Positions 1-64,000 of a stretch of 64,000 nt of DNA are shown here, piece by piece. Below the pieces are notes generated by a model that made no database searches, had not been told where the DNA came from, and worked only from the letters and a program-made list of their open reading frames with translations. Origin of the DNA: a virus (taxonomy: Duplodnaviria > Caudoviricetes); IMG/VR virus record IMGVR_UViG_3300049596_000679, positions 1 to 64,000 of that record; one strand, written 5' to 3'. Positions within the stretch are counted from its first letter, which is position 1, and each line of letters starts with the position of its first letter. The translations under genes and the position numbers were made by a program.

Positions 1-837
1 GTTTTGGCTCAGTATGAGAGTTCAAAACAAAGTGGTTCTTCTTCCACTTCAAAATTCACACAAGAAGAAAGAATGAAAAAGTATTTCGCGGCAATCCTTA
101 AGGATAACGAAAAACAAGGTCAACGAACAATCCGTATTTTACCTACAACTGATGGATCATCTCCTTTTAAGGAAGTTTGGTTTCACGAAATCAATGTTGA
201 TGGTAAATGGCAGAAGTTCTACGATCCAGGAAAAAATGACAACGAACGTTCACCTTTGAATGAGGTATATGACGAGTTAATGTCAACAGGTCGTGAATCC
301 GACAAACAATTAGCAACACAATACAAAGCACGTAAGTTTTATATTGTTAAAGTAATTGACCGAGATCACGAAGAAGATGGTGTTAAATTTTGGAGATTTA
401 AACACAATTACAAACAAGAAGGAATTCTTGATAAAATCATTCCAATTTGGAAAGCGAAAGGTGACGTTACTGATTCTGATACTGGTCGTGACTTAATCCT
501 TGAACTTACAAAGGCAAAGACACCAAAAGGTGCAACATATACGGTTATCCAAACCGTTATGTATGACGATCCGGCACCAACACATGAGGACGCTGAACAA
601 TCATCAACATGGATCAACAATGAGTTGACTTGGGAGGACGTATACTCTAAAAAACCTGTTGAATATCTTGAATCAATTGCAAGAGGTGAAACTCCACGTT
701 GGGACACTGACGCAGGAAAATACATCTACTCAAATAATCAAGAAGAAGAGATTTCTATGGGTGGAAGTGTAAAGTCTGAAGTTAAAAAGGCTGATCCTCA
801 GTCTAACCAAGAAGTTGACGAAGATTTACCATTCTAA
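1..837 (+). CDS. single-stranded DNA-binding protein, T4 gp32-like (probably 5'-truncated by the window)
   Basis: RTIRILP...PFKEVWFH, VKFWRF, GRDLIL motifs typical of gp32-like SSBs; acidic tail ending DEDLPF; frame is open from base 1. Confidence 0.75.
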   Translation, partial: VLAQYESSKQSGSSSTSKFTQEERMKKYFAAILKDNEKQGQRTIRILPTTDGSSPFKEVWFHEINVDGKWQKFYDPGKNDNERSPLNEVYDELMSTGRESDKQLATQYKARKFYIVKVIDRDHEEDGVKFWRFKHNYKQEGILDKIIPIWKAKGDVTDSDTGRDLILELTKAKTPKGATYTVIQTVMYDDPAPTHEDAEQSSTWINNELTWEDVYSKKPVEYLESIARGETPRWDTDAGKYIYSNNQEEEISMGGSVKSEVKKADPQSNQEVDEDLPF

Positions 838-850
838 TTAAACTTTAACG

Positions 851-886
851 TGGGCACTTGGAAATACTGAGTGTCCATATTTTTTA
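851..886 (+). terminator. intrinsic terminator hairpin
   Basis: TGGGCACTTGG-AAATA-CTGAGTGTCCA followed by a T-run, just after the SSB stop. Confidence 0.65.
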
Positions 887-897
887 AAATCAAAAAA

Positions 898-1128
898 ATG
901 AGCAAAATAGCAGAAAAAATGTATGAGGCATTATCCTTAAAATACCGTAGTGAAATCGCTGAGGCGGAAGCAACATTATTAGTTTATTTAACTTCACCTG
1001 TTGGTATTGGTGAACACCCACAACATCTTGAAGAAATGGATAAGTTGGTTGAAAAATTCGCTAATGCACAAGATAAACTTGAGTCATTGGAAAAAATTCG
1101 TAAATATAATTCAGTAATTACACAATAA
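898..1128 (+). CDS. small conserved phage hypothetical protein
   Basis: ATG at 898 preferred because the GTG at 871 lies inside the terminator hairpin; PVGIGEHP motif. Confidence 0.7.
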   Translation: MSKIAEKMYEALSLKYRSEIAEAEATLLVYLTSPVGIGEHPQHLEEMDKLVEKFANAQDKLESLEKIRKYNSVITQ

Positions 1129-1129
1129 C

Positions 1130-2113
1130 ATGGCGATAAGAAAAAGAGAAATATCTTTGGAAACAATCAAAGGTAAGTACTCAACAAAAACAAAATACAA
1201 ACCAGAAAGTTTTTATAATCTTGGAGAGGCTTTTTTGGGGTCATCTGGATTACCGGGACCTATTATGGGTGGTATAAATATGTTTTTAGGACATTCAAAT
1301 ACCTCAAAAACAACGGCAATGATCCTTGCTGCAGCAGACGCTCAAAAAAAAGGACATTTACCTATTCTTATTATTACTGAGAAAAAATGGTCTTGGGAAC
1401 ACGCTATTGAATTAGGGTTACAGGCAGAAAAAAACGAACTTGGTGAGTATGATGGTATGTTTATTTTTAATGATTCGTTTGATGTGATTGAACAAGCAAC
1501 TGAATTTATTAATGATATTCTTGATGCCCAAGAAAAAGGTGATATTCCTTATAGTTTATTATTTTTGTGGGATAGTATTGGTAGTATACCTTGTCAGATG
1601 ACTTTTGATGGTAAAGGTGGAGGAATGCACAACGCAAAAGTATTAGCGGATAAAATTGGTATGGGAATTCATTCAAGAATCTCAAAATCTAAAAAAGAAG
1701 AATATCCGTATTACAACACTTTGGTTATTTTAAATCAACCTTGGGTGTTACTTCCTGATAATCCATTTGGTCAACCTGAAATCAAAGCTAAAGGTGGTGA
1801 AGCGGTATGGTTGGCATCATCATTAGTGTTCTTATTTGGTAATCAGAAAAAGGCAGGTATTAGTCACATTGATGCGACTAAGAATGGTAGAAAAGTATCG
1901 TTTGCAATTAGAACTAAGATTTCAATATTAAAGAATCACGTTAATGGTCTTGGGTATAAAGATGGTAAGATCATCGCAGTACCACAAGGTTATATTACAG
2001 ACACAAAAGAATCTTTGGATAACTATAAGAAAGAATATTCTGATTATTGGGAAACAAAATTAGGGTATTCAGATTATTCTTTGGATGAATCTGATGATGA
2101 CTCTGACGAGTAA
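1130..2113 (+). CDS. uvsX: RecA/UvsX-like recombinase
   Basis: P-loop GHSNTSKT, TEKKW, Walker B LFLWDSIGS, ILNQ, KGGEA, KNHV; replication cluster context. Confidence 0.85.
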   Translation: MAIRKREISLETIKGKYSTKTKYKPESFYNLGEAFLGSSGLPGPIMGGINMFLGHSNTSKTTAMILAAADAQKKGHLPILIITEKKWSWEHAIELGLQAEKNELGEYDGMFIFNDSFDVIEQATEFINDILDAQEKGDIPYSLLFLWDSIGSIPCQMTFDGKGGGMHNAKVLADKIGMGIHSRISKSKKEEYPYYNTLVILNQPWVLLPDNPFGQPEIKAKGGEAVWLASSLVFLFGNQKKAGISHIDATKNGRKVSFAIRTKISILKNHVNGLGYKDGKIIAVPQGYITDTKESLDNYKKEYSDYWETKLGYSDYSLDESDDDSDE

Positions 2114-2143
2114 AAAGTATTTCAAACGACTTAAAAATTTTAA

Positions 2144-3154
2144 ATGGTCAAAACATTAATTGTTGATGGTAACAATTTATTAAAAATAGGATTTCATGGG
2201 GTTAAGGATTTTTATAATAATGGGGAACACATTGGTGGGACTTGGCATTTTCTTAACACAATTCGTAAATTTTTAGAAGAAACTAATTTTAATAAAGTTA
2301 TGGTCTTTTGGGATAGTGATACAAACTCATCACAAAGAAAATTAATATATCCAAAATATAAGATGAATCGTAAATCTTCTCCTAATGATGAGGAGAAGAC
2401 TGATTCATTTAACAAACAAAAAACAAGGGTTAAACAATATCTTGAAGAGATGTTTATAAGACAATTAGAGGTTGAAAATTCGGAAGCGGATGATCTTATT
2501 GCCTACTATTGTCAAATCTCTTTAGATGAAGAGAAAACGATATTCTCAAGTGATAAAGACTTAACTCAATTAATCTCAGAAAAGGTATTAATCTATTCAC
2601 CAAACTTAAAGTCGTATTATAAATTTGGGGACAACATTAAATTTAAAGATTGTTCTATTCCTCATTATAATGTTATGACATTTAAGATCCTTGCTGGTGA
2701 TACTTCGGATAATATTGACGGAATAAGTTTAATGGGTGAGAAAACTTTAATTAAGTTTTTCCCTGAAATACTTGATTCAGAGATATCTTTAACCGATATT
2801 TTAACAAAGGGTGAGTTATTGTTAAAAGAACAACAAAAAAATGTTGTTTTAGGAAATCTACTCAGTGGAAAAACCAAAGAAGGTATTATGGGTGATGATT
2901 TTTTTAAAATCAATAAAAAACTCGTAGATTTGTCAGAACCTTTAATTGATGAAGAGGGTAAAGAAATGGTTAGGGAATATTACTCTGAATCGATGGATCC
3001 CGATGGGAGAGGACATAGAAACCTAATTAGAATGATGATGGATGACGGATTCTTCAAATACCTACCAAAAGGTGATGACTCTTGGGTTAATTTTTTAAAA
3101 CCATTTTTGAAATTATCAAGAAAAGAAAAAACAAAATTTAGAAACAAAAAGTAA
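2144..3154 (+). CDS. 5'-3' exonuclease / flap endonuclease (PolI N-terminal, T4 RNase H-like)
   Basis: LIVDGNN, VFWD, YPKYKMNR, EADDLIA, SSDKDLTQL, GDTSDNIDGI..MGEKT motifs. Confidence 0.92.
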   Translation: MVKTLIVDGNNLLKIGFHGVKDFYNNGEHIGGTWHFLNTIRKFLEETNFNKVMVFWDSDTNSSQRKLIYPKYKMNRKSSPNDEEKTDSFNKQKTRVKQYLEEMFIRQLEVENSEADDLIAYYCQISLDEEKTIFSSDKDLTQLISEKVLIYSPNLKSYYKFGDNIKFKDCSIPHYNVMTFKILAGDTSDNIDGISLMGEKTLIKFFPEILDSEISLTDILTKGELLLKEQQKNVVLGNLLSGKTKEGIMGDDFFKINKKLVDLSEPLIDEEGKEMVREYYSESMDPDGRGHRNLIRMMMDDGFFKYLPKGDDSWVNFLKPFLKLSRKEKTKFRNKK

Positions 3155-3167
3155 AAACAAAAACAAA

Positions 3168-3617
3168 ATGAAAGATCAAGATGTAACAAAAGTTGAATTC
3201 CTATTAATGTGTAATGATAACATTGTAGTACAACGTTTTTTTAATGTTAAAGGATTTAACAAAAATGCCCACAAATCTGAGGATTTTTATGACCATATGA
3301 GTATGGTATGTCGTAAATTACAATATGATTTGAAAATGCGATCAGTGGTCTATATGTTAGACAACAAATATGAAATTTCTGAGAATCCAGCTATTTTAAA
3401 TACGTCAATTACTGACGGAGATGAAAATTTTAACCTTTATATTAAGGTTGGAGACCTGACAATTTGTCACAGAAGGTTTGACGCTAAAGTGTATCCCCCA
3501 AAGGTAAGATATACCGTAGACCTACGCCCAAAGCTAAAAGGTATGCTAAACGACCTGACTGACATTTTTTCAGGTAAAAAATTTAATTATTTTTACCCTG
3601 AATTTATCCAAAACTAA
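3168..3617 (+). CDS. hypothetical protein
   Basis: 149 aa ORF co-directional in the replication cluster. Confidence 0.75.
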   Translation: MKDQDVTKVEFLLMCNDNIVVQRFFNVKGFNKNAHKSEDFYDHMSMVCRKLQYDLKMRSVVYMLDNKYEISENPAILNTSITDGDENFNLYIKVGDLTICHRRFDAKVYPPKVRYTVDLRPKLKGMLNDLTDIFSGKKFNYFYPEFIQN

Positions 3618-3649
3618 TAGTATTTATCTTTACTAACAGAAGGAAAATT

Positions 3650-5038
3650 ATGGCGACAAACAAAAATTTTGAGTATCTAGGAAACACATTCCAATTACAA
3701 TTACTTAATCAAATTATTTTAGATAAAGATTTTTCACATTCAATTATTGATGTGATTGAAAACAATTATTTTGAAAATAAATACTTTAAAATAATTATCC
3801 AAATGATCAGAGAGTATTATACAAAATATGATCACACACCATCATTTGAGACACTAGAACAGATTACTAAATCTGAATTACAACAAGAGATCGCATCCAA
3901 GATAGTGTTGGATACAATTAAAAAAATTAAGGACGCACCTATTGATGGTGTAGGTTTTGTACAGGAAAAGGCGTTAAAGTTCTGTAAACAACAAGAACTT
4001 CAAAAGGTTATGACCAAAGCTCAAAAAATCATCGATGGTGGTGAATTTGAGAACTACGATGCCCTTGAGGAAATGGTTAGAGGAGCTTTACAAGTGGGGG
4101 CTAAAGACACAAGTTCGATGGATGTCTTTTCTAATATTAGTCAGGTCCTTGATGAAGACTATAGACACCCAATTCCAATGGGAATACCTGGAATTGATAG
4201 ACTATTGAAAGGTGGTTTAGCTAAAGGTGAGATTGGGGTTATATTGGCACCAACAGGTGTGGGTAAATCTACAATCCTAACTAAAATTGCTAACCACGCA
4301 TTTAACTTAGGAAACAACGTACTTCAGATCTTTTTTGAAGATAACCCAAAGGTAATTCAAAGAAAACACTACACACTTTGGACTAAGGTTCACCCTGATG
4401 AATTATCAGAAAAAAGAGACGAAGTTATCCAAAAGGTTAAAGAGATTGAGGAATCTATGCCAAATAAGTTAATTATGAATAAACTACCATCTGATACGGT
4501 AACTATGTCTCAGATTAAGAATCAAATTAGAAAGATGGTTGCTGATGGTAATAAGATTGATATGGTATTACTTGATTACATTGATTGTGTTGTTCCTGAT
4601 AAGAATTTAGGTGATGAATGGAAGAGTGAGGGGTCTGTAATGAGAGCATTTGAAGCAATGTGTCACGAAATGGATTTAGTTGGATGGACGGCAACACAAG
4701 GTAATAGAAGCTCTATTTCTTCTGAGGTTGTAACAACTGATCAAATGGGTGGATCAATTAAAAAGGCACAAGTTGGTCACGTTATTATTACGGTGGCAAA
4801 AACACTTCAACAGAAAGAAATGAAATTAGCAACAATAGCAATTACAAAATCAAGGGTTGGTGATGACGGAGTTGTATTTGAGAATTGTAAATTTGATAAT
4901 GCAATGTTAGACATTGACACCGATAGTTCTATGACTTTCTTAGGGTTGGAAGAACAAAAAGAAGAAAAACAACGAGCAAGAGTTAAAGAGTTGTTAGAAA
5001 AAAGACAACAAAGACAAAAAGACGAAACAAATAAATAA
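3650..5038 (+). CDS. dnaB: replicative DNA helicase (DnaB / T4 gp41-like)
   Basis: Walker A APTGVGKS, LLDYID, WTATQGNR, ITKSR. Confidence 0.92.
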   Translation: MATNKNFEYLGNTFQLQLLNQIILDKDFSHSIIDVIENNYFENKYFKIIIQMIREYYTKYDHTPSFETLEQITKSELQQEIASKIVLDTIKKIKDAPIDGVGFVQEKALKFCKQQELQKVMTKAQKIIDGGEFENYDALEEMVRGALQVGAKDTSSMDVFSNISQVLDEDYRHPIPMGIPGIDRLLKGGLAKGEIGVILAPTGVGKSTILTKIANHAFNLGNNVLQIFFEDNPKVIQRKHYTLWTKVHPDELSEKRDEVIQKVKEIEESMPNKLIMNKLPSDTVTMSQIKNQIRKMVADGNKIDMVLLDYIDCVVPDKNLGDEWKSEGSVMRAFEAMCHEMDLVGWTATQGNRSSISSEVVTTDQMGGSIKKAQVGHVIITVAKTLQQKEMKLATIAITKSRVGDDGVVFENCKFDNAMLDIDTDSSMTFLGLEEQKEEKQRARVKELLEKRQQRQKDETNK

Positions 5039-5064
5039 ATAAATAACTAATTAAATTAATAAAC

Positions 5065-6924
5065 ATGGATATTTCACAAAAAATTTTAAGTGATATTACA
5101 GTGTATATGAAATACGCTAAATTTGTCCCCGAATTAAATAGAAGGGAAACGTGGGAAGAGTTGGTAACAAGAAATAAGGAGATGCACCAAAAGAGATACC
5201 CCCAAATTAAAGAAGAAATTGAAAACGTATACAAAATGGTATATGCTAAGAAAATTCTTCCATCAATGAGATCATTGCAATTTGGTGGGAAACCTATTGA
5301 AATTTCACCAAACAGAGTTTACAATTGTGCTTACATGCCGATTGACCATCCAGATGCGTTCTCTGAAACTATGTTCTTATTGTTAGGTGGAACGGGTGTT
5401 GGATTTTCAGTACAAAAACACCACGTTGATAAATTACCTGAGATTAAAAAACCAAACCCAGCAAGAACAAGACGTTACCTTATTGGTGATAGTATTGAGG
5501 GATGGGCAGACGCAATTAAAGTATTGGTTGAATCCTATTTGGGGGTTAAATCATCAACACCTATATTTGATTTCTCCGATATCCGACATAAAGGAGCATT
5601 ATTGGTGACTTCAGGTGGTAAAGCGCCTGGACCTCAACCACTTAAAGATTGTGTTCATAATATCACAAAAGTATTTGAAAACAAAAAAGATGGTGAAAGA
5701 TTGTCGCCTATTGAAACTCACGATATTGTATGTCATATTGCAGATGCGGTATTAGCGGGTGGTATCAGAAGAGCGGCACTTATTTCATTATTTAGTGCTG
5801 ATGATGAAGAAATGATTTCTTGTAAATCTGGAAACTGGTGGGAATCAAATCCACAGAGAGGTAGAGCAAACAACTCGGCGGTACTTCTTCGACACAAAAT
5901 CACAAAAGAATTCTTTATGGGTCTTTGGAAACGTATTGAGTTATCAGGGGCGGGTGAACCAGGAATCTATTTATCAAACGATAAAGATTGGGGAACCAAT
6001 CCATGTTGTGAGATTGCACTTCGACCTAATCAGTTCTGTAACTTATGTGAGGTAAATGCATCTGACATTGAATCACAAGAAGATTTTGAGGCAAGAGTTA
6101 AAGGAGCTGCGTTCATCGGAACATTACAAGCGGGTTACACTGACTTCCATTACTTAAGAGATGTGTGGAAAAGAACAACTGAGAAAGACGCTCTTATTGG
6201 TGTTGGAATGACGGGAATTGGTTCAGGTGTTGTTTTAGGTTATGATATGAAATCAGCGGCTGAAATGGTTAAACTTGAAAACGAAAGAGTTGCGAAACTT
6301 ATAGGTATTAACAAATCGGCAAGGTCAACAACCGTTAAACCATCAGGAACATCATCATTGGTGTTGGGGACTTCTTCAGGTATCCACGCATGGCACAATG
6401 ACTTTTACTTAAGAAGAATTCGTGTTGGTAAAAACGAAGCAATCTATTCTTATTTGGCAATTAATCATCCTGAGTTAGTAGAAGATGAGTTCTTCCGTCC
6501 TCACGATACGGCAGTTATCTCAATCCCACAAAAATCACCAGAAGGATCAATCCTTAGACACGAATCCGTATTCCAAATGTTGGAACGTGTTAAAAAGGTA
6601 TCACAAGAGTGGGTTAGAAATGGACACAGAACTGGTCAAAACACACATAATGTATCTGCAACGGTTTCCATTAAAGAAGACGAGTGGGACTTGGTGGGTG
6701 ATTGGATGTGGAATAATAGAAAATTCTATAATGGTTTATCAGTATTACCATACAACGGAGGAACTTACACACAAGCACCATTTGAAGATTGTACTGAAGA
6801 AGATTTTAACAACTTGTTAAGTACGTTGGAAGACGTGGATCTTACAAAAGTAATTGAATTACAAGACAATACAGACTTAAGAGGTGAAGTTGCGTGTGGG
6901 GCTAATGGATGTGAAATTTCTTAA
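5065..6924 (+). CDS. nrdJ: class II (adenosylcobalamin-dependent) ribonucleotide reductase
   Basis: RRETWEE, PSMRSLQ, YNCAY, GGTGVGFS, GGIRRAALI, TNPCCEI, TVKPSGT, C-terminal CGANGC pair; no beta-subunit gene adjacent. Confidence 0.9.
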   Translation: MDISQKILSDITVYMKYAKFVPELNRRETWEELVTRNKEMHQKRYPQIKEEIENVYKMVYAKKILPSMRSLQFGGKPIEISPNRVYNCAYMPIDHPDAFSETMFLLLGGTGVGFSVQKHHVDKLPEIKKPNPARTRRYLIGDSIEGWADAIKVLVESYLGVKSSTPIFDFSDIRHKGALLVTSGGKAPGPQPLKDCVHNITKVFENKKDGERLSPIETHDIVCHIADAVLAGGIRRAALISLFSADDEEMISCKSGNWWESNPQRGRANNSAVLLRHKITKEFFMGLWKRIELSGAGEPGIYLSNDKDWGTNPCCEIALRPNQFCNLCEVNASDIESQEDFEARVKGAAFIGTLQAGYTDFHYLRDVWKRTTEKDALIGVGMTGIGSGVVLGYDMKSAAEMVKLENERVAKLIGINKSARSTTVKPSGTSSLVLGTSSGIHAWHNDFYLRRIRVGKNEAIYSYLAINHPELVEDEFFRPHDTAVISIPQKSPEGSILRHESVFQMLERVKKVSQEWVRNGHRTGQNTHNVSATVSIKEDEWDLVGDWMWNNRKFYNGLSVLPYNGGTYTQAPFEDCTEEDFNNLLSTLEDVDLTKVIELQDNTDLRGEVACGANGCEIS

Positions 6925-6929
6925 ATAAA

Positions 6930-7160
6930 ATGAACGTAGGAGCATCTAAAGATTGGGTACAACAATTGTATGTTAGAGAATTTGGCCCAAAATTACAACC
7001 AAACGAGTTCTACTATAATAATCAAGGTATGATTGTTATGACCGAAGATTATCATAAACGTAGGGGTAGTTGTTGCGGAAGCAAATGTTTACATTGCCCA
7101 TATGTACCCAATTGGGATAAGGGTAGTAAAACGTTAAAGGAATCACGGCTTAGGTCGTGA
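6930..7160 (+). CDS. small Cys-rich protein (DUF5522-like)
   Basis: YHKRRGSCCGSKCLHCPY motif. Confidence 0.7.
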   Translation: MNVGASKDWVQQLYVREFGPKLQPNEFYYNNQGMIVMTEDYHKRRGSCCGSKCLHCPYVPNWDKGSKTLKESRLRS

Positions 7161-7171
7161 TTTTTTATTTT
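7141..7171 (+). terminator. intrinsic terminator
   Basis: AATCACGGC-TTAG-GTCGTGATT plus T-run at the replication/structural boundary. Confidence 0.75.
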
Positions 7172-7214
7172 ATATGTATTTATTCAAAACACATAGATAC
7201 TATATTTATAAGAT

Positions 7215-7673
7215 ATGGCAAATGGAATAACATACGGAATAAATTTTCCTTTTAGAGAATCTTACGTTGGTAAATATTTAGATATTTCTGATACAACTGA
7301 AGAAGAAGTAAGAAGTAATTTAATTCATTTATTGTTAACTAGAAAAGGGTATAGATATTATCTTCCTGATTTTGGAACAAGATTGTATGAGTATATTTTT
7401 GAACCTCTTGATGGGCCTACATTTAGTGAAATTGAAGGCGAAATTAGGGATTCTGTTGAAAAATATATGCCTGGTGTACAAATAACAAATATCTCAATAA
7501 CCGACGCTTCTTTAGGTGAGGAAAATAAGGGTACTTTTATTAATCCTGATGGAGAAAGAGAATTTAAAGTACAAGGTATAAGCGACAAAGAACATACCGC
7601 AAAAATTAAAATAGATTATAAAGTCACAAATCAAGCGTTTGAAAGTAGTGATTTTGTTATTATCAATATTTAA
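7215..7673 (+). CDS. baseplate wedge / sheath initiator, gp25-like
   Basis: NLIHLLLTRKGYRYYLPDFGTRLYEYIFEP is the gpW/gp25 signature. Confidence 0.9.
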   Translation: MANGITYGINFPFRESYVGKYLDISDTTEEEVRSNLIHLLLTRKGYRYYLPDFGTRLYEYIFEPLDGPTFSEIEGEIRDSVEKYMPGVQITNISITDASLGEENKGTFINPDGEREFKVQGISDKEHTAKIKIDYKVTNQAFESSDFVIINI

Positions 7674-7679
7674 TAGTAT

Positions 7680-9518
7680 ATGGCTGAGAAAAAAATATCA
7701 TACACAACCAGAGATTTTCAGGGAATAAGAACTGAGTTAATTAATTTTACCCGTACTTATTATCCTGATTTAGTACAGAACTTTAACGACGCTGGGGTTT
7801 TTTCAGTAATGTTAGATTTAAATGCTGCCGTTACAGATAACCTACAATTTAATATTGATAGAAGTATTCAAGAAACGGTATTACAATATGCTCAACAAAA
7901 ATCTTCAGTATATAATATCGCTAAGACTTACGGGTTAAAAATTCCGGGTCAAAGACCTTCGGTATCATTAGTTGATTTTTCAATAACGGTTCCTGCATTT
8001 GGTGATAGGGAAGATTTAAGGTATTGTGGTATTCTAAGACGAGGATCCCAAGTAAGTGGTGCAGGACAACCATTTGAAACCGTTTATGACATTGATTTTG
8101 CCTCAGCAATAAATTCTGAAGGCACATTAAATAGATTAAAGATTCCTAACTTTGATGCTAATGGTAAAATATTAAATTACAACATTGTAAAAAGGGAAGT
8201 TGTTGTAAACGGGTTTACAAAAGTATTCAAACGAGTTATTACGCCAAACGATGTAAAACCATTCTTTGAATTATTCTTACCTGAAAAAAATGTTTTAGGT
8301 ATAACAAGTGTCCTTTTAAAAGATGGGACTCAATTTAATACAATTCCAAATCCACAGGACTTTTTAGGGTTAAACGATAGATGGTATGAAGTTAAGGCAC
8401 TTGCTGAAGATAGAGTATTCATTGAAGACCCAACTAAGGTTTCTGATCAACCTGGTACTAAGGTTGGTAAATATATTTTAACTAACACTAAATTTACATC
8501 TGAGTATACACCTGAAGGTTATTTAAAAATGACATTTGGTGGTGGTAATGTTTCTGCTGAAGAACAACTTAGAGATTTTGCAAGATCAGGTAAAGGATTT
8601 GATTTAAATAAATATTCTAATAATTTAGCTTTAGGTGCGGCTCTAAAGTCAAACACAACATTGTTTATACAATATAGAGTTGGTGGTGGACAAGCAACTA
8701 ATTTAGGTATTAATGTAATCAATCAAATTGGTACTGTTTCATTCTTTGTTAATGGTCCATCGGAAAGTATTAACAGATCTGTTATTAATACATTGAAATG
8801 TAATAACGTTACTGCGGCGATTGGAGGGGCAAACGCACCAACACTCGAAGAAGTGAGAAATATGGTATCATATAACTTCTCAGCTCAAAACAGAGCGGTT
8901 ACAATAAATGACTACGAATCTATCATTAGAACAATGCCATCTCAGTTCGGAGCACCTGCAAAAGTTGCAATTACTGAAGAGAACAATATGATAAAGATAA
9001 AAATGTTATCTTACGACACAAGTGGTAATTTAACTGACACGGTTTCTAACACATTAAAAACTAATGTTGCAAACTACCTATCAAATTATAGGATGATTAA
9101 CGACTACATTTCAATCGAAAGTGCAAACCCAATTGATTTAGCGGTTAATGTTGATGTTGTATTAGACGCTAGTCAAAACCAAGGCGCGGTTGTATCTAAA
9201 ATCATTGATATTATTTCAACATACTTTAGTCCTACAACAAGACAATTAGGTCAAAATGTTGTTGTTTCTGAGTTAAGAAGATTAATCCAAGCAGAAAATG
9301 GAATAATAAGTATTTCTGATATAGAATTCTTTAATAAAGTTGGGGGACAATACTCGTCAAATCAAACATCTCAAAAATATTCAAATCCCGCAACTAAACA
9401 AATTCAATTAATTGCAGATACAATTTTTGCTGAACCTACTCAAATCTATCAAATTAGATTTCCTAACAAAGACATAAATGTTAGGGTAATCAATTTAAGT
9501 ACGGTTAATTTTTCCTAA
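7680..9518 (+). CDS. baseplate wedge subunit (T4 gp6 / baseplate J-like)
   Basis: YTTRDFQGIR N-terminus, YRVGGG, GGANA...AQNRAVTINDY; follows gp25. Confidence 0.88.
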   Translation: MAEKKISYTTRDFQGIRTELINFTRTYYPDLVQNFNDAGVFSVMLDLNAAVTDNLQFNIDRSIQETVLQYAQQKSSVYNIAKTYGLKIPGQRPSVSLVDFSITVPAFGDREDLRYCGILRRGSQVSGAGQPFETVYDIDFASAINSEGTLNRLKIPNFDANGKILNYNIVKREVVVNGFTKVFKRVITPNDVKPFFELFLPEKNVLGITSVLLKDGTQFNTIPNPQDFLGLNDRWYEVKALAEDRVFIEDPTKVSDQPGTKVGKYILTNTKFTSEYTPEGYLKMTFGGGNVSAEEQLRDFARSGKGFDLNKYSNNLALGAALKSNTTLFIQYRVGGGQATNLGINVINQIGTVSFFVNGPSESINRSVINTLKCNNVTAAIGGANAPTLEEVRNMVSYNFSAQNRAVTINDYESIIRTMPSQFGAPAKVAITEENNMIKIKMLSYDTSGNLTDTVSNTLKTNVANYLSNYRMINDYISIESANPIDLAVNVDVVLDASQNQGAVVSKIIDIISTYFSPTTRQLGQNVVVSELRRLIQAENGIISISDIEFFNKVGGQYSSNQTSQKYSNPATKQIQLIADTIFAEPTQIYQIRFPNKDINVRVINLSTVNFS

Positions 9519-9589
9519 TAATTTATTTTTTTTTAATTAGAACTATTTTTTGAAAATAGGAAATAAACTATTTATCAAAAAAGACTTTA

Positions 9590-12500
9590 ATGCCAAAATC
9601 ATATAGAATAAGGACTCAAGTAGGAGTTGACAAATACATCAATGTAAAATTAGACCAAGATTTTGATTTTTTAGAGATCCTATCTTTAAAAATAAATCAA
9701 TCAGACCTTTATACAAAGGTGTGTTCTGACTACGGAGTTGTGGTTGGTAGAGTTGTTGTAAATGGTGGTTTTGGGTTACCAAATGCTAAAGTGTCTATAT
9801 TCATACCTCTTACATCTGAAGATGCGTTAAATCCCACAATATCTGAATTATATCCATATAAGACTTTATCCGACAATAATGATGCTGGTTATAGATATAA
9901 CCTATTACCTCATGACCCATCTTATAGTGTTCATGCGGCGACAGGGACATTTCCAAATAGAGAGGAAGTATTAATAGATCAAACTTACATTGAGGTTTAT
10001 GACAAATATTACAAGTATACCGTTAAAACAAATGATAGTGGTGATTATATGATATTTGGAGTTCCTGTTGGAACTCAAACTATTTTTATGGATGTTGATT
10101 TATCCGATATTGGATGTTTCTCATTAACACCACAAGATTTAATTAATGCGGGACAAGCGACTGAAACACAAGTTAATGGATCAACATTTAAAAAGTCATC
10201 TAATTTAAGTGAATTACCACAAATTAAAACATTAAATAAAAATGTTGATATTTCGCCTCTTTGGGGACAAGAAGACATTTGTCAAATAGGTATTACTAGA
10301 GTTGATTTTGATTTAACTAATGAAGCAAACGTAACGATTAGGCCTAATGCAATTTTAATGGGGTCTCTTATTTCTACAACAAATGATGACGCACTTAAAA
10401 CAAATTGTAAACCAAAAAACAATACAGGTAATTTATGTGAGTTAATTGCAGGACCTGGTCAGATATTATCTATTAGACAAACAATATACCCTGATAAAAA
10501 TAATTTACCAATTCTTGAGGAACATAAGTTTGAACAAGATGGTAAGATTATAGATGGGGATGGATCGTTTTTAGCAAATGTTCCTATGAACTTGGATTAC
10601 ATTATTACAAATGAATTTGGAGAACAAGTAATATCTAACGACCCAAAAAAGGGAATCCCAACAAAAGGAAAATATAGGTTTAAATTTAAATGGAGTAATG
10701 AAGGAGGATTACAAAATGAGTTCCAAAGAGCAAATTTTTTAGTACCAAATATAAAAGAACATGGTTGGGTGTCAAGTAGTACTGACCCATTTGACCCAAG
10801 TTCAACAACACCATTTTCTATTATAATGCCGTCAACATTTCCTATTAACCCTCCACAATATACGGGATCAACAATTGCGGCAACTAATGGTGGGCTTTTA
10901 TTTGGTGATTCCATTAATAGTAAAAAATTCACAATTTATATTGATAGTGGTAGTGGACCACAACCTTATTATGGTGATATAACTGTTATACCCGTTAATG
11001 CTGGTGATATTATTTTGGCAGTTTCAGAACCAACAGATAATACACAACAACAAGAAGTTAATTTTACTTTTTATCCTCAGAATTATTTTGATTTATTAAG
11101 GTCATATACTTTTAGTTTAGATTGGGATGACTATGTTGACCCTTTATCTGCAATCAATTGTGAGGATACATTCTATGAACTGAACTATAATAAAGTTTAT
11201 ACTACGGCAATGTTTCTTGATAGATACAAAAATGGTGTATCAAGAGGTAGACACTTAGGTATTAAAGAAATTGATGATAGAGGTTGTAAATCAACGGTAA
11301 ATACATTTCCATCTAACGACATTATTAGAAATTTTGATTTTATATTTTTCATATTCAATATACTAATTAATGTTCTAACATTTCCATTATTAGTGTTATT
11401 ATTTGTTGCTCACTTTATTGCGTTTGCGTGGCCTGTTTTAAAGTACTTATTAATTGTTTTAGGGATATATTTTGCTTTTGACGCTATAAGGGATATGATT
11501 GACTGGATAAACTCGTTAATTGAGGTATTTGCATTTGCACCATTAGGTGGACCTGTAATTAATTTTGGTTTGATTTTAAGAATTGTCGCACAAGCATTAT
11601 CATTCATATTTAGGTTAGCGTTATCAATTGCGTTTATTGTATTTACAATAAAATACCTTCTTAAAATAAAAAACTTCCCAAGAATAGGGTTACCTATGAT
11701 ATCTTATCCTGAGTGTACAAGTTGTGATTGTGATTGTGGGCCGGCAACTTTAGATGATGATATTGATGCAAATTCAGTTAGTGATTCAATTACTGAACAA
11801 CAAACAGATACAGTTGAGGTTCAACTTGGTCAGGCAAACGGATTTTTGGCACCTGTTAATACCCCTGCATCATATAATGTTATTCATCCTAACAATCAAA
11901 ATAACCCTATTGAGGATCAAATGAAACGTAAAAGAGGTCCATTTTGGAATGGACCTTGTCTTGATGGTACTACAGATTTATGTTATGATTGTGGTGTACC
12001 ATCATTAATTACTGCGGCGATGGGACAAGATATAACACCTGAAGTTGCGGCAAGAGGTATTGTTGACTATCAACGAATGTTCTCAGGTTATGATATATTA
12101 AGCGCAACGGGAGTAGTAAATGAAACTACTATTTTTAGTAATGAATTTGCTTTATACCATGCCCCACAACCATTCATATTTTCCGCTTGGGATAACGCTG
12201 GTAATGACCCAAGAGGTTTTGCTTTTCCAACTAAACAAACTTTTCCTCAAAAATTAAATGAATTTAACACAAGAGATAAATATTTTGATTCTTATGGTGG
12301 TGCAAATAGAATAAAAAGTTTTGTTAACCCATCTTTAAATGGTAATACTTTTTTTGAAGATCAAATAATAGTTCTTTTAGCTAATCCAGGAACTAAAGAT
12401 CAAATGCAAGTTGGTAAACCAATTAGTTTTAATGACCCATTAAAATCTAATGGTTATGTTAACATAACAGGAGGCACATTAAACGAATTTGGTAATAATG

Positions 12501-15091
12501 CAATTACAGGTACAACAACAACAGGTCAAACATCAATATCCGTTACTTATGCGAACCCTTCAAATATTAATGATACGTTTGGAAATACAACACCTTTTAT
12601 AATTACCCAACCTGCATTCTCAAATATAACATCATCAATTATTGGTGATGAGGCGGGGTATTTACAATACCCCACTGATGTGGAATATTATCAGATGATA
12701 ACAGGTATGACCGCTTCTGATTTCTTAACGATATGTGGTAGTAGTAGTAACTCTGGCACATTTCCCACAAGTTCATTTTTAAAACATAGAATTGGATTTT
12801 TATATCCTTGTGGTAATGGTTATACGTCATATGATGCTGGTGAGGCCTTTACCCAAATGACAAATTATGAAAATTTTGAAATTATCATACTTAATAGAGG
12901 TGTTGACGTACATACCGCACCACAAAAAATAAAATATGATTTATCAAGAATATTTGGTAAATCGTTTGGTAACGTTATAACACCTGAAGGTGATTACTAT
13001 TTAAATGTGCCAATAAAACCAACAGGATTAAAACCGGCAAGTAATAACACCTTAACAAACTCGTCAACTAATCTTTATTTCCCATCATATAACTTTGATA
13101 TAGGACCTGCGAATGGAGCAAACCCTAACTATACTGCGTTTACTTCAAACTATCCTTATTATTATTTATCTACGGATGATCTTAGTGTTGTTGCCGATTA
13201 CCAACCAGTTAGTGGATGGCAATTTATTGGATCTTCTTCATTAACTAATACTCCAAGAACGATATTACAATCAAGTTTCTATACGATACCATCATTTATT
13301 TTACCAGTATCTCCATATACTAATTCTCCATACATTGGGGGAGGTACATTTTTAGGGAAAAAAAATAATGCTGGTTACCCTAGTTGTGGTAATAGTAGTA
13401 ATGCGAATACACCTAATAATGGTGACCCAGCTAAAGGAGAAATTGGTGTTGTGCCATCAAACCAATTATCTGCGTTATACTCACCTGTTTATTATCGATA
13501 TGGATTACCTGGTGTAAATTTTAACGATAAAACTAAAATGGTTATGAGAAGTGACCGACTACCAACATCTACAAAAACTGAAGATGGTTTTGGATCAAAA
13601 ACAGGTTTTGCGTTACATCAAAATAATAATTTTACATTTTATAATGCGGATGGAAGTTCTTCGTCATCAGGTAATGGTGTTGCGTCTGATTTAGCGTCAG
13701 GTAATCAATTTGATTTACCTGATGGAATAGCTTCAATTGCCTCTACATTAACTTGTGATGATATGGTTTCATTACAATGTTATCAAGGTTCGGGTAATAA
13801 CGTAACCGTAATACCACCTAATCAATGTGTTGTACCTGAGGGTAGAGTTAAAAAAGGTTGTTATTGTTTATTAAATAAAAATTACATCTCACAATACGAT
13901 GAAGATGTAAAATTATTCTTAGAATGGAAAACAAGATTTACAATTACATTTGCTGCTTGTCGTGGAGTATTTGCCCAAGTATTCCAAAACAATTGGATAA
14001 ATGGGGTGTTATATATGTTCTCATTTAATAAGACCGCAACATATGCCGCCTTGTCTACTATACCAACATATAATTATTGTGATGATGTTATTGTTTTTAA
14101 TAAATTAAGTAATAGTTTTTATTATAGATCTTCGCCATGGAAAGCCAGTACTCAACAATTTATTGGGAAAAACAAACCTTTGGTTAATCCATTATGGCCA
14201 ACATCTATAATCAATGGTTATCCTGGTTTAGGGTATAATGAAAAACAAATCCAATTCCCAACAACGATTGCTGATTTAGGACCTAGAGATCAATTCATTA
14301 CTGAGATATGTAATAACTCAAATTTTAATGGATATATGGTTGATCAAGTTAAATCTACTTCTTATCAAGACACATCAGATATAATCCAAATTGGATTTTT
14401 ATCTAGATTATTAAATGATACGTTTAGACAGACAATCTTACCTATAGCGGTGGGTGGTGGTAGTACCGAAGGTAAGGGTATTATCCAATTCTTTAATAGT
14501 ACTAGAAAAGCGGATAGAATAGATGGTGATTTTGCTCAAGCATTATCAATAAACTCTGAATGGAAAATTAACCCATTTATTTTTGAAAATTACCCTAATC
14601 CAAATTCAATTTATTTTGGTAATGATAACCAATCACCCGCAAGACCTGTGTTTGGTATTTTATTTGAAACTCCAACTGATGAATATAAATATAGAAGAAG
14701 ATTTACACCTGGTGTTGAAACATATAGTCAATCACCATTAATACAAGATTATTATGGTTTTCCAAAGACACAAGATGTTCCTCATTATCAATGGAAAATA
14801 GTGTCATCTCCAAATATATTTGGTTCTGAAAATAATAATTGGTATACATTTGGACCTTTTTTCCATAAGGGATATCAAAATTTAGATTTTAACATTGATC
14901 CGTATTTCCAATCTTCAACAACTAAATTAGGTATGATAACTAATTTTGATGTTAGTGGACAACCATTACCAACACCACAAGTATCGACACAAGTTATAGT
15001 TGGGGCACCATTCCATTTTTATTTTGGGTTAAATAATGGTAAAACCGCAATTGATAAATTTGTTAAATTATATGTAAATAACGAGGGATAA
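9590..15091 (+). CDS. large virion-associated protein (1833 aa) with an internal hydrophobic multi-helix segment
   Basis: long ORF in the baseplate cluster; N-terminal beta-rich domain (GVVVGRV..LPNAKVSIF); hydrophobic stretch around aa 580-695. Confidence 0.75.
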   Translation: MPKSYRIRTQVGVDKYINVKLDQDFDFLEILSLKINQSDLYTKVCSDYGVVVGRVVVNGGFGLPNAKVSIFIPLTSEDALNPTISELYPYKTLSDNNDAGYRYNLLPHDPSYSVHAATGTFPNREEVLIDQTYIEVYDKYYKYTVKTNDSGDYMIFGVPVGTQTIFMDVDLSDIGCFSLTPQDLINAGQATETQVNGSTFKKSSNLSELPQIKTLNKNVDISPLWGQEDICQIGITRVDFDLTNEANVTIRPNAILMGSLISTTNDDALKTNCKPKNNTGNLCELIAGPGQILSIRQTIYPDKNNLPILEEHKFEQDGKIIDGDGSFLANVPMNLDYIITNEFGEQVISNDPKKGIPTKGKYRFKFKWSNEGGLQNEFQRANFLVPNIKEHGWVSSSTDPFDPSSTTPFSIIMPSTFPINPPQYTGSTIAATNGGLLFGDSINSKKFTIYIDSGSGPQPYYGDITVIPVNAGDIILAVSEPTDNTQQQEVNFTFYPQNYFDLLRSYTFSLDWDDYVDPLSAINCEDTFYELNYNKVYTTAMFLDRYKNGVSRGRHLGIKEIDDRGCKSTVNTFPSNDIIRNFDFIFFIFNILINVLTFPLLVLLFVAHFIAFAWPVLKYLLIVLGIYFAFDAIRDMIDWINSLIEVFAFAPLGGPVINFGLILRIVAQALSFIFRLALSIAFIVFTIKYLLKIKNFPRIGLPMISYPECTSCDCDCGPATLDDDIDANSVSDSITEQQTDTVEVQLGQANGFLAPVNTPASYNVIHPNNQNNPIEDQMKRKRGPFWNGPCLDGTTDLCYDCGVPSLITAAMGQDITPEVAARGIVDYQRMFSGYDILSATGVVNETTIFSNEFALYHAPQPFIFSAWDNAGNDPRGFAFPTKQTFPQKLNEFNTRDKYFDSYGGANRIKSFVNPSLNGNTFFEDQIIVLLANPGTKDQMQVGKPISFNDPLKSNGYVNITGGTLNEFGNNAITGTTTTGQTSISVTYANPSNINDTFGNTTPFIITQPAFSNITSSIIGDEAGYLQYPTDVEYYQMITGMTASDFLTICGSSSNSGTFPTSSFLKHRIGFLYPCGNGYTSYDAGEAFTQMTNYENFEIIILNRGVDVHTAPQKIKYDLSRIFGKSFGNVITPEGDYYLNVPIKPTGLKPASNNTLTNSSTNLYFPSYNFDIGPANGANPNYTAFTSNYPYYYLSTDDLSVVADYQPVSGWQFIGSSSLTNTPRTILQSSFYTIPSFILPVSPYTNSPYIGGGTFLGKKNNAGYPSCGNSSNANTPNNGDPAKGEIGVVPSNQLSALYSPVYYRYGLPGVNFNDKTKMVMRSDRLPTSTKTEDGFGSKTGFALHQNNNFTFYNADGSSSSSGNGVASDLASGNQFDLPDGIASIASTLTCDDMVSLQCYQGSGNNVTVIPPNQCVVPEGRVKKGCYCLLNKNYISQYDEDVKLFLEWKTRFTITFAACRGVFAQVFQNNWINGVLYMFSFNKTATYAALSTIPTYNYCDDVIVFNKLSNSFYYRSSPWKASTQQFIGKNKPLVNPLWPTSIINGYPGLGYNEKQIQFPTTIADLGPRDQFITEICNNSNFNGYMVDQVKSTSYQDTSDIIQIGFLSRLLNDTFRQTILPIAVGGGSTEGKGIIQFFNSTRKADRIDGDFAQALSINSEWKINPFIFENYPNPNSIYFGNDNQSPARPVFGILFETPTDEYKYRRRFTPGVETYSQSPLIQDYYGFPKTQDVPHYQWKIVSSPNIFGSENNNWYTFGPFFHKGYQNLDFNIDPYFQSSTTKLGMITNFDVSGQPLPTPQVSTQVIVGAPFHFYFGLNNGKTAIDKFVKLYVNNEG

Positions 15092-15092
15092 G

Positions 15093-16826
15093 ATGATAGA
15101 TAACTCAACAAATATTGTGTTAGGAAGTTTAAGATATAAGGGATCAAGTGATACCGATCTTTTTATTGACGTTCCTTTGGAACAAACGGAAAAAGAAATA
15201 GTTGAATTTGATAGAAATGTTGACTTAAGTTTACAACAAGTTTTTGATGACGAAAGGCAATCATCATCAATTTTTAGACCTGTAACTAAATACACGTTTT
15301 TATTTAAAAATGAATACACAGGATCAACAACTTATGTCCCATATAGAAATAACTTGTATTACACAAATGAGATTAATAATTCAATATCTTATGGTACAAA
15401 CCCTAACACGCCTTGGGAAGGGTATCCACAATATAGTGAATTTGATTTTATTAGGGTTGATAATAATGTAGTAGGATATACTCAACCACCAAATAACCAT
15501 GTAACATTTATAAATAAAAGTGCCTCAACTTATAATTGGACTCATTATATGAGTTATGCGTATGGTAATGATTATACAAAACAATTATCTGCAATTGATA
15601 GTGAAACTACCGCATCTTGGTTTTGGATGGCGTCAGATGGTATACCATTTGTAATAATATCAGGTAGTGATGACAATGGTAATTATATTACGTTTAAATG
15701 TCCTATGAAACATGGGTTACTAACAGGAGAATTTGTTGAATTACCATTCAACTATAATGGAGAAACTATTTTTCAAGTTAATGGACTTGGTGATGATAAG
15801 TTTGGTAGTGAAGAATATATTTTTAAACTTTATAATGTTGGTTTTACTGGTACCACGTTCCAAAATGGAACCGCAAGTACATTTAAACGTATAATTAATA
15901 AAAGTAATAGTGGGGAAACAATGTCAGAATATTATGTTAGAAAACATAAAATTTTAACTAACTCAGAATGTGCTTTATTAATAAAGGCGGGATTTGAACA
16001 AAATATATTTGAATCAAAATCAAAATTTGAAAAAGATGTCTTAACTCCAAATAATATAAATAGGACTTCAGTAAAAGAAGGTAATCAATCATATACTTTA
16101 TCATTTAATTGTGATATTGATATTAATCCATTACGTGATAATCAAAATAGACCCATATCTGAATTGTATTTTACCACATTATGGAAAGGTTATTTTGGGT
16201 GGACTAAAGGTATGAAACAAGGGTGGGAATTTAATCAACCATTAGATAATGGTTTACCAAATTCTTGGTGGGATCAAAATAATTTTCTTTCAAATACAAA
16301 CATAACCGAAGGTCAATATAATTCAAATACATTACCACCTGTTGGCCCGTTTTACTATAATGAAGATTTAGTAACAGGAGATACAATTGATGGTGATTTT
16401 TGTGAATGGAATGATTACGAACAAACGGAGAGAGTAATTTCAAAGTATATTAATAAGATAATTTTTAATGATTTAAAATTTAATATTGAAACTGATGCTC
16501 AACCATCTAATGAATTCGGTTATTATTATTACCCCCATAGTCCAATTGTAATAAGAGAATATTCTGAATATATTGAAGAGGCCGACTCTAATTTAATATT
16601 AGATATCCCTGACTATGCATTTTATTCTAATTTATCAAATAGTTTCAGATGGAGAGATCTATATACTTATGGGTATATAGATACCAATGGTATTGGTGTT
16701 AACTATCCATTTATGAATAATAAACATTACCCATATGTTAATACTATTTTTAGATTAACACCAGAAGGGATAGGAGTACAAAACATAAACGCTATTGCAG
16801 AACCTATAGTTGATGAGTGTGAATAA
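15093..16826 (+). CDS. putative structural (baseplate/tail) protein
   Basis: 577 aa, tightly packed in the structural operon. Confidence 0.65.
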   Translation: MIDNSTNIVLGSLRYKGSSDTDLFIDVPLEQTEKEIVEFDRNVDLSLQQVFDDERQSSSIFRPVTKYTFLFKNEYTGSTTYVPYRNNLYYTNEINNSISYGTNPNTPWEGYPQYSEFDFIRVDNNVVGYTQPPNNHVTFINKSASTYNWTHYMSYAYGNDYTKQLSAIDSETTASWFWMASDGIPFVIISGSDDNGNYITFKCPMKHGLLTGEFVELPFNYNGETIFQVNGLGDDKFGSEEYIFKLYNVGFTGTTFQNGTASTFKRIINKSNSGETMSEYYVRKHKILTNSECALLIKAGFEQNIFESKSKFEKDVLTPNNINRTSVKEGNQSYTLSFNCDIDINPLRDNQNRPISELYFTTLWKGYFGWTKGMKQGWEFNQPLDNGLPNSWWDQNNFLSNTNITEGQYNSNTLPPVGPFYYNEDLVTGDTIDGDFCEWNDYEQTERVISKYINKIIFNDLKFNIETDAQPSNEFGYYYYPHSPIVIREYSEYIEEADSNLILDIPDYAFYSNLSNSFRWRDLYTYGYIDTNGIGVNYPFMNNKHYPYVNTIFRLTPEGIGVQNINAIAEPIVDECE

Positions 16827-17622
16827 AATTAAAATAATAAGACCAACCACAAATAACTATGTGGATATTCCCATTGAAATGAAATGGGATTTTGCGGGTC
16901 ATGACGATAGTATTTTGGAATACCAAAAAGAGATGGTTAAGGAAATTATTGGGTCACCGAATGACTTTGAGATTAGTCGTTTTTCACATAATTCCAATAA
17001 TGTAGGAGAAACTGATATTAATTATGAATTTTATTTTTATGATAATGTATCACCAATAACCGCAAATACGATTAATCAAACAAATTGGGGAATATCTTAT
17101 ATAAATGAAGGTTTTACAAATGAGGAGGTATACTATTATACTAAACCTTTTACTAAGTCATTCTTTAAACTGGATTTTTACGATACTACTGATGAAAAAA
17201 CCCAACAAATTTATTTCACAATAATATTACCTGTACAACAAGGGGATTCTATGAGTGTAAGTTTAAATGTATTATTACCAAATGTTGACATTAGAAAACC
17301 CAAATTCAAATTGGATTATATTGGAGATAAAGAAGGGTTTTTCATTTATTGGTTAAGAGAAAGAAATTTTTACGATATAAGTGAATTTTATATGTCATCT
17401 AAATTTTTTGATGCAAAATTAGGGGTATATGTTGTAATGACTAATACGCCACAACCATTAATAACCCCAAATAAGTTTAATTTTTTACCCCAAGACTATT
17501 TTTATTACAAAGTAAACTTAGATTATAATAATAAGACATATGAAGTGTCATCTACCTCAACAACATTAAAGGTTGGTGAAGCATCGACACCAATAAAATG
17601 GTATGAATACGTAAACCCATAA
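16810..17622 (+). CDS. putative structural protein
   Basis: 270 aa, overlapping neighbours in the structural operon. Confidence 0.65.
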   Translation: MMSVNKIKIIRPTTNNYVDIPIEMKWDFAGHDDSILEYQKEMVKEIIGSPNDFEISRFSHNSNNVGETDINYEFYFYDNVSPITANTINQTNWGISYINEGFTNEEVYYYTKPFTKSFFKLDFYDTTDEKTQQIYFTIILPVQQGDSMSVSLNVLLPNVDIRKPKFKLDYIGDKEGFFIYWLRERNFYDISEFYMSSKFFDAKLGVYVVMTNTPQPLITPNKFNFLPQDYFYYKVNLDYNNKTYEVSSTSTTLKVGEASTPIKWYEYVNP

Positions 17623-18800
17623 TGGAAGAACAAAAATATTACTTTAAAATATCTCCCGAAAACATTTACGGAGATCTTAGATTGGTTCAGTACACAGGTA
17701 ATACAGATATGTATGATATGACCGATCCTTGTTGTCCCATATTAACGGGGGAAACAAGTGTAACTGGTGTTGATTATATTGGAGTTTATACCGGAATGTC
17801 TTATGTCTTGTCAGGTGGTACAAATGGTGATTCACTTTTAACTGGATTAACAATCCCAATATTATTTACAGAAACTGCGGTTGATATGGGGTATTATTCT
17901 GTTTTTGATGGTGCGGTTTTACAAAAAGATGTTATTAATAATTTCTTATTTTCTGGAACAACAGGTAGTCCTTATACGTATTATTTTTATAATACTTCGG
18001 ACACCGAATTTATAAAATTCTTATCGTTAGTTACTTATGTTGTTGATTGGGGCGACGGGTCACCAACGGTAACACTTACAAATACTTCGCCAATTTCACA
18101 TAATTACCCAACTTCAAATAGTGAGTATCATATAACTATGACCGCTAATTCGCCATGGGGGATTTCAAAAATAACAAAAACAATTACTACACCATTTGAT
18201 GATGTTATAATATCAAACCCTAATGGTACCGCAACATTTACACCGGCTGGTGGTAATTGGACGGGAACATCATTCAATTATGATTACATTTTTAGTGGGG
18301 ATTCAAATACAGACATAAATGATTTCTTCAGTTACAATTATACAACCATACCATTCTTAATAACGGGATATACGGAATCAACTATGAATGATTTATCCCA
18401 ATATGGTCCAAAGGGTAATCTTTACGGTGGTAAATACAAGATAGGAATTCAGGTGACGGGAACTACAGGTAGTGTTGGTACTGTATGGGGACCTGATCCA
18501 AATGGATTATATACTGCATATACAATAAATCAAATTGATTATTTTGATTATGAAGATTTTACACTTTTTATGGTGTATTCATCGGGATTTACTCAAAATG
18601 ATTTAATAATGACTGGTTTAACTAAAAACGAAGCATTAATAAATGTTATTGATCAACCTGAGGTTCAAACTAATGTTTTTATTGAAAGAGGTAAAAACTC
18701 TGCCTTAGAATATATTGAAAGGATAGGTGAGGTTGATAATGTTGGGGACTTAGAAAAATATGGGTATGGATTTTTTAATGTCAAAAAAGACCTTAGTTAA
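17622..18800 (+). CDS. putative structural protein with a PKD-like module
   Basis: VDWGDGS...SHNY motif; Thr/Gly-rich. Confidence 0.65.
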   Translation: MEEQKYYFKISPENIYGDLRLVQYTGNTDMYDMTDPCCPILTGETSVTGVDYIGVYTGMSYVLSGGTNGDSLLTGLTIPILFTETAVDMGYYSVFDGAVLQKDVINNFLFSGTTGSPYTYYFYNTSDTEFIKFLSLVTYVVDWGDGSPTVTLTNTSPISHNYPTSNSEYHITMTANSPWGISKITKTITTPFDDVIISNPNGTATFTPAGGNWTGTSFNYDYIFSGDSNTDINDFFSYNYTTIPFLITGYTESTMNDLSQYGPKGNLYGGKYKIGIQVTGTTGSVGTVWGPDPNGLYTAYTINQIDYFDYEDFTLFMVYSSGFTQNDLIMTGLTKNEALINVIDQPEVQTNVFIERGKNSALEYIERIGEVDNVGDLEKYGYGFFNVKKDLS

Positions 18801-18847
18801 GTATTTATTAGGTAAGGAAAAATAAACTAAATATAAATTAAATTCTT

Positions 18848-19753
18848 GTGGCTACAGGTAATTACGGAACAATAAGAAGTGCGGACGTTAGTCCTGATGA
18901 CGTAGAGATCATCTTGAATTATACGCCATCAAGGGATGAAACAGATAACTTTGTTTTAACTAAATTAGATGCAAAATCTATTTTACGACCATATTTTCAC
19001 AATGCAACAACTGGTGGTAATTCAGGTGTTGAAATTTTAGGTGGTTTATATAACTTAAAATTACCGGCTGATCAATTTAATAAGTTAGGTATATATACAT
19101 TGTATATTAGACCGGCAGAAATTAGAACTAAAATAACAGATTGTGGTGTTCTATCTTCATTACCTAATGTTAAAGGTATTGTAATTGACTTGAATAATGT
19201 TCCATCACAATATAGAAATAAATTTGTTAATCAAGGTTTAATTGGTTTTAGAGTTGAATACTTAAATTCTGATGGAACTAAAATTCCTAATTTTTTTAGA
19301 ATTATAACCTCATCATTTTATTGTGAACCTGTTGTTCAAAATTTAACAAACACATCACAAAAGGCTATTAGATATAGGTATGTAGAAAGTACATCAAACT
19401 TACTTTTCTGTACACTTTCACCATCATCTTCTCCAACTAATAAACCAAGTGCCACACCATTTATTGGTCAACCTGATCAGAATGTTATTATAACTAATAC
19501 ATTTTTTAATCCTATAACTACAGAAATTGAAATTGTAGAACACGATATATCGACATTGGCAATTGCCCTTTATGGTAATCAAACCAAATCTATTGATGAT
19601 GGAATTTACACAATCTATGATAGCGCTAATAACATCTACAAACAATACAACTTATTTGAGGTACGTGATCAATTTAATGAGTTATTATATGAAGTTAGAC
19701 AAGATAGAAATAACAATATTGATTTTAGTAAAAGTTTTAACAACATAGTATAA
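18848..19753 (+). CDS. putative structural protein
   Basis: 301 aa, GTG start, preceded by TATTTAT motif. Confidence 0.65.
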   Translation: MATGNYGTIRSADVSPDDVEIILNYTPSRDETDNFVLTKLDAKSILRPYFHNATTGGNSGVEILGGLYNLKLPADQFNKLGIYTLYIRPAEIRTKITDCGVLSSLPNVKGIVIDLNNVPSQYRNKFVNQGLIGFRVEYLNSDGTKIPNFFRIITSSFYCEPVVQNLTNTSQKAIRYRYVESTSNLLFCTLSPSSSPTNKPSATPFIGQPDQNVIITNTFFNPITTEIEIVEHDISTLAIALYGNQTKSIDDGIYTIYDSANNIYKQYNLFEVRDQFNELLYEVRQDRNNNIDFSKSFNNIV

Positions 19754-19755
19754 CG

Positions 19756-22700
19756 ATGGCAGTAACAAAATATACGTGTCCACCTCAGTCTCCAAGCGGT
19801 CAAGGGACATTTTCTGACAACTTAGTTGGTTTACAACTTGTTGATGGTGGAGGGTTTACACAAGCAAATTTTGAATTTACCACATCAATTACTGAAAAAC
19901 AAAATAGAAACTTTTCAATAGGGGCATTTTCAGAACCTATATCTTTAGATACGTTAAATATTGAAAGTGTTACCGAATCAAGAATAATACAAGCGAATAA
20001 CTTTAAAGTTTATCCTAATTTTGATTTATCTCAAGTTACTAACTTTACATTATATGGTTCTTTAGTTAAAAGAGTATCTACTTCTATTTTACATATTATT
20101 AATTTTTTTCCTGGAGCATTAGAAATTACATCAGTTTTACCAAATTATAGTACAACTGAAACGGCAACAAACATTCTGTATGATGCGGTTGAGAATGAAA
20201 CAACATTTGATGTTTATATAGGATCTTTAAGAAACCCATTTGATATTGATTATAGTTCAAATGCCAATAGAAATTTTGAACTACTTGAAATTCAAGTTTC
20301 ATCTTTAAGAAATTTTACGGTAAATTACCCAAAATATTCATTGTTTATAAATGGTAGTGAATATCCTTTTATATTCTATAGTCCTTCTAATAATACATCT
20401 ACTACATTAAGTTTTGTTGTTAAAGGTAACCCATTCTCAGGTAATTCTATATCTTATGATTCGTTAGTCATTAGACCTAATGATATATACGTCAATAAAA
20501 CGTTTAATGAAGCAATGGATGAGGTTGAACAATTTTTGTTAAACAGATCTATAACTCCAATATATACATCAACGTTTACGGTTCCAAGAGAAAATGAAGA
20601 TGGAACGGTTTATTTAACGACCCAAGCAATCACATTTCCTAAAAATGGTCAATGGAATTTAGATATATCGTCATTAGCGTTTGATAACTATCTTACTACT
20701 TTAAATGAATTTGCGGCTAACTTAGATTTATATCGTACTAATTTAATATCACGTTTTTTAACGACAGGTGCTATTAAAGAGTTTGATACTCCTGATCAAA
20801 AAATAGAGAAGGTATTACAAATATATGGTAGAAGTTTTGATGAAACAAAAAAGTTTATATCGGCATTATCAAACATGAATAATGTTAATTACAATATCAA
20901 AAATGATATACCATCTCAGTTGTTAAAGAATTTAGCAATGACATTAGGGTGGGATCCAAATATATCACCAATCACAAATGATCAATTATTGGATTCTGTG
21001 TTTAGTACTGGAAGTAATAATTTTAGTGGTTTGTCGGTTGGTATGACACCTGAGGAACTTAACTACCAATATTATAGAAACTTAATTTTAAATTCAGCAT
21101 ATCTTTTTAAATCTAAAGGTACAAGAAAATCTATTGAAATTTTATTAAGATTAATTGGGGCTCCTGAAGCATTAATTGAATTTAATGAATACATATACAT
21201 TGCGGATCAAAAAATAAACATTGAAGAATTTAATGGTCAATACGCTCAATTATCGGGAGGGACATATAGTCAACAATTACCTATTTTAGATACAACAGAT
21301 ATCTACTCAATACAGGGACAACAATTTACTGGGTTTACAACAACTAGTATAATAACAGATGTTAATGTGTTCCCTGAGGATTACCCAATTGATAACTTTG
21401 GTTATCCTATGATGCCTTCAGTAAGTGATTCTTACTACTTCCAAATTGGAGGAGGTTGGTTTGAATCTACACCACAACATAGGATGCCAGAAAAAGTGGA
21501 CATTACTAATAGTGTATTTACGGGAGCAAACCCTAACTATCAGACAACATTATTACCATTTAATTATGGTGAACAATACCTACAAAGATATAAAACTTTT
21601 CCTTATATGAACTTAGGGTTTAAACTACGTAAAGTTGTTGATAATAAGAAAAGTTGGACAGATACTGATGATGGTTTAAGAACAAATTTTGATGGTGGGT
21701 TTAACGCTTATTATCCTGTTGGTGATGACAAATTAGTGGTTAATGTTAAGAATGTTGACATATTTATGAACCCCGCTCAAGGGTTGGTTTATGATGTGTG
21801 GACAATGTCGAGACAATATAATTATCCAATACCTAATCAAGGGTTAAATTATGTTGAACCAACACGATGTAATCCAAACCCAAATACCCCATACCCACAA
21901 AGGGGCGGAATTGATTGGACGGTAATTAACCCAAAACCAAAAGAAAAAACATTCTTTGAATTTGCTCAAACTTTTTGGCATAATACAATTAATGTAAGAA
22001 ATAGACAATTTATTACCGATGGTAAGACAGGTGGGTACCCAACCCTTCAATCTATCTATTGGAAATATTTAGAATCGGGGCAAGCGATTAATGTCCCTAA
22101 TGATAACTTTACATATCAAACAATGATTGATTATGTTAATGGGTTGGGGACTTATTGGATAAAATTAATTGAACAAATGGTTCCTGCAACCACAATATGG
22201 AATACCGGTACTAAATTAGAAAACTCAATTTTCCACAGACAAAAGTTTGTATGGAGAAGACAAATGGGTTGTCAACTTGTACCAGTACCGTGTGATCCTT
22301 GTTATGCAATTGGTCAATTAGTGCCTTATGATTGTCCAATACAATCTGTTGAGTGTCCTATTTACCCTTGGGGGTCTAGTCCTAACGTTAATTCATTTGG
22401 TGTTGTTTTAGGTGATGTTTTGACTACATATTTAAATGATAATGGTTATAATTTAAATAATGATTGTTTGGTTAACACATTAACATCTGAATGGTATGTT
22501 GATGTTAGATTAAATGGAAATCAAATTATAGATTATAAATTCTTTGATGGGTATGGTTATTCTGTTAGTGGAACAAGTTTCCCAACTCAAGTGAATTGGT
22601 TAAATGCCCTTTATGACTCATTACCACAAATGATTAATGAAGGTTTAACGTTTAATATTGATGAAACAACAAATATTGTGACAATTTTTAATAATAATTG

Positions 22701-22773
22701 TATTTCACTTAATAACCAAAACAATTTTGAATTAAATGTGGGGATAAATTTTGATATAATTTGTAATCAATAA
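19756..22773 (+). CDS. baseplate wedge protein (T4 gp7 / P2 gpI-like domain)
   Basis: LLKNLAMTLGW...YLFKSKGTRKSIEILLRLIG resembles the gp7/gpI motif. Confidence 0.65.
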   Translation: MAVTKYTCPPQSPSGQGTFSDNLVGLQLVDGGGFTQANFEFTTSITEKQNRNFSIGAFSEPISLDTLNIESVTESRIIQANNFKVYPNFDLSQVTNFTLYGSLVKRVSTSILHIINFFPGALEITSVLPNYSTTETATNILYDAVENETTFDVYIGSLRNPFDIDYSSNANRNFELLEIQVSSLRNFTVNYPKYSLFINGSEYPFIFYSPSNNTSTTLSFVVKGNPFSGNSISYDSLVIRPNDIYVNKTFNEAMDEVEQFLLNRSITPIYTSTFTVPRENEDGTVYLTTQAITFPKNGQWNLDISSLAFDNYLTTLNEFAANLDLYRTNLISRFLTTGAIKEFDTPDQKIEKVLQIYGRSFDETKKFISALSNMNNVNYNIKNDIPSQLLKNLAMTLGWDPNISPITNDQLLDSVFSTGSNNFSGLSVGMTPEELNYQYYRNLILNSAYLFKSKGTRKSIEILLRLIGAPEALIEFNEYIYIADQKINIEEFNGQYAQLSGGTYSQQLPILDTTDIYSIQGQQFTGFTTTSIITDVNVFPEDYPIDNFGYPMMPSVSDSYYFQIGGGWFESTPQHRMPEKVDITNSVFTGANPNYQTTLLPFNYGEQYLQRYKTFPYMNLGFKLRKVVDNKKSWTDTDDGLRTNFDGGFNAYYPVGDDKLVVNVKNVDIFMNPAQGLVYDVWTMSRQYNYPIPNQGLNYVEPTRCNPNPNTPYPQRGGIDWTVINPKPKEKTFFEFAQTFWHNTINVRNRQFITDGKTGGYPTLQSIYWKYLESGQAINVPNDNFTYQTMIDYVNGLGTYWIKLIEQMVPATTIWNTGTKLENSIFHRQKFVWRRQMGCQLVPVPCDPCYAIGQLVPYDCPIQSVECPIYPWGSSPNVNSFGVVLGDVLTTYLNDNGYNLNNDCLVNTLTSEWYVDVRLNGNQIIDYKFFDGYGYSVSGTSFPTQVNWLNALYDSLPQMINEGLTFNIDETTNIVTIFNNNCISLNNQNNFELNVGINFDIICNQ

Positions 22774-25454
22774 TGGGATCAATAAGTACATATGGTTTTT
22801 CTGTAACAGGAGATTGTACAAATATGGGGTTAGGTGAGGTAACTTTTTCTGTTACGGGAGATAGTCCAAATTGGTTGGTTATTGAAACACCTACCGCCAA
22901 TCTTAATTTACCAACTTCCGCATTAACGGTAGTTGATTATGTTTATTATTATTCAGGTTTAAGTGCGGGTAGTTACTTTTTACAAGTATATGACTCAACA
23001 TATAGTAATTATGAGGTTGTAAATTTTTATATTTCTTCAGGTACCTGTGTTTCAATTAATACAACAGATACTACTTGTGGTTTTAATAATGGAGGTATAA
23101 CTGCAACAACACAATCTTATTATGGTGGTGGTGCAGGTGCTACTTTTGTTTTATATGATATTAATAATAATTTTATTTCAAGCGGAACTTCGGTAAGTAA
23201 TGAATATGTTTTTCCTCCTGTTTCTGGTGGAACTTATTATGTTGTTGCTGATGATGGGGGTGGTTGTCAAGGTATAAGTGAATCCTGTATTGTTAAAGAA
23301 TCAATACCATTTGATTATGGTTATTATGTTGTAAATGATGGAAGTTGTATAAGTAATGATGGTAGTGGTAAAATATTTTTAACAGGTTTATCTGATCCAA
23401 GTTTATACACGGTTAATTGGTTAACGAGTGTTAATGGGCAAACTGGAACAACGGTAACAGGTTTAACTGCTGGATTGTATAACGTACAAGTGACCAATGA
23501 AGATGGATGTGTTGCAAGTAAAATAATTACAATTACTGGTGTGGAACCATTAGGTATTGGTGGTTTTATGACATATCCACCAAGTTGTTTCACTAATGAT
23601 GGTGAAATAAACATAATTGTAACAGGTGGAACCGCACCATATTATATTGGATGTTCAAATGGTGATAGTACAATAATATTTAATAACGATTATACGTTTA
23701 CAGGTTTATTTTCGGGAACATACAATTTTAACATAATAGATGCCGGAGTATGTACCGTATCAGGGACAACTTCTATCAACACATCTAATAGTTTTCAGGT
23801 ATTAAGTGTTAATACCGTAAATTCAACTTGTAATGATAATACGGGATCGGTAACTATTACGTTAATTGGTTCGGGATATTATACATATAGTTTAACAAAT
23901 TCATCAAATAATACAACAACTTTTGGTCCTACTACTAATATAGTACAACAATTTAATACATTATCTTCAGGTAATTATGATTTGGTTGTAACTGATGGTA
24001 TATGTACATATGAAACCACAATTACAATTGATAATACTGAAAAATTTACAATTTCCGCAATTACTCAAAATACTACTTGTGGGTTAAATGATGGATCAAT
24101 ACAATTATTAGCAAGTAGTGGTGGGACATTACCTTATAGTTATCAGATTACGGGATTTCCACCTTCATTAACCACTACTTTTAATGATTTAGCTCCTGGT
24201 AATTATGTTGGTACGGTAACCGATAATACGGGTTGTTCGCAAACTTTAAATCTTTATATTAATAATTCTAATGGGGTATTATTTGATTTAATTGTGACTC
24301 AACCAACAAGTGGTAATAATGGTCAAATTGATACTATTATATATAACGGAACACCAACATTTACATATGATTGGAGTCCAAACGTTAATGGTCAAACAGG
24401 ATCAACCGTTACATCATTAAGTGGTGGTACATATAGTTTGGAGTTAACAGATTCAAGTGGATGTACATATACAAAAACGGTTACTTTATCAGGAACTAAT
24501 AAAAAATTAAGTTATCAAACATATAACATATGTAATGATAATTTCCAAAATACGGGAATACTTGGTAAACGAGGTATGCAACAAATGTTATCCGAAGGTT
24601 TTGCAGATTTAACATATGATGATACTGGATGTGTTATTGTTAACGCTAATTTTATTGCGGATGTTACGGTTGATGGAGTGAATACTCAAGAATCCTTTTA
24701 TATTTCATCAGGATTAACGGATTATCCATCTGATTATACTTGGGGACAAACTCTTATTGGGGTTTTAGAAAGTTATGATGGTATCAGTAAAGTTGAGATA
24801 GACTATACAACTAATGAAATAAAAATTTATAATAAATGTGTTGAAATTAATGGATGTCAACCTGAAACTATTTATTATTTATCTGATGCGAATATTGTAA
24901 TCAATCTAAAATTAGAATATAATATTTCTTGTTATCAATGTGTTGTAACCCCAACCCCAACCCCAACACAAACGGTAACACAAACGGTAACCTCAACACA
25001 AACGTTAACCCCAACACAAACGTTAACACAAACGGTAACCCCAACACAAACGGTAACACAAACGGTAACCCCAACACAAACGGTAACCCCAACACAAACC
25101 ACAACACAAACGGTAACCCCAACACAAAGTGTTACAAGCACTCCTACACCTACAGTGACACCTACAAATACGGAAACACAAACACCAACTCCTACACCTA
25201 CGCCAACAGAAACAACAACGCCTACACCAACTCCTACACTAACTCCAACACCAACAATACCTTGTAATACTTATTGGTTATTTGAGGGTGGTTTTGCAGG
25301 AGCTACGTTTGATTATACAGATTGTGATGGAGCATTACAAATGGTTTTGGTTGGTATAGGTAGTTCCGAATCTCGTTGTGGCTACCTTTTACCCGATCCA
25401 ACACTAATATCAGGTAGTGGGACATTTTCAGATTCAGGACCTTGCCCTCCTTAA
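22773..25454 (+). CDS. tail fibre / adhesin-like protein with SprB-type repeats and a C-terminal mucin-like Thr/Pro tract
   Basis: repeated C..NDG.I....GGT.PY.Y...L..G.Y.V.V.D..GC units; (TPTQTV)n tract. Confidence 0.75.
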   Translation: MGSISTYGFSVTGDCTNMGLGEVTFSVTGDSPNWLVIETPTANLNLPTSALTVVDYVYYYSGLSAGSYFLQVYDSTYSNYEVVNFYISSGTCVSINTTDTTCGFNNGGITATTQSYYGGGAGATFVLYDINNNFISSGTSVSNEYVFPPVSGGTYYVVADDGGGCQGISESCIVKESIPFDYGYYVVNDGSCISNDGSGKIFLTGLSDPSLYTVNWLTSVNGQTGTTVTGLTAGLYNVQVTNEDGCVASKIITITGVEPLGIGGFMTYPPSCFTNDGEINIIVTGGTAPYYIGCSNGDSTIIFNNDYTFTGLFSGTYNFNIIDAGVCTVSGTTSINTSNSFQVLSVNTVNSTCNDNTGSVTITLIGSGYYTYSLTNSSNNTTTFGPTTNIVQQFNTLSSGNYDLVVTDGICTYETTITIDNTEKFTISAITQNTTCGLNDGSIQLLASSGGTLPYSYQITGFPPSLTTTFNDLAPGNYVGTVTDNTGCSQTLNLYINNSNGVLFDLIVTQPTSGNNGQIDTIIYNGTPTFTYDWSPNVNGQTGSTVTSLSGGTYSLELTDSSGCTYTKTVTLSGTNKKLSYQTYNICNDNFQNTGILGKRGMQQMLSEGFADLTYDDTGCVIVNANFIADVTVDGVNTQESFYISSGLTDYPSDYTWGQTLIGVLESYDGISKVEIDYTTNEIKIYNKCVEINGCQPETIYYLSDANIVINLKLEYNISCYQCVVTPTPTPTQTVTQTVTSTQTLTPTQTLTQTVTPTQTVTQTVTPTQTVTPTQTTTQTVTPTQSVTSTPTPTVTPTNTETQTPTPTPTPTETTTPTPTPTLTPTPTIPCNTYWLFEGGFAGATFDYTDCDGALQMVLVGIGSSESRCGYLLPDPTLISGSGTFSDSGPCPP
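24947..25257 (+). repeat. coding tandem repeat, Thr/Pro/Gln/Val-rich (TPTQTV, PTPT)
   Basis: 12- and 18-nt units such as ACCCCAACACAAACGGTA repeated over about 310 nt. Confidence 0.95.
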
Positions 25455-25495
25455 TTTAAATTCACTTTTATTTATTATGTGATATCTTTTAATAT

Positions 25496-26470
25496 ATGGA
25501 AGATATTCTTTTTGTTACCGCACAACCTGACGTACCTTATTTTCATTGGCAAGTAAAGTTGTATACGCATAATTTCATTGAGAAAGGAATTAAACCTTGT
25601 CAGATCCATGTAATTTTTGGATTACAAAAAAAACAACAACCATCACAAGGTGCTTTAGAATTATGTGATTATGGTTTTAATGTTCATTTTTATGATGACG
25701 ATAGAGAAACCAAATCATATATACCAAGTATAAAACCATATTTAATTTTTCAATGGTTAAACGAATATCCTGAAAATAGTAAATTATTTTTCTTACACGA
25801 TTCAGATATCATATTCAGTAGATTACCAGATTTTGATAAGTTATTAAATGATAATATTTCATATCTATCCGACACAATAGGGTATATTGGTTACAACTAC
25901 ATTAAAGATTGTTGTGATAGATATGAGAAACAATATCCATCATCAAACAAAGAGCAATTATTTCAAGAAATGGCTGACATTATTGGGATTGATGTTGATT
26001 TAATTAAACAAAACCAAGAAAATTCAGGTGGAGGACAATACCTTATTAAAAATACGGATCCTTTATTATGGGGTAAGATTTATGATGATTGTACTCCACT
26101 TTATAATCAAATGTTGGATTACCAAAGAAGGTTCCCAATTAATCCAGGTCAAATACAATTTTGGACTGCAGAAATGTGGTCGTTATTATGGAATATGTGG
26201 AATTCAGGATATGAGACAAAAATTACAAATGAATTAGATTTTTCTTGGGCAACTGATGATATTGATATTTATAATAAAAAACCAATATTACATATGGCAG
26301 GTGTAACCGACCAATTAAAAACTACAAAATTTTATAAGGGAGATTTTATAAACAGGAATCCAATTGAGGATTTAAGGAATGATAGTAATTACTTCAATTA
26401 TGTGGATAAAAATAGTTCCACAATTAAATATATTGAAGTAATGGAGTCATTTTTAGAAAAAAATAAATAA
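25496..26470 (+). CDS. putative protein O-glycosyltransferase (GT-A fold, SERGT1/HPAT-like)
   Basis: YFHWQ, YIPSIKP..FQWL, DxD (HDSDII), GGGQY, WTAEMWS, ILH, in the same order as plant peptidyl-serine galactosyltransferase motifs. Confidence 0.7.
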   Translation: MEDILFVTAQPDVPYFHWQVKLYTHNFIEKGIKPCQIHVIFGLQKKQQPSQGALELCDYGFNVHFYDDDRETKSYIPSIKPYLIFQWLNEYPENSKLFFLHDSDIIFSRLPDFDKLLNDNISYLSDTIGYIGYNYIKDCCDRYEKQYPSSNKEQLFQEMADIIGIDVDLIKQNQENSGGGQYLIKNTDPLLWGKIYDDCTPLYNQMLDYQRRFPINPGQIQFWTAEMWSLLWNMWNSGYETKITNELDFSWATDDIDIYNKKPILHMAGVTDQLKTTKFYKGDFINRNPIEDLRNDSNYFNYVDKNSSTIKYIEVMESFLEKNK

Positions 26471-26487
26471 CTGATTATTTATTAGTA

Positions 26488-27813
26488 ATGGGAACTCAAC
26501 CGATAATAGTAAAACCTGTAAATGAATGTGCAATAATAACGTTATTTCCAATGACGGCTATATGTAATAGTAATAATCCAAGTACACCACAATCTTACGA
26601 TGGATCAGTTAGTGTTTTGGTTAGTGGTGGTACTCCACCATATAATATTACTTGGGAAGAAGGTGGATCTGGACCAACAAAGTCTAATCTTGGTGTTGGT
26701 GATTATCATGCAACCATAGTTGATTTTTATGGTGATTTTACGGCAAATACAATATGTAGTTTAACTGCGGAAACAACAACCACCACAACTTCCACTTCAA
26801 CAACTACATTACCTGTTTATAGTGGTTTATGTATGTATTTTACAAATACGCATGGGTCTAACTCGGAAACACATGAATTTTTATTTAATGGGTATTTAAA
26901 TGGGCAACCTACTTGGAAATCTGATGATAATTTATATGATATATATTGGAGTACAGGAACAACAAATCAATGGTTAGTTGATGGGTGGAGTAATGGTATT
27001 ATATATAATTCAAACACATCTACACCTCCATTAACGGGATGGCAATTCTTAGGTGGAAGTTATTCTGCGTCATATGTAATTACTGTATTGGAAGGGGCTT
27101 GTGTGAATAATCCTATGATTAATATGTCAATAAGTACACAAGCGCCAACGTGTCTTAATAATGGTAGTATTATTATAACTGCAAATGGTGGAACACCGGC
27201 ATACCAATATTCAATTAATGGAGGAACTACGTATCAATCAAGTCCGGTATTTAGTAATTTAGGGGGAGGTATTTATAGTGTTATGGTTAAAGATTCGAAT
27301 AATATAACCACAACACAAAGTGTTACGTTAACATCATTACCTATTATTAACAATTATCAAATTCAATTACTTTTAACTGGACCTAATTCTTTTAATATTG
27401 TCGTAACACCTACATTACCTATTGGTGCGTACATTACGTTTAATTTATTACATAATAGTACATTTAAATTAGCTCCTTCACCAACTGTCGCAACATATAA
27501 TAATTTAGTTACGGTTATTGTTAATGGGGCTCCAATAACAACACCATCACCTATCTTAACTACAAGTACAACGTTTAATCCTTGTGATTCAGGGTCAATT
27601 TACACAAATATTAATGTAACTAATTGGAATTCAATAACATTTAATTCGTCAACTACAATAAGTGGTACTTTTACAAATACTATAAACCCAATAACACCTT
27701 TAGTTACTTGTTATAATGTTACTGGTCAAAGTAAATTATTTATTAATAATGCTAAGTTGAATAAATGTGGATGTTGTAATCTTATAGTTAAAAATCCACC
27801 ATATAATAAATAA
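26488..27813 (+). CDS. SprB-repeat fibre/adhesin-like protein with a poly-Thr tract
   Basis: DGSVSVLVSGGTPPY and NGSIIITANGGTPAYQYSING units; ETTTTTTSTSTTT. Confidence 0.7.
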   Translation: MGTQPIIVKPVNECAIITLFPMTAICNSNNPSTPQSYDGSVSVLVSGGTPPYNITWEEGGSGPTKSNLGVGDYHATIVDFYGDFTANTICSLTAETTTTTTSTSTTTLPVYSGLCMYFTNTHGSNSETHEFLFNGYLNGQPTWKSDDNLYDIYWSTGTTNQWLVDGWSNGIIYNSNTSTPPLTGWQFLGGSYSASYVITVLEGACVNNPMINMSISTQAPTCLNNGSIIITANGGTPAYQYSINGGTTYQSSPVFSNLGGGIYSVMVKDSNNITTTQSVTLTSLPIINNYQIQLLLTGPNSFNIVVTPTLPIGAYITFNLLHNSTFKLAPSPTVATYNNLVTVIVNGAPITTPSPILTTSTTFNPCDSGSIYTNINVTNWNSITFNSSTTISGTFTNTINPITPLVTCYNVTGQSKLFINNAKLNKCGCCNLIVKNPPYNK

Positions 27814-27843
27814 AAATTAAGTAATAAACTATTTATTGATTAA

Positions 27844-30384
27844 ATGAGTTATATATTAAAAAATACATCAGGGTTAGTTAACACTAGAATTACTGACACC
27901 GGAAGGTTAAAATTATCACAAGGTAATTTTAATATATCCTATTTCCAAATTGGGGATAGTGAAGTGTCATATAATGAATTACCAAACACTTATAATCAAT
28001 CAAATAGTGTTGTTTTAGAACCAAGTTTTAATAGTCAAAATAACGCTGGGTCTCCTGAATCAAACAAACAAAATATTAAATACCCATATTATGTTGATGA
28101 CAATAATATTAATACATATGGTATACCATTTATGGATTCTGTTATTGAACCTGTTTATAATAGAGCTCCACTAAGAGGATTTTTCACAGGTAATACAACC
28201 GCATCAACAATTAACTATAGTGCATTTATAGGATCAAAATATGTTGTCACATCCAACTATATTGTTGATATGTCAACATTAGATGGGTCAAATCAAATAA
28301 AAATAATTCAAGATATATGTGATCCAACAAATACTAACAGACCTGCAATTGGAGATTTTATTACAATATATTATGATGGTTTAGCAAAGTATGATTGTTC
28401 TTGTGATAATTTACCTACACCTACACCAACGGCAACAATAGGTACTACACCAACATTAACTAATACTCCCACTGCGTCAAATACTAATTCTGATCCGTGT
28501 GCGTCACCAACACCTACACCAACTCCATCGGCAACACCTTGTTTGACACCATCAAATAAACCTGTTTGTCCTATACCACCTGATCCATCATGTGTTAAAC
28601 CTGTTCACTCATGTTTCCCTATCTTAACTTATAGAATTATTGATATTTGTGAGAACAATGTGACTTTGGATAGGCCAACACCAAATTATATTGGTTTAAG
28701 TACGTATTGTTTTGGTAGAGTATTAGTATACCCACCGAATATGACAACAATATATGATAGTATCACACCTAGACCACATTGGGCTGATGATGTTATTAAT
28801 TTTGAATCTATTTGTGATGTTGATCAATTTGATGTTAAAGTATGGAATATGAATATTCCATGGACTGAAAGTCCTGCAGGATTAAGATCTACTGAGTATG
28901 AAGATTATACGTATTTTGGTTCTATTGATTATATTGGTAGTAAAGAATATTTTGGATACAATTCTACATCAGGACAGACTGATACAAGTTATGTGTATTA
29001 TTATAACTCATTTGATGAAATTGTTCAGGTTAAACCTGAGGAACAGAAAGCAATTGCAATTATACATTATACTAACCAAACTATCGATTTCTTCTATGGT
29101 GAGAAATTTGCGTTGGAACCATACAACAATTCAAATCCTGATGATACTACAGGACAAGCAAGAAACTTTAAATTACATATGCCAACATTAATGTGGCATA
29201 AAAATCCTGAGTGTTGTTATGGTCAAACATTTTGGGTTGATCCTCCGGGATTTGACGGAAAAGATTTATTCCAAGTTCAATATATTAAGTCAACTAAAAA
29301 TGGTGATATGAACCAACCTGGTATTCGTTATTATCATTTGTGGGACACCAATGCAAATGCAAATGGATTACCAAGTAGAGTTGGTAAAGTATTCCCTGAT
29401 AGTAAATTAATTATTATTGATGATGAGGAAATTATAGCTGCGTTATCATACAAGTCAAATAGAAATTGGACATTAACGGCACCACAGGTATCTTTAATAA
29501 CTCCTAACACTTGTGGTTTAACTACCGCAACTACTGAAGGTATTTTAACAGGTAGTAGTGAAACTATGTTTGTTACTTATAGGTTAAGTAATCCTTATAA
29601 TTTTACTAATTCATTACATTCTAACTATTATTCTAAAATACTGGGTAATAATAATGATTGTAATCCTGACACATCTAAAAATGTGGCGGTTAGATTTGGT
29701 GCTGAATTTAAATGTTTAACACAACCTGGATATAATCCTGTTACAACTACAACAACGTATTCTCCATTAACAACTACTACTACTTATCCTTTATTAACAA
29801 CGACTACAACTTATTTACCATTAACGACTACCACAACAACACATTGCCCAACTACTTGTGATACACCTAGTGGGTTCTTTGCGACTAACTTCCAAGTAAT
29901 TGCACAAAAAGTGGTAACAGGACAAAGACCTGATCCATCTAAATGGAAAGTTATTGACTACACTAGTTCGTTATCGGCAACAACAATAAATGGGTATATA
30001 ACTGAAGAAGGTTTAACTGGAACAACATTTGTTATTACCCCTGATCTTTATAATAATTCACCATATTATAATCTTAACAATTTCATCCCATTAACACCAC
30101 TTGGTACTACCACACCTAATCTTAATTTTGGTGATGAGTATTTTTTCTATGGATCTTTTGAAAGTGATATACAGGCAACAATTTATGAGATGAGGTATAA
30201 AGTAAATTTAAGTTTTGCAGAATTCCAAACCACAACAAATCCTACATGGAAAAAAGGGTCTAATTCTTATGTTACTGAGATTGCGTTACTTGATAGTAAT
30301 AAAGATGTTATGGTGGTTTCTAAAATGCAATCACCTGTGTTAAGACAAGGTATACAACAATTTGTAGTTAAGTTAGATTTGTAA
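27844..30384 (+). CDS. tail/baseplate-attached protein with Pro/Thr tracts
   Basis: N-terminal ITDTGRLKL..YFQIGDSE and C-terminal YVTEIALLD..VVSK..PV resemble tail fibre/collar attachment domains; PTPT and TTTTTYxxL repeats. Confidence 0.65.
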   Translation: MSYILKNTSGLVNTRITDTGRLKLSQGNFNISYFQIGDSEVSYNELPNTYNQSNSVVLEPSFNSQNNAGSPESNKQNIKYPYYVDDNNINTYGIPFMDSVIEPVYNRAPLRGFFTGNTTASTINYSAFIGSKYVVTSNYIVDMSTLDGSNQIKIIQDICDPTNTNRPAIGDFITIYYDGLAKYDCSCDNLPTPTPTATIGTTPTLTNTPTASNTNSDPCASPTPTPTPSATPCLTPSNKPVCPIPPDPSCVKPVHSCFPILTYRIIDICENNVTLDRPTPNYIGLSTYCFGRVLVYPPNMTTIYDSITPRPHWADDVINFESICDVDQFDVKVWNMNIPWTESPAGLRSTEYEDYTYFGSIDYIGSKEYFGYNSTSGQTDTSYVYYYNSFDEIVQVKPEEQKAIAIIHYTNQTIDFFYGEKFALEPYNNSNPDDTTGQARNFKLHMPTLMWHKNPECCYGQTFWVDPPGFDGKDLFQVQYIKSTKNGDMNQPGIRYYHLWDTNANANGLPSRVGKVFPDSKLIIIDDEEIIAALSYKSNRNWTLTAPQVSLITPNTCGLTTATTEGILTGSSETMFVTYRLSNPYNFTNSLHSNYYSKILGNNNDCNPDTSKNVAVRFGAEFKCLTQPGYNPVTTTTTYSPLTTTTTYPLLTTTTTYLPLTTTTTTHCPTTCDTPSGFFATNFQVIAQKVVTGQRPDPSKWKVIDYTSSLSATTINGYITEEGLTGTTFVITPDLYNNSPYYNLNNFIPLTPLGTTTPNLNFGDEYFFYGSFESDIQATIYEMRYKVNLSFAEFQTTTNPTWKKGSNSYVTEIALLDSNKDVMVVSKMQSPVLRQGIQQFVVKLDL
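29743..29841 (+). repeat. 27-nt coding tandem repeat (TTTTTYxxL x3 plus poly-Thr)
   Basis: ACAACTACAACAACGTATTCTCCATTA-like units. Confidence 0.85.
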
Positions 30385-30435
30385 AAAACTTTAGTTTTAA
30401 CATCTTACTATTATATTATAATAAAACAATCTTTT

Positions 30436-31044
30436 ATGAGGACACCAATGAAAAATTCACCTAAAGTATTGGGATTAGACATCTCAACTAAAACAATAGG
30501 GTGGGCACTATTTGATATTAAAACACAAGATTTATTAGAGTTAACTCACGTATCTCCAAGACCTAAAAATAAAGATACTGAGGAAAATAAGATGTTAGAA
30601 TTAATATTAAAATCTGAAGTGTTCAAAACTAAATTAGATGATTATAAAAAATTAGGGATTGTAAGTGTTATTATTGAAGAACCATTATTAAACTCTAATA
30701 ATGTTTATACAATCCAAACTTTATTAAGATTTAATACGTTAATATGTAAAACAATTTATGATGTGTTAGGTATTGTTCCTGAATTTATTTCTACCTATAA
30801 CTCAAGAAAATTTGCGTTTCCTGAATTAGTTAAAGAAAATGATAAAAAGAAACACGTTTTATTTGGAGGACTTCCTAAGGACATTGATAAGAAAATGATC
30901 ATATGGGAGTTGGTTGCAAAAAAAGAACCTCAGATCCAATGGCAATATACAAGAAACAATACTTTAAAGAAAGAAAACTTTGACCAAACAGACGCTTATG
31001 CTTGTGTGTTAGGTTATATGAGAAGTAAGGAAATTTGGAGTTAA
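30436..31044 (+). CDS. ruvC: RuvC-like Holliday junction resolvase
   Basis: VLGLDISTKTIGWA, IIEEP, DQTDAY. Confidence 0.8.
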   Translation: MRTPMKNSPKVLGLDISTKTIGWALFDIKTQDLLELTHVSPRPKNKDTEENKMLELILKSEVFKTKLDDYKKLGIVSVIIEEPLLNSNNVYTIQTLLRFNTLICKTIYDVLGIVPEFISTYNSRKFAFPELVKENDKKKHVLFGGLPKDIDKKMIIWELVAKKEPQIQWQYTRNNTLKKENFDQTDAYACVLGYMRSKEIWS

Positions 31045-31102
31045 TATTGGTCTAAATACCAATAATTAGGAATATCGGTTAATTAGCCGATATTTTTTTT
31101 AT
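31045..31102. terminator. two adjacent hairpins between convergent genes
   Basis: TATTGGT-CTAAAT-ACCAATA and AATATCGG-TTAATTAG-CCGATATT plus T-run. Confidence 0.7.
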
Positions 31103-31111
31103 TTTATATTT

Positions 31112-32791
31112 TTAATTACAAAGACCAATATTGGTAATTGTAATAAATGTTGAGAATGTTGTTGGAACCGATGATGAACATACTGTTACTGATGAATTAC
31201 CATTAATATTTTGTTGAGTTGGAGTACCAGTACTACATGGGTTATACGTAAATTTTTCAGGTTTAATATATGAGTTCTCAATCAAATAATTATAACAAGC
31301 TGATGTTGGTGTAGATGGTGTTTGGGTTGGTGTACTTGTTAATGTTGGTGTTGGTGTTGGGGTATTAATAATAACACACTGTGAACAAGATCCTTCAGAT
31401 TCAGGACCTAAAATATTTGTTAAAACTATAGTATTAACGCCAGCAATATCACTTACAAATCCATCATATACAATACAAGTAGATATACCATTAACAAATG
31501 ATTCGTATACATATCCTTTAGCTGGGGTACCACCTAAAGGGTCTAAAACAACATCTGTTGTGTAATATAAGAACCCTGTATTGCATTCTTTAAAACGTTT
31601 ACTACCATTACATATAATATAATCGTCAAACGTGTTGAATACCACAGACCCATCAAAATTACAATTATATTGTGGAGATGGGGTTGGTGTTGCAATCATT
31701 TTACCACTTGTTGCGGTAGGTGTTGGTGTTAATACATTTGCAGTTACCGATATTCCTTTACCACCACAAATTTCAGTTGCGGTTGGAGTTGGTGTTGGGG
31801 TGGGTGTTGGAGTACCTGTTACCGTTGCCGTCGGAGTTAAAGGTAATTCACAATCAAACGCCGCTTCAAATGATATTGGCTGACAGTATTGGGTTGGGGT
31901 TGGTGTTGGAATAGGACAAGATCCACCTGTAAAGAAATTATCGCATAAATCAGGACAATCTGTATTACAAGGTGATGGGCCAAATAAATAACAATCACCA
32001 TCTAATGAGTTTGACAAACACCAACGATTATCAGTTGATGAAAAATAAATATAAAAACCATTTGTTGAACCAGTCCAGAATAATTCACCATTCCACGTAC
32101 CACCACTTATATATGTGTCATCATAAATAATGTCACCTGTTGAAATACAATAAGATTCGTAAGGACAAGGACCGGGGGTTAATGTAGGTGTTGGAGTTAA
32201 AGTTTGTGTTGGAGTTGGGGTTGGGGTAGGTGTTGTACAAGCGGCATCATGAAGACTGATACATTCATCACAATCTACATTTTCTGGATCAATATAATCA
32301 CCAATAGGGTTCCAAACATATGATGGATATCCTATCTGCGGACTAACAACAGTAAAACAATTACTTTGAGTGTCATTATCCCAAACAACATATACAATAC
32401 TTCCAAGAATAAGTAACGATATTGAAGAATTTGAAGTTATTTCAAGTGTTACTCCAGCACAACATCCTGAAAGATAATATGAGAAAGATTCACTTGTTGG
32501 GGTTGGTGTTAACGTTGGAGTTGGGGTTGGTGTTGGGGTTGCAGGACAAGGGCCTGACTCTAATATTTGTCCGTCCGATTCAAAATAATAATAAATGTAA
32601 TTTTCATAATAAAAATAAAAATCGCCAATTGATGATATTGGTGTTGTACATCCTGGGTCCGAATTTACAGTGGTGCCATTAGGGAAAGGTAATGTCGCGG
32701 TATCAATGTATACTGATATTGGATCGCCACCACCAGTACATAAACCTATTGATGTTGATCCGGTATAGATGGTTATAAGAGTACAAGCCAT
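31112..32791 (-). CDS. Cys-rich protein with multiple PTPTPT linkers (putative virion decoration/fibre)
   Basis: 559 aa; about six Pro/Thr tracts separating small Cys-rich modules. Confidence 0.75.
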   Translation of the reverse strand: MACTLITIYTGSTSIGLCTGGGDPISVYIDTATLPFPNGTTVNSDPGCTTPISSIGDFYFYYENYIYYYFESDGQILESGPCPATPTPTPTPTLTPTPTSESFSYYLSGCCAGVTLEITSNSSISLLILGSIVYVVWDNDTQSNCFTVVSPQIGYPSYVWNPIGDYIDPENVDCDECISLHDAACTTPTPTPTPTQTLTPTPTLTPGPCPYESYCISTGDIIYDDTYISGGTWNGELFWTGSTNGFYIYFSSTDNRWCLSNSLDGDCYLFGPSPCNTDCPDLCDNFFTGGSCPIPTPTPTQYCQPISFEAAFDCELPLTPTATVTGTPTPTPTPTPTATEICGGKGISVTANVLTPTPTATSGKMIATPTPSPQYNCNFDGSVVFNTFDDYIICNGSKRFKECNTGFLYYTTDVVLDPLGGTPAKGYVYESFVNGISTCIVYDGFVSDIAGVNTIVLTNILGPESEGSCSQCVIINTPTPTPTLTSTPTQTPSTPTSACYNYLIENSYIKPEKFTYNPCSTGTPTQQNINGNSSVTVCSSSVPTTFSTFITITNIGLCN

Positions 32792-33012
32792 TATATATTA
32801 ATATTTTCTGTTATCACACATTCATTATCATCGATCACTTTAACCACAAAACTTGTTAATGAGGAAAAAATTGATGGAATCATAAAAGAATAAGGTAAAT
32901 CTCCACTATTGATAGTTGATACATAAATACAAGTTGTGTATCCTGTATCACATACGTAAATATCATAAGGTGATATTCCGGTAATAGAAGAGATTGTGAT
33001 ATTTGTATCCAT
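32791..33012 (-). CDS. small beta-rich protein (single SprB-like module)
   Basis: ITGISPYDIY...VKVIDDNEC; 1-nt overlap with the downstream gene; TATTTAT motif upstream. Confidence 0.65.
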   Translation of the reverse strand: MDTNITISSITGISPYDIYVCDTGYTTCIYVSTINSGDLPYSFMIPSIFSSLTSFVVKVIDDNECVITENINI

Positions 33013-33062
33013 ATATTTTTATTCTATTGTATAAATATAGTGGGAATGAAAAACTTGTGAAG

Positions 33063-33091
33063 TTGATTAAATGAAATAATTCGCCTATATT
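33063..33091 (+). promoter_or_regulatory. sigma70-like promoter TTGATT-N17-TATATT
   Basis: exact 17-nt spacer upstream of the primase gene. Confidence 0.55.
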
Positions 33092-33098
33092 ACTAAAG

Positions 33099-33998
33099 AT
33101 GGAAGAAAATGATGCTATTGTTGAATTATTGGAGGACCTTTTGGGTGACCACGGACTGCACTACCCCAATAAGGGTCAGATATCCTTCAATTGCCCCGTT
33201 TGTGATGATGATAGAAATAAACATAATTTAGAAATAAATTACGTAAATAATGTTTATAAATGTTGGTCTTGTGGTGATGTGGATGGAACTCACGGATCTT
33301 TGGGAAAACTTTTTGATAAGTACGGAAACAAGAAATTAAAGAAACTATATAATGTCTTAAAACCTGAGACGGTACAACCAAGACAAAAAAGAACAAAAAA
33401 ATTAACACTTCCTGAAGGGTTCACGTTATTTACGGAGTCAAGTCCGGTATACCCAGTAAGAAGACAAGCATATAATTATTTAAAAAGTAGGGGGATAACA
33501 GATGAAATCATTAAGAAATATAATATTGGCTTTTGCGATCGTGGTAGTCATACAGGTCGCATTATCGTCCCATCATACGATGGTAACGGAGAGTTAAATT
33601 ATTATGTTGCCCGTAGTTGGGACACAAAAAGTAAATTTAAATATAAAAACCCTGAGGCTGAGAAAGACAAGATCATCTTCAATGAAAGATTGATTGATTG
33701 GGATAAAGACATCTATTTGGTTGAGGGTGTTTTTGACGGGTTCTTCTTGGATAATTCAATTCCGATGTTAGGTAAACATATGTCGGAAATCCTATTTGAA
33801 AAAATATATATGAAATCCAAGGGGGATGTGATAATTGCTCTCGACGGTGATGCTTGGGATAACGCAATTAAACTATATCGTGAACTTAATGGGGGTGAAT
33901 TATATGAACGAATTAAAATTGTTCATTTACCTATGGACCAAGATGTTTGTGACTTAAGAGGAAATATAAACGAATACTTCGTAAAATTAAAAGATTAA
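33099..33998 (+). CDS. dnaG: DNA primase (Zn finger + TOPRIM)
   Basis: CPVC...CWSC, YLKSRGI, RIIVP, KYKNP, LVEGVFD, ALDGDA. Confidence 0.9.
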   Translation: MEENDAIVELLEDLLGDHGLHYPNKGQISFNCPVCDDDRNKHNLEINYVNNVYKCWSCGDVDGTHGSLGKLFDKYGNKKLKKLYNVLKPETVQPRQKRTKKLTLPEGFTLFTESSPVYPVRRQAYNYLKSRGITDEIIKKYNIGFCDRGSHTGRIIVPSYDGNGELNYYVARSWDTKSKFKYKNPEAEKDKIIFNERLIDWDKDIYLVEGVFDGFFLDNSIPMLGKHMSEILFEKIYMKSKGDVIIALDGDAWDNAIKLYRELNGGELYERIKIVHLPMDQDVCDLRGNINEYFVKLKD

Positions 33999-34852
33999 TG
34001 GATTTAAAAAAAATATCTGAAGAGATCAGAGAAATCATATCAGAAAAACAAAAAGAGTTTCAATTAACATTTGAGGAGGACGCTCATAAATATACCATGT
34101 TAGACATAAATGGTAAATTGAGGGATGACTTCCCTTCTGTTTCTAAATTGATGAAATATTTCTATACGGAATTTGATTCTGAAGGAATTTCATTTAGGAA
34201 GGCGAATGGCGATCCTTATGAACAACAACGATTGTTGGAGGAATGGGCTGCCGCTGGAACATATTCCACAAACATGGGTTCTCGTGTTCACTTCTTATTA
34301 GAAAAACATACATTAGAAGAATTTGGTATTGGTAAAGAAGTAAGACAACCAATTTATGAATGTGACGCAGAACAGATAGTAAAAGGTGATACGATGGTGA
34401 TTGCGGGTAAACGATACATTGACTTAATTAAAGAACGTAATTGTATTTTACTTGATACGGAGATGGTTTTAGGTCACCCTGAATTGGGATATACGGGCCA
34501 ACCAGATAAGGTATGGTTAATTATTGGTACAAATGGTGATCTTGGTATTTTGATTACAGATTGGAAGACAAACAAACCTAAAAACTTTGAAAAGAATAAG
34601 TTTACAAAACCAATGAAACGACCATTCGAGGATTTACCTGATAATGCTCTTGGTCACTACAACACACAACTACCTTTTTATGGTAAGTTATTATTAAAGA
34701 TGTTGGAAGGTACTAAATATGAGAATATCAAACTGATGGGTTGTATTGTTGTGTTATTAACGGAAGAAAGAGAATTTGTTGAACATAGAGTAGCAAAAAA
34801 AACTATTAACACAATTCTTGAAATGGATATGAAAAAGTATTTGACAAAATAA
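33998..34852 (+). CDS. PD-(D/E)XK exonuclease
   Basis: PSVS, GSRVH, TGQPD, ITDWKT, QLPFY. Confidence 0.8.
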   Translation: MDLKKISEEIREIISEKQKEFQLTFEEDAHKYTMLDINGKLRDDFPSVSKLMKYFYTEFDSEGISFRKANGDPYEQQRLLEEWAAAGTYSTNMGSRVHFLLEKHTLEEFGIGKEVRQPIYECDAEQIVKGDTMVIAGKRYIDLIKERNCILLDTEMVLGHPELGYTGQPDKVWLIIGTNGDLGILITDWKTNKPKNFEKNKFTKPMKRPFEDLPDNALGHYNTQLPFYGKLLLKMLEGTKYENIKLMGCIVVLLTEEREFVEHRVAKKTINTILEMDMKKYLTK

Positions 34853-34869
34853 ATAAAATAAACTATATT
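34841..34869 (+). promoter_or_regulatory. sigma70-like promoter TTGACA-N17-TATATT
   Basis: consensus -35, 17-nt spacer, 5/6 -10. Confidence 0.7.
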
Positions 34870-34874
34870 ATCGT

Positions 34875-34964
34875 ATGGAATCAACAATAACACCAATTTG
34901 GTACACCAACACTAGTTGGGACGACGGAACAATTAAAATAAACGTTAAATATATAATAAAATGA
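34875..34964 (+). CDS. 29-aa small ORF (MESTITPIWYTNTSWDDGTIKINVKYIIK), not in ORF track
   Basis: starts just after the promoter; ATGA overlap with the next gene. Confidence 0.45.
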   Translation: MESTITPIWYTNTSWDDGTIKINVKYIIK

Positions 34965-35179
34965 GTGATGACAATATCATAAGACCTAAGATTAATCTTA
35001 GACAACAACCAACTATCATTTGTGGAGAATGTAGTTCAAAGTTTTTTAAAGAAGTAACTATGTTGAAGAAAGTGCCTAAATTATTAACAGGAAGTTCGGA
35101 AGATACAATTGTACCTTTCCCAACTTATATGTGTAATAGTTGTGGGTTCGTAAATGAAGAATTCTTAGTTTTTGAATAA
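34961..35179 (+). CDS. small Zn-ribbon protein
   Basis: CGEC...CNSCG. Confidence 0.75.
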   Translation: MSDDNIIRPKINLRQQPTIICGECSSKFFKEVTMLKKVPKLLTGSSEDTIVPFPTYMCNSCGFVNEEFLVFE

Positions 35180-35325
35180 TGGAAATCGGTAAAATGACAT
35201 TAAGTGAGGCATACCCACACCTTAGAAGTGTGGCTTTGTCTTATGGGTTAAAATTAAACAGAGTTAAGGATCTTAAATTTGCAAGGCTTATTTTGGCAAA
35301 CCTTTATAGTAGAGAATTATGTTAA
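35179..35325 (+). CDS. 48-aa small protein (MEIGKMTLSEAYPHL...), not in ORF track
   Basis: TAATG coupling to the upstream gene; fills the gap exactly. Confidence 0.6.
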   Translation: MEIGKMTLSEAYPHLRSVALSYGLKLNRVKDLKFARLILANLYSRELC

Positions 35326-35567
35326 CATACAAAGAATTTTATATTTGGTTAGAGGGTTTTATGACCAATAGAGATTGGACGACGATCAAACAGGTTGATA
35401 TTGAAACTATCCAAGGCAAGATGAAAGAAGTGAAAGAAGAAAATAAATTTGGAATTGCCGAACCTTATATGGTACCAATACCTGTTAACCCACTTATAAA
35501 AATTGGGGATGTCCCGCCACCACCTTGGGATATAACTTTTAAAATAAAAGAACAATTAAATGATTAA
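35319..35567 (+). CDS. hypothetical protein
   Basis: EFYIWLEGF N-terminus typical of small phage proteins. Confidence 0.7.
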   Translation: MLTYKEFYIWLEGFMTNRDWTTIKQVDIETIQGKMKEVKEENKFGIAEPYMVPIPVNPLIKIGDVPPPPWDITFKIKEQLND

Positions 35568-35570
35568 ATT

Positions 35571-35810
35571 ATGAAAAACTTATTATCTATTATATGTTTA
35601 TTATTTATTATGACTTCATGTAAGACAAAATCTAATTGCGACGCTTACTCACAATTTTTAAAAAGACAAACGGACTCTCTTGAAACCCAAATTAAAAGTA
35701 AAAAAGATTCTATTAATCTATTAAACAATTATATAGTTTTCTTAGAAAATGAAACACAATTTTTAGGTAGTGTTCTTGCGGAGAAAGAATTTGAAGATGG
35801 TATTGAATAA
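35571..35810 (+). CDS. putative lipoprotein
   Basis: signal peptide MKNLLSIICLLFIMTS-C followed by a coiled coil. Confidence 0.65.
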   Translation: MKNLLSIICLLFIMTSCKTKSNCDAYSQFLKRQTDSLETQIKSKKDSINLLNNYIVFLENETQFLGSVLAEKEFEDGIE

Positions 35811-35840
35811 CAAATAAATTAAACAAACAAATAATTAAAA

Positions 35841-36098
35841 ATGAAAAAAAGAACACTCAACGAACTAAGACAAGAAAAAGAATATGGGTATAGGGCACCA
35901 TTAACAAATACGGAAATTAATGAGATGTCAATAACTCAACAAATTAAAATCGCATTAGAAAACTCCAACTTAAATGTTGTTGTTACACCGATTATGTTTG
36001 ACCCTAAAGAATTTATACCAGTACTGGGTGTGTTAGTAAAAAACGAAGATTCAAGTTATACTAGAAAATATACAATAACGGTTAAACCAAACAATTAA
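35841..36098 (+). CDS. hypothetical protein
   Basis: 85 aa ORF in a co-directional run. Confidence 0.65.
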   Translation: MKKRTLNELRQEKEYGYRAPLTNTEINEMSITQQIKIALENSNLNVVVTPIMFDPKEFIPVLGVLVKNEDSSYTRKYTITVKPNN

Positions 36099-36101
36099 AT
36101 A

Positions 36102-36476
36102 ATGAAATCAAGTATAATATTAGTCATCTTTTTGTTTTTCATTAAATTCACATCTGTATCACAGATAATAGGAACAACATATAAGCTTGATAGTATAGAA
36201 ATTGCACAATTTGATCTACCGACAGAGTTGACATGGTATAACGCTAAAAGGGAGTGTAAAGAATTAGGTAAAGGTTGGAGACTACCGACTAAAGACGAAT
36301 TAGACAAAATGTATGAGAATAAGGACCTTATAGGTAATTTTGTTAACACTAATTATTGGAGTTCTACCGATCATAATTCTGATTACGCTTGGATGCAAGT
36401 GTTTACACACAAACTTATAGCAATAACCTTAAAAGAAGGACATATTAACGCTAGGGCAGTCAAAACAATAAAATAA
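36102..36476 (+). CDS. secreted DUF1566/Lcl-type (C-type-lectin fold) protein
   Basis: signal peptide; TWYNAKREC..GWRLPTKDEL..YWSST..AW..RAV. Confidence 0.75.
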   Translation: MKSSIILVIFLFFIKFTSVSQIIGTTYKLDSIEIAQFDLPTELTWYNAKRECKELGKGWRLPTKDELDKMYENKDLIGNFVNTNYWSSTDHNSDYAWMQVFTHKLIAITLKEGHINARAVKTIK

Positions 36477-36489
36477 TAAAATAATAAAA

Positions 36490-37110
36490 ATGACTAATTT
36501 AAAAAAAGTATTTACTGAAATATACGAAAGTAATTCTTGGACTAGTTCCGAAAGTAGGTCAGGACTTGGTTCTGAATTGATTAGCACTGAAACAATACGA
36601 AAAGAACTACCAGAAGTATTTAAAAAATTCAACATTAAAAGTGTTTTGGATATACCATGTGGGGATTTTAATTGGATGAATAATGTTGACTTAAAAGAGG
36701 TCCATTATATTGGTGCTGATATTGTGGAAAATATGATTGAGGACAACAAAAATAATTTTAAAGATTATGAATTTAAAGTTTTAGATATAACTGAAGACGA
36801 TCTACCCGAAGTAGATTTAATTTTTGCTAGAGACATTTTAGGTCATTTTGATTATGAAAATATTGAAAAAACAATAAAAAACATAATTCGTAGTGGCAGT
36901 AAATATTTGTTAACAACTTCTTTTACAAAATGGGAATATAATGTAGACATAAAAAATGGTGATTGGAGACCAATAAATTTAATGTTAAAACCATTTTTAT
37001 TTAAACCAATTTATCTAATTAATGAAAATTGTTTTGAAGGAGATTTTCAATATAATGACAAATGTCTTATATTATTTGACTTAAATAAACTTTATTGTGG
37101 ATTAAAATAA
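36490..37110 (+). CDS. class I SAM-dependent methyltransferase
   Basis: SGLGS, VLDIPCGDFNW, YIGADIV, DLIFARD, WRPINL. Confidence 0.8.
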   Translation: MTNLKKVFTEIYESNSWTSSESRSGLGSELISTETIRKELPEVFKKFNIKSVLDIPCGDFNWMNNVDLKEVHYIGADIVENMIEDNKNNFKDYEFKVLDITEDDLPEVDLIFARDILGHFDYENIEKTIKNIIRSGSKYLLTTSFTKWEYNVDIKNGDWRPINLMLKPFLFKPIYLINENCFEGDFQYNDKCLILFDLNKLYCGLK

Positions 37111-37117
37111 TTAAAAT

Positions 37118-37303
37118 ATGAAAAGATACCCCGCATTATTCATTAAATGGTTAGCGAACCGTTTTGGATACAAAATTACATTAGTGAAATCAGGAAAAGG
37201 AACAACTAGGGTTGAAGGAGACATGGAGTTACTTCGTTATTTAGATATCTCAGGATACTTTTTTAAAAAAGAACCATTTGATAGATTAAAAAATGGTAAA
37301 TAA
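37118..37303 (+). CDS. hypothetical protein
   Basis: 61 aa, fills the gap and overlaps the next gene. Confidence 0.55.
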   Translation: MKRYPALFIKWLANRFGYKITLVKSGKGTTRVEGDMELLRYLDISGYFFKKEPFDRLKNGK

Positions 37304-38072
37304 CTTAGTTCACTTTTCTGATTTACATATCAGATTATATAAGGATCACGATTTATACCGTTCAATATTAGAAACGGCAATTGAACAATGGAAAGAATTG
37401 TCTCCTGACCGTATTATATTTACGGGTGATTTAGTTCATTCTAAAAACCAAATGACACCTGAACTTATTGAGTTTGTTGCTTGGATTTTAACTGAATGTT
37501 CATCAATTGCTAAAACAATTATTATACCAGGTAATCACGATTTTTTGGTAAACAATACTGAAAGATTGGACGCACTTACACCAATTATTAATTCTTTGAA
37601 TAATGATAATATTGTCTACTATCGAGATAGAGGTGTTTATGAGGATGATAACATTAGTTGGTGTGTTTATTCACAATACCAAGGAAATATTCCTCCTGAT
37701 ATTATTGAAGGTAAGGGTAGAAAAATTGGGTTATTTCACGGACCTATTTCAGGTTTAAAAACAGATCTTGGATTTGAGTTTGGTGAAGAGGCGTATGATA
37801 TTGAAAAGTTTGATGGGTTAGAAACCGTTTTATGTGGTGACATTCATAAACGAGCTGAGTTCCAAATTAAAGGAGGTAAAGGTTATATGATTGGATCAAC
37901 CATTCAAAACAACATTGGAGAAAGTATAGGTAGACATGGATATGGTATATATGATGTTGAAACAAAGGAGTATAATTATACTGATTTACCTAATCCAAAA
38001 CCATTTTTGAAGTTCTCCATTAAATCATTTGAAGATATTGAGAATGGAACAGAAAGACTCCAAAATATTTAA
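37293..38072 (+). CDS. sbcD: Mre11/SbcD-like metallophosphoesterase nuclease (gp47-like), short
   Basis: SDLH, TGDLVH, PGNHD, FHG, CGDIHK. Confidence 0.88.
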   Translation: MVNNLVHFSDLHIRLYKDHDLYRSILETAIEQWKELSPDRIIFTGDLVHSKNQMTPELIEFVAWILTECSSIAKTIIIPGNHDFLVNNTERLDALTPIINSLNNDNIVYYRDRGVYEDDNISWCVYSQYQGNIPPDIIEGKGRKIGLFHGPISGLKTDLGFEFGEEAYDIEKFDGLETVLCGDIHKRAEFQIKGGKGYMIGSTIQNNIGESIGRHGYGIYDVETKEYNYTDLPNPKPFLKFSIKSFEDIENGTERLQNI

Positions 38073-38700
38073 TAAAGAAACTCTCGGCAGCGTTGAGAGT
38101 TTTTGTGAACTCAATAATATTGAGGATAAGGAAGATTTCATCTACCTTTGTTTCAAACAAGGTTTTGACATTAAGAAGTTTGGTCTTTTGGGAGAAACAC
38201 TTAATGAAGGTGAAAAACACTTAAAAACGGGTGGGATTGAAGAAAAACGGGTGGAAATTGAGGTAATACGAGAAATACGGGTGGAAGTTCCTGTTGAAAT
38301 AGTGGTTGAGAAAATAATCTATACCACTGACGATATTCAAATAAACGAACTTGGCGAAAAAATTGCCGAGTTGGAACAAGAAATTTCCACTAAAACTACC
38401 GAAATCGGTACAATTAGAGAAGAATTTTCCACTAAAACGACAGAAATGGAAAATATTTTCCAAAATATAATGTCTAAAAAGGATTTAGAGTTAAACGAAC
38501 TTAGACAAAAATTAGACGAACCTGTAACAAATAATAAGTTAAATATGTTACAAGATACTTTACAGAATTTAAGAAATGACTTATCATTGAAGAACGATAA
38601 AATAAATGAATTAGAAAAAATAAACCAGGAACTACAAAAAACGGCAAATTTACAAAACGCCATTTATATGAAAGGTTCCAATTTAAATAGTAGAATATGA
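38044..38700 (+). CDS. coiled-coil protein with a VEVPVE-type repeat
   Basis: ATG at 38044; RVEIEVIREIRVEVPVEIVVEK; duplicated STKTTE. Confidence 0.7.
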   Translation: MEQKDSKIFNKETLGSVESFCELNNIEDKEDFIYLCFKQGFDIKKFGLLGETLNEGEKHLKTGGIEEKRVEIEVIREIRVEVPVEIVVEKIIYTTDDIQINELGEKIAELEQEISTKTTEIGTIREEFSTKTTEMENIFQNIMSKKDLELNELRQKLDEPVTNNKLNMLQDTLQNLRNDLSLKNDKINELEKINQELQKTANLQNAIYMKGSNLNSRI

Positions 38701-39050
38701 TACAATTAGTAATGTTTATGATCGCGGCATATGGAATGACGACGATCTTAGTGTATGGGTCCATTTTCAATGGGGTAAGAAATAAAATTATAAAAGCGGG
38801 CGGAGATGAAGGTTATTTTTTAACTAGACCCACATTTAAATTCATATCAGATTTGATATCTTGTATTTTATGTACGGGTACTTGGGTTGGATTTTTCTTA
38901 TCCTTATTTTATTTTTCACCGACCTATGAATTCATTGGACTTAATAAGTTTTTATCCGTATTTTTTGATGGAATGTTGTCCGCAGGATCGGTATGGGCAA
39001 TCAATAGTATAATTGAATGGTTTGAAGAAAATAGACCAAGTAATAAATAA
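38697..39050 (+). CDS. membrane protein (DUF1360-like)
   Basis: hydrophobic helices; LISCILCTGTWVG motif. Confidence 0.65.
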   Translation: MIQLVMFMIAAYGMTTILVYGSIFNGVRNKIIKAGGDEGYFLTRPTFKFISDLISCILCTGTWVGFFLSLFYFSPTYEFIGLNKFLSVFFDGMLSAGSVWAINSIIEWFEENRPSNK

Positions 39051-39065
39051 AAACAAATATAAAAA

Positions 39066-39404
39066 ATGGGAAAAAAGGACAAAGAACACAGAGCAAAAGT
39101 TGCAAAAAGAAACAAACGTATAAACCAAGAAAAATCAGGAATGCAAAAAGCTTTTGATAAATTAATGGAAGAACAAATTCAAAAATTGAAAACCAATGAA
39201 GGTTTAAATGTTGATTTGTCTGGTAGTACAATACCATTTGAAGTTTTTGATAAAGATCAATTAGATTCAATTGTGGACTTTAAAGAAAAACACCCCGAAT
39301 TAATCATGGGTAATGACGAGGAATTAAGAGAAGAATCCCCACTTAACATTGAAGGAGATGATATGCCTTTAGATGTTGACACAACAGAAGAAGAACAAAA
39401 ATAA
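39066..39404 (+). CDS. hypothetical protein (basic N-terminus, acidic C-terminus)
   Basis: MGKKDKEHRAKVAKRN; acidic tail. Confidence 0.7.
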   Translation: MGKKDKEHRAKVAKRNKRINQEKSGMQKAFDKLMEEQIQKLKTNEGLNVDLSGSTIPFEVFDKDQLDSIVDFKEKHPELIMGNDEELREESPLNIEGDDMPLDVDTTEEEQK

Positions 39405-39407
39405 TGA

Positions 39408-41780
39408 ATGGACTTGTTCAACCCACCAAGATTATTTAATTACAATATAATGATAAAAGATTTAGACTTTTCAAAGTACGAAAATCCTACAATACAAGTT
39501 GTATGGGAAGACCTACAAGAAAATTTCACACAAGATAAGATTAAGAGTGTTAAACATTATTTCCAAAAGAAATATAACACTACCAATGTTAATGTATTAA
39601 CAAAGGTTAAAAACGTTGAGACAGATACAATGCAAAGTATTGATGTGTCTGTTAATGTAACTGATGTTAATTATCAACTTGATCTACTAAAGAAATTTTT
39701 AGAGTCTAAAGGGTACACTAACTATACTGAAGATATTTTAGGTATCAACAGAATGGTTGAGAACCGAATGAAAGAGGATGAGACTGAAACAACACAATTC
39801 AAAAAGTGGTATATCAGAAACATTGAGTTTTCAAACTTCTTATCATATGGTGAGAATCAAAGAATAGATTTTGATAAATGCAACGGGGTTGTCGTTGTTG
39901 AATCAGATCCACCTAACTTTGGTGGGAAGACCGTTCTTTCTGTGGATTTGTTGTTGTTCTTATTCTTTAATGAGACAACAAAGACTACAAAGGCTGAAGA
40001 AATCTTTAACCGATTTACCGATAAAGACTCGGTAGTTGTTAAAGGTGAAGTTACAATTGATGGGGAAGATTATATTATCCTTAGAAAGATTGAAAGAAAA
40101 CTTTCTAAAAAAGGAGAATGGAATGTGAAAACAGAATTGGACTTCTTTAAAAAAATGGCCGATGGTAGTTTACTGAATTTCACGGGGGAACAAAGAAGGG
40201 AAACTGAGTCGTTCATTAAAAATTCCATTGGAACCAAAGAAGATTTCTTAATGACCATACTTACAACCGCAACCAATCTTGAGGAGTTATTGGAGTCAAA
40301 ACCAACCGCAAGAGGACAGGTGTTGTCAAGATTTATGGGGCTTGAGTTTTTAAAACGGAAAGAGGAAGTTGGTAAAGAGATTTATTCTGAATTTAATAAA
40401 TCAAAGATGTCGAACATTTATAATTCGGAAGAATTAAAAGGTGATAACGAATCTTTAACAACAAAAATCGGTGAATTAAATGATCAAATTGATTTGATCA
40501 AATTGGAACTTAACGATATTGATGATAAAATCGTTAAGGGAAAAGAGTATCGTGATGATATGTTGAAGAAGAAACACGGAGACATTGATAAGGAAATCAG
40601 TTTGATGAACCCGGTTAAAACTCAAGAAGAAATCGATGGTTTTGAAAGAGAAAAGACAACGTTCAAACAAAAGTTAGACGAACTTAAAGTTGTTGAACCA
40701 AAAGAGTTTTATCATGAGGATGATCACGATAAAATTAAAGAGGAATACAATGGTGTGTTCAAATCTAAAATTGAACTTGAAACACAGATCAGAGAAATTG
40801 AGAAATTAAAGAGTTCTGTGAGTGATGGTATTAAATGTGAACATTGTGGAATTGAGTTAATGAACGCATCAATAACCCAACAAAAAATTGCCGAACTTGA
40901 TGGTTATATCATGCATAAAGACCAAAAAGAGGGGTTAATGCAGGTTTTATCAGGCAAAGAACAAGCTTTCGTTCAGTTAAAGAAAGACTTTGATGAGTAT
41001 GAGAAAAACAAACTTATTAAAGAGAAATATGAGTTGAGTATTGAAAGTTGTGATTTAAAGATTGGAGTTTTAAAAGGTAAGTTGGATCGTTGGGGTGATG
41101 TTCAGGATAAGATCAAAGAGAATACTCAGATCGATTCAATGTTGATTAAGGCTGACTTAAGGTTGGATGAACTTGATCATCTTAAAAGACAAAAAAACAC
41201 AAACATTACAAACAATGAATACCAAATCAAAACTTGTAATGAAAAGATTGATAACAATAAAAAGTTAATTGTTAAGATTAAAGAGGAAGAGGAGAGGGAA
41301 AGAATTTACAAAATCTATATGGAAGCCTTTGGTAAAAATGGATTGTCAAAAATCATTATGAAAACAATGATGCCTTTGATTAACTCTGAGTTACAAAGAT
41401 TGATGGAAGATAGTTGTTACTTCAAATTGGAAATTAGAATTAACGATAAGAATGAAGTTGAATTCTTGATGATTGATAATAGTACTGGTATTGAAAAATT
41501 AATGGTTTCAGGGTCAGGATATGAAAGAACAATCGCATCATTAGCATTACGATCGGTACTTAGTAAGGTATGTACTTTGCCAAAACCAAATATTGTAGTT
41601 TTTGATGAGGTATTTGGGAAAATCAGTAATGATAACCTTGAAATGATATCTGAGTTCTTCCAAAAAATTAAAGAATATTTTGATAAAGTGTTCCTTATAA
41701 GTCACAACCCTCTAATTTCAAATTGGTCGGATACTATTGTTAAAATCAAAAAAGAAAATAATATATCAAAAGTTTTGTAG
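39408..41780 (+). CDS. sbcC: Rad50/SbcC-like SMC ATPase (gp46-like) with an N-terminal extension
   Basis: FSNFLSYG, P-loop NFGGKT, Zn hook CEHC, signature SGSGYE, Walker B VVFDE, ISH. Confidence 0.9.
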   Translation: MDLFNPPRLFNYNIMIKDLDFSKYENPTIQVVWEDLQENFTQDKIKSVKHYFQKKYNTTNVNVLTKVKNVETDTMQSIDVSVNVTDVNYQLDLLKKFLESKGYTNYTEDILGINRMVENRMKEDETETTQFKKWYIRNIEFSNFLSYGENQRIDFDKCNGVVVVESDPPNFGGKTVLSVDLLLFLFFNETTKTTKAEEIFNRFTDKDSVVVKGEVTIDGEDYIILRKIERKLSKKGEWNVKTELDFFKKMADGSLLNFTGEQRRETESFIKNSIGTKEDFLMTILTTATNLEELLESKPTARGQVLSRFMGLEFLKRKEEVGKEIYSEFNKSKMSNIYNSEELKGDNESLTTKIGELNDQIDLIKLELNDIDDKIVKGKEYRDDMLKKKHGDIDKEISLMNPVKTQEEIDGFEREKTTFKQKLDELKVVEPKEFYHEDDHDKIKEEYNGVFKSKIELETQIREIEKLKSSVSDGIKCEHCGIELMNASITQQKIAELDGYIMHKDQKEGLMQVLSGKEQAFVQLKKDFDEYEKNKLIKEKYELSIESCDLKIGVLKGKLDRWGDVQDKIKENTQIDSMLIKADLRLDELDHLKRQKNTNITNNEYQIKTCNEKIDNNKKLIVKIKEEEERERIYKIYMEAFGKNGLSKIIMKTMMPLINSELQRLMEDSCYFKLEIRINDKNEVEFLMIDNSTGIEKLMVSGSGYERTIASLALRSVLSKVCTLPKPNIVVFDEVFGKISNDNLEMISEFFQKIKEYFDKVFLISHNPLISNWSDTIVKIKKENNISKVL

Positions 41781-41806
41781 TTAATTAGATTTTATTCGTA
41801 TATTTG
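41774..41806 (+). promoter_or_regulatory. Bacteroidota housekeeping-type promoter TTTG-N21-TATATTTG
   Basis: matches the -33 TTTG / -7 TAnnTTTG consensus. Confidence 0.75.
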
Positions 41807-41828
41807 TAAAACAATTAAAAACACACAT

Positions 41829-42353
41829 ATGAATTACTTACTTTTTGTATACCACAATGAAGATATAACAAACCCTGACGAAACAACTGCAAACATTGGG
41901 GCTGAGTTATCAAAAATTATGTCATCAAATCAAATTAAATATATGTTTGGTGATAAACACTCAATTTATCATTTCGCAAGTGATTTCTCTGTTGATGAGA
42001 TTGATGATTTTTTATGTTTAGTTTCTAATGAATTTGAAAACTTTAATTATTTCTTAACTCAAAAAACTAAAAATGTCAAATCTAATTTTGATCAAGACAA
42101 CTTATTACATTTACTTACGTTAAGGAATACCAATAGTAGAAAACAAACTCCACCTAAAAAGTTTGAATTTAAAATGGATCTTGGTAGTAATGAGGAGTTT
42201 GCTCGTATGGCAGAAACTATTATGGGTTTGGTACCTAAAAAAAGATGTGATTTAACACTGGATGAACTTTTAGATAAGATCAGCGATCAAGGTCTCAATT
42301 CACTGACTGAAGAAGAAAAAAATAAATTAGACGAATATTCAAAAAACTATTAA
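41829..42353 (+). CDS. hypothetical protein with a C-terminal DUF6576-like domain
   Basis: LDELLDKISDQGLNSLTEEEKNKLDEYS. Confidence 0.7.
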   Translation: MNYLLFVYHNEDITNPDETTANIGAELSKIMSSNQIKYMFGDKHSIYHFASDFSVDEIDDFLCLVSNEFENFNYFLTQKTKNVKSNFDQDNLLHLLTLRNTNSRKQTPPKKFEFKMDLGSNEEFARMAETIMGLVPKKRCDLTLDELLDKISDQGLNSLTEEEKNKLDEYSKNY

Positions 42354-42361
42354 TTAAATAT

Positions 42362-43162
42362 ATGAAAGACAAAAACCTAGGGATTCCGATTAACCAAGAA
42401 GAGATTCAACACTATCTAAAAGATATTCGTAGAATTAAAGTAATGACACCTGAGAGAGAAAAAGAACTGGCGGTTAAGATGAAGTCTGATGACACACCTA
42501 AACGTGAGAGAGAAAAAATTGAATCTGAGTTATTAGTTGGTAATTTACGTTTTGTAATTACGGTGGCTAAACAATATCAAAATCAAGGTTTGGATCTATC
42601 TGATTTGATTGCTGAAGGTAACTTGGGTTTGATGAAAGCGATTAAAAACTTTGATTGGCATAAAGATCTACGTTTTATATCATACGCAGTTTGGTGGGTT
42701 AAACAATCTATAATCCAATCGTTGAATGATAACGCAAGAACAATCAGACTTCCAGTTAATGTCGTTCAGGACCTACATAAGGCTAAAAAAGAAATTGCAA
42801 TTACAGGTAAAGAATTAGAATTAAAGTTTTCATCATTACCATCTATGATTGATTTGGATATGACAATAAATGATGAAGGCGATACATTGGTTGATATGAT
42901 TGCTAATCCTAACGCACTTGCTCCTGATGCAGGGTTCAACACTAAAGATATGTTAAAGAACAAATTAATATCTTTATTGAATGTATTAGATGACAGAGAG
43001 AAAGTGATCATTGAGGATTACTTCGGATTAAGTGGGACACCAAGAACACTTGAAGACATTGGTGGGGACTTTGGTTTAACTAAAGAACGAGTTAGACAGA
43101 TTAAGGAAAGAGCCCTTAGAAGGTTAAGAAATGAAAGTTCAGAATTATTTGATTACTTATAA
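42362..43162 (+). CDS. RNA polymerase sigma-70 family factor, Bacteroidota primary-sigma-like
   Basis: NLRFVITVAKQYQNQGLDLSDLIAEGNLGL, FISYAVWW, RTIRLP, TLEDIG..LTKERVRQI; no region 1.1. Confidence 0.93.
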   Translation: MKDKNLGIPINQEEIQHYLKDIRRIKVMTPEREKELAVKMKSDDTPKREREKIESELLVGNLRFVITVAKQYQNQGLDLSDLIAEGNLGLMKAIKNFDWHKDLRFISYAVWWVKQSIIQSLNDNARTIRLPVNVVQDLHKAKKEIAITGKELELKFSSLPSMIDLDMTINDEGDTLVDMIANPNALAPDAGFNTKDMLKNKLISLLNVLDDREKVIIEDYFGLSGTPRTLEDIGGDFGLTKERVRQIKERALRRLRNESSELFDYL

Positions 43163-43174
43163 AAAATAAAAAAC

Positions 43175-43621
43175 ATGGGAAGTGTAATTGATTATATTGA
43201 ATGTCCAAATTGTAAACAAGAAGCGTTTAGTGACTTCTATTACAAAACAGGTGAAGATTATATAAATTGTAGTAATTGTGGGTACCATTATGCTCAAACA
43301 TTAAAAAGAGATGAGGATGGGAAATTTGTAACCAAAGATGGTACTGATAATTATAACTTTGATAATCTTATCATGGAAGTTTCGGAACTTAAAAACCCGT
43401 TTGGTTCGTATCGTTTAAAAGTTTATCAATCACCAGCAACTCAAGTTGGGTCATTTGAAACTGAGGAACAATATAATGAGTTTAAGTTACAAATTGAAGG
43501 GGATATTGAAATTGAATTCTGTTCTGTGTCAAGATTTGTTGATGGTGAAATCAAAGTTGAAATGATAATTGATAATGGACCTAAGGTTGATTCTGCTGGA
43601 TTTACAATTGAGGATCGTTAA
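43175..43621 (+). CDS. Zn-ribbon-containing hypothetical protein
   Basis: CPNC...CSNCG. Confidence 0.75.
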   Translation: MGSVIDYIECPNCKQEAFSDFYYKTGEDYINCSNCGYHYAQTLKRDEDGKFVTKDGTDNYNFDNLIMEVSELKNPFGSYRLKVYQSPATQVGSFETEEQYNEFKLQIEGDIEIEFCSVSRFVDGEIKVEMIIDNGPKVDSAGFTIEDR

Positions 43622-43632
43622 TTTAAAAAAGA

Positions 43633-43664
43633 TTTGGCAGATTGAAATAAAATACTTATATTTG
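43633..43664 (+). promoter_or_regulatory. Bacteroidota housekeeping-type promoter TTTG-N20-TATATTTG
   Basis: perfect consensus, yet no normal CDS follows. Confidence 0.75.
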
Positions 43665-43667
43665 TAA

Positions 43668-43810
43668 GACAAACGAAAAGGGTTGAACCGAGATTACCCT
43701 TACAACTCGGCGGAATGAGACACGATGTTCTCTGGGTGAAAATCCTCAATCTTACTCGTGATGTAAGATGAAACTACACTCCCCCATTGGTACCAGTGGG
43801 GGTTTATTTT
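43668..43810 (+). ncRNA. candidate structured small RNA (H-type pseudoknot plus hairpins)
   Basis: AAGGGT/ACCCTT and CCGAG/CTCGG interleaved stems; GGGT-GAAA-ATCC; ATCTTAC/GTAAGAT; bounded by promoter and terminator; GC-richer than flanks. Confidence 0.55.
43781..43810. terminator. GC-rich terminator hairpin
   Basis: CCCCCATTGG-TA-CCAGTGGGGG followed by TTTATTTT; abuts the end of the convergent gene. Confidence 0.75.
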
Positions 43811-44223
43811 GCGGTAATAACTAGTTGACCTCTACCGACATAAAAATCAGACTTCCGCATAACGGTTTTAATAATAAGATTAAATTCGTAAGGATTAATT
43901 TCTTCTATTAGAATTGGAATATTAAGTAGGGTTGATTCATCTTTAATTACAAACTCAACACCATCATATAACTCACCAATGACAATATATTGTACTATAT
44001 CGTCCTTTACCTTAGATACTGATTTTAATATATCATAATCTCTAATAGCATCACCACCTTCTGAAAAATGTCTAGATTTTTGTGATTCTGCGTGGGACTT
44101 CATTCCAGGTACCTTTCCACGTTGGTACCTTAAATTCATGGTGACAGTAAGGTTTGCTTTGATCTCAGCAATCTTCTTTTCTAAGATTAAAATTTTACGT
44201 ATTGATTCTCTAAGTAATGACAT
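43804..44223 (-). CDS. hypothetical protein with an 'LRESIRKILILE' leader
   Basis: 139 aa; TATTTAT motif upstream on the minus strand. Confidence 0.75.
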   Translation of the reverse strand: MSLLRESIRKILILEKKIAEIKANLTVTMNLRYQRGKVPGMKSHAESQKSRHFSEGGDAIRDYDILKSVSKVKDDIVQYIVIGELYDGVEFVIKDESTLLNIPILIEEINPYEFNLIIKTVMRKSDFYVGRGQLVITAK

Positions 44224-44229
44224 AATTAT

Positions 44230-44259
44230 ATAAATACCTTATATTGATATTTATAAATA
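44230..44259. promoter_or_regulatory. divergent TATTTAT motifs, including the palindrome TATTTATAAATA
   Basis: ATAAATA at 44230; TATTTATAAATA at 44248-44259 between divergent genes. Confidence 0.55.
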
Positions 44260-44270
44260 CAAACATTACT

Positions 44271-45425
44271 ATGAAAGAAAAATTTTTACCTTGGTTTTTA
44301 TTATTTTGTGCTCTTGGTCTATCAGGAACTGCCGCTTATTATAGTGTGGTAGGGTTATCAGTGGTATTTGTTGGGGTTGCGTTACCTGTAATCATTATGG
44401 GATCTTTTCTTGAGATATCTAAGATTGCAATTGCAACATACTTACACGACAAGTGGAAAGAAACATACGGAGTCTTAAAGATATACCTTACAATTGCTCT
44501 TGTGACATTGTCTTTGATTACTTCACTTGGGATCTATGGTTTATTAAGTACTGGATTTCAAGGGAATATTGCAAAACTTGAGATTAATCAAAAAAAGATT
44601 GCAAATGTTGAAGTAAAGAAAACAAGATTTATTGAAATAAAAAACGAACAACAGAAAGAGAAAGATGTGTTAGATAAGGACATTTCAAAGTTACGTGATG
44701 GTTTATCTAATAATACAACAACACAATCTGTAGATAGAAAAACAGGTCAACTTATTACAAAGGCAAATAATGCTAACCGTAAATCATTTGAGGACCAATT
44801 AAAACTTACAACAGAAAATAGGGATAAAGTATCAACTCGGATTGATGCTATGAATGATAGTATCACCAAATTGGATATTGAGATACTAAATATGGAATCT
44901 GCAGAACTTGAAGGAAGTGAATTAGGTTCTATTAAATATATTAGTGAACTTTCAGGTTGGGATGTTAAAAAAGTGGCGAACCTTTTCATTTTACTTTTAA
45001 TTTTTGTATTTGATCCGTTAGCAATTACATTAGTTATTGCGACTAACCAAGCATTTAAAAAAAATAAAAAAGAAAGTAGTACCATACATGATACCATACA
45101 TGATACCATACATGATGAGGTTGAAGTTCCTGAAAATTTATTATATGATTTAACCCCCCAAGCCGAACCAATTGTGGTTGAAAAAATTGTTGAGGTTATT
45201 AAGGAAGTGGAGAAGATTGTTGAGGTACCTGTTGAGGTTATTAAGGAAGTAGAAAAAATTGTTGAAGTACCTGTAATAGTATATAGAGAACCATTAAATA
45301 TTATTGAGGTAAATACTTGGGAACCTGAGATAATTGAAACTAATGGTACGGGTGGTGAGTCAACAACTACCACAACAACTGATGATGGTATTAAAAGATT
45401 AGTTTATAAAAAGAACGATGAATGA
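44271..45425 (+). CDS. membrane protein with coiled coil and VEKIVEVPVE repeats
   Basis: ATG at 44271; three N-terminal TM helices, coiled coil, fourth TM (IFVFDPLA), repeats. Confidence 0.8.
   Translation: MKEKFLPWFLLFCALGLSGTAAYYSVVGLSVVFVGVALPVIIMGSFLEISKIAIATYLHDKWKETYGVLKIYLTIALVTLSLITSLGIYGLLSTGFQGNIAKLEINQKKIANVEVKKTRFIEIKNEQQKEKDVLDKDISKLRDGLSNNTTTQSVDRKTGQLITKANNANRKSFEDQLKLTTENRDKVSTRIDAMNDSITKLDIEILNMESAELEGSELGSIKYISELSGWDVKKVANLFILLLIFVFDPLAITLVIATNQAFKKNKKESSTIHDTIHDTIHDEVEVPENLLYDLTPQAEPIVVEKIVEVIKEVEKIVEVPVEVIKEVEKIVEVPVIVYREPLNIIEVNTWEPEIIETNGTGGESTTTTTTDDGIKRLVYKKNDE
45081..45275 (+). repeat. perfect 12-nt x3 repeat (TIHD) and VEKIVEV(P/I) repeats
   Basis: ACCATACATGAT x3 at 45081-45116; EVIKEVEKIVEVPV repeats. 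Confidence 0.85.
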
Positions 45426-46020
45426 TGAAAACGTTATAAAATTTGGAGACTTCAATTACGAAGGTGAGGAAAAAAATAAAAGTCAAATTATTTTATCACA
45501 CACTTCAAGGGTTGCAACAGATTATATAAATGCGTTAAAATATAGGTACGGTAAGAAATACAATAAAGTTCCTAATTATATAATCACTCGTGATGGTAAG
45601 ATAATAGAACTATTGGAACCAAAAAAATACTCCAAATATATAAATGATGAGAACATATCCAAGAAATCAATAACGGTTTCTTTGGAAAATTTAGGTTGGT
45701 TAGAAAAAGAACCATTAAAAAATAGATACATTAACTGGATTGGTAATATTTATAATGGAAAGGCTTTTGAACGTAAGTGGAGAGATTACTTTTTATGGCA
45801 ACCTTATACGGAAGTTCAAATTGATAGTACTATACTAATATGTAAAAAACTAATGGAAGATTTTAACATTAGTAAAAAATGTGTGGGACATAACACTAAA
45901 GTAAATGGTGTGAATCAATTTGATGGTATTGTTACCAGAAGCAATTACACCACAGATGTTACGGATCTAAGTCCGGCATTTGATTTTGATTATTTTAAAA
46001 AAAATATAGAAGATGAATAG
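45418..46020 (+). CDS. N-acetylmuramoyl-L-alanine amidase-like protein (Amidase_2 fold)
   Basis: IILSHT, NYIITRDGKI, SITVSLEN, YTEVQIDS, VGHN, TDLSP. Confidence 0.72.
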   Translation: MNDENVIKFGDFNYEGEEKNKSQIILSHTSRVATDYINALKYRYGKKYNKVPNYIITRDGKIIELLEPKKYSKYINDENISKKSITVSLENLGWLEKEPLKNRYINWIGNIYNGKAFERKWRDYFLWQPYTEVQIDSTILICKKLMEDFNISKKCVGHNTKVNGVNQFDGIVTRSNYTTDVTDLSPAFDFDYFKKNIEDE

Positions 46021-46612
46021 ACACGATGAAATAAAAAATTTAATAGAGGCATCTAAAAAATTATTAAATAAAAATTTAATTACTGAGGATATTAACCATA
46101 TCAGAAAAAATTACGGATTAATATTGGAACAAGGTGAGCAAGGACCAACCGAAGATCAACCTAAAAACTATGAGACCGCAGAAGATGGGATGGGAGATAA
46201 AGAAGAAAATACGGATGTTGTAAAAACTGACAAGTCAAAGGGTTATAGAATATCTGGTGGTATAATTGTTATTCATGGTAAAGATAAATCTGACTTACAA
46301 TTAACTACTGACGATAAGAAGGCGTTCCAAGAAACTATGGATGATTTTGTTACTGAGGTATCTGAAATTGTAGACTTTAATAAACTAAACCTATATTCAA
46401 ACAATGTTGAGTGGTCAGGTAAGATTACTGAATTGGATGTTGAGTTTTTCTATTCAATTGGAGAAACAAATGGTATATACATAAACGGCACAATGACTAA
46501 GATTGATGACGATTATTTAGAATTCTTAAATAAGTTGAAACAATACTATGAGAAATTCAAATCTAAATGGTCTAGAGTTATTGCATCAAGAAAGAAAACT
46601 CCTGAATCATGA
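46013..46612 (+). CDS. hypothetical protein (possible head-internal)
   Basis: 199 aa; I/L-x-E sites near the N-terminus. Confidence 0.7.
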   Translation: MNRHDEIKNLIEASKKLLNKNLITEDINHIRKNYGLILEQGEQGPTEDQPKNYETAEDGMGDKEENTDVVKTDKSKGYRISGGIIVIHGKDKSDLQLTTDDKKAFQETMDDFVTEVSEIVDFNKLNLYSNNVEWSGKITELDVEFFYSIGETNGIYINGTMTKIDDDYLEFLNKLKQYYEKFKSKWSRVIASRKKTPES

Positions 46613-46962
46613 GAAAGTTTTTAGATGATAATTTCAAGTATATTTTAATTGGTATTGGAACGGTGGTATTATACATATTACTAATGGATCTAATGACACC
46701 ATCAAACGGTATGACTAAAGAAGATCTAAAGAAAATAGAACAAATAGATAAAGACATTAATTTGTTGATTGAAAGTCAAAAAAAATTAGACGAATCAATT
46801 AATGAGTATAAAAAAGAAATTGAGAAAATTGATTCAACAATATCTAACATCAAAGTTAAAAAGGAAGTAGTAAATAATTACTACGAACAAAAAGGGAAAG
46901 AGATTAAAGATGCTAATGTTAAACAAGTTGATAGTTTATTAAGATCAAGATATAAATTTTAA
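46609..46962 (+). CDS. N-terminal TM plus coiled-coil protein (spanin-like)
   Basis: single TM followed by a heptad-rich region; near the amidase. Confidence 0.55.
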   Translation: MRKFLDDNFKYILIGIGTVVLYILLMDLMTPSNGMTKEDLKKIEQIDKDINLLIESQKKLDESINEYKKEIEKIDSTISNIKVKKEVVNNYYEQKGKEIKDANVKQVDSLLRSRYKF

Positions 46963-46964
46963 GT

Positions 46965-47375
46965 ATGAAAAATATAATATCAGTATTATTTCTTTTGGTG
47001 TCGTTGACATCATTTGGTCAAATCAAAAAAGTTGACACAACTGAAATATGTTTACCTTATAGTGTTGGTAAACAAATTATGTTGGATCTAAATAGATTAG
47101 ATTCCACAACTGCAATCCTTAAATTAACTGAAACTGAAGTTATTGAATTAAATAAAAAAATAGACGCTCAACAAGGAATTATTGGGAATTTAGAAGATAA
47201 AGTTAAGATAGTTGATACAATAGTTCAAAAAACTAATGAGAAATTTGATATCGTTGACAAAATAAATAAAGATTTAGTTACCGATAACAAAAAATTAAGA
47301 AGAAAGAATGTAATTATAGAAATAGTCTCAGGCATTTTAATTGGAGCATTAACCTATCAAGTAGTAACACAATAA
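46965..47375 (+). CDS. signal peptide + coiled coil + C-terminal TM protein (spanin-like)
   Basis: MKNIISVLFLLVSLTSFGQ; C-terminal IIEIVSGILIGAL. Confidence 0.55.
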   Translation: MKNIISVLFLLVSLTSFGQIKKVDTTEICLPYSVGKQIMLDLNRLDSTTAILKLTETEVIELNKKIDAQQGIIGNLEDKVKIVDTIVQKTNEKFDIVDKINKDLVTDNKKLRRKNVIIEIVSGILIGALTYQVVTQ

Positions 47376-47620
47376 TGGCATTATCACAAACAGATAAAAA
47401 AGAAATTGAAACTTTAATTCGAAAAGAAATGAAAGATTTTTTGGGATCTACTACTGCCAAACAATTTGAAGATAAATTAATTGAGAAAGTCTCTAAAGAC
47501 ATGAAAAGAGGTAAACTAGAAGGTGATATTAAAGATATCGTTGTGAAATCGTTCAGAGAATTTTTCACAATGATGTTCCACCAAAGAAGTTTCTGGGAAT
47601 CTAAATTTAGAAGTTCATAA
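47375..47620 (+). CDS. hypothetical protein
   Basis: 81 aa, TAATG coupled. Confidence 0.7.
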   Translation: MALSQTDKKEIETLIRKEMKDFLGSTTAKQFEDKLIEKVSKDMKRGKLEGDIKDIVVKSFREFFTMMFHQRSFWESKFRSS

Positions 47621-48396
47621 TGGAAGATATAACCGCAAAAATTAGAGATATTATATCTAGTGAAACTTCGGGTAATGCTGAGGCTAGAACAAATGCGTTA
47701 AAGGGGTTAAAAAATGTTAAAGAAAATGATGAGGGGGAAAAAAGAAATGCTCCACAAGATTATTTAAAAGACCCAAATGGGTTAAAGTTGGTTTTTGAAT
47801 TAGCAAAACAAAAAAAAACTAATAAGACGACAATAAGAAGAGAGATAAAGAAATTATTAAAAAATCCTGAAGAGATTAATTATTTTTTAAATTCAATACT
47901 TTCATTCGTTAAATCTAAAAAAGGTAACGATAAGGAAGAAACTAAAGAAATGACAGGGTCAGGTAGTGCGGGTGGTTATTCTGCTCCGTTATTTGGTCGT
48001 GAAATGAAAGAAAGTGTTTGTAAGATTTGTGGTATGAAAAACTGCAAATGTCAGGACAAAAAACATGGTAATACACCAAGAAGAGAAACAAAAGAAGCCA
48101 CAGGATCGGCATCATCAGGTCAATACTCAGGACCCTCGATATGGGCAAAGTCAACCAACAAAAAAGATTGGGGACCAAAACGTAAAACACAAATACCTGG
48201 AGGTAAGTTTGTTCAAGTTAAGAAAAAATGTAAAAAGTTTCCTTACTGTAATCAGGGGGATATTAACGCACTTAGAATCTTTGAAAACGAGACTCTTTCG
48301 AAAGTAATAAACGATTTATCAGATAGATACCAAATTCATGAAGATTTCATAAAAGAAATAATCTTCAACGAAATGTCAAAAAGGAATTTAATGTGA
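47620..48396 (+). CDS. hypothetical protein (possible head-internal)
   Basis: duplicated ETKEMTGSGSAGGY / ETKEATGSASSGQY; CKICGMKNCKC; KKCKKFPYCNQGD. Confidence 0.7.
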   Translation: MEDITAKIRDIISSETSGNAEARTNALKGLKNVKENDEGEKRNAPQDYLKDPNGLKLVFELAKQKKTNKTTIRREIKKLLKNPEEINYFLNSILSFVKSKKGNDKEETKEMTGSGSAGGYSAPLFGREMKESVCKICGMKNCKCQDKKHGNTPRRETKEATGSASSGQYSGPSIWAKSTNKKDWGPKRKTQIPGGKFVQVKKKCKKFPYCNQGDINALRIFENETLSKVINDLSDRYQIHEDFIKEIIFNEMSKRNLM

Positions 48397-48418
48397 TATT
48401 TATTAAATAAAAATAACT

Positions 48419-50260
48419 ATGAACTATTATTTGAAAAATAAAATCCAAAAACTTATTAATGAAACTTTGGAGGACAAAGCGAATGAAGTGATGGAAAAAT
48501 TAAAATTTAACAAACCTGGCAGTTCTTTTGATTATGTTGAAGAGGGAGAAATGTGTGAATCATGCGGCGGAGAAATGACAGAAGGTGAATGTATGGAATG
48601 TGGTAATATGTATGAAGGAGAAATGTGTGAATCATGTGGTGGAGAAATGACAGAAGGAGAAACGTGTGAATCATGTGGTGGAGAAATGAGAGAACAGAAT
48701 CCAAAAAGGGATTGGGGTAGTGTAGGTACGGGAGCCGCTGCAGGAGGATTGTATGGTGCCTCGACAGGAGCGGCTATAGGATCTGTTGTACCTGTAGTTG
48801 GTACCGCAGTAGGTGCTGCATTAGGTGCTGCATTAGGTGCCGCAACAGGCGCCGCGGCAGGATTATTATACAGTTCTAAAGGTTCTTATGACGGTGTTAA
48901 AAAAATATTTGACGCTTGTAATAAAAGTGGTATGGGTAAATCAACCATGAATGGAAGTACGTTAGATTCAATATCAAAAAGTCTTTACGATGCGGTTAGA
49001 GTATGGACCGGAACTGATGAAGACGCTATCAAAGACGCTCTAAGTCAACTTAAAACAATTCCTGACTTTTGTAGTGTTATTAAAAGATATGAGGAAAATT
49101 ATCCTGGAGAAAATTTACTTGATGACTTAGACGGTGATATTGATACTGATAGTGAGTGGAATGAATATGTTTATTTACCATTATTGGCAGCAAAAAGAAA
49201 ATCTGAAGAACTTGGTAAAAAGTCAGGTGGATCAATAAGAGAAAATGACGAAATGGATTTTGAAACTCCTATAAGAGATGCTATTAGATCTCATAAAGGT
49301 AAATTTAGAACTCCTATGAGAGATGCTATAAGATCTAATAAAGGTAAATTTAAAACTCCTATGAGAGATGCTATGGCTATGAGATCTCGTAAAAACAGAC
49401 ATAATGATTTTGAAGATGACATGAACGAAGTTGAGTTGGATGAAAAATTATACGGAAACCAAAAAAGAATTGATAAGAACCATAATGGAAGATTAGATTC
49501 GCAGGACTTCAAAATGTTAAGAAAAAAAGAAGATGTAAATGAAAATGTGTTCTATGAATTAACAACTGCAGTAAATGGCAAAAGAGAAAAACTTTTATTT
49601 AATGAAAGTCAGTTTGAAGAAATGATTGAGAATATTGTTTTAAAAGAAGAAAGTAAATTCAATAAAGGTAAGACACCGGCTGGATATGCTGAATATGAAA
49701 GATCTATTAAAACGTCAAAAAAAAATGAAGAAGGTTATATGAAAGATTTGTCCAAAAAAATGAAAGATTATTTGAAAGACGGATCTAAAGGTAAATATGA
49801 AATGTCACCAAAACATTTTCCAAAAGGAAATGGTGAATTAGAAGAAATGTCTAAAAAGGCTTATGTTGCTTCAGGAGCAATTGAGGATTATATTGATAAC
49901 TTTACTGCCGCTGGTTTAGAAAACTTAGATTATGATGAAATCCATCCTGATGAAGATTGGGTAACTGACAACGTTGTTGGGTCTTCAAGAACGGGTAATA
50001 ATCCTGAATGGGCAAACGCAGTTGAGACACCAAATAACGAGAAGAGAAATAAGATTAGAAAAGATAATTTATTGGCTAAAATTAAACGTAAGGCTTACAA
50101 TAAAGCGCCTCAACCTGTTGTTACTGACAAATCAGGTGAAAATGCGGGGGATAAAATTATGGCTAAGTTAGAATCTATTGACGAAAAGAAAAAACAAAAA
50201 ATCAATGAGGACTATACACGTATTATGAGTTTAATGTCTTATAAGAAAAACACTCAATAA
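48419..50260 (+). CDS. mosaic protein: CxxC repeats, glycine zipper, annexin-like repeat, EF-hand-like loop
   Basis: (EGEMCESCGGEM)n; GAAAGG...GAALGAALGAATG; LYDAV..WTGTDEDAIKDAL; DKNHNGRLDSQDF. Confidence 0.75.
   Translation: MNYYLKNKIQKLINETLEDKANEVMEKLKFNKPGSSFDYVEEGEMCESCGGEMTEGECMECGNMYEGEMCESCGGEMTEGETCESCGGEMREQNPKRDWGSVGTGAAAGGLYGASTGAAIGSVVPVVGTAVGAALGAALGAATGAAAGLLYSSKGSYDGVKKIFDACNKSGMGKSTMNGSTLDSISKSLYDAVRVWTGTDEDAIKDALSQLKTIPDFCSVIKRYEENYPGENLLDDLDGDIDTDSEWNEYVYLPLLAAKRKSEELGKKSGGSIRENDEMDFETPIRDAIRSHKGKFRTPMRDAIRSNKGKFKTPMRDAMAMRSRKNRHNDFEDDMNEVELDEKLYGNQKRIDKNHNGRLDSQDFKMLRKKEDVNENVFYELTTAVNGKREKLLFNESQFEEMIENIVLKEESKFNKGKTPAGYAEYERSIKTSKKNEEGYMKDLSKKMKDYLKDGSKGKYEMSPKHFPKGNGELEEMSKKAYVASGAIEDYIDNFTAAGLENLDYDEIHPDEDWVTDNVVGSSRTGNNPEWANAVETPNNEKRNKIRKDNLLAKIKRKAYNKAPQPVVTDKSGENAGDKIMAKLESIDEKKKQKINEDYTRIMSLMSYKKNTQ
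48541..48690 (+). repeat. coding repeat EGE(M/T)CESCGGEM, 4 imperfect copies
   Basis: GAAGGAGAAATGTGTGAATCATGTGGTGGAGAAATG-like units. Confidence 0.9.
49258..49380 (+). repeat. 45-nt coding repeat x3 (F.TP.RDA.RS.KGK)
   Basis: AACTCCTATGAGAGATGCTAT core repeated at 45-nt spacing. Confidence 0.85.
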
Positions 50261-50289
50261 TTTACAATTACATAATTAGGTATTATCAT
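50261..50289 (+). promoter_or_regulatory. sigma70-like promoter TTTACA-N17-TATCAT
   Basis: 17-nt spacer, intergenic. Confidence 0.5.
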
Positions 50290-50308
50290 TGTCCATAGGT
50301 ATTAATCT

Positions 50309-50776
50309 ATGGACAATTTTTTTAACTACATATCAAAACAATTAAAACAGGAGGATATTGAGATTTGGTTTAACATCAACAATATCATTCCTGAGAAGAT
50401 GGAATTATATTACGATTTCTCTATATCCATACATAAATTAATTCTAGATACTTATCTTGGTGATGACGATGGTTTTAATGAAACCAAAGTATCAATGACC
50501 GAAGAAGATAAGAATAAACACTTTGATTGGTGTTGGGATAAAACAATAGATAGTTTTAATTTGGAAAACATAACCTTCAACAAAAGGGGAGATCATTATG
50601 ATCACTTCCAATCATTTTTTTCTGAAATATATTATAATCAGGTTGATAAAAAAATTAAAGATTCTATTAATGTTTTCTTTAGAGATGTGTTTGACTTAGA
50701 AAAACCATTTACCCAATCTGATTTAGATATGATACTTAATATTTACAGGAGTTTGGATAAAAATTTGGTGTTATAG
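50309..50776 (+). CDS. hypothetical protein
   Basis: 155 aa; HFDWCWDK. Confidence 0.75.
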   Translation: MDNFFNYISKQLKQEDIEIWFNINNIIPEKMELYYDFSISIHKLILDTYLGDDDGFNETKVSMTEEDKNKHFDWCWDKTIDSFNLENITFNKRGDHYDHFQSFFSEIYYNQVDKKIKDSINVFFRDVFDLEKPFTQSDLDMILNIYRSLDKNLVL

Positions 50777-50778
50777 TA

Positions 50779-50807
50779 TTTACTAAGGTAAGTTAGTGGG
50801 GTATAAT
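50779..50807 (+). promoter_or_regulatory. sigma70-like promoter TTTACT-N17-TATAAT
   Basis: perfect -10, 17-nt spacer. Confidence 0.6.
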
Positions 50808-50840
50808 TAAATTACATAAACAATAAAATACATTTAAAAA

Positions 50841-51014
50841 ATGGAAACGTTAGAACAAATTAAAACACTAGTTGAACTATTAAGTGCTGACACGACTAAG
50901 TTTTTTGCAGGAAATAAAAGTGCAGGAACAAGAGCAAGAAAAACATCTCAAGAATTAAAAGCATTATTGCAAACATTAAGAGGTGAAATCTTAGATTCTA
51001 AGAAAAATGACTAA
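50841..51014 (+). CDS. histone H1-like (Hc1 family) small DNA-binding protein, 57 aa, not in ORF track
   Basis: METLEQIK...KFFAGNKSAGTRARKTSQELKALLQTLR carries the GNKxAGTRARK signature. Confidence 0.8.
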   Translation: METLEQIKTLVELLSADTTKFFAGNKSAGTRARKTSQELKALLQTLRGEILDSKKND

Positions 51015-51201
51015 TATTGATACTTTATATCTTTTTATGTTCATTTTTTCAGCTCTCTCAGTTTTTAGAGTTGTTGTAAAATTTATATTTTCCCTATTAC
51101 AAACTTTACCTGAAAGATTGGTGATGAGTAATAGGGAAATATTATTCCAAGGTGTTTCATTGTCTTATGTTATAACTTACACAATACAAAATTTTTTATG
51201 A
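51007..51201 (+). CDS. small membrane protein
   Basis: two hydrophobic segments. Confidence 0.6.
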   Translation: MTNIDTLYLFMFIFSALSVFRVVVKFIFSLLQTLPERLVMSNREILFQGVSLSYVITYTIQNFL

Positions 51202-51626
51202 GTTTTTTTACCGAATTTAATACTTTATCACCATACTTACAATCCGTAAGAAAGTTGAAAACATACCTGTCATTTGACATACATTTTCCTAACACATGGA
51301 AAATACCAAAAAAGTTTGTTGATGAAGAAACGTTATTAGAAAATGAATCTACTGAAACAGGTAAAAGATTCTTTTCATTTGTTAGTACCTTTAATGAAAA
51401 AGAGGTTGAGAAGATTATTAACAATCTCAGAAACATTATTAAATATAATAAAGAAAGAGAGGAAAAGGATAAACTGTTCCAAACCAAAGTTAATGAGTTA
51501 AAATCTATTTTTGAAAAACAAAATTTAGATAATCTACAAGCATTAAAATTTGAAATTTCCGATGATCAAAAAATTGAATTAGAAGATGGAGAAGAAAATA
51601 CAAACCCAGTTAGAAACTCAAATTGA
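51198..51626 (+). CDS. hypothetical protein
   Basis: 142 aa, overlapping neighbours. Confidence 0.7.
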   Translation: MSFFTEFNTLSPYLQSVRKLKTYLSFDIHFPNTWKIPKKFVDEETLLENESTETGKRFFSFVSTFNEKEVEKIINNLRNIIKYNKEREEKDKLFQTKVNELKSIFEKQNLDNLQALKFEISDDQKIELEDGEENTNPVRNSN

Positions 51627-51786
51627 GTGGTTAAATAATGAATTGGAAAAAGATAAGATTGAAGTTGAAAGAAATAAAAGTAAATTTATCAATCAAATCA
51701 AAAAATTAAAGAAAGAAGACATTGTAAAAGTCAATGTTGAGAAAATGACATTATGGAAGAGAATAAAGAAAGTATTGTTGGGATAA
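51586..51786 (+). CDS. hypothetical coiled-coil protein
   Basis: 66 aa; C-terminal amphipathic TLWKRIKKVL. Confidence 0.65.
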   Translation: MEKKIQTQLETQIEWLNNELEKDKIEVERNKSKFINQIKKLKKEDIVKVNVEKMTLWKRIKKVLLG

Positions 51787-52064
51787 TGGAAAAATTGGCA
51801 ATGATTACAGATGCTACCCAATCTTTATTTCCCGATGGTAAAACGGCAATAGTATTTGAATTACCGGAAGTTGATTTTAAAGAAGTCCAAAAAAACTTTA
51901 GAGAAATTGATAGTAACTATACTAAATTTAAAATTGATCTTTCAGGTGTTGAGGTAATATTCATATTAGAGAATTCATATGAAGAAGAAAAACCAATTGA
52001 AGAACCTATTGTTGTTAAAAAAGAAGGGTTTATTAAAAGATTAATAAAAAATTATTTAAAATAA
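51753..52064 (+). CDS. hypothetical protein
   Basis: 103 aa; C-terminal amphipathic GFIKRLIK. Confidence 0.65.
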   Translation: MEENKESIVGIMEKLAMITDATQSLFPDGKTAIVFELPEVDFKEVQKNFREIDSNYTKFKIDLSGVEVIFILENSYEEEKPIEEPIVVKKEGFIKRLIKNYLK

Positions 52065-52700
52065 CTATCTTTTATATGTTGTGTAAGTCCTATACAACTT
52101 TGATTTAGGGATTCCCCCTTTTTCTAAAATATCATAAATGTATTTCTTTTGTGATTTACTTGAGTCAGGAACCAATATACAATCCATTCTATTTTTATCC
52201 TGTAGAAATTTACTTAGTACGTCAAGGAATCTACCAGATTCATTAACGGACTTCAAAGAGAAACAATTAAACTTATCTTCATTTTGAACCACAATCTTAT
52301 TGTTAATTTTAGACACAAGTTTTAACCCATCTTTAGGTAGATAGTTTTTAACAAACTTATCAAATGAAATTTTAGATGAGGTTTGTATATCGTAAATTAA
52401 CTCCTCAACTAATAATTCAGAAACAGAAAGTATTGTATAATCCCTATTATCCAACTCCACTTTTATTTGACGACCTAGTTCATCCTTAATAAAGTATAAG
52501 TTAAAATTTTTAGAATCCTTTTCAAGTAAACCAATTTCAAATGAACAAGATTTGCCGTTTTCAAATAAGGTGTTGAATCTAATGTCCTTATTACCTATTA
52601 TTTTACCATCGTAGAACTTTTTGGCGTTCTCGTAAGTCTTAAACGACTTTATTATTTTTTTTCTTTCTTTATTTTTGAATAGTACGATTAAATAGCTCAT
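52065..52700 (-). CDS. hypothetical protein
   Basis: 211 aa ORF filling the gap on the minus strand. Confidence 0.75.
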   Translation of the reverse strand: MSYLIVLFKNKERKKIIKSFKTYENAKKFYDGKIIGNKDIRFNTLFENGKSCSFEIGLLEKDSKNFNLYFIKDELGRQIKVELDNRDYTILSVSELLVEELIYDIQTSSKISFDKFVKNYLPKDGLKLVSKINNKIVVQNEDKFNCFSLKSVNESGRFLDVLSKFLQDKNRMDCILVPDSSKSQKKYIYDILEKGGIPKSKLYRTYTTYKR

Positions 52701-52745
52701 AATATTGATTACTCTTTAATTAAGTATATTAATTTTTTTTTATAA

Positions 52746-53654
52746 ATGAATAATGACAACTATTATAAGGTTTTAGGTGTTGACGAAAAGGCAACACAAG
52801 AAGACATTAAGAAAGCATATAGAAACCTAGCAAAAGAAAATCATCCCGATAAAGGTGGGGATGAGGAGACGTTTAAAAATATCTCAGCGGCTTATGATAC
52901 TATTGGGGACGAAAATAAACGAAAACAATACGACAATCAACGGAGTAACCCATTCGGTAGTAATTTTGCCGATATGTTTCATTCATTTAATCAACAACGA
53001 CAAAGACAAGATACACATACTAGTGTTATTACGGTGAACATAGGAGTGTTGGATTCATATTTAAGTAGGAATAAACAAATTACATATAAAAGAAAGACTA
53101 GTTGTAATGTTTGTAGTGGATCGGGAGGGGAGAAGAAGGTATGTACTACCTGTAATGGTGTTGGTAGTGTTATGAAACAAATGGGTACGGGTATGTTCGT
53201 ACAAGTTGTTAATATGAGTTGTGAAACTTGCTCAGGTACTGGTAAAATTACTATAAACGCTTGTTATTCGTGTAATGGATCGGAGACTAAAGATGAGATG
53301 AAAACATTGGATGTTAAAATACCTCATGGGTTAGAGGATGGTCAGTTCATAAGAATGTCAAATGTTGGTGATTTTAGAAATGGTAGATTTGGGGATTTGG
53401 TAATAAGGGTTAATTTGATGGAAGAAAATGGTTTCTTTAAGAACGGACCACATTTAATATATAACTCTTATTTAAACTATGAAGATCTTATAAAAGAGCA
53501 TATAAACATACCTCATCCTAGTGGTGAGTTAAATATAAAATTACCTAAATTATTTGATTCCTCAAAACCTTTAAGGGTTAAAGGTAAAGGATTTAGGGTG
53601 GATCAAATTGGGGATCTATTAATTAATCGGATTGTTAGGTTTGAAAGACCTTAA
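52746..53654 (+). CDS. dnaJ: DnaJ chaperone (J domain + CxxCxGxG Zn fingers + C-terminal domain)
   Basis: YYKVLGV, HPDKGG, CNVCSGSG, CTTCNGVG, CETCSGTG, CYSCNGS. Confidence 0.93.
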   Translation: MNNDNYYKVLGVDEKATQEDIKKAYRNLAKENHPDKGGDEETFKNISAAYDTIGDENKRKQYDNQRSNPFGSNFADMFHSFNQQRQRQDTHTSVITVNIGVLDSYLSRNKQITYKRKTSCNVCSGSGGEKKVCTTCNGVGSVMKQMGTGMFVQVVNMSCETCSGTGKITINACYSCNGSETKDEMKTLDVKIPHGLEDGQFIRMSNVGDFRNGRFGDLVIRVNLMEENGFFKNGPHLIYNSYLNYEDLIKEHINIPHPSGELNIKLPKLFDSSKPLRVKGKGFRVDQIGDLLINRIVRFERP

Positions 53655-53827
53655 AATAAGGACATGATATCTTTATATAAAGCGATTGCACCATAGATTG
53701 ATAGGGCAAACATAATACCACCAGTGATAAAAACAAATTTTTGTGTTTTACCTGTTGTTTGATTACACTTTTTACATCCTGTTACTTGTGTTGCTTCTGT
53801 TTTGTTGTTGTATATTTCTTCTTCCAT
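53651..53827 (-). CDS. 58-aa membrane protein with CxxC (MEEEIYNN...GCKKC...TM), not in ORF track
   Basis: ATG at 53827, TAA at 53651-53653; own promoter-like motif upstream. Confidence 0.65.
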   Translation of the reverse strand: MEEEIYNNKTEATQVTGCKKCNQTTGKTQKFVFITGGIMFALSIYGAIALYKDIMSLF

Positions 53828-53847
53828 AATTTTTTGTTATAATAATA

Positions 53848-53876
53848 ATTATACATTAAAACAATTTATAAGTGAA
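53848..53876 (-). promoter_or_regulatory. sigma70-like promoter TTCACT-N17-TATAAT
   Basis: minus strand, upstream of the 58-aa ORF. Confidence 0.55.
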
Positions 53877-53887
53877 TAATTTTTGAA

Positions 53888-53916
53888 TTGACATATCATC
53901 ATATAATTCCTATATT
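53888..53916 (+). promoter_or_regulatory. sigma70-like promoter TTGACA-N17-TATATT
   Basis: same hexamers as the promoter at 34841. Confidence 0.7.
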
Positions 53917-53931
53917 TCTAATAAAAAAACT

Positions 53932-54771
53932 ATGTTATCATATATTGGAGGAAAAAGTAAGATAGGAAAGTGGATAGTCCCTTTCTATGATAAAGATATG
54001 GAAACATATGTTGAAACATTTGGTGGGATGTTTTGGTGTTTCTTTAATATGGATCTAAGTCAGTTCCCAAATCTAAAGAAAGTTGTGTATAATGACTTCA
54101 ACCCACTTAACCATAATTTATTTGAATGTATTAAGAATCCTGAAAGATTATTGGAATCAATCAACGCAATCCCATGTCAACAATTTGGTGTGGAAATTAC
54201 ACCATCAATATATAAAGAACAATTTATCAGCTTTCAGGCTGAAATATTTGATGAAAATTTCAGGGTAGAACCTGGTAATTATGATGTTGCAGCTAAATAT
54301 GCGTATATTTTAACACAAGTGTTCTCAGGATCTAAACCTGAAAAAAGTTCTTTCATTGACTTAAAGGGTAAGTACAAATCTAAATACTTAACATTCCGAG
54401 ATAAATTAATGAAACCTGATTGGGTTGAACATTTTTTAAGAATAAGTGATGTTGAGAATATGGATTTTGCTGAGGTGATTGAAAAGTATGATTCACCAAC
54501 AACTTACTTCTATGTGGATCCACCATATTGGAAGACTGAAAACTATTATTCTAATCACGATTTTGATAGGGAAGACCACGAGAGACTTTCAAAGTCATTA
54601 ATAAATATGGAAGGTAAATTTAGTTTATCGTACTATGATTTTGAATTATTACACGAATGGTTTCCTGAAGATCAGTACAAATGGGAGAAAAAAGAGTTCG
54701 CTAAAGCGGCAGCAGCAAAAAAGGGAACAAAACAAAACATGGGTGAGGAATTATTAATAATGAATTACTAA
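53932..54771 (+). CDS. dam: DNA adenine methyltransferase (Dam/D12 class)
   Basis: YIGGKS, YVETFGG, VYND, YVDPPY, ELLIMNY. Confidence 0.9.
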   Translation: MLSYIGGKSKIGKWIVPFYDKDMETYVETFGGMFWCFFNMDLSQFPNLKKVVYNDFNPLNHNLFECIKNPERLLESINAIPCQQFGVEITPSIYKEQFISFQAEIFDENFRVEPGNYDVAAKYAYILTQVFSGSKPEKSSFIDLKGKYKSKYLTFRDKLMKPDWVEHFLRISDVENMDFAEVIEKYDSPTTYFYVDPPYWKTENYYSNHDFDREDHERLSKSLINMEGKFSLSYYDFELLHEWFPEDQYKWEKKEFAKAAAAKKGTKQNMGEELLIMNY

Positions 54772-54814
54772 TCATTTTTTTATACTATTCGAATATTTAT
54801 ATTAAAAACTTATT

Positions 54815-56704
54815 ATGGAATTACTTAAGGTATTATCAAATGTCATTAAAGAAAACACAAACGGTAAACGTCTTGTAAGTGAAGCAATGGCCGAAAAGGT
54901 TGTTAAATTTTTAATTGACAAATACAAACCTACAACTAAGGATACAGAAGAACAAATAACTGCGGTTATTAACGCATTTGATAAATATAAAAGTGGGTTA
55001 CCTCAAGATCAAAGAGATATTACCAAATTAACTTATAGTATTGTTAAGAACATTGTTTTATCAAAGGAGATTAAAAAACAAGAAAAAAGTATATTCAAAA
55101 AATATATGGAAGCCAATAAAGGTGCCGACAAAAATGCGGTTAAATTGGCATTACGTAAGTTTTACGAATTGTTTCCAATCCTACCTATAAATCAAAGAGA
55201 CGTTCTTAAAATGCCTTATTTGAAATTGGTTGAGTTTTTACAGGGTAAGTTTAATTCTATGTTAACATCAGCGGCACTTAAGAAATTTAAAGATGATAAG
55301 GTTAATGTAACACCTGAACAATTAATTTATTATGTATCAACCTACTTAGATCTATACCATAGATTACCTGCAAATTTACCACCATTGTTGTTTATGAGTT
55401 TTGATGAACTTGAACATACATTAGATGGTATGGGAGATTTAACTGATGACATTAAAGATACAAAAGATGATTATTCTGACATTGAAACAATATACGATGA
55501 TAATAACTTATTAATCTTCAAACCAAGTGGTAAGGAACAATGTATTAAATTGGCTAACGGAAGAAGTTGGTGTATATCTAAATCAGGTGGTGGTAATATG
55601 TATTACAATTATCGTTTGGGACATAACTTAACAATTTATTATGTTATTGATAAAGATAAGGCATTTGGTGACCTTAACTATTCAGTTGTCATCTTAGTTG
55701 AGCCTTATGGTGGAAAACGAATTGCGGATGGTCAAAATATGGCTGGAGGATATTCAGGTCATAAAAGAGAAGATTGGAGTACAATTGTAAGTAAAGTTCC
55801 AAAATTGAAAGGCAAAGAACATTTGTTTGTTGCTGATCCATTGAGTAGTGCTGAACAAAAAGTACTGAATGACTACAAAAATACTTCCATCAATAAAGAT
55901 GCGATTAAAGAACTTGGTAGTGAACAAGCGGCTGAAATGTGGCTTGAGCTTTCAAGTCCTGATTTAACATATAGAAGTAATGGTGATGAAATTTATCGTA
56001 ACTTTACCGAAAATCTTAAAAACAAATACTTAGGGTTGGGAATGGACTTGACCGCTGGAATGATCAATAATTCCGAACCTAGTGTGTTGAAATATTATGC
56101 GGCAAGAAAACTTCAAGGGTTGATGTCAAAAAGTTTAGGTCAATTGAGTGATTCGGATATTGCATTCATCAATAGTCCTATAATGAGAGATAATAAGAAA
56201 AAATTAAGAGAAAAATTCTCAGGTCAATTAGCCGGAGTTAGTAGTAGTGGTTATGTTGGTCTTGAATATCCAAAAGATGATAACTCTAAGTATGTTGCAT
56301 TATTTGGGTTTGATGATTTCTTTCAACATATTCCAACTAATACAACTATGATCCAAATGGAAAATACAAGTAAAACTCCAATTGCTTTGGATTTACCGGA
56401 AAGTATTGGTAAATTAACCGAATTAAAAACATTGATTATTGATAATATGGTTAAGTCAATCCCTGAAAGTATTGGAAATTGTACCAAATTGAAATTTATA
56501 AACTTACCTAATAACCCACAATTGGAAAGTATTCCTGAGGCGTTTGGTGAATTGTATTGTTTGAACTTCTTCTCAACGGAGAATTCAAATCCTAGTATGA
56601 GAATACCTAAAAAATTAGAAGAATATATGACAGAGGATGAAGGATTTTGGTTTATCAATTTCCCTCCTGAATTGAAGAAACATTGTGGACCTATAAGATC
56701 TTAA
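54815..56704 (+). CDS. protein with a central SWC-motif domain and C-terminal leucine-rich repeats
   Basis: GRSWCISK...YYNY..IYYVIDK; LPESIGKLTELKTL, IPESIGNCTKLKFI, IPEAFGELYCL. Confidence 0.8.
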   Translation: MELLKVLSNVIKENTNGKRLVSEAMAEKVVKFLIDKYKPTTKDTEEQITAVINAFDKYKSGLPQDQRDITKLTYSIVKNIVLSKEIKKQEKSIFKKYMEANKGADKNAVKLALRKFYELFPILPINQRDVLKMPYLKLVEFLQGKFNSMLTSAALKKFKDDKVNVTPEQLIYYVSTYLDLYHRLPANLPPLLFMSFDELEHTLDGMGDLTDDIKDTKDDYSDIETIYDDNNLLIFKPSGKEQCIKLANGRSWCISKSGGGNMYYNYRLGHNLTIYYVIDKDKAFGDLNYSVVILVEPYGGKRIADGQNMAGGYSGHKREDWSTIVSKVPKLKGKEHLFVADPLSSAEQKVLNDYKNTSINKDAIKELGSEQAAEMWLELSSPDLTYRSNGDEIYRNFTENLKNKYLGLGMDLTAGMINNSEPSVLKYYAARKLQGLMSKSLGQLSDSDIAFINSPIMRDNKKKLREKFSGQLAGVSSSGYVGLEYPKDDNSKYVALFGFDDFFQHIPTNTTMIQMENTSKTPIALDLPESIGKLTELKTLIIDNMVKSIPESIGNCTKLKFINLPNNPQLESIPEAFGELYCLNFFSTENSNPSMRIPKKLEEYMTEDEGFWFINFPPELKKHCGPIRS

Positions 56705-57000
56705 TGATGAACGTAGACATAGAAATTTATATTAGTCAACTAATAACCTTCTTTGAAAAAAATCCAGGTGATTTTATGGATCTTGTTGGTGAAGTACAAA
56801 AAGAAGAGTTCTTTCAGAAATTAAAAGAAAAATCTATTAATAACCATAGTAAGGGTGAGGACTTTATTTTAACCAAACAACAAATTATTGATGTTGTGGT
56901 TGATCTTAAATCGCCTGAATTAAACCAAAAGTTAAGTTACGCAAAAAAAGTTAAAGGATTTATCCAAAAGACTAAGTTTGGGGATATCATACTTAATTAA
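56704..57000 (+). CDS. hypothetical protein
   Basis: TAATG-coupled start at 56704. Confidence 0.7.
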   Translation: MMNVDIEIYISQLITFFEKNPGDFMDLVGEVQKEEFFQKLKEKSINNHSKGEDFILTKQQIIDVVVDLKSPELNQKLSYAKKVKGFIQKTKFGDIILN

Positions 57001-57017
57001 TTTTTTTTATGTAAAGG

Positions 57018-57048
57018 CTTGTGGAATCCAAAAAATTGACTATCTTTG
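57018..57048 (+). promoter_or_regulatory. Bacteroidota housekeeping-type promoter (C)TTG-N19-TATCTTTG
   Basis: -7 TAnnTTTG element with correct spacing. Confidence 0.7.
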
Positions 57049-57073
57049 TAAGGTAATCTAAAAAACTAATTAT

Positions 57074-57829
57074 ATGATCTATACTCCAGAATTAATCAAG
57101 TCAACCGCACCATCAATCTTCGCAACATCTCCATCGTCAAAAATGACAAACAAGTATGAGTTTGTCCCTACAGACAAGATCATGGAGTTCTTTGATAGAG
57201 AAGGGTGGGAAATTTCATCTGTTAAACAAAATGGTACTGGTATCCATGCCTTACACGAAGTTAAGTTCCGTAATGGACAACTTCCATCGGTTGGCGATAC
57301 TTTGGTTGAAGCAATCATCAAAAACTCTCACAATGGTATGTCGGCATTCTCAATGAGTGCGGGTCTTCACAGATTGGTGTGTAGTAATGGTTTAACCGTT
57401 CCTACGTCAGTAGCAGACCAATTCCGAATCCGACACAAAGATTTCCAACTTGACGATGTTAAAATGTTAACGGAAAGTTTCGCAAAGAAATTACCAATGA
57501 TTCAACACTCTGTTGGAAGAATGATGGAACGTCAACTTACTATGGATGAAAAAGTTGAGTTCGTTCAAAGAGCATCTAGACTTAGATGGGCAACAGGGTC
57601 AGTTCCGTCAACACTTGATTTAGTGGACTTGTTAACACCTAACCGTAACGAAGATGAAGGAGATGACCTTTGGAAAGTCTTTAACGTAGTACAAGAGAAA
57701 TTTGTACGAGGTGGTGTTGAGTACAGATCACAAAGTGGTCGTAAGACAGGGTTAAGAGGTTTGAAAAATATTATGGCGGTAAACGCAATAAATACAAAAC
57801 TTTGGGAGACCGCCGAGTCAATGATCTAA
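57074..57829 (+). CDS. DUF932/DUF945 family protein
   Basis: APSIFA, YEFVPT, NSHNG, AGLHRLVCSNGL, DLWKVFNVVQE, NTKLW. Confidence 0.88.
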   Translation: MIYTPELIKSTAPSIFATSPSSKMTNKYEFVPTDKIMEFFDREGWEISSVKQNGTGIHALHEVKFRNGQLPSVGDTLVEAIIKNSHNGMSAFSMSAGLHRLVCSNGLTVPTSVADQFRIRHKDFQLDDVKMLTESFAKKLPMIQHSVGRMMERQLTMDEKVEFVQRASRLRWATGSVPSTLDLVDLLTPNRNEDEGDDLWKVFNVVQEKFVRGGVEYRSQSGRKTGLRGLKNIMAVNAINTKLWETAESMI

Positions 57830-57836
57830 AAGAAAT

Positions 57837-57861
57837 GTGGGGTGAACAACCCCACTTTTTT
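57837..57861 (+). terminator. intrinsic terminator
   Basis: GTGGGGT-GAACA-ACCCCAC plus T-run. Confidence 0.8.
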
Positions 57862-57875
57862 AATTTATAGTCAAT

Positions 57876-58199
57876 ATGTTTAAACGTGAGAATGATTTTT
57901 TGGATATCTTAAAAGAAAGACATGATAAATTATATGGTATTATTAAAGTTAATAGTACTATAGGACTAACACCTAAGACATTAATAGAAAAGAAATTTGA
58001 AATTGAATACTTAGATAGTGTTGAGTTTGAATTTGAACTTAATCATTTAGAATCAATTCTTAAACATAAATCTGGGTTTTACATATATTTATCTAAAATG
58101 GAGGTCGCGGATATGTCGTATCAGATGAAAATTTATTACGATATGGACCAATTAAACGAAGTATCATTCTTCATTAAAAACTTATCAAAAATTAAATAA
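57876..58199 (+). CDS. hypothetical protein
   Basis: 107 aa. Confidence 0.65.
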   Translation: MFKRENDFLDILKERHDKLYGIIKVNSTIGLTPKTLIEKKFEIEYLDSVEFEFELNHLESILKHKSGFYIYLSKMEVADMSYQMKIYYDMDQLNEVSFFIKNLSKIK

Positions 58200-58201
58200 A
58201 A

Positions 58202-58516
58202 ATGGAAATTACAAGTGTTGAGTTACAAGAAAAAATTAACTCAGGTAAAAAAGTTATTGTAGAATTCTGGGCCGAATGGTGTGGTCCGTGCAAAATGATG
58301 AAACCTTTATTTGAAAGAGTATCAAAAAATAATACATCTAATGTTGAAATGTATACCATGAATGTGGATCTAAATCGTGAAATAGCTATGTCACTCGGAA
58401 TCCGTAGTATTCCAACGGTCAAAGTTTTTAACTCAGGTGAGAACATAGATACCAAAGTTGGTGTTCTACAAGAAGAACAAATAAAAGGAATGGTAAATGA
58501 ATTGATCAATGGATAA
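58202..58516 (+). CDS. trxA: thioredoxin
   Basis: FWAEWCGPCK, IRSIPT. Confidence 0.93.
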   Translation: MEITSVELQEKINSGKKVIVEFWAEWCGPCKMMKPLFERVSKNNTSNVEMYTMNVDLNREIAMSLGIRSIPTVKVFNSGENIDTKVGVLQEEQIKGMVNELING

Positions 58517-58796
58517 GTTAGCAATCATATTTTCAATGAAATCATGTGGTCATTGTAAAACACTTAAGGAAATGTTGGATAAAGAAGATATACCTTATAT
58601 TGATAGAGATATTGACGAACATAGTGATGAATACGATATGTTTGTATCAATTACCAAGAATGAATATGTGCCTGCATTTATGTTAATTGAGTCACCGGGA
58701 AAAGAAAATTCTAAAACTGAACTTTATGCTCCTGAAAGAGATTATGATGAACTTGACGAAGGTGTAAAAATCATAAAAGAGTTTTACGAAAGATAA
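58509..58796 (+). CDS. glutaredoxin/NrdH-like redoxin
   Basis: SCGHC, YVP. Confidence 0.8.
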   Translation: MDKLAIIFSMKSCGHCKTLKEMLDKEDIPYIDRDIDEHSDEYDMFVSITKNEYVPAFMLIESPGKENSKTELYAPERDYDELDEGVKIIKEFYER

Positions 58797-58800
58797 TAAA

Positions 58801-58836
58801 AAACCCCATTCCTAATAAGAGTGGGGGTTTTTTTTT
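58801..58836 (+). terminator. terminator, copy 1 of a 26-nt direct repeat
   Basis: AAACCCCATTCCTAATAAGAGTGGGG plus T-run. Confidence 0.8.
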
Positions 58837-58871
58837 GAACATAGAAGTATTTATTAATAAATTAAAATATT

Positions 58872-59432
58872 ATGGGAAGAATTGTAAGATTAACAGAATC
58901 CGATTTAACAAGAATTGTTAGACGAGTACTTAAAGAAAATAAATCCTCTCACCCACAATATATTAAAGTTGAGTTAACGACAAAGTGGGAAAAGTTTATG
59001 GGAAAAGAATCTGAGGATAGTCGTTTAGGTGATACTAGAGGATATAGTAATTACCGGGGAGAAACAATTAAGATGGTACCTAATATGTTGTATAACATTG
59101 GTGGTGGTAAACACGTAGATGAAGATCAATATACAATGAATTATTTTGCTGAATATAAACCAGAAGATTCTAAAATTGAAATCCACGTAATTGATTGTTT
59201 TGGAAAATCAAGGAATGATTTAGACAATGTTAAAAAGGTCTCTATTAACGATACCCTTTGGAGTAAAGAACCTTGGGATTGGGATAAAGGAATGTTTACA
59301 ACAAAACCAAATGTACAAAATAAATGTGCTGCAAGAGGCGAAAATATGAAATCAATGTTTCATAAAAGATTTGAAGTTGGGGAAACAGATCATAGAGGTT
59401 ATTTTGAAATTGTTGGATCTGGTGAATTATAA
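58872..59432 (+). CDS. hypothetical protein with an 'IVRLTESDLTRIVRRVLKE' leader
   Basis: 186 aa, TATTTAT upstream, flanked by identical terminators. Confidence 0.8.
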   Translation: MGRIVRLTESDLTRIVRRVLKENKSSHPQYIKVELTTKWEKFMGKESEDSRLGDTRGYSNYRGETIKMVPNMLYNIGGGKHVDEDQYTMNYFAEYKPEDSKIEIHVIDCFGKSRNDLDNVKKVSINDTLWSKEPWDWDKGMFTTKPNVQNKCAARGENMKSMFHKRFEVGETDHRGYFEIVGSGEL

Positions 59433-59484
59433 ATTAAAGATGAAATCATTCCTTAATTTTTTAACCAAACGTAAATAAATACTT

Positions 59485-59517
59485 AAACCCCATTCCTAAT
59501 AAGAGTGGGGTTTCTTT
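59485..59517. terminator. terminator, copy 2 of the 26-nt direct repeat
   Basis: identical AAACCCCATTCCTAATAAGAGTGGGG at 59485-59510. Confidence 0.8.
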
Positions 59518-60207
59518 TTAGAATATAATTACATCCTCTAATCTGTCCTGAACCAAGTATGGTTTTTCTCCCTCAGGATCCAATATATCTTGGGTAAGGT
59601 CATAAGACTCCATTCTATTGGAGAAGTCCTCTAAATCAAAGTCAAATACATCTAAAATTAATGATTTGATAGTTTTAGTATTGTACATTGAGTCAACAAC
59701 AACATTAATATCAACTTCATCATCAACTTTAGGTAAGAAATGAATAAACATACTTTCTGACCCGATTGTTGATGAAATTTGGTTAAGTATATAATGTGAG
59801 TAGTAAAACATAGATCTACCTGTACGTAAACTATAACCATAAGGAAACTCAGAACTAATTGAAATTTCATCAAATGATTTATTCTCCTCAACAAATACAT
59901 TTTTATTTGTGTCAACCCAACCTGTCTCAATTGGAGATATCTCAACTCCGTATTTAATTATATTAATGATATTAAAATGTTCTAAACCTAATGATTTAAG
60001 TATAACCTTATAGGTCTCATTGAATTCGTTTTTTAACTCATCAATGTTAAGTTCTGTTTCGCTTGTGGTCTGACCATTTACAACCATGAATACATCACAA
60101 TCTGTGATTTGTATAATTGATTTTTCTTTTGGGTCAATTTTGGAAACGATGAAATCGGCAAATAAATTTACTATGCCTCGTCTTGAATTTTTATTGATTA
60201 ATCTCAT
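59518..60207 (-). CDS. hypothetical protein, weakly resembling a shortened S-adenosylmethionine synthetase fold
   Basis: ADFIV..IDP...VVNGQTTS, FPYGYS, ILDVFDF patterns echo MetK, but GHPDK is absent. Confidence 0.5.
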   Translation of the reverse strand: MRLINKNSRRGIVNLFADFIVSKIDPKEKSIIQITDCDVFMVVNGQTTSETELNIDELKNEFNETYKVILKSLGLEHFNIINIIKYGVEISPIETGWVDTNKNVFVEENKSFDEISISSEFPYGYSLRTGRSMFYYSHYILNQISSTIGSESMFIHFLPKVDDEVDINVVVDSMYNTKTIKSLILDVFDFDLEDFSNRMESYDLTQDILDPEGEKPYLVQDRLEDVIIF

Positions 60208-60258
60208 ATCTTTTTTTGTAATGAATATGAGTTTTAAATGAATATATAAATAGTTTAG

Positions 60259-61353
60259 TTAAATATAGTCTCCAAATATATCATTTATACCTTTGGTGAC
60301 TAAACTATAATCTGGATAATCAGGTATTCTAAAGTCTAACCAATCGTATTCACCATCATCCATTAGTCGTTTCATCATAGTTGTGTAACTACCCTCGTAA
60401 TCTAATTTATCTTCACTATATTCACTACCCAAACGATTGGAAAGAAATTTTTCCACATTACCTTGGAAGTCACGTATTTTAACATATTGTAACCATTTAG
60501 TTGTTTCACCTATTTTGGTTTGTTCGTCAATTACTCTACCAACAAAGTGTATATCCAACTCTGACCAAATTAAACCATATATTTCACTTTGGTATGCCCC
60601 ATTGTATGCGTTATTGTGAATGTTGTGTAGTTCACTTTTTAATTCATTTAAATCATCATTTAAAAGTTGTTTCATTGATTCTTCATCCTTTAGTAATTCA
60701 TCTAAATCGGTTTCTTTGATTATGAAATAACCTTCAGTTCCTTGTTCTTCAGATAAATTTTCAAAAAACTCTGAGTCGTAGTTTTCTAATGAAAACTCAA
60801 CATTACCAATTTCTCTGAATATATGACTTCTTAATTTATTTATGTTGACTTCATCTAAGTCTTCAATTACATCCTCATAAACATTATGGGTTGAAATGGA
60901 AAAATCTTCCCAGTAATCCTCACCTAATACGTGCTCTGCTGCGTCTTTTGCCGTAGTATTACGACCACTATCATCAAATAGTTCGGCAAGTTCTGTAGCG
61001 TCTTTTAATCGTAGGTAATACCCATCTGATCTTTTTTGAACATCCCTTAGCATTTTTTCAGTTATCCATTCCAACCAAACTTCAGGATCCTCCTGTATTT
61101 TATACAAAAGAAAATCATTCTCAAGAACTTCTGGTATGGACTTGTAATCAAAGTTATCTAAAATTTTTGTTTTAACTAAAAAGTCAAATGAGGGTGCCCC
61201 ATTATAAGGTATGTTGGACAAGTCTAACTCATCGATTAAACCCTTTCTAAGTACAAAACTTAAAAACACCTCAATCCTATTATTGAATATTTTGGAAATT
61301 GATTTCCAATTACCATCGTTAAATTCTTCTATTATTTCTTCAATATCATTCAT
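60259..61353 (-). CDS. highly acidic hypothetical protein
   Basis: 364 aa, D/E-rich; TATTTAT upstream. Confidence 0.8.
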   Translation of the reverse strand: MNDIEEIIEEFNDGNWKSISKIFNNRIEVFLSFVLRKGLIDELDLSNIPYNGAPSFDFLVKTKILDNFDYKSIPEVLENDFLLYKIQEDPEVWLEWITEKMLRDVQKRSDGYYLRLKDATELAELFDDSGRNTTAKDAAEHVLGEDYWEDFSISTHNVYEDVIEDLDEVNINKLRSHIFREIGNVEFSLENYDSEFFENLSEEQGTEGYFIIKETDLDELLKDEESMKQLLNDDLNELKSELHNIHNNAYNGAYQSEIYGLIWSELDIHFVGRVIDEQTKIGETTKWLQYVKIRDFQGNVEKFLSNRLGSEYSEDKLDYEGSYTTMMKRLMDDGEYDWLDFRIPDYPDYSLVTKGINDIFGDYI

Positions 61354-61366
61354 ACCTTATAAATAT

Positions 61367-61394
61367 AAAAAAAGGTGGAAAATATTTCCCACCT
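61367..61394 (-). terminator. intrinsic terminator (minus strand)
   Basis: AGGTGGGAAATATTTTCCACCT plus T-run when read on the minus strand. Confidence 0.65.
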
Positions 61395-61416
61395 CAACTT
61401 TTTAACCAATCACCGA

Positions 61417-61557
61417 TTACTTTTTGTTGTAATACTTCTCAACAATTTTCTTTACCGACTCTTGAACCGTAGATTGATTCGCCGCTGGTTGTTTAGGAGC
61501 TTGTTGAGGTGCCTGAGCAGGTTGTTGATTTGCTTTATTTTTACATCCGCATCCCAT
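61417..61557 (-). CDS. 46-aa protein (MGCGCKNKANQQPAQAPQQAPKQP...), not in ORF track
   Basis: ATG at 61557, TAA at 61417-61419; TATTTAT upstream and terminator downstream. Confidence 0.7.
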   Translation of the reverse strand: MGCGCKNKANQQPAQAPQQAPKQPAANQSTVQESVKKIVEKYYNKK

Positions 61558-61639
61558 AATATTTGTTTTAATAGGTTTATTTAATTATAAATATCTGACA
61601 TTACACATATTTTGTAAACCATTAAATATTTATTGTAAT

Positions 61640-63175
61640 ATGAAAAAAGTTTTAAGAATTAATGAGGGTGATTTAATTAGTTTAATTAAGAATATTATTA
61701 TTGAACAAGATGATAATGTTGAGTATGAAGATTTTACACCCCAAGAATATATTGATTTACTAAAGTCTGTTAATTACAAAGCACAAGCGATTCCTAAGTT
61801 TCCTGATTTTAAGGGTAAAAAAATAAGAGTTAATGGTAGCTTATCTTTAATTGGTTTAAAACAAATAACTAATTTGGGTGAGTTAATTGTGACTGGTGAT
61901 TTAAATGTTCGTTCCACAGGTATTGTAAGTCTTGAAGGTGTTACAGTTGGTGGTAGTTTAAGTCATTGGGACACACCATATAGTCGAGAACTTGATAGAA
62001 GAAAAGAAATGGCTTTAAGGGCTGAAGCCAAACAAAGAAGAGAAGATGGTGAATGGGATCTAAATAGTCCTAATATTGATGACGAAGGTTTAATGGCAAA
62101 CGCAGTTTTTGACTATATGGTTCAAGAAAGTGATATTGAATATTTAGATGGACCAGAACGTGAAGAATTAGAAGATTTGGAAAGAAGAATGGAAGAACTT
62201 GAGGAAAGAATAGATAACGAGGAAGATTCTGAAATTGTTGATGAATTGGAGATTGAACAAAATGATTTGCAATCCGAGATTGATGAACTTAAGGACAAAG
62301 ATAATGATGTGTATGATTTAATACCTGTAGGTTCCCATTATGACTTACATACATTTAGGTCAATACATAACGATACTAGTGGTAATGTTTATGCGGTTGG
62401 AACTGAAAATGAAGCGGATAGTTCCCTTGAAGACTATTATGATGGCATGGTAGACGATTTAAGTAATTTTAGTAAAGAAACTTTATCGTCCCATATTGAT
62501 GGTGACGAAGTTGCGGAATATTATGAAGACATGATTCGTGAATGGGTTATGGACGATCCTGAAAATTACGATGTTAGTAGGGAAACTAGTCGTAGTCAAG
62601 ATAAAGAAATTGAAAAATTACAAAACCAAAAAAGGTCACTTGAAATAGAAACATATTTAATTTCAAGTGGAGCTAGATCTCCTCTTATTGAGGAAGATAT
62701 TGAATCTTTAAAATACTTCAAATTTAATGATTACATGGATAACATTTTAGTTGTTGAATGGTCTGAAAATAAATGGCAAATTTACCAAAACGGTAAAAAA
62801 GTTGAGTCAGTAACTTATGAAGATGAAGATGAGGATGGTGAACATGAGTCGGATAATGAATCAAGGGTTGAAGAAATTGAAAATGAAATAGAAGGTATAG
62901 ACGAAGACATACAAGATATAAAAGATGAGCCAGATGGTGATTTAAATAATGATGAGGTAGAAGAAGCCGTTGAGGGTAGGTTAGAAGAAATTAGAGATTC
63001 ACCATTGAGTTGGTTAGATGAAATGGGTGACGAATATAATCATTTTGTAGATAAAAAAAGTTTATTGGGTGATTTAGTTGATGAGGGTGGTTATGGAGAT
63101 CTAAACGGATATAATAATGAATATGATACCGTTTCAGTTAATGATTCAACTTTTGTTGTAATGAGAATTGACTAA
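61640..63175 (+). CDS. highly acidic protein with a 'VLRINEGDLISLIKNIIIE' leader and short LRR-like repeats
   Basis: VNGSLSL / VTGDLNV / VGGSLSH repeats; D/E-rich coiled regions. Confidence 0.8.
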   Translation: MKKVLRINEGDLISLIKNIIIEQDDNVEYEDFTPQEYIDLLKSVNYKAQAIPKFPDFKGKKIRVNGSLSLIGLKQITNLGELIVTGDLNVRSTGIVSLEGVTVGGSLSHWDTPYSRELDRRKEMALRAEAKQRREDGEWDLNSPNIDDEGLMANAVFDYMVQESDIEYLDGPEREELEDLERRMEELEERIDNEEDSEIVDELEIEQNDLQSEIDELKDKDNDVYDLIPVGSHYDLHTFRSIHNDTSGNVYAVGTENEADSSLEDYYDGMVDDLSNFSKETLSSHIDGDEVAEYYEDMIREWVMDDPENYDVSRETSRSQDKEIEKLQNQKRSLEIETYLISSGARSPLIEEDIESLKYFKFNDYMDNILVVEWSENKWQIYQNGKKVESVTYEDEDEDGEHESDNESRVEEIENEIEGIDEDIQDIKDEPDGDLNNDEVEEAVEGRLEEIRDSPLSWLDEMGDEYNHFVDKKSLLGDLVDEGGYGDLNGYNNEYDTVSVNDSTFVVMRID

Positions 63176-63216
63176 TACCTTTACAGAATACAATTATATT
63201 ATTATGTTTATGGGTA

Positions 63217-64000
63217 ATGGCAAGAAATAAAAAAATAGAATTTGTAATGGACACCGATTGGATGTTTGAAAAGCCAATTGATAGTGAACATAAGGAATAT
63301 AAATTACTATCATATTTCCAACGTATGGGTGAAAAGTTAGATAACATGGAACTTTACCCTGGGTTTATAGAATTATCATTACATTTAGCAAACATACAAA
63401 CACTTATCAGGGATAAGAAAATCATATATACAAACAAGAAATTTAATTCAGTTGATGATGAACTTTTAGTAAAAGATCTTAAAATTAAAAGTGTTCCTGA
63501 GATGTCAACTGAAGAGTATGAAGAATTCACAAAAATTTTACAATACACCGCACCAAGGATGACGGAATATTTCAATATTGCAAAATCTGTATGGACATTA
63601 GTTTATGATAGTATTGAGGCAAAATACAGGAAGAATAAAAAAGAAATGTTATCTAACAGAGGTTTCTTCTTCCATTTGGATAAGAGAGACAACAAGTATT
63701 ATGTTTGGGAGTATGAAGTATCTCCGGCAGCAAAAAAATCACCAGAAAATAAGACAAATGTTAAATTAATTTATTGTGATGATAAAAACAAATTGACAAT
63801 ACCAAAGATAATAACTACATTTTCTGAGACTGAAAATAAAACAAAGTTACCGGTGTTAGAAATGATTAGTAAAGGTGATTTCCCAATCGAAGAAACATTA
63901 TTACCATTATTTAAAAGAAAAACAATAATGTTAATTAATCAGACGAGAAATTACAATATCGAACAAGAGGAAAGAAAAAAAGAAAAAGAATTTTTAGAGG
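63217..64000 (+). CDS. hypothetical protein, runs off the window end (not in ORF track)
   Basis: MARNKKIEFVMDTDWMFEKPIDSEHKEYKLLSYF..., open to base 64000; TTTACA-N17-TATGTT upstream at 63180. Confidence 0.75.
   Translation, partial: MARNKKIEFVMDTDWMFEKPIDSEHKEYKLLSYFQRMGEKLDNMELYPGFIELSLHLANIQTLIRDKKIIYTNKKFNSVDDELLVKDLKIKSVPEMSTEEYEEFTKILQYTAPRMTEYFNIAKSVWTLVYDSIEAKYRKNKKEMLSNRGFFFHLDKRDNKYYVWEYEVSPAAKKSPENKTNVKLIYCDDKNKLTIPKIITTFSETENKTKLPVLEMISKGDFPIEETLLPLFKRKTIMLINQTRNYNIEQEERKKEKEFLE

Follow-up and report, generated by a model that had tools for sequence, protein, structure and literature searches.

The question raised by this locus is what is encoded between a host-type promoter and a strong terminator in an interval without a normal gene. 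The window, i.e., the whole stretch of 64,000 nt of phage DNA that was analysed, contains no open reading frame (ORF) of 60 aa or more in this interval, in line with the initial annotation, and we conclude that positions 43669–43810 of the plus strand specify a genuine, compactly folded non-coding RNA of about 140 nt that was not described before. Upstream lies a promoter of the Bacteroidota sigma-A type (43633–43664, plus strand), composed of a −33 TTTG (43633–43636) and a −7 box, TATATTTG (43657–43664), separated by 20 nt. The pattern TTTG-N18-22-TAnnTTTG occurred 19 times in the window versus 4.45 ± 1.89 expected, and none of 100 shuffles reached 19, which bears out the promoter assignment for the window. 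PMC9723704 places the TAnnTTTG element at −12 to −5, and the RNA is predicted to start near 43669. At the other end, the intrinsic terminator (43781–43810, plus strand) consists of a stem at 43781–43802, in which six of the nine pairs are G-C, and a T tract behind it. It adjoins the stop codon of a convergent gene (43804–44223, minus strand). With its own promoter and its own intrinsic terminator, the element in the window has the layout of an independently expressed small RNA, the transcript itself being predicted from these signals.

The interval is also richer in GC than its flanks, as previously noticed (0.40–0.46 over 43650–43849, versus 0.29–0.34 immediately upstream and 0.26–0.32 immediately downstream). 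Folding of its plus strand was better than that of shuffled sequences (z = −3.09, 1 of 200 shuffles equally good), and folding of the minus strand was no better than that of shuffles (z = −0.67, 47 of 200 equally good). Covariation was analysed on an alignment of 61 distinct variants, in which paired cells amounted to 93.3%, versus 85.0% in shuffles, and 20 pairs changed on both sides. The covariation score reached 0.306 versus 0.159 in shuffled alignments, with none of 500 shuffles as high and slid controls at 0.104 or below, and the G-U pairs were consistent with the plus strand alone. Covariation and strand-specific folding thus confirm the earlier proposal of a structured, non-coding small RNA on the plus strand. 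More precisely, the covariation supports one stem of a pseudoknot, three hairpins, and the terminator, in which seven of the nine pairs showed changes on both sides.

All the motifs listed in the initial annotation were found in place and beyond chance, including AAGGGT/ACCCTT, CCGAG/CTCGG, the bulged hairpin, and the 7-bp hairpin, all on the plus strand. Pseudoknot stem 1 (S1) joins 43678–43683 to 43696–43701, and its loop contains the 5′ strand of stem 2 (S2), in which CCGAG (43688–43692) would pair with CUCGG (43706–43710). In S1, GGGU/ACCC is invariant, the next outward pair (43679:43700) is A-U in 33 variants, U-A in 21, and something else in 7 (n = 61), and U11/U22 changes jointly to C/A in L199 and L208. 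All five pairs of S2 are unchanging in 61/61 variants. Two pattern scans, one of which left both S2 strands free, returned the same 90 contigs, and no variation in CCGAG was found with the first pattern, whose non-CCGAG matches were all unrelated among the matches listed. As S2 is invariant in all the members found, its pairing is suggested by complementarity, so that the H-type pseudoknot proposed initially holds for its first stem, through covariation, and is predicted for its second.

A second, small pseudoknot (PK2), which was absent from the initial annotation, is suggested by covariation between CGG (43711–43713), contiguous with S2, and ACG (43722–43724) in the loop of the following hairpin, P3. 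C-G occupies 38:52 in 59 of the 61 variants, and 39:51 is G-C in 41, A-U in 15, and G-U in 3, while 40:50 is G-C in 18, U-A in 2, and non-standard (G opposite A) in 41; these changes track clades and thus represent few independent events. P3 itself (43717–43732) has a stem of 5 bp, interrupted by a single bulged base (43728), and a loop of 5 nt; changes on both sides were seen in all five pairs, and 95.7% of its cells are paired. The tetraloop hairpin initially read as GGGT-GAAA-ATCC, P4 (43734–43746), is more plausibly a stem of 3 bp that carries a 7-nt loop (UGAAANU); the presumed U-A closing pair is kept in only 34/61 variants. Its GG/CC pairs are invariant, its outer pair is A-U (32), G-U (19), or G-C (9), and its loop, which presumably resembles a T-loop, keeps U in 59/61, G in 59/61, and A as fifth base in 61/61 variants. 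P5 (43749–43769) is a 7-bp hairpin with a variable loop, showing changes on both sides in four of seven pairs and 91.8% paired cells. It is followed by a conserved single-stranded tail, GAAACUACACU (43770–43780), each base of which is kept in 45–61 of the 61 variants. The core comprises about 75 nt, contains two pseudoknots, and is rich in invariant bases (about 40 in the RNA); its helices succeed one another in the order S1-S2-S1′-S2′-PK2-P3-PK2′-P3′. The covariation-supported model contains no helix between the 5′ and 3′ ends, and a 4-bp GGUU/AACY alternative proposed by RNAalifold showed no change on both sides.

An 18-codon ORF (43715–43771, plus strand) overlaps these hairpins and had led to the idea of a regulated leader peptide. 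Reading the locus as a small-protein gene or a leader peptide is nevertheless already contradicted and hardly tenable: the window and about 27/61 variants have an open frame of 17–18 codons, but its ATG is present in 40/61 variants and missing in 21, and premature stops interrupt it after 1–14 codons in 13 further variants. Moreover, residues encoded within the hairpins vary non-conservatively under compensating substitutions (e.g., TRDV to ILAI), i.e., residues change while pairing stays. The initial annotation had suggested collecting homologues and examining their covariation; over the 61 variants, the pairing was kept and the peptide was not, and this ORF, which lacks conservation, is not a gene.

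An exact 20-mer of the RNA was found in 90 IMG/VR contigs, and a covariance model added four members among sigma-gene loci; as the member search relied on an exact pattern, divergent members may be missed by these counts. Two metagenome contigs, both of the phage type, were found to carry the RNA in a scan with the junction variant of a bacterial copy, itself the one occurrence of the 20-mer among 185,579 species genomes (a contig of a Crocinitomicaceae metagenome-assembled genome, MAG). The carriers are some large (jumbo) freshwater phages of Bacteroidota. Two covariance-model matches elsewhere in the window (620–726 and 5849–5937) were weak, lay inside long ORFs, and were taken as chance. 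The locus had been said not to correspond to a tRNA, a tmRNA, or a known ribozyme, and the Rfam comparison that had been suggested agrees: no match was obtained at the gathering score in the 64-kb window, and the seven matches at E ≤ 10 in 43400–44000 were all below threshold. Of these, just three fell on the element: snoU43 (17.8 bits, threshold 45) and, on its terminator, NsiR1 (18.5 bits against a threshold of 39) and ClpQY_promoter (13.7 bits against 42). ARAGORN detected no tRNA or tmRNA in the whole window, nor in L233. A blastn search of 43100–44300 against 50,697 GenBank phage records gave a single match of 54 nt, restricted to the promoter region, in a 635-kb uncultured phage. The RNA family and its fold are categorically new with respect to the curated families and the literature, which were searched without a match. 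The motif may already figure in the supplementary lists of the RNA-motif surveys PMC5737381 and PMC8040213 or of the bioRxiv preprint 10.64898/2026.09.22.753630.

The gene neighbourhood was compared among the carriers. A phage sigma-70 family gene (42362–43162, plus strand, with matches to Sigma70 r1.2, r2, and r4) lies upstream of the RNA in the window, and a sigma gene precedes the RNA in 55/67 contexts. The RNA begins 20 nt or less after the sigma stop codon in 24/67 contexts, and genes intervene in 27/67. In the window and its clade, a 148-aa zinc-ribbon gene (43175–43621, plus strand), with a weak match to Lar_restr_allev (E = 9e-4, below the Pfam cut-off), separates the two, as it does in 16/67 contexts. 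A −7 box is present within 30 nt upstream in 18 of 59 distinct upstream contexts, from several lineages, and in none of the 41 others. The description of the RNA as standing alone behind a promoter therefore applies to the clade of the window and was abandoned as a general property, 41/59 contexts being devoid of the −7 box and 24/67 RNAs abutting the sigma gene. A terminator is present behind the RNA in nearly all variants. Of 68 contexts with sufficient downstream sequence, 24, the window among them, have a convergent gene next, and the terminator is a true end there; in 32, a 393-aa membrane-protein gene comes next on the same strand. No protein gene was constantly linked in cis among the contexts compared.

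Metatranscriptome contigs from four studies cover the element, and contigs from three RNA libraries cross its 5′ edge unbroken. One contig extends over 1.26 kb and both flanking genes. These are assembled contigs that may derive from DNA, and they attest only to the presence of the element in RNA libraries. Contig depth in these libraries cannot rank the RNA against its flanks.

The RNA is not part of the phage core. At the best 80 of 356 relatives of the sigma gene, it was present at 41 loci and absent from the locus at 39; in two of the latter it was located further downstream on the same contig, leaving 37/80 without the RNA. Among these, three phage genomes of 304, 291, and 274 kb (93–100% complete) had no match at E ≤ 1, and their sigma proteins are 80–82% identical. 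The sigma tree requires at least eight gains or losses of the RNA, which may be present in one phage and absent from another even when their sigma proteins are identical. The RNA is 97–98% identical to that of the window in several phages whose sigma protein is only 75% identical, and part of its strong conservation may be due to recent exchange and not to constraint. Its neighbours in this variable hot spot include C5 DNA methyltransferases and the weakly Lar-like zinc ribbon. The RNA is thus an optional cassette. Two collinear phage records, one with and one without the RNA, are 92–97% identical over 23.5 kb with few indels, an overlap too short to reveal a co-varying partner.

The bacterial copy has the same invariant core, situated about 100 nt 5′ of genes encoding 256-aa and 243-aa proteins, and is a single locus. 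The covariance model identified no carrier beyond this MAG in 151 Crocinitomicaceae genomes, and the 256-aa neighbour was found in no genome other than its own among 401 Flavobacteriales genomes. Relatives of the bacterial neighbour protein were present in just five clusters. Pfam and PADLOC assigned the neighbouring genes to no family, apart from one weak coiled-coil match (287-aa frame), a protein atlas gave no lead, and the AlphaFold model of the neighbour (mean pLDDT of 39) was unusable. The bacterial neighbour showed no likeness to the 393-aa protein of the phages. The bacterial copy does not adjoin a sigma gene.

With a probability of roughly 40%, and thus tentatively, we favour a folded RNA that acts in trans by binding a partner, probably in the conflict between phage and host. 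The RNA would be made early, driven by a host sigma-A promoter of its own (the case of the window) or by read-through from the early sigma operon. Its 5′ H-type pseudoknot (S1 and S2) probably continues into the small PK2, in which CGG would pair with the P3 loop, followed from 5′ to 3′ by P4 with its UGAAANU loop, the variable P5, the conserved 11-nt tail, and the intrinsic terminator. The invariant pseudoknot domain may serve as a decoy, mimic, or sponge that binds a protein or a small molecule, most likely a host factor of defence or takeover. Such a decoy or mimic is attractive because of the accessory distribution of the RNA and because the one bacterial copy lies 5′ of uncharacterised genes. 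In a more specific form, to which we attach a minor probability, the RNA would be an early stand-alone aptamer or decoy soaking up a component of host immunity, perhaps a small signalling molecule or, in the case of an RNA-protein system, its effector protein. The bacterial copy would then represent the cellular original, either a riboswitch or an RNA akin to an antitoxin.

Type III antitoxins (ToxI, CptI, TenpI) and the phage pseudo-ToxI mimics are pseudoknot-forming RNAs with units of 34–45 nt. The element is similarly a small pseudoknot RNA whose phage copy has no protein partner gene, whose bacterial copy shows the order RNA then protein gene, and which resides in phages among anti-restriction-type genes. 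However, no tandem or direct repeats were found within 43600–43850, no ToxN-like endoribonuclease was identified by Pfam or PADLOC beside the bacterial copy, and the element measures about 100 nt with several domains, instead of a 34–45 nt unit, and has no Rfam match. RNA anti-CRISPRs are solitary repeat units in phages, and the element shares with them a promoter-RNA-terminator cassette, an accessory region, and an invariant block of about 36 nt. A search for a mimicked CRISPR repeat with a 65-nt query in 401 Flavobacteriales genomes gave chance matches in coding sequences only.

Among the other explanations, the core could be a self-cleaving ribozyme or processing module that cuts at or near its 5′ edge, freeing the RNA from the upstream sigma or accessory-gene mRNA and stripping that mRNA of its protective terminator. 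The small size of the core (about 75 nt), its two pseudoknots, and its numerous invariant positions recall pseudoknotted ribozymes, as does the scattered, optional and mobile-element-like distribution in phages; the core also recurs in an unrelated bacterial context, and no upstream sequence is required, 24/67 copies starting within 20 nt of the upstream stop. We nevertheless regard self-cleavage as unlikely, given that no Rfam ribozyme family matched even at E ≤ 10, that two serial H-type knots misfit the helix order of HDV-like, twister, pistol, and hatchet ribozymes, and that several lineages have gained promoters 11–23 nt upstream, which would make a 5′ cut pointless there; the three RNA-library contigs unbroken over the 5′ edge add a weak argument, as DNA is a possible source. 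The element could also be a module that acts in cis at the 3′ end of the early sigma operon, where it would set the stability of the upstream mRNA or insulate the operon from the downstream genes. The latter encode a membrane protein and an amidase. The RNA always has the sigma gene on one side and the 393-aa gene on the other, often directly after the sigma stop (24/67, with sigma upstream in 55/67), and nearly all variants end in a terminator; like the 3′-UTR-derived and independently transcribed small RNAs of bacteria and phages, it uses the same terminator as the upstream mRNA and depends on read-through or on its own promoter according to the lineage. A terminator alone would suffice for this role, however, which leaves over an invariant fold of 100 nt, and genes intervene in 27/67 contexts, own promoters exist in 18/59 distinct upstream contexts, close relatives, some with identical sigma proteins, have no RNA, and the bacterial copy is not beside a sigma gene. 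A cis role is in our view as unlikely as self-cleavage.

The persistent linkage and co-transcription with a phage sigma-70 gene, together with early expression from a host-type promoter, could also point to a regulator of the transcription machinery, i.e., a 6S analogue or an RNA anti-sigma that would bind the host holoenzyme or the phage sigma factor and tune the promoter switch. 6S RNA has a long closing helix with a central bubble and mimics an open promoter. The element resembles it by position only, through its tie to sigma-factor biology, and differs in its fold, which has no such closing stem and bubble and no Rfam 6S match. Adjacency to sigma is of little weight in one phage group with conserved gene order, and sigma-bearing close relatives manage without the RNA (37 of the best 80 of 356 sigma loci and the three near-complete genomes), so we consider this regulator quite improbable. 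A base-pairing small RNA, whose tail or loop would pair with host or phage mRNAs while single-stranded, is no more probable: the promoter-RNA-terminator layout is typical, and a conserved unpaired 11-nt tail lies just 5′ of the terminator, but the element is much more structured than seed-pairing small RNAs, its conservation is mostly in folded parts, and the complement of the tail, at one mismatch or fewer, occurs in the 64-kb window only on its own opposite strand (1.32 expected by chance). Finally, an aptamer and terminator could control read-through into the 393-aa gene, or the 256-aa gene in the bacterial copy. The element is reminiscent of the preQ1-I and SAM-II aptamers in that its H-type pseudoknot has invariant stems and a third loop rich in A, and in that a terminator comes after it (here 11 nt further). 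In addition, the 393-aa gene comes directly after the element in the same orientation in 32/68 contexts, and the bacterial copy also lies 5′ of a gene. Such a riboswitch or attenuator is very unlikely, as a convergent gene stands between the terminator and the 393-aa gene in 24/68 contexts, window included, where the RNA is thus not a leader; in addition, no antiterminator pairing was seen by eye, no known class matches, the domains P3–P5, which are extra with respect to these aptamers, are conserved, and the downstream genes have no metabolic annotation.

The term categorically new applies here to the RNA family and its fold, not to the kind of function. Few phage non-coding RNAs have tertiary folds supported by covariation, and the element, with at least 94 natural members, probably contains two serial pseudoknots. 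Near-identical jumbo phages with and without the RNA constitute a natural experiment that allows a direct comparison, and the anti-restriction-type neighbours together with the lone bacterial copy make a role in counter-defence, or as a catalytic or ligand-binding RNA, directly testable. If the fold self-cleaves, it would represent a new ribozyme class, and an RNA sponge directed against defence would, if true, be a new class of phage counter-defence.

Relatives of the 148-aa gene lying upstream of the small RNA in the window led to 48 loci, and blastn detected the element in 20 of 56 loci compared at that stage, the window's own included. Its exact 20-mer GGGTTGAACCGAGATTACCC was present in 90 IMG/VR contigs. 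Of 185,579 species genomes, a single one had it, a Crocinitomicaceae MAG in which it lies on a contig of 5.7 kb (L147). A covariance model (R1) recovered four extra members with an altered 20-mer, among loci reached via the phage sigma-70 family gene, and a metagenome scan added two. Public runs containing the RNA sequence were lake or freshwater metagenomes, with all or part of it in 22 of the 24 listed rows, six of these 22 being RNA libraries. The loci contained 110 occurrences, from which 61 distinct full-length variants were aligned (A1).

The structure model comprised seven helices: the 5' pseudoknot stems S1 and S2, a proposed second pseudoknot (PK2), the hairpins P3, P4 and P5, and the terminator. 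In A1, 93.3% of the cells were paired, compared to 85.0% in column shuffles, and both-sided changes were found in 20 pairs. Covariation among homologs, a check proposed in the initial annotation, gave a score of 0.306 versus 0.159 after shuffling (none of 500 shuffles equalled it), and at most 0.104 in a control in which the 3' partner was slid by 1–3 columns. The annotated bulged hairpin (P3) and 7-bp hairpin (P5) were supported by both-sided changes in five of five and four of seven pairs, respectively, as was the terminator in seven of nine; most helices of the RNA are demonstrated. In P4, GG/CC was invariant and the outer pair was A-U in 32 variants, G-U in 19, and G-C in nine. The GAAA tetraloop previously proposed for this hairpin has a closing pair that is not conserved, and a loop of 7 nt (U-G-N-N-A-N-U) is the better reading: 59 of the 61 variants retain its U and its G, and all 61 have A at the fifth position. 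This loop may resemble a T-loop.

The H-type pseudoknot was upheld for one of its two stems. In S1, GGGU/ACCC was invariant and the next outward pair was A-U in 33 variants, U-A in 21, and another combination in seven, switching within both P3 clades. The two complementary S2 strands are present where they had been annotated but showed no variation anywhere in the 61 variants. Scans with both S2 strands, or the S1 3' strand, left free returned the same 90 contigs, and we therefore infer the S2 pairing from complementarity alone. The knot bases UUGAA and AUU were fixed in every search pattern, so that only the four covariance-model members test them; these show A13 replaced by U and, jointly in two new members, the facing bases U11/U22 of the S1 region replaced by C/A. 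A 4-bp alternative to S1 proposed by RNAalifold (GGUU with AACY in the tail) showed no both-sided change and clashed with the covarying S1 pair. The 12-mer ACAACTCGGCGG (S2 3' strand and flanks) recurs at 5866-5881, in sense orientation within an ORF of 619 aa (5065-6924); about 0.008 matches are expected per window of such size by hand arithmetic, and the recurrence was taken as chance.

An all-against-all covariation scan singled out column 39 (G/A, after S2) and column 51 (C/U, in the P3 loop), which form G-C in 41 variants, A-U in 15, and G-U in three. In 59 of 61 variants, the flanking pair C38:G52 was retained. The third PK2 pair was G-C in 18, U-A in two, and non-standard in 41, a G opposite an A by column counts. 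The changes are largely clade-linked, so that independent events are few, and we regard PK2 as probable. With PK2, the RNA would contain two consecutive H-type knots that have an unbroken strand, CUCGG-CGG, in common.

An 18-codon ORF had been offered as a possible leader peptide. Its ATG was found in only 40 of the 61 variants, a frame of 17–18 codons survives in approximately 27, and stops occur at 1–14 codons in 13, while compensating base changes within P5 convert TRDV to ILAI. The peptide reading was rejected because ATG, frame, and residues vary while the P5 pairing compensates: the RNA is non-coding.

All the motifs named in the initial annotation were recovered in the window sequence. 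On the + strand, the −33 box TTTG (43633-43636) precedes by 20 nt the −7 box TATATTTG (43657-43664) of the promoter of the RNA. As the flavobacterial sigma-A −7 box, TAnnTTTG, is placed at −12 to −5 in PMC9723704, transcription is predicted to start at about 43669. The window contains 19 copies of the motif TTTG-N18-22-TAnnTTTG versus 4.45 ± 1.89 in shuffles, none of 100 shuffles reaching 19. The terminator scan placed a 9-pair stem at 43781-43802 (+ strand), with a T tract after it. The interval is indeed GC-richer, reaching 0.40–0.46, and the strand is established, with folding better than in shuffles for the + strand (z −3.09) and not for the − strand (z −0.67). The RNA is flanked by a 148-aa zinc-ribbon ORF (43175-43621, + strand) and a convergent 139-aa ORF (43804-44223, − strand); the source virus record measures 85.9 kb, with an estimated completeness of 29%. 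The promoter region at 43620-43673, RNA excluded, was 85% identical over 54 nt to LR745206.1, an uncultured phage of 634,780 bp and the sole GenBank phage match for a 1.2-kb query around the RNA. A second full host-type promoter motif (41774-41806) lies just 5' of the DUF6576 and sigma genes (41829-43162), suggesting that the phage sigma factor is itself probably transcribed early by the host RNA polymerase.

In 77 distinct phage contexts, the order was an SbcC-like gene, DUF6576, the sigma gene, an optional insert, the RNA with its terminator, a convergent gene in some contexts, a membrane-type gene of 393 aa, and an Amidase_2 gene. In the window, the 393-aa gene contains short tandem repeats (45060-45120), one encoding the peptide repeat HDTIHDTIHD, which registers in the terminator scan as long imperfect hairpins on the − strand, and EVIKEVEKIVEVP twice near its C-terminal end. 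Upstream sequence was sufficient in 67 contexts: the RNA starts at most 20 nt after the sigma stop codon in 24, an extra gene intervenes in 27 (the zinc-ribbon gene in 16), the gap measures 52–536 nt in four, and the sigma gene was not seen within 3 kb in 12. Early-type promoters are demonstrated in some lineages. Of 59 distinct contexts upstream of the RNA, only 18 have a −7 box within 30 nt, ten of these with the full −33/−7 motif, so that the description of the RNA as standing alone behind a promoter applies to the window's clade and a few others and fails elsewhere. Copies without their own promoter would have to be produced by read-through from the early operon, which in the window is itself preceded by the host-type promoter at 41774-41806.

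The inserts between the sigma gene and the RNA encode C5 cytosine DNA methyltransferases in three relatives (L062:2-823, L129:420-1244, and L128:3447-5235, the last a tandem pair) and, in another (L031:2073-2987), a 305-aa protein matching DUF723, DUF2726, and a zinc finger. This site is thus a hot spot for accessory genes. Further cassettes occupy it in relatives (L233:3300-3650, and, 5' of the RNA copy, in L110 and L115), each with a host-type promoter and a similar first-transcribed sequence, GTATCACAAAC..., one continuing into about 150 nt of GC-rich, structured sequence and then a terminator; Rfam and tRNA matches were absent from all of them.

Four metatranscriptome runs, all of separate studies, yielded contigs covering the element: a 187-nt contig (43588-43773) that was the sole piece across 1.4 kb, a 111-nt contig bearing the upstream sequence of a relative, a 431-nt contig, and a 1,264-nt contig spanning genes on both sides. 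The first three run across the 5' edge of the fold. Such assembled contigs indicate that the element is present in RNA libraries but say nothing of transcript ends, strand, or level, and they may stem from carried-over DNA.

The bacterial copy (L147, core 3022-3123, 77.6 bits) is flanked on one side by cellular-looking genes for TonB-receptor-like and T9SS-sorted proteins and on the other by a ComM-like gene. A 256-aa gene begins about 100 nt downstream of the core, its start fixed by five clusters of relatives, all unnamed, in 5.8 billion proteins; no relatives were found for the following 243-aa gene, neither gene gave a family match, and the structure model was unusable. The RNA was not found in 150 other Crocinitomicaceae genomes, nor the 256-aa gene in 400 other Flavobacteriales genomes. 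The core is retained with compensating P3 changes while P5 and the tail differ; knot, P3, and P4 therefore behave as a self-contained module. Immediately 5' of the knot, L147 carries a 6-bp hairpin (AGUUGA...UCAACU, 2996-3023) whose 3' arm could pair instead with the knot GUUGA, an alternative that may constitute a switch.

That the element could not be assigned to tRNA, tmRNA, or a known ribozyme was confirmed. The Rfam covariance-model check suggested earlier was run on the whole window with Rfam 15 and gave no match at gathering score; at E ≤ 10, only sub-threshold noise appeared, the best match on the element covering the terminator alone. ARAGORN detected no tRNA or tmRNA, the pseudoknot sequence was not found in the literature searched, and a keyword search of the literature returned nothing relevant. 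The guide RNAs of dCas12f-sigma-E systems, as described in PMC13472631, have no counterpart at the RNA locus. In its working, the RNA would be closest to a mimic of an antitoxin or of a repeat carried by a phage, or to a small RNA that binds protein. It differs from type III antitoxins in the absence of repeats, and the testable features of 6S RNA, tRNA, tmRNA, CRISPR-repeat mimics, and all Rfam families were not found in it; it is therefore classed as a new family.

We favor, with a probability of about 0.4, a folded RNA acting in trans by binding some partner. It would work as a folded object, as the strongest constraint falls in the knotted domain and not in a linear seed, such as an RNA that pairs through a seed, an unlikely reading, would present. 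Action in trans is suggested by lineages that separate the RNA from the sigma gene and have supplied it with a promoter, and by the convergent gene often found after its terminator; a module serving the 3' end of the upstream transcript in cis appears improbable. We give little credence to a ribozyme or to a riboswitch.

Among the best 80 of 356 sigma-gene relatives in IMG/VR, the exact 20-mer was present in 37 loci and the RNA was found by the model in four more; in the other 39, nothing was found within 2.5 kb. In RNA-less loci, the order from sigma to the 393-aa gene is intact, with a gap of just 75–85 nt or so in some. Two of the 39 sit on contigs carrying the RNA farther downstream, beyond two methyltransferase genes, and whole records of 304, 291, and 274 kb (100, 99, and 93% complete) gave no RNA match at E ≤ 1. 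In an 81-row tree of sigma, RNA presence required at least eight changes, seven forced by well-supported branches, versus 24 for shuffled labels. Presence even differs between phages with identical sigma proteins; the alignment of one such pair revealed a cassette swap between conserved flanks, the two records being elsewhere collinear at 92–97% identity over 23.5 kb. The RNA core is better conserved than the genes around it: over 82 non-independent rows, its median nucleotide identity to the window was 85%, while sigma reached 75% and the 393-aa gene 74%. One group shows 97–98% identity in the RNA versus 75% in sigma, which points to exchange.

The RNA is thus an accessory, exchangeable element, residing at a hot spot where genes of the anti-restriction type accumulate as well. 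Within the favored reading, as close relatives retain the sigma gene yet lose the RNA, we lean toward a role in conflict with the host, as a decoy, mimic, or sponge, rather than one involving sigma or RNA polymerase.
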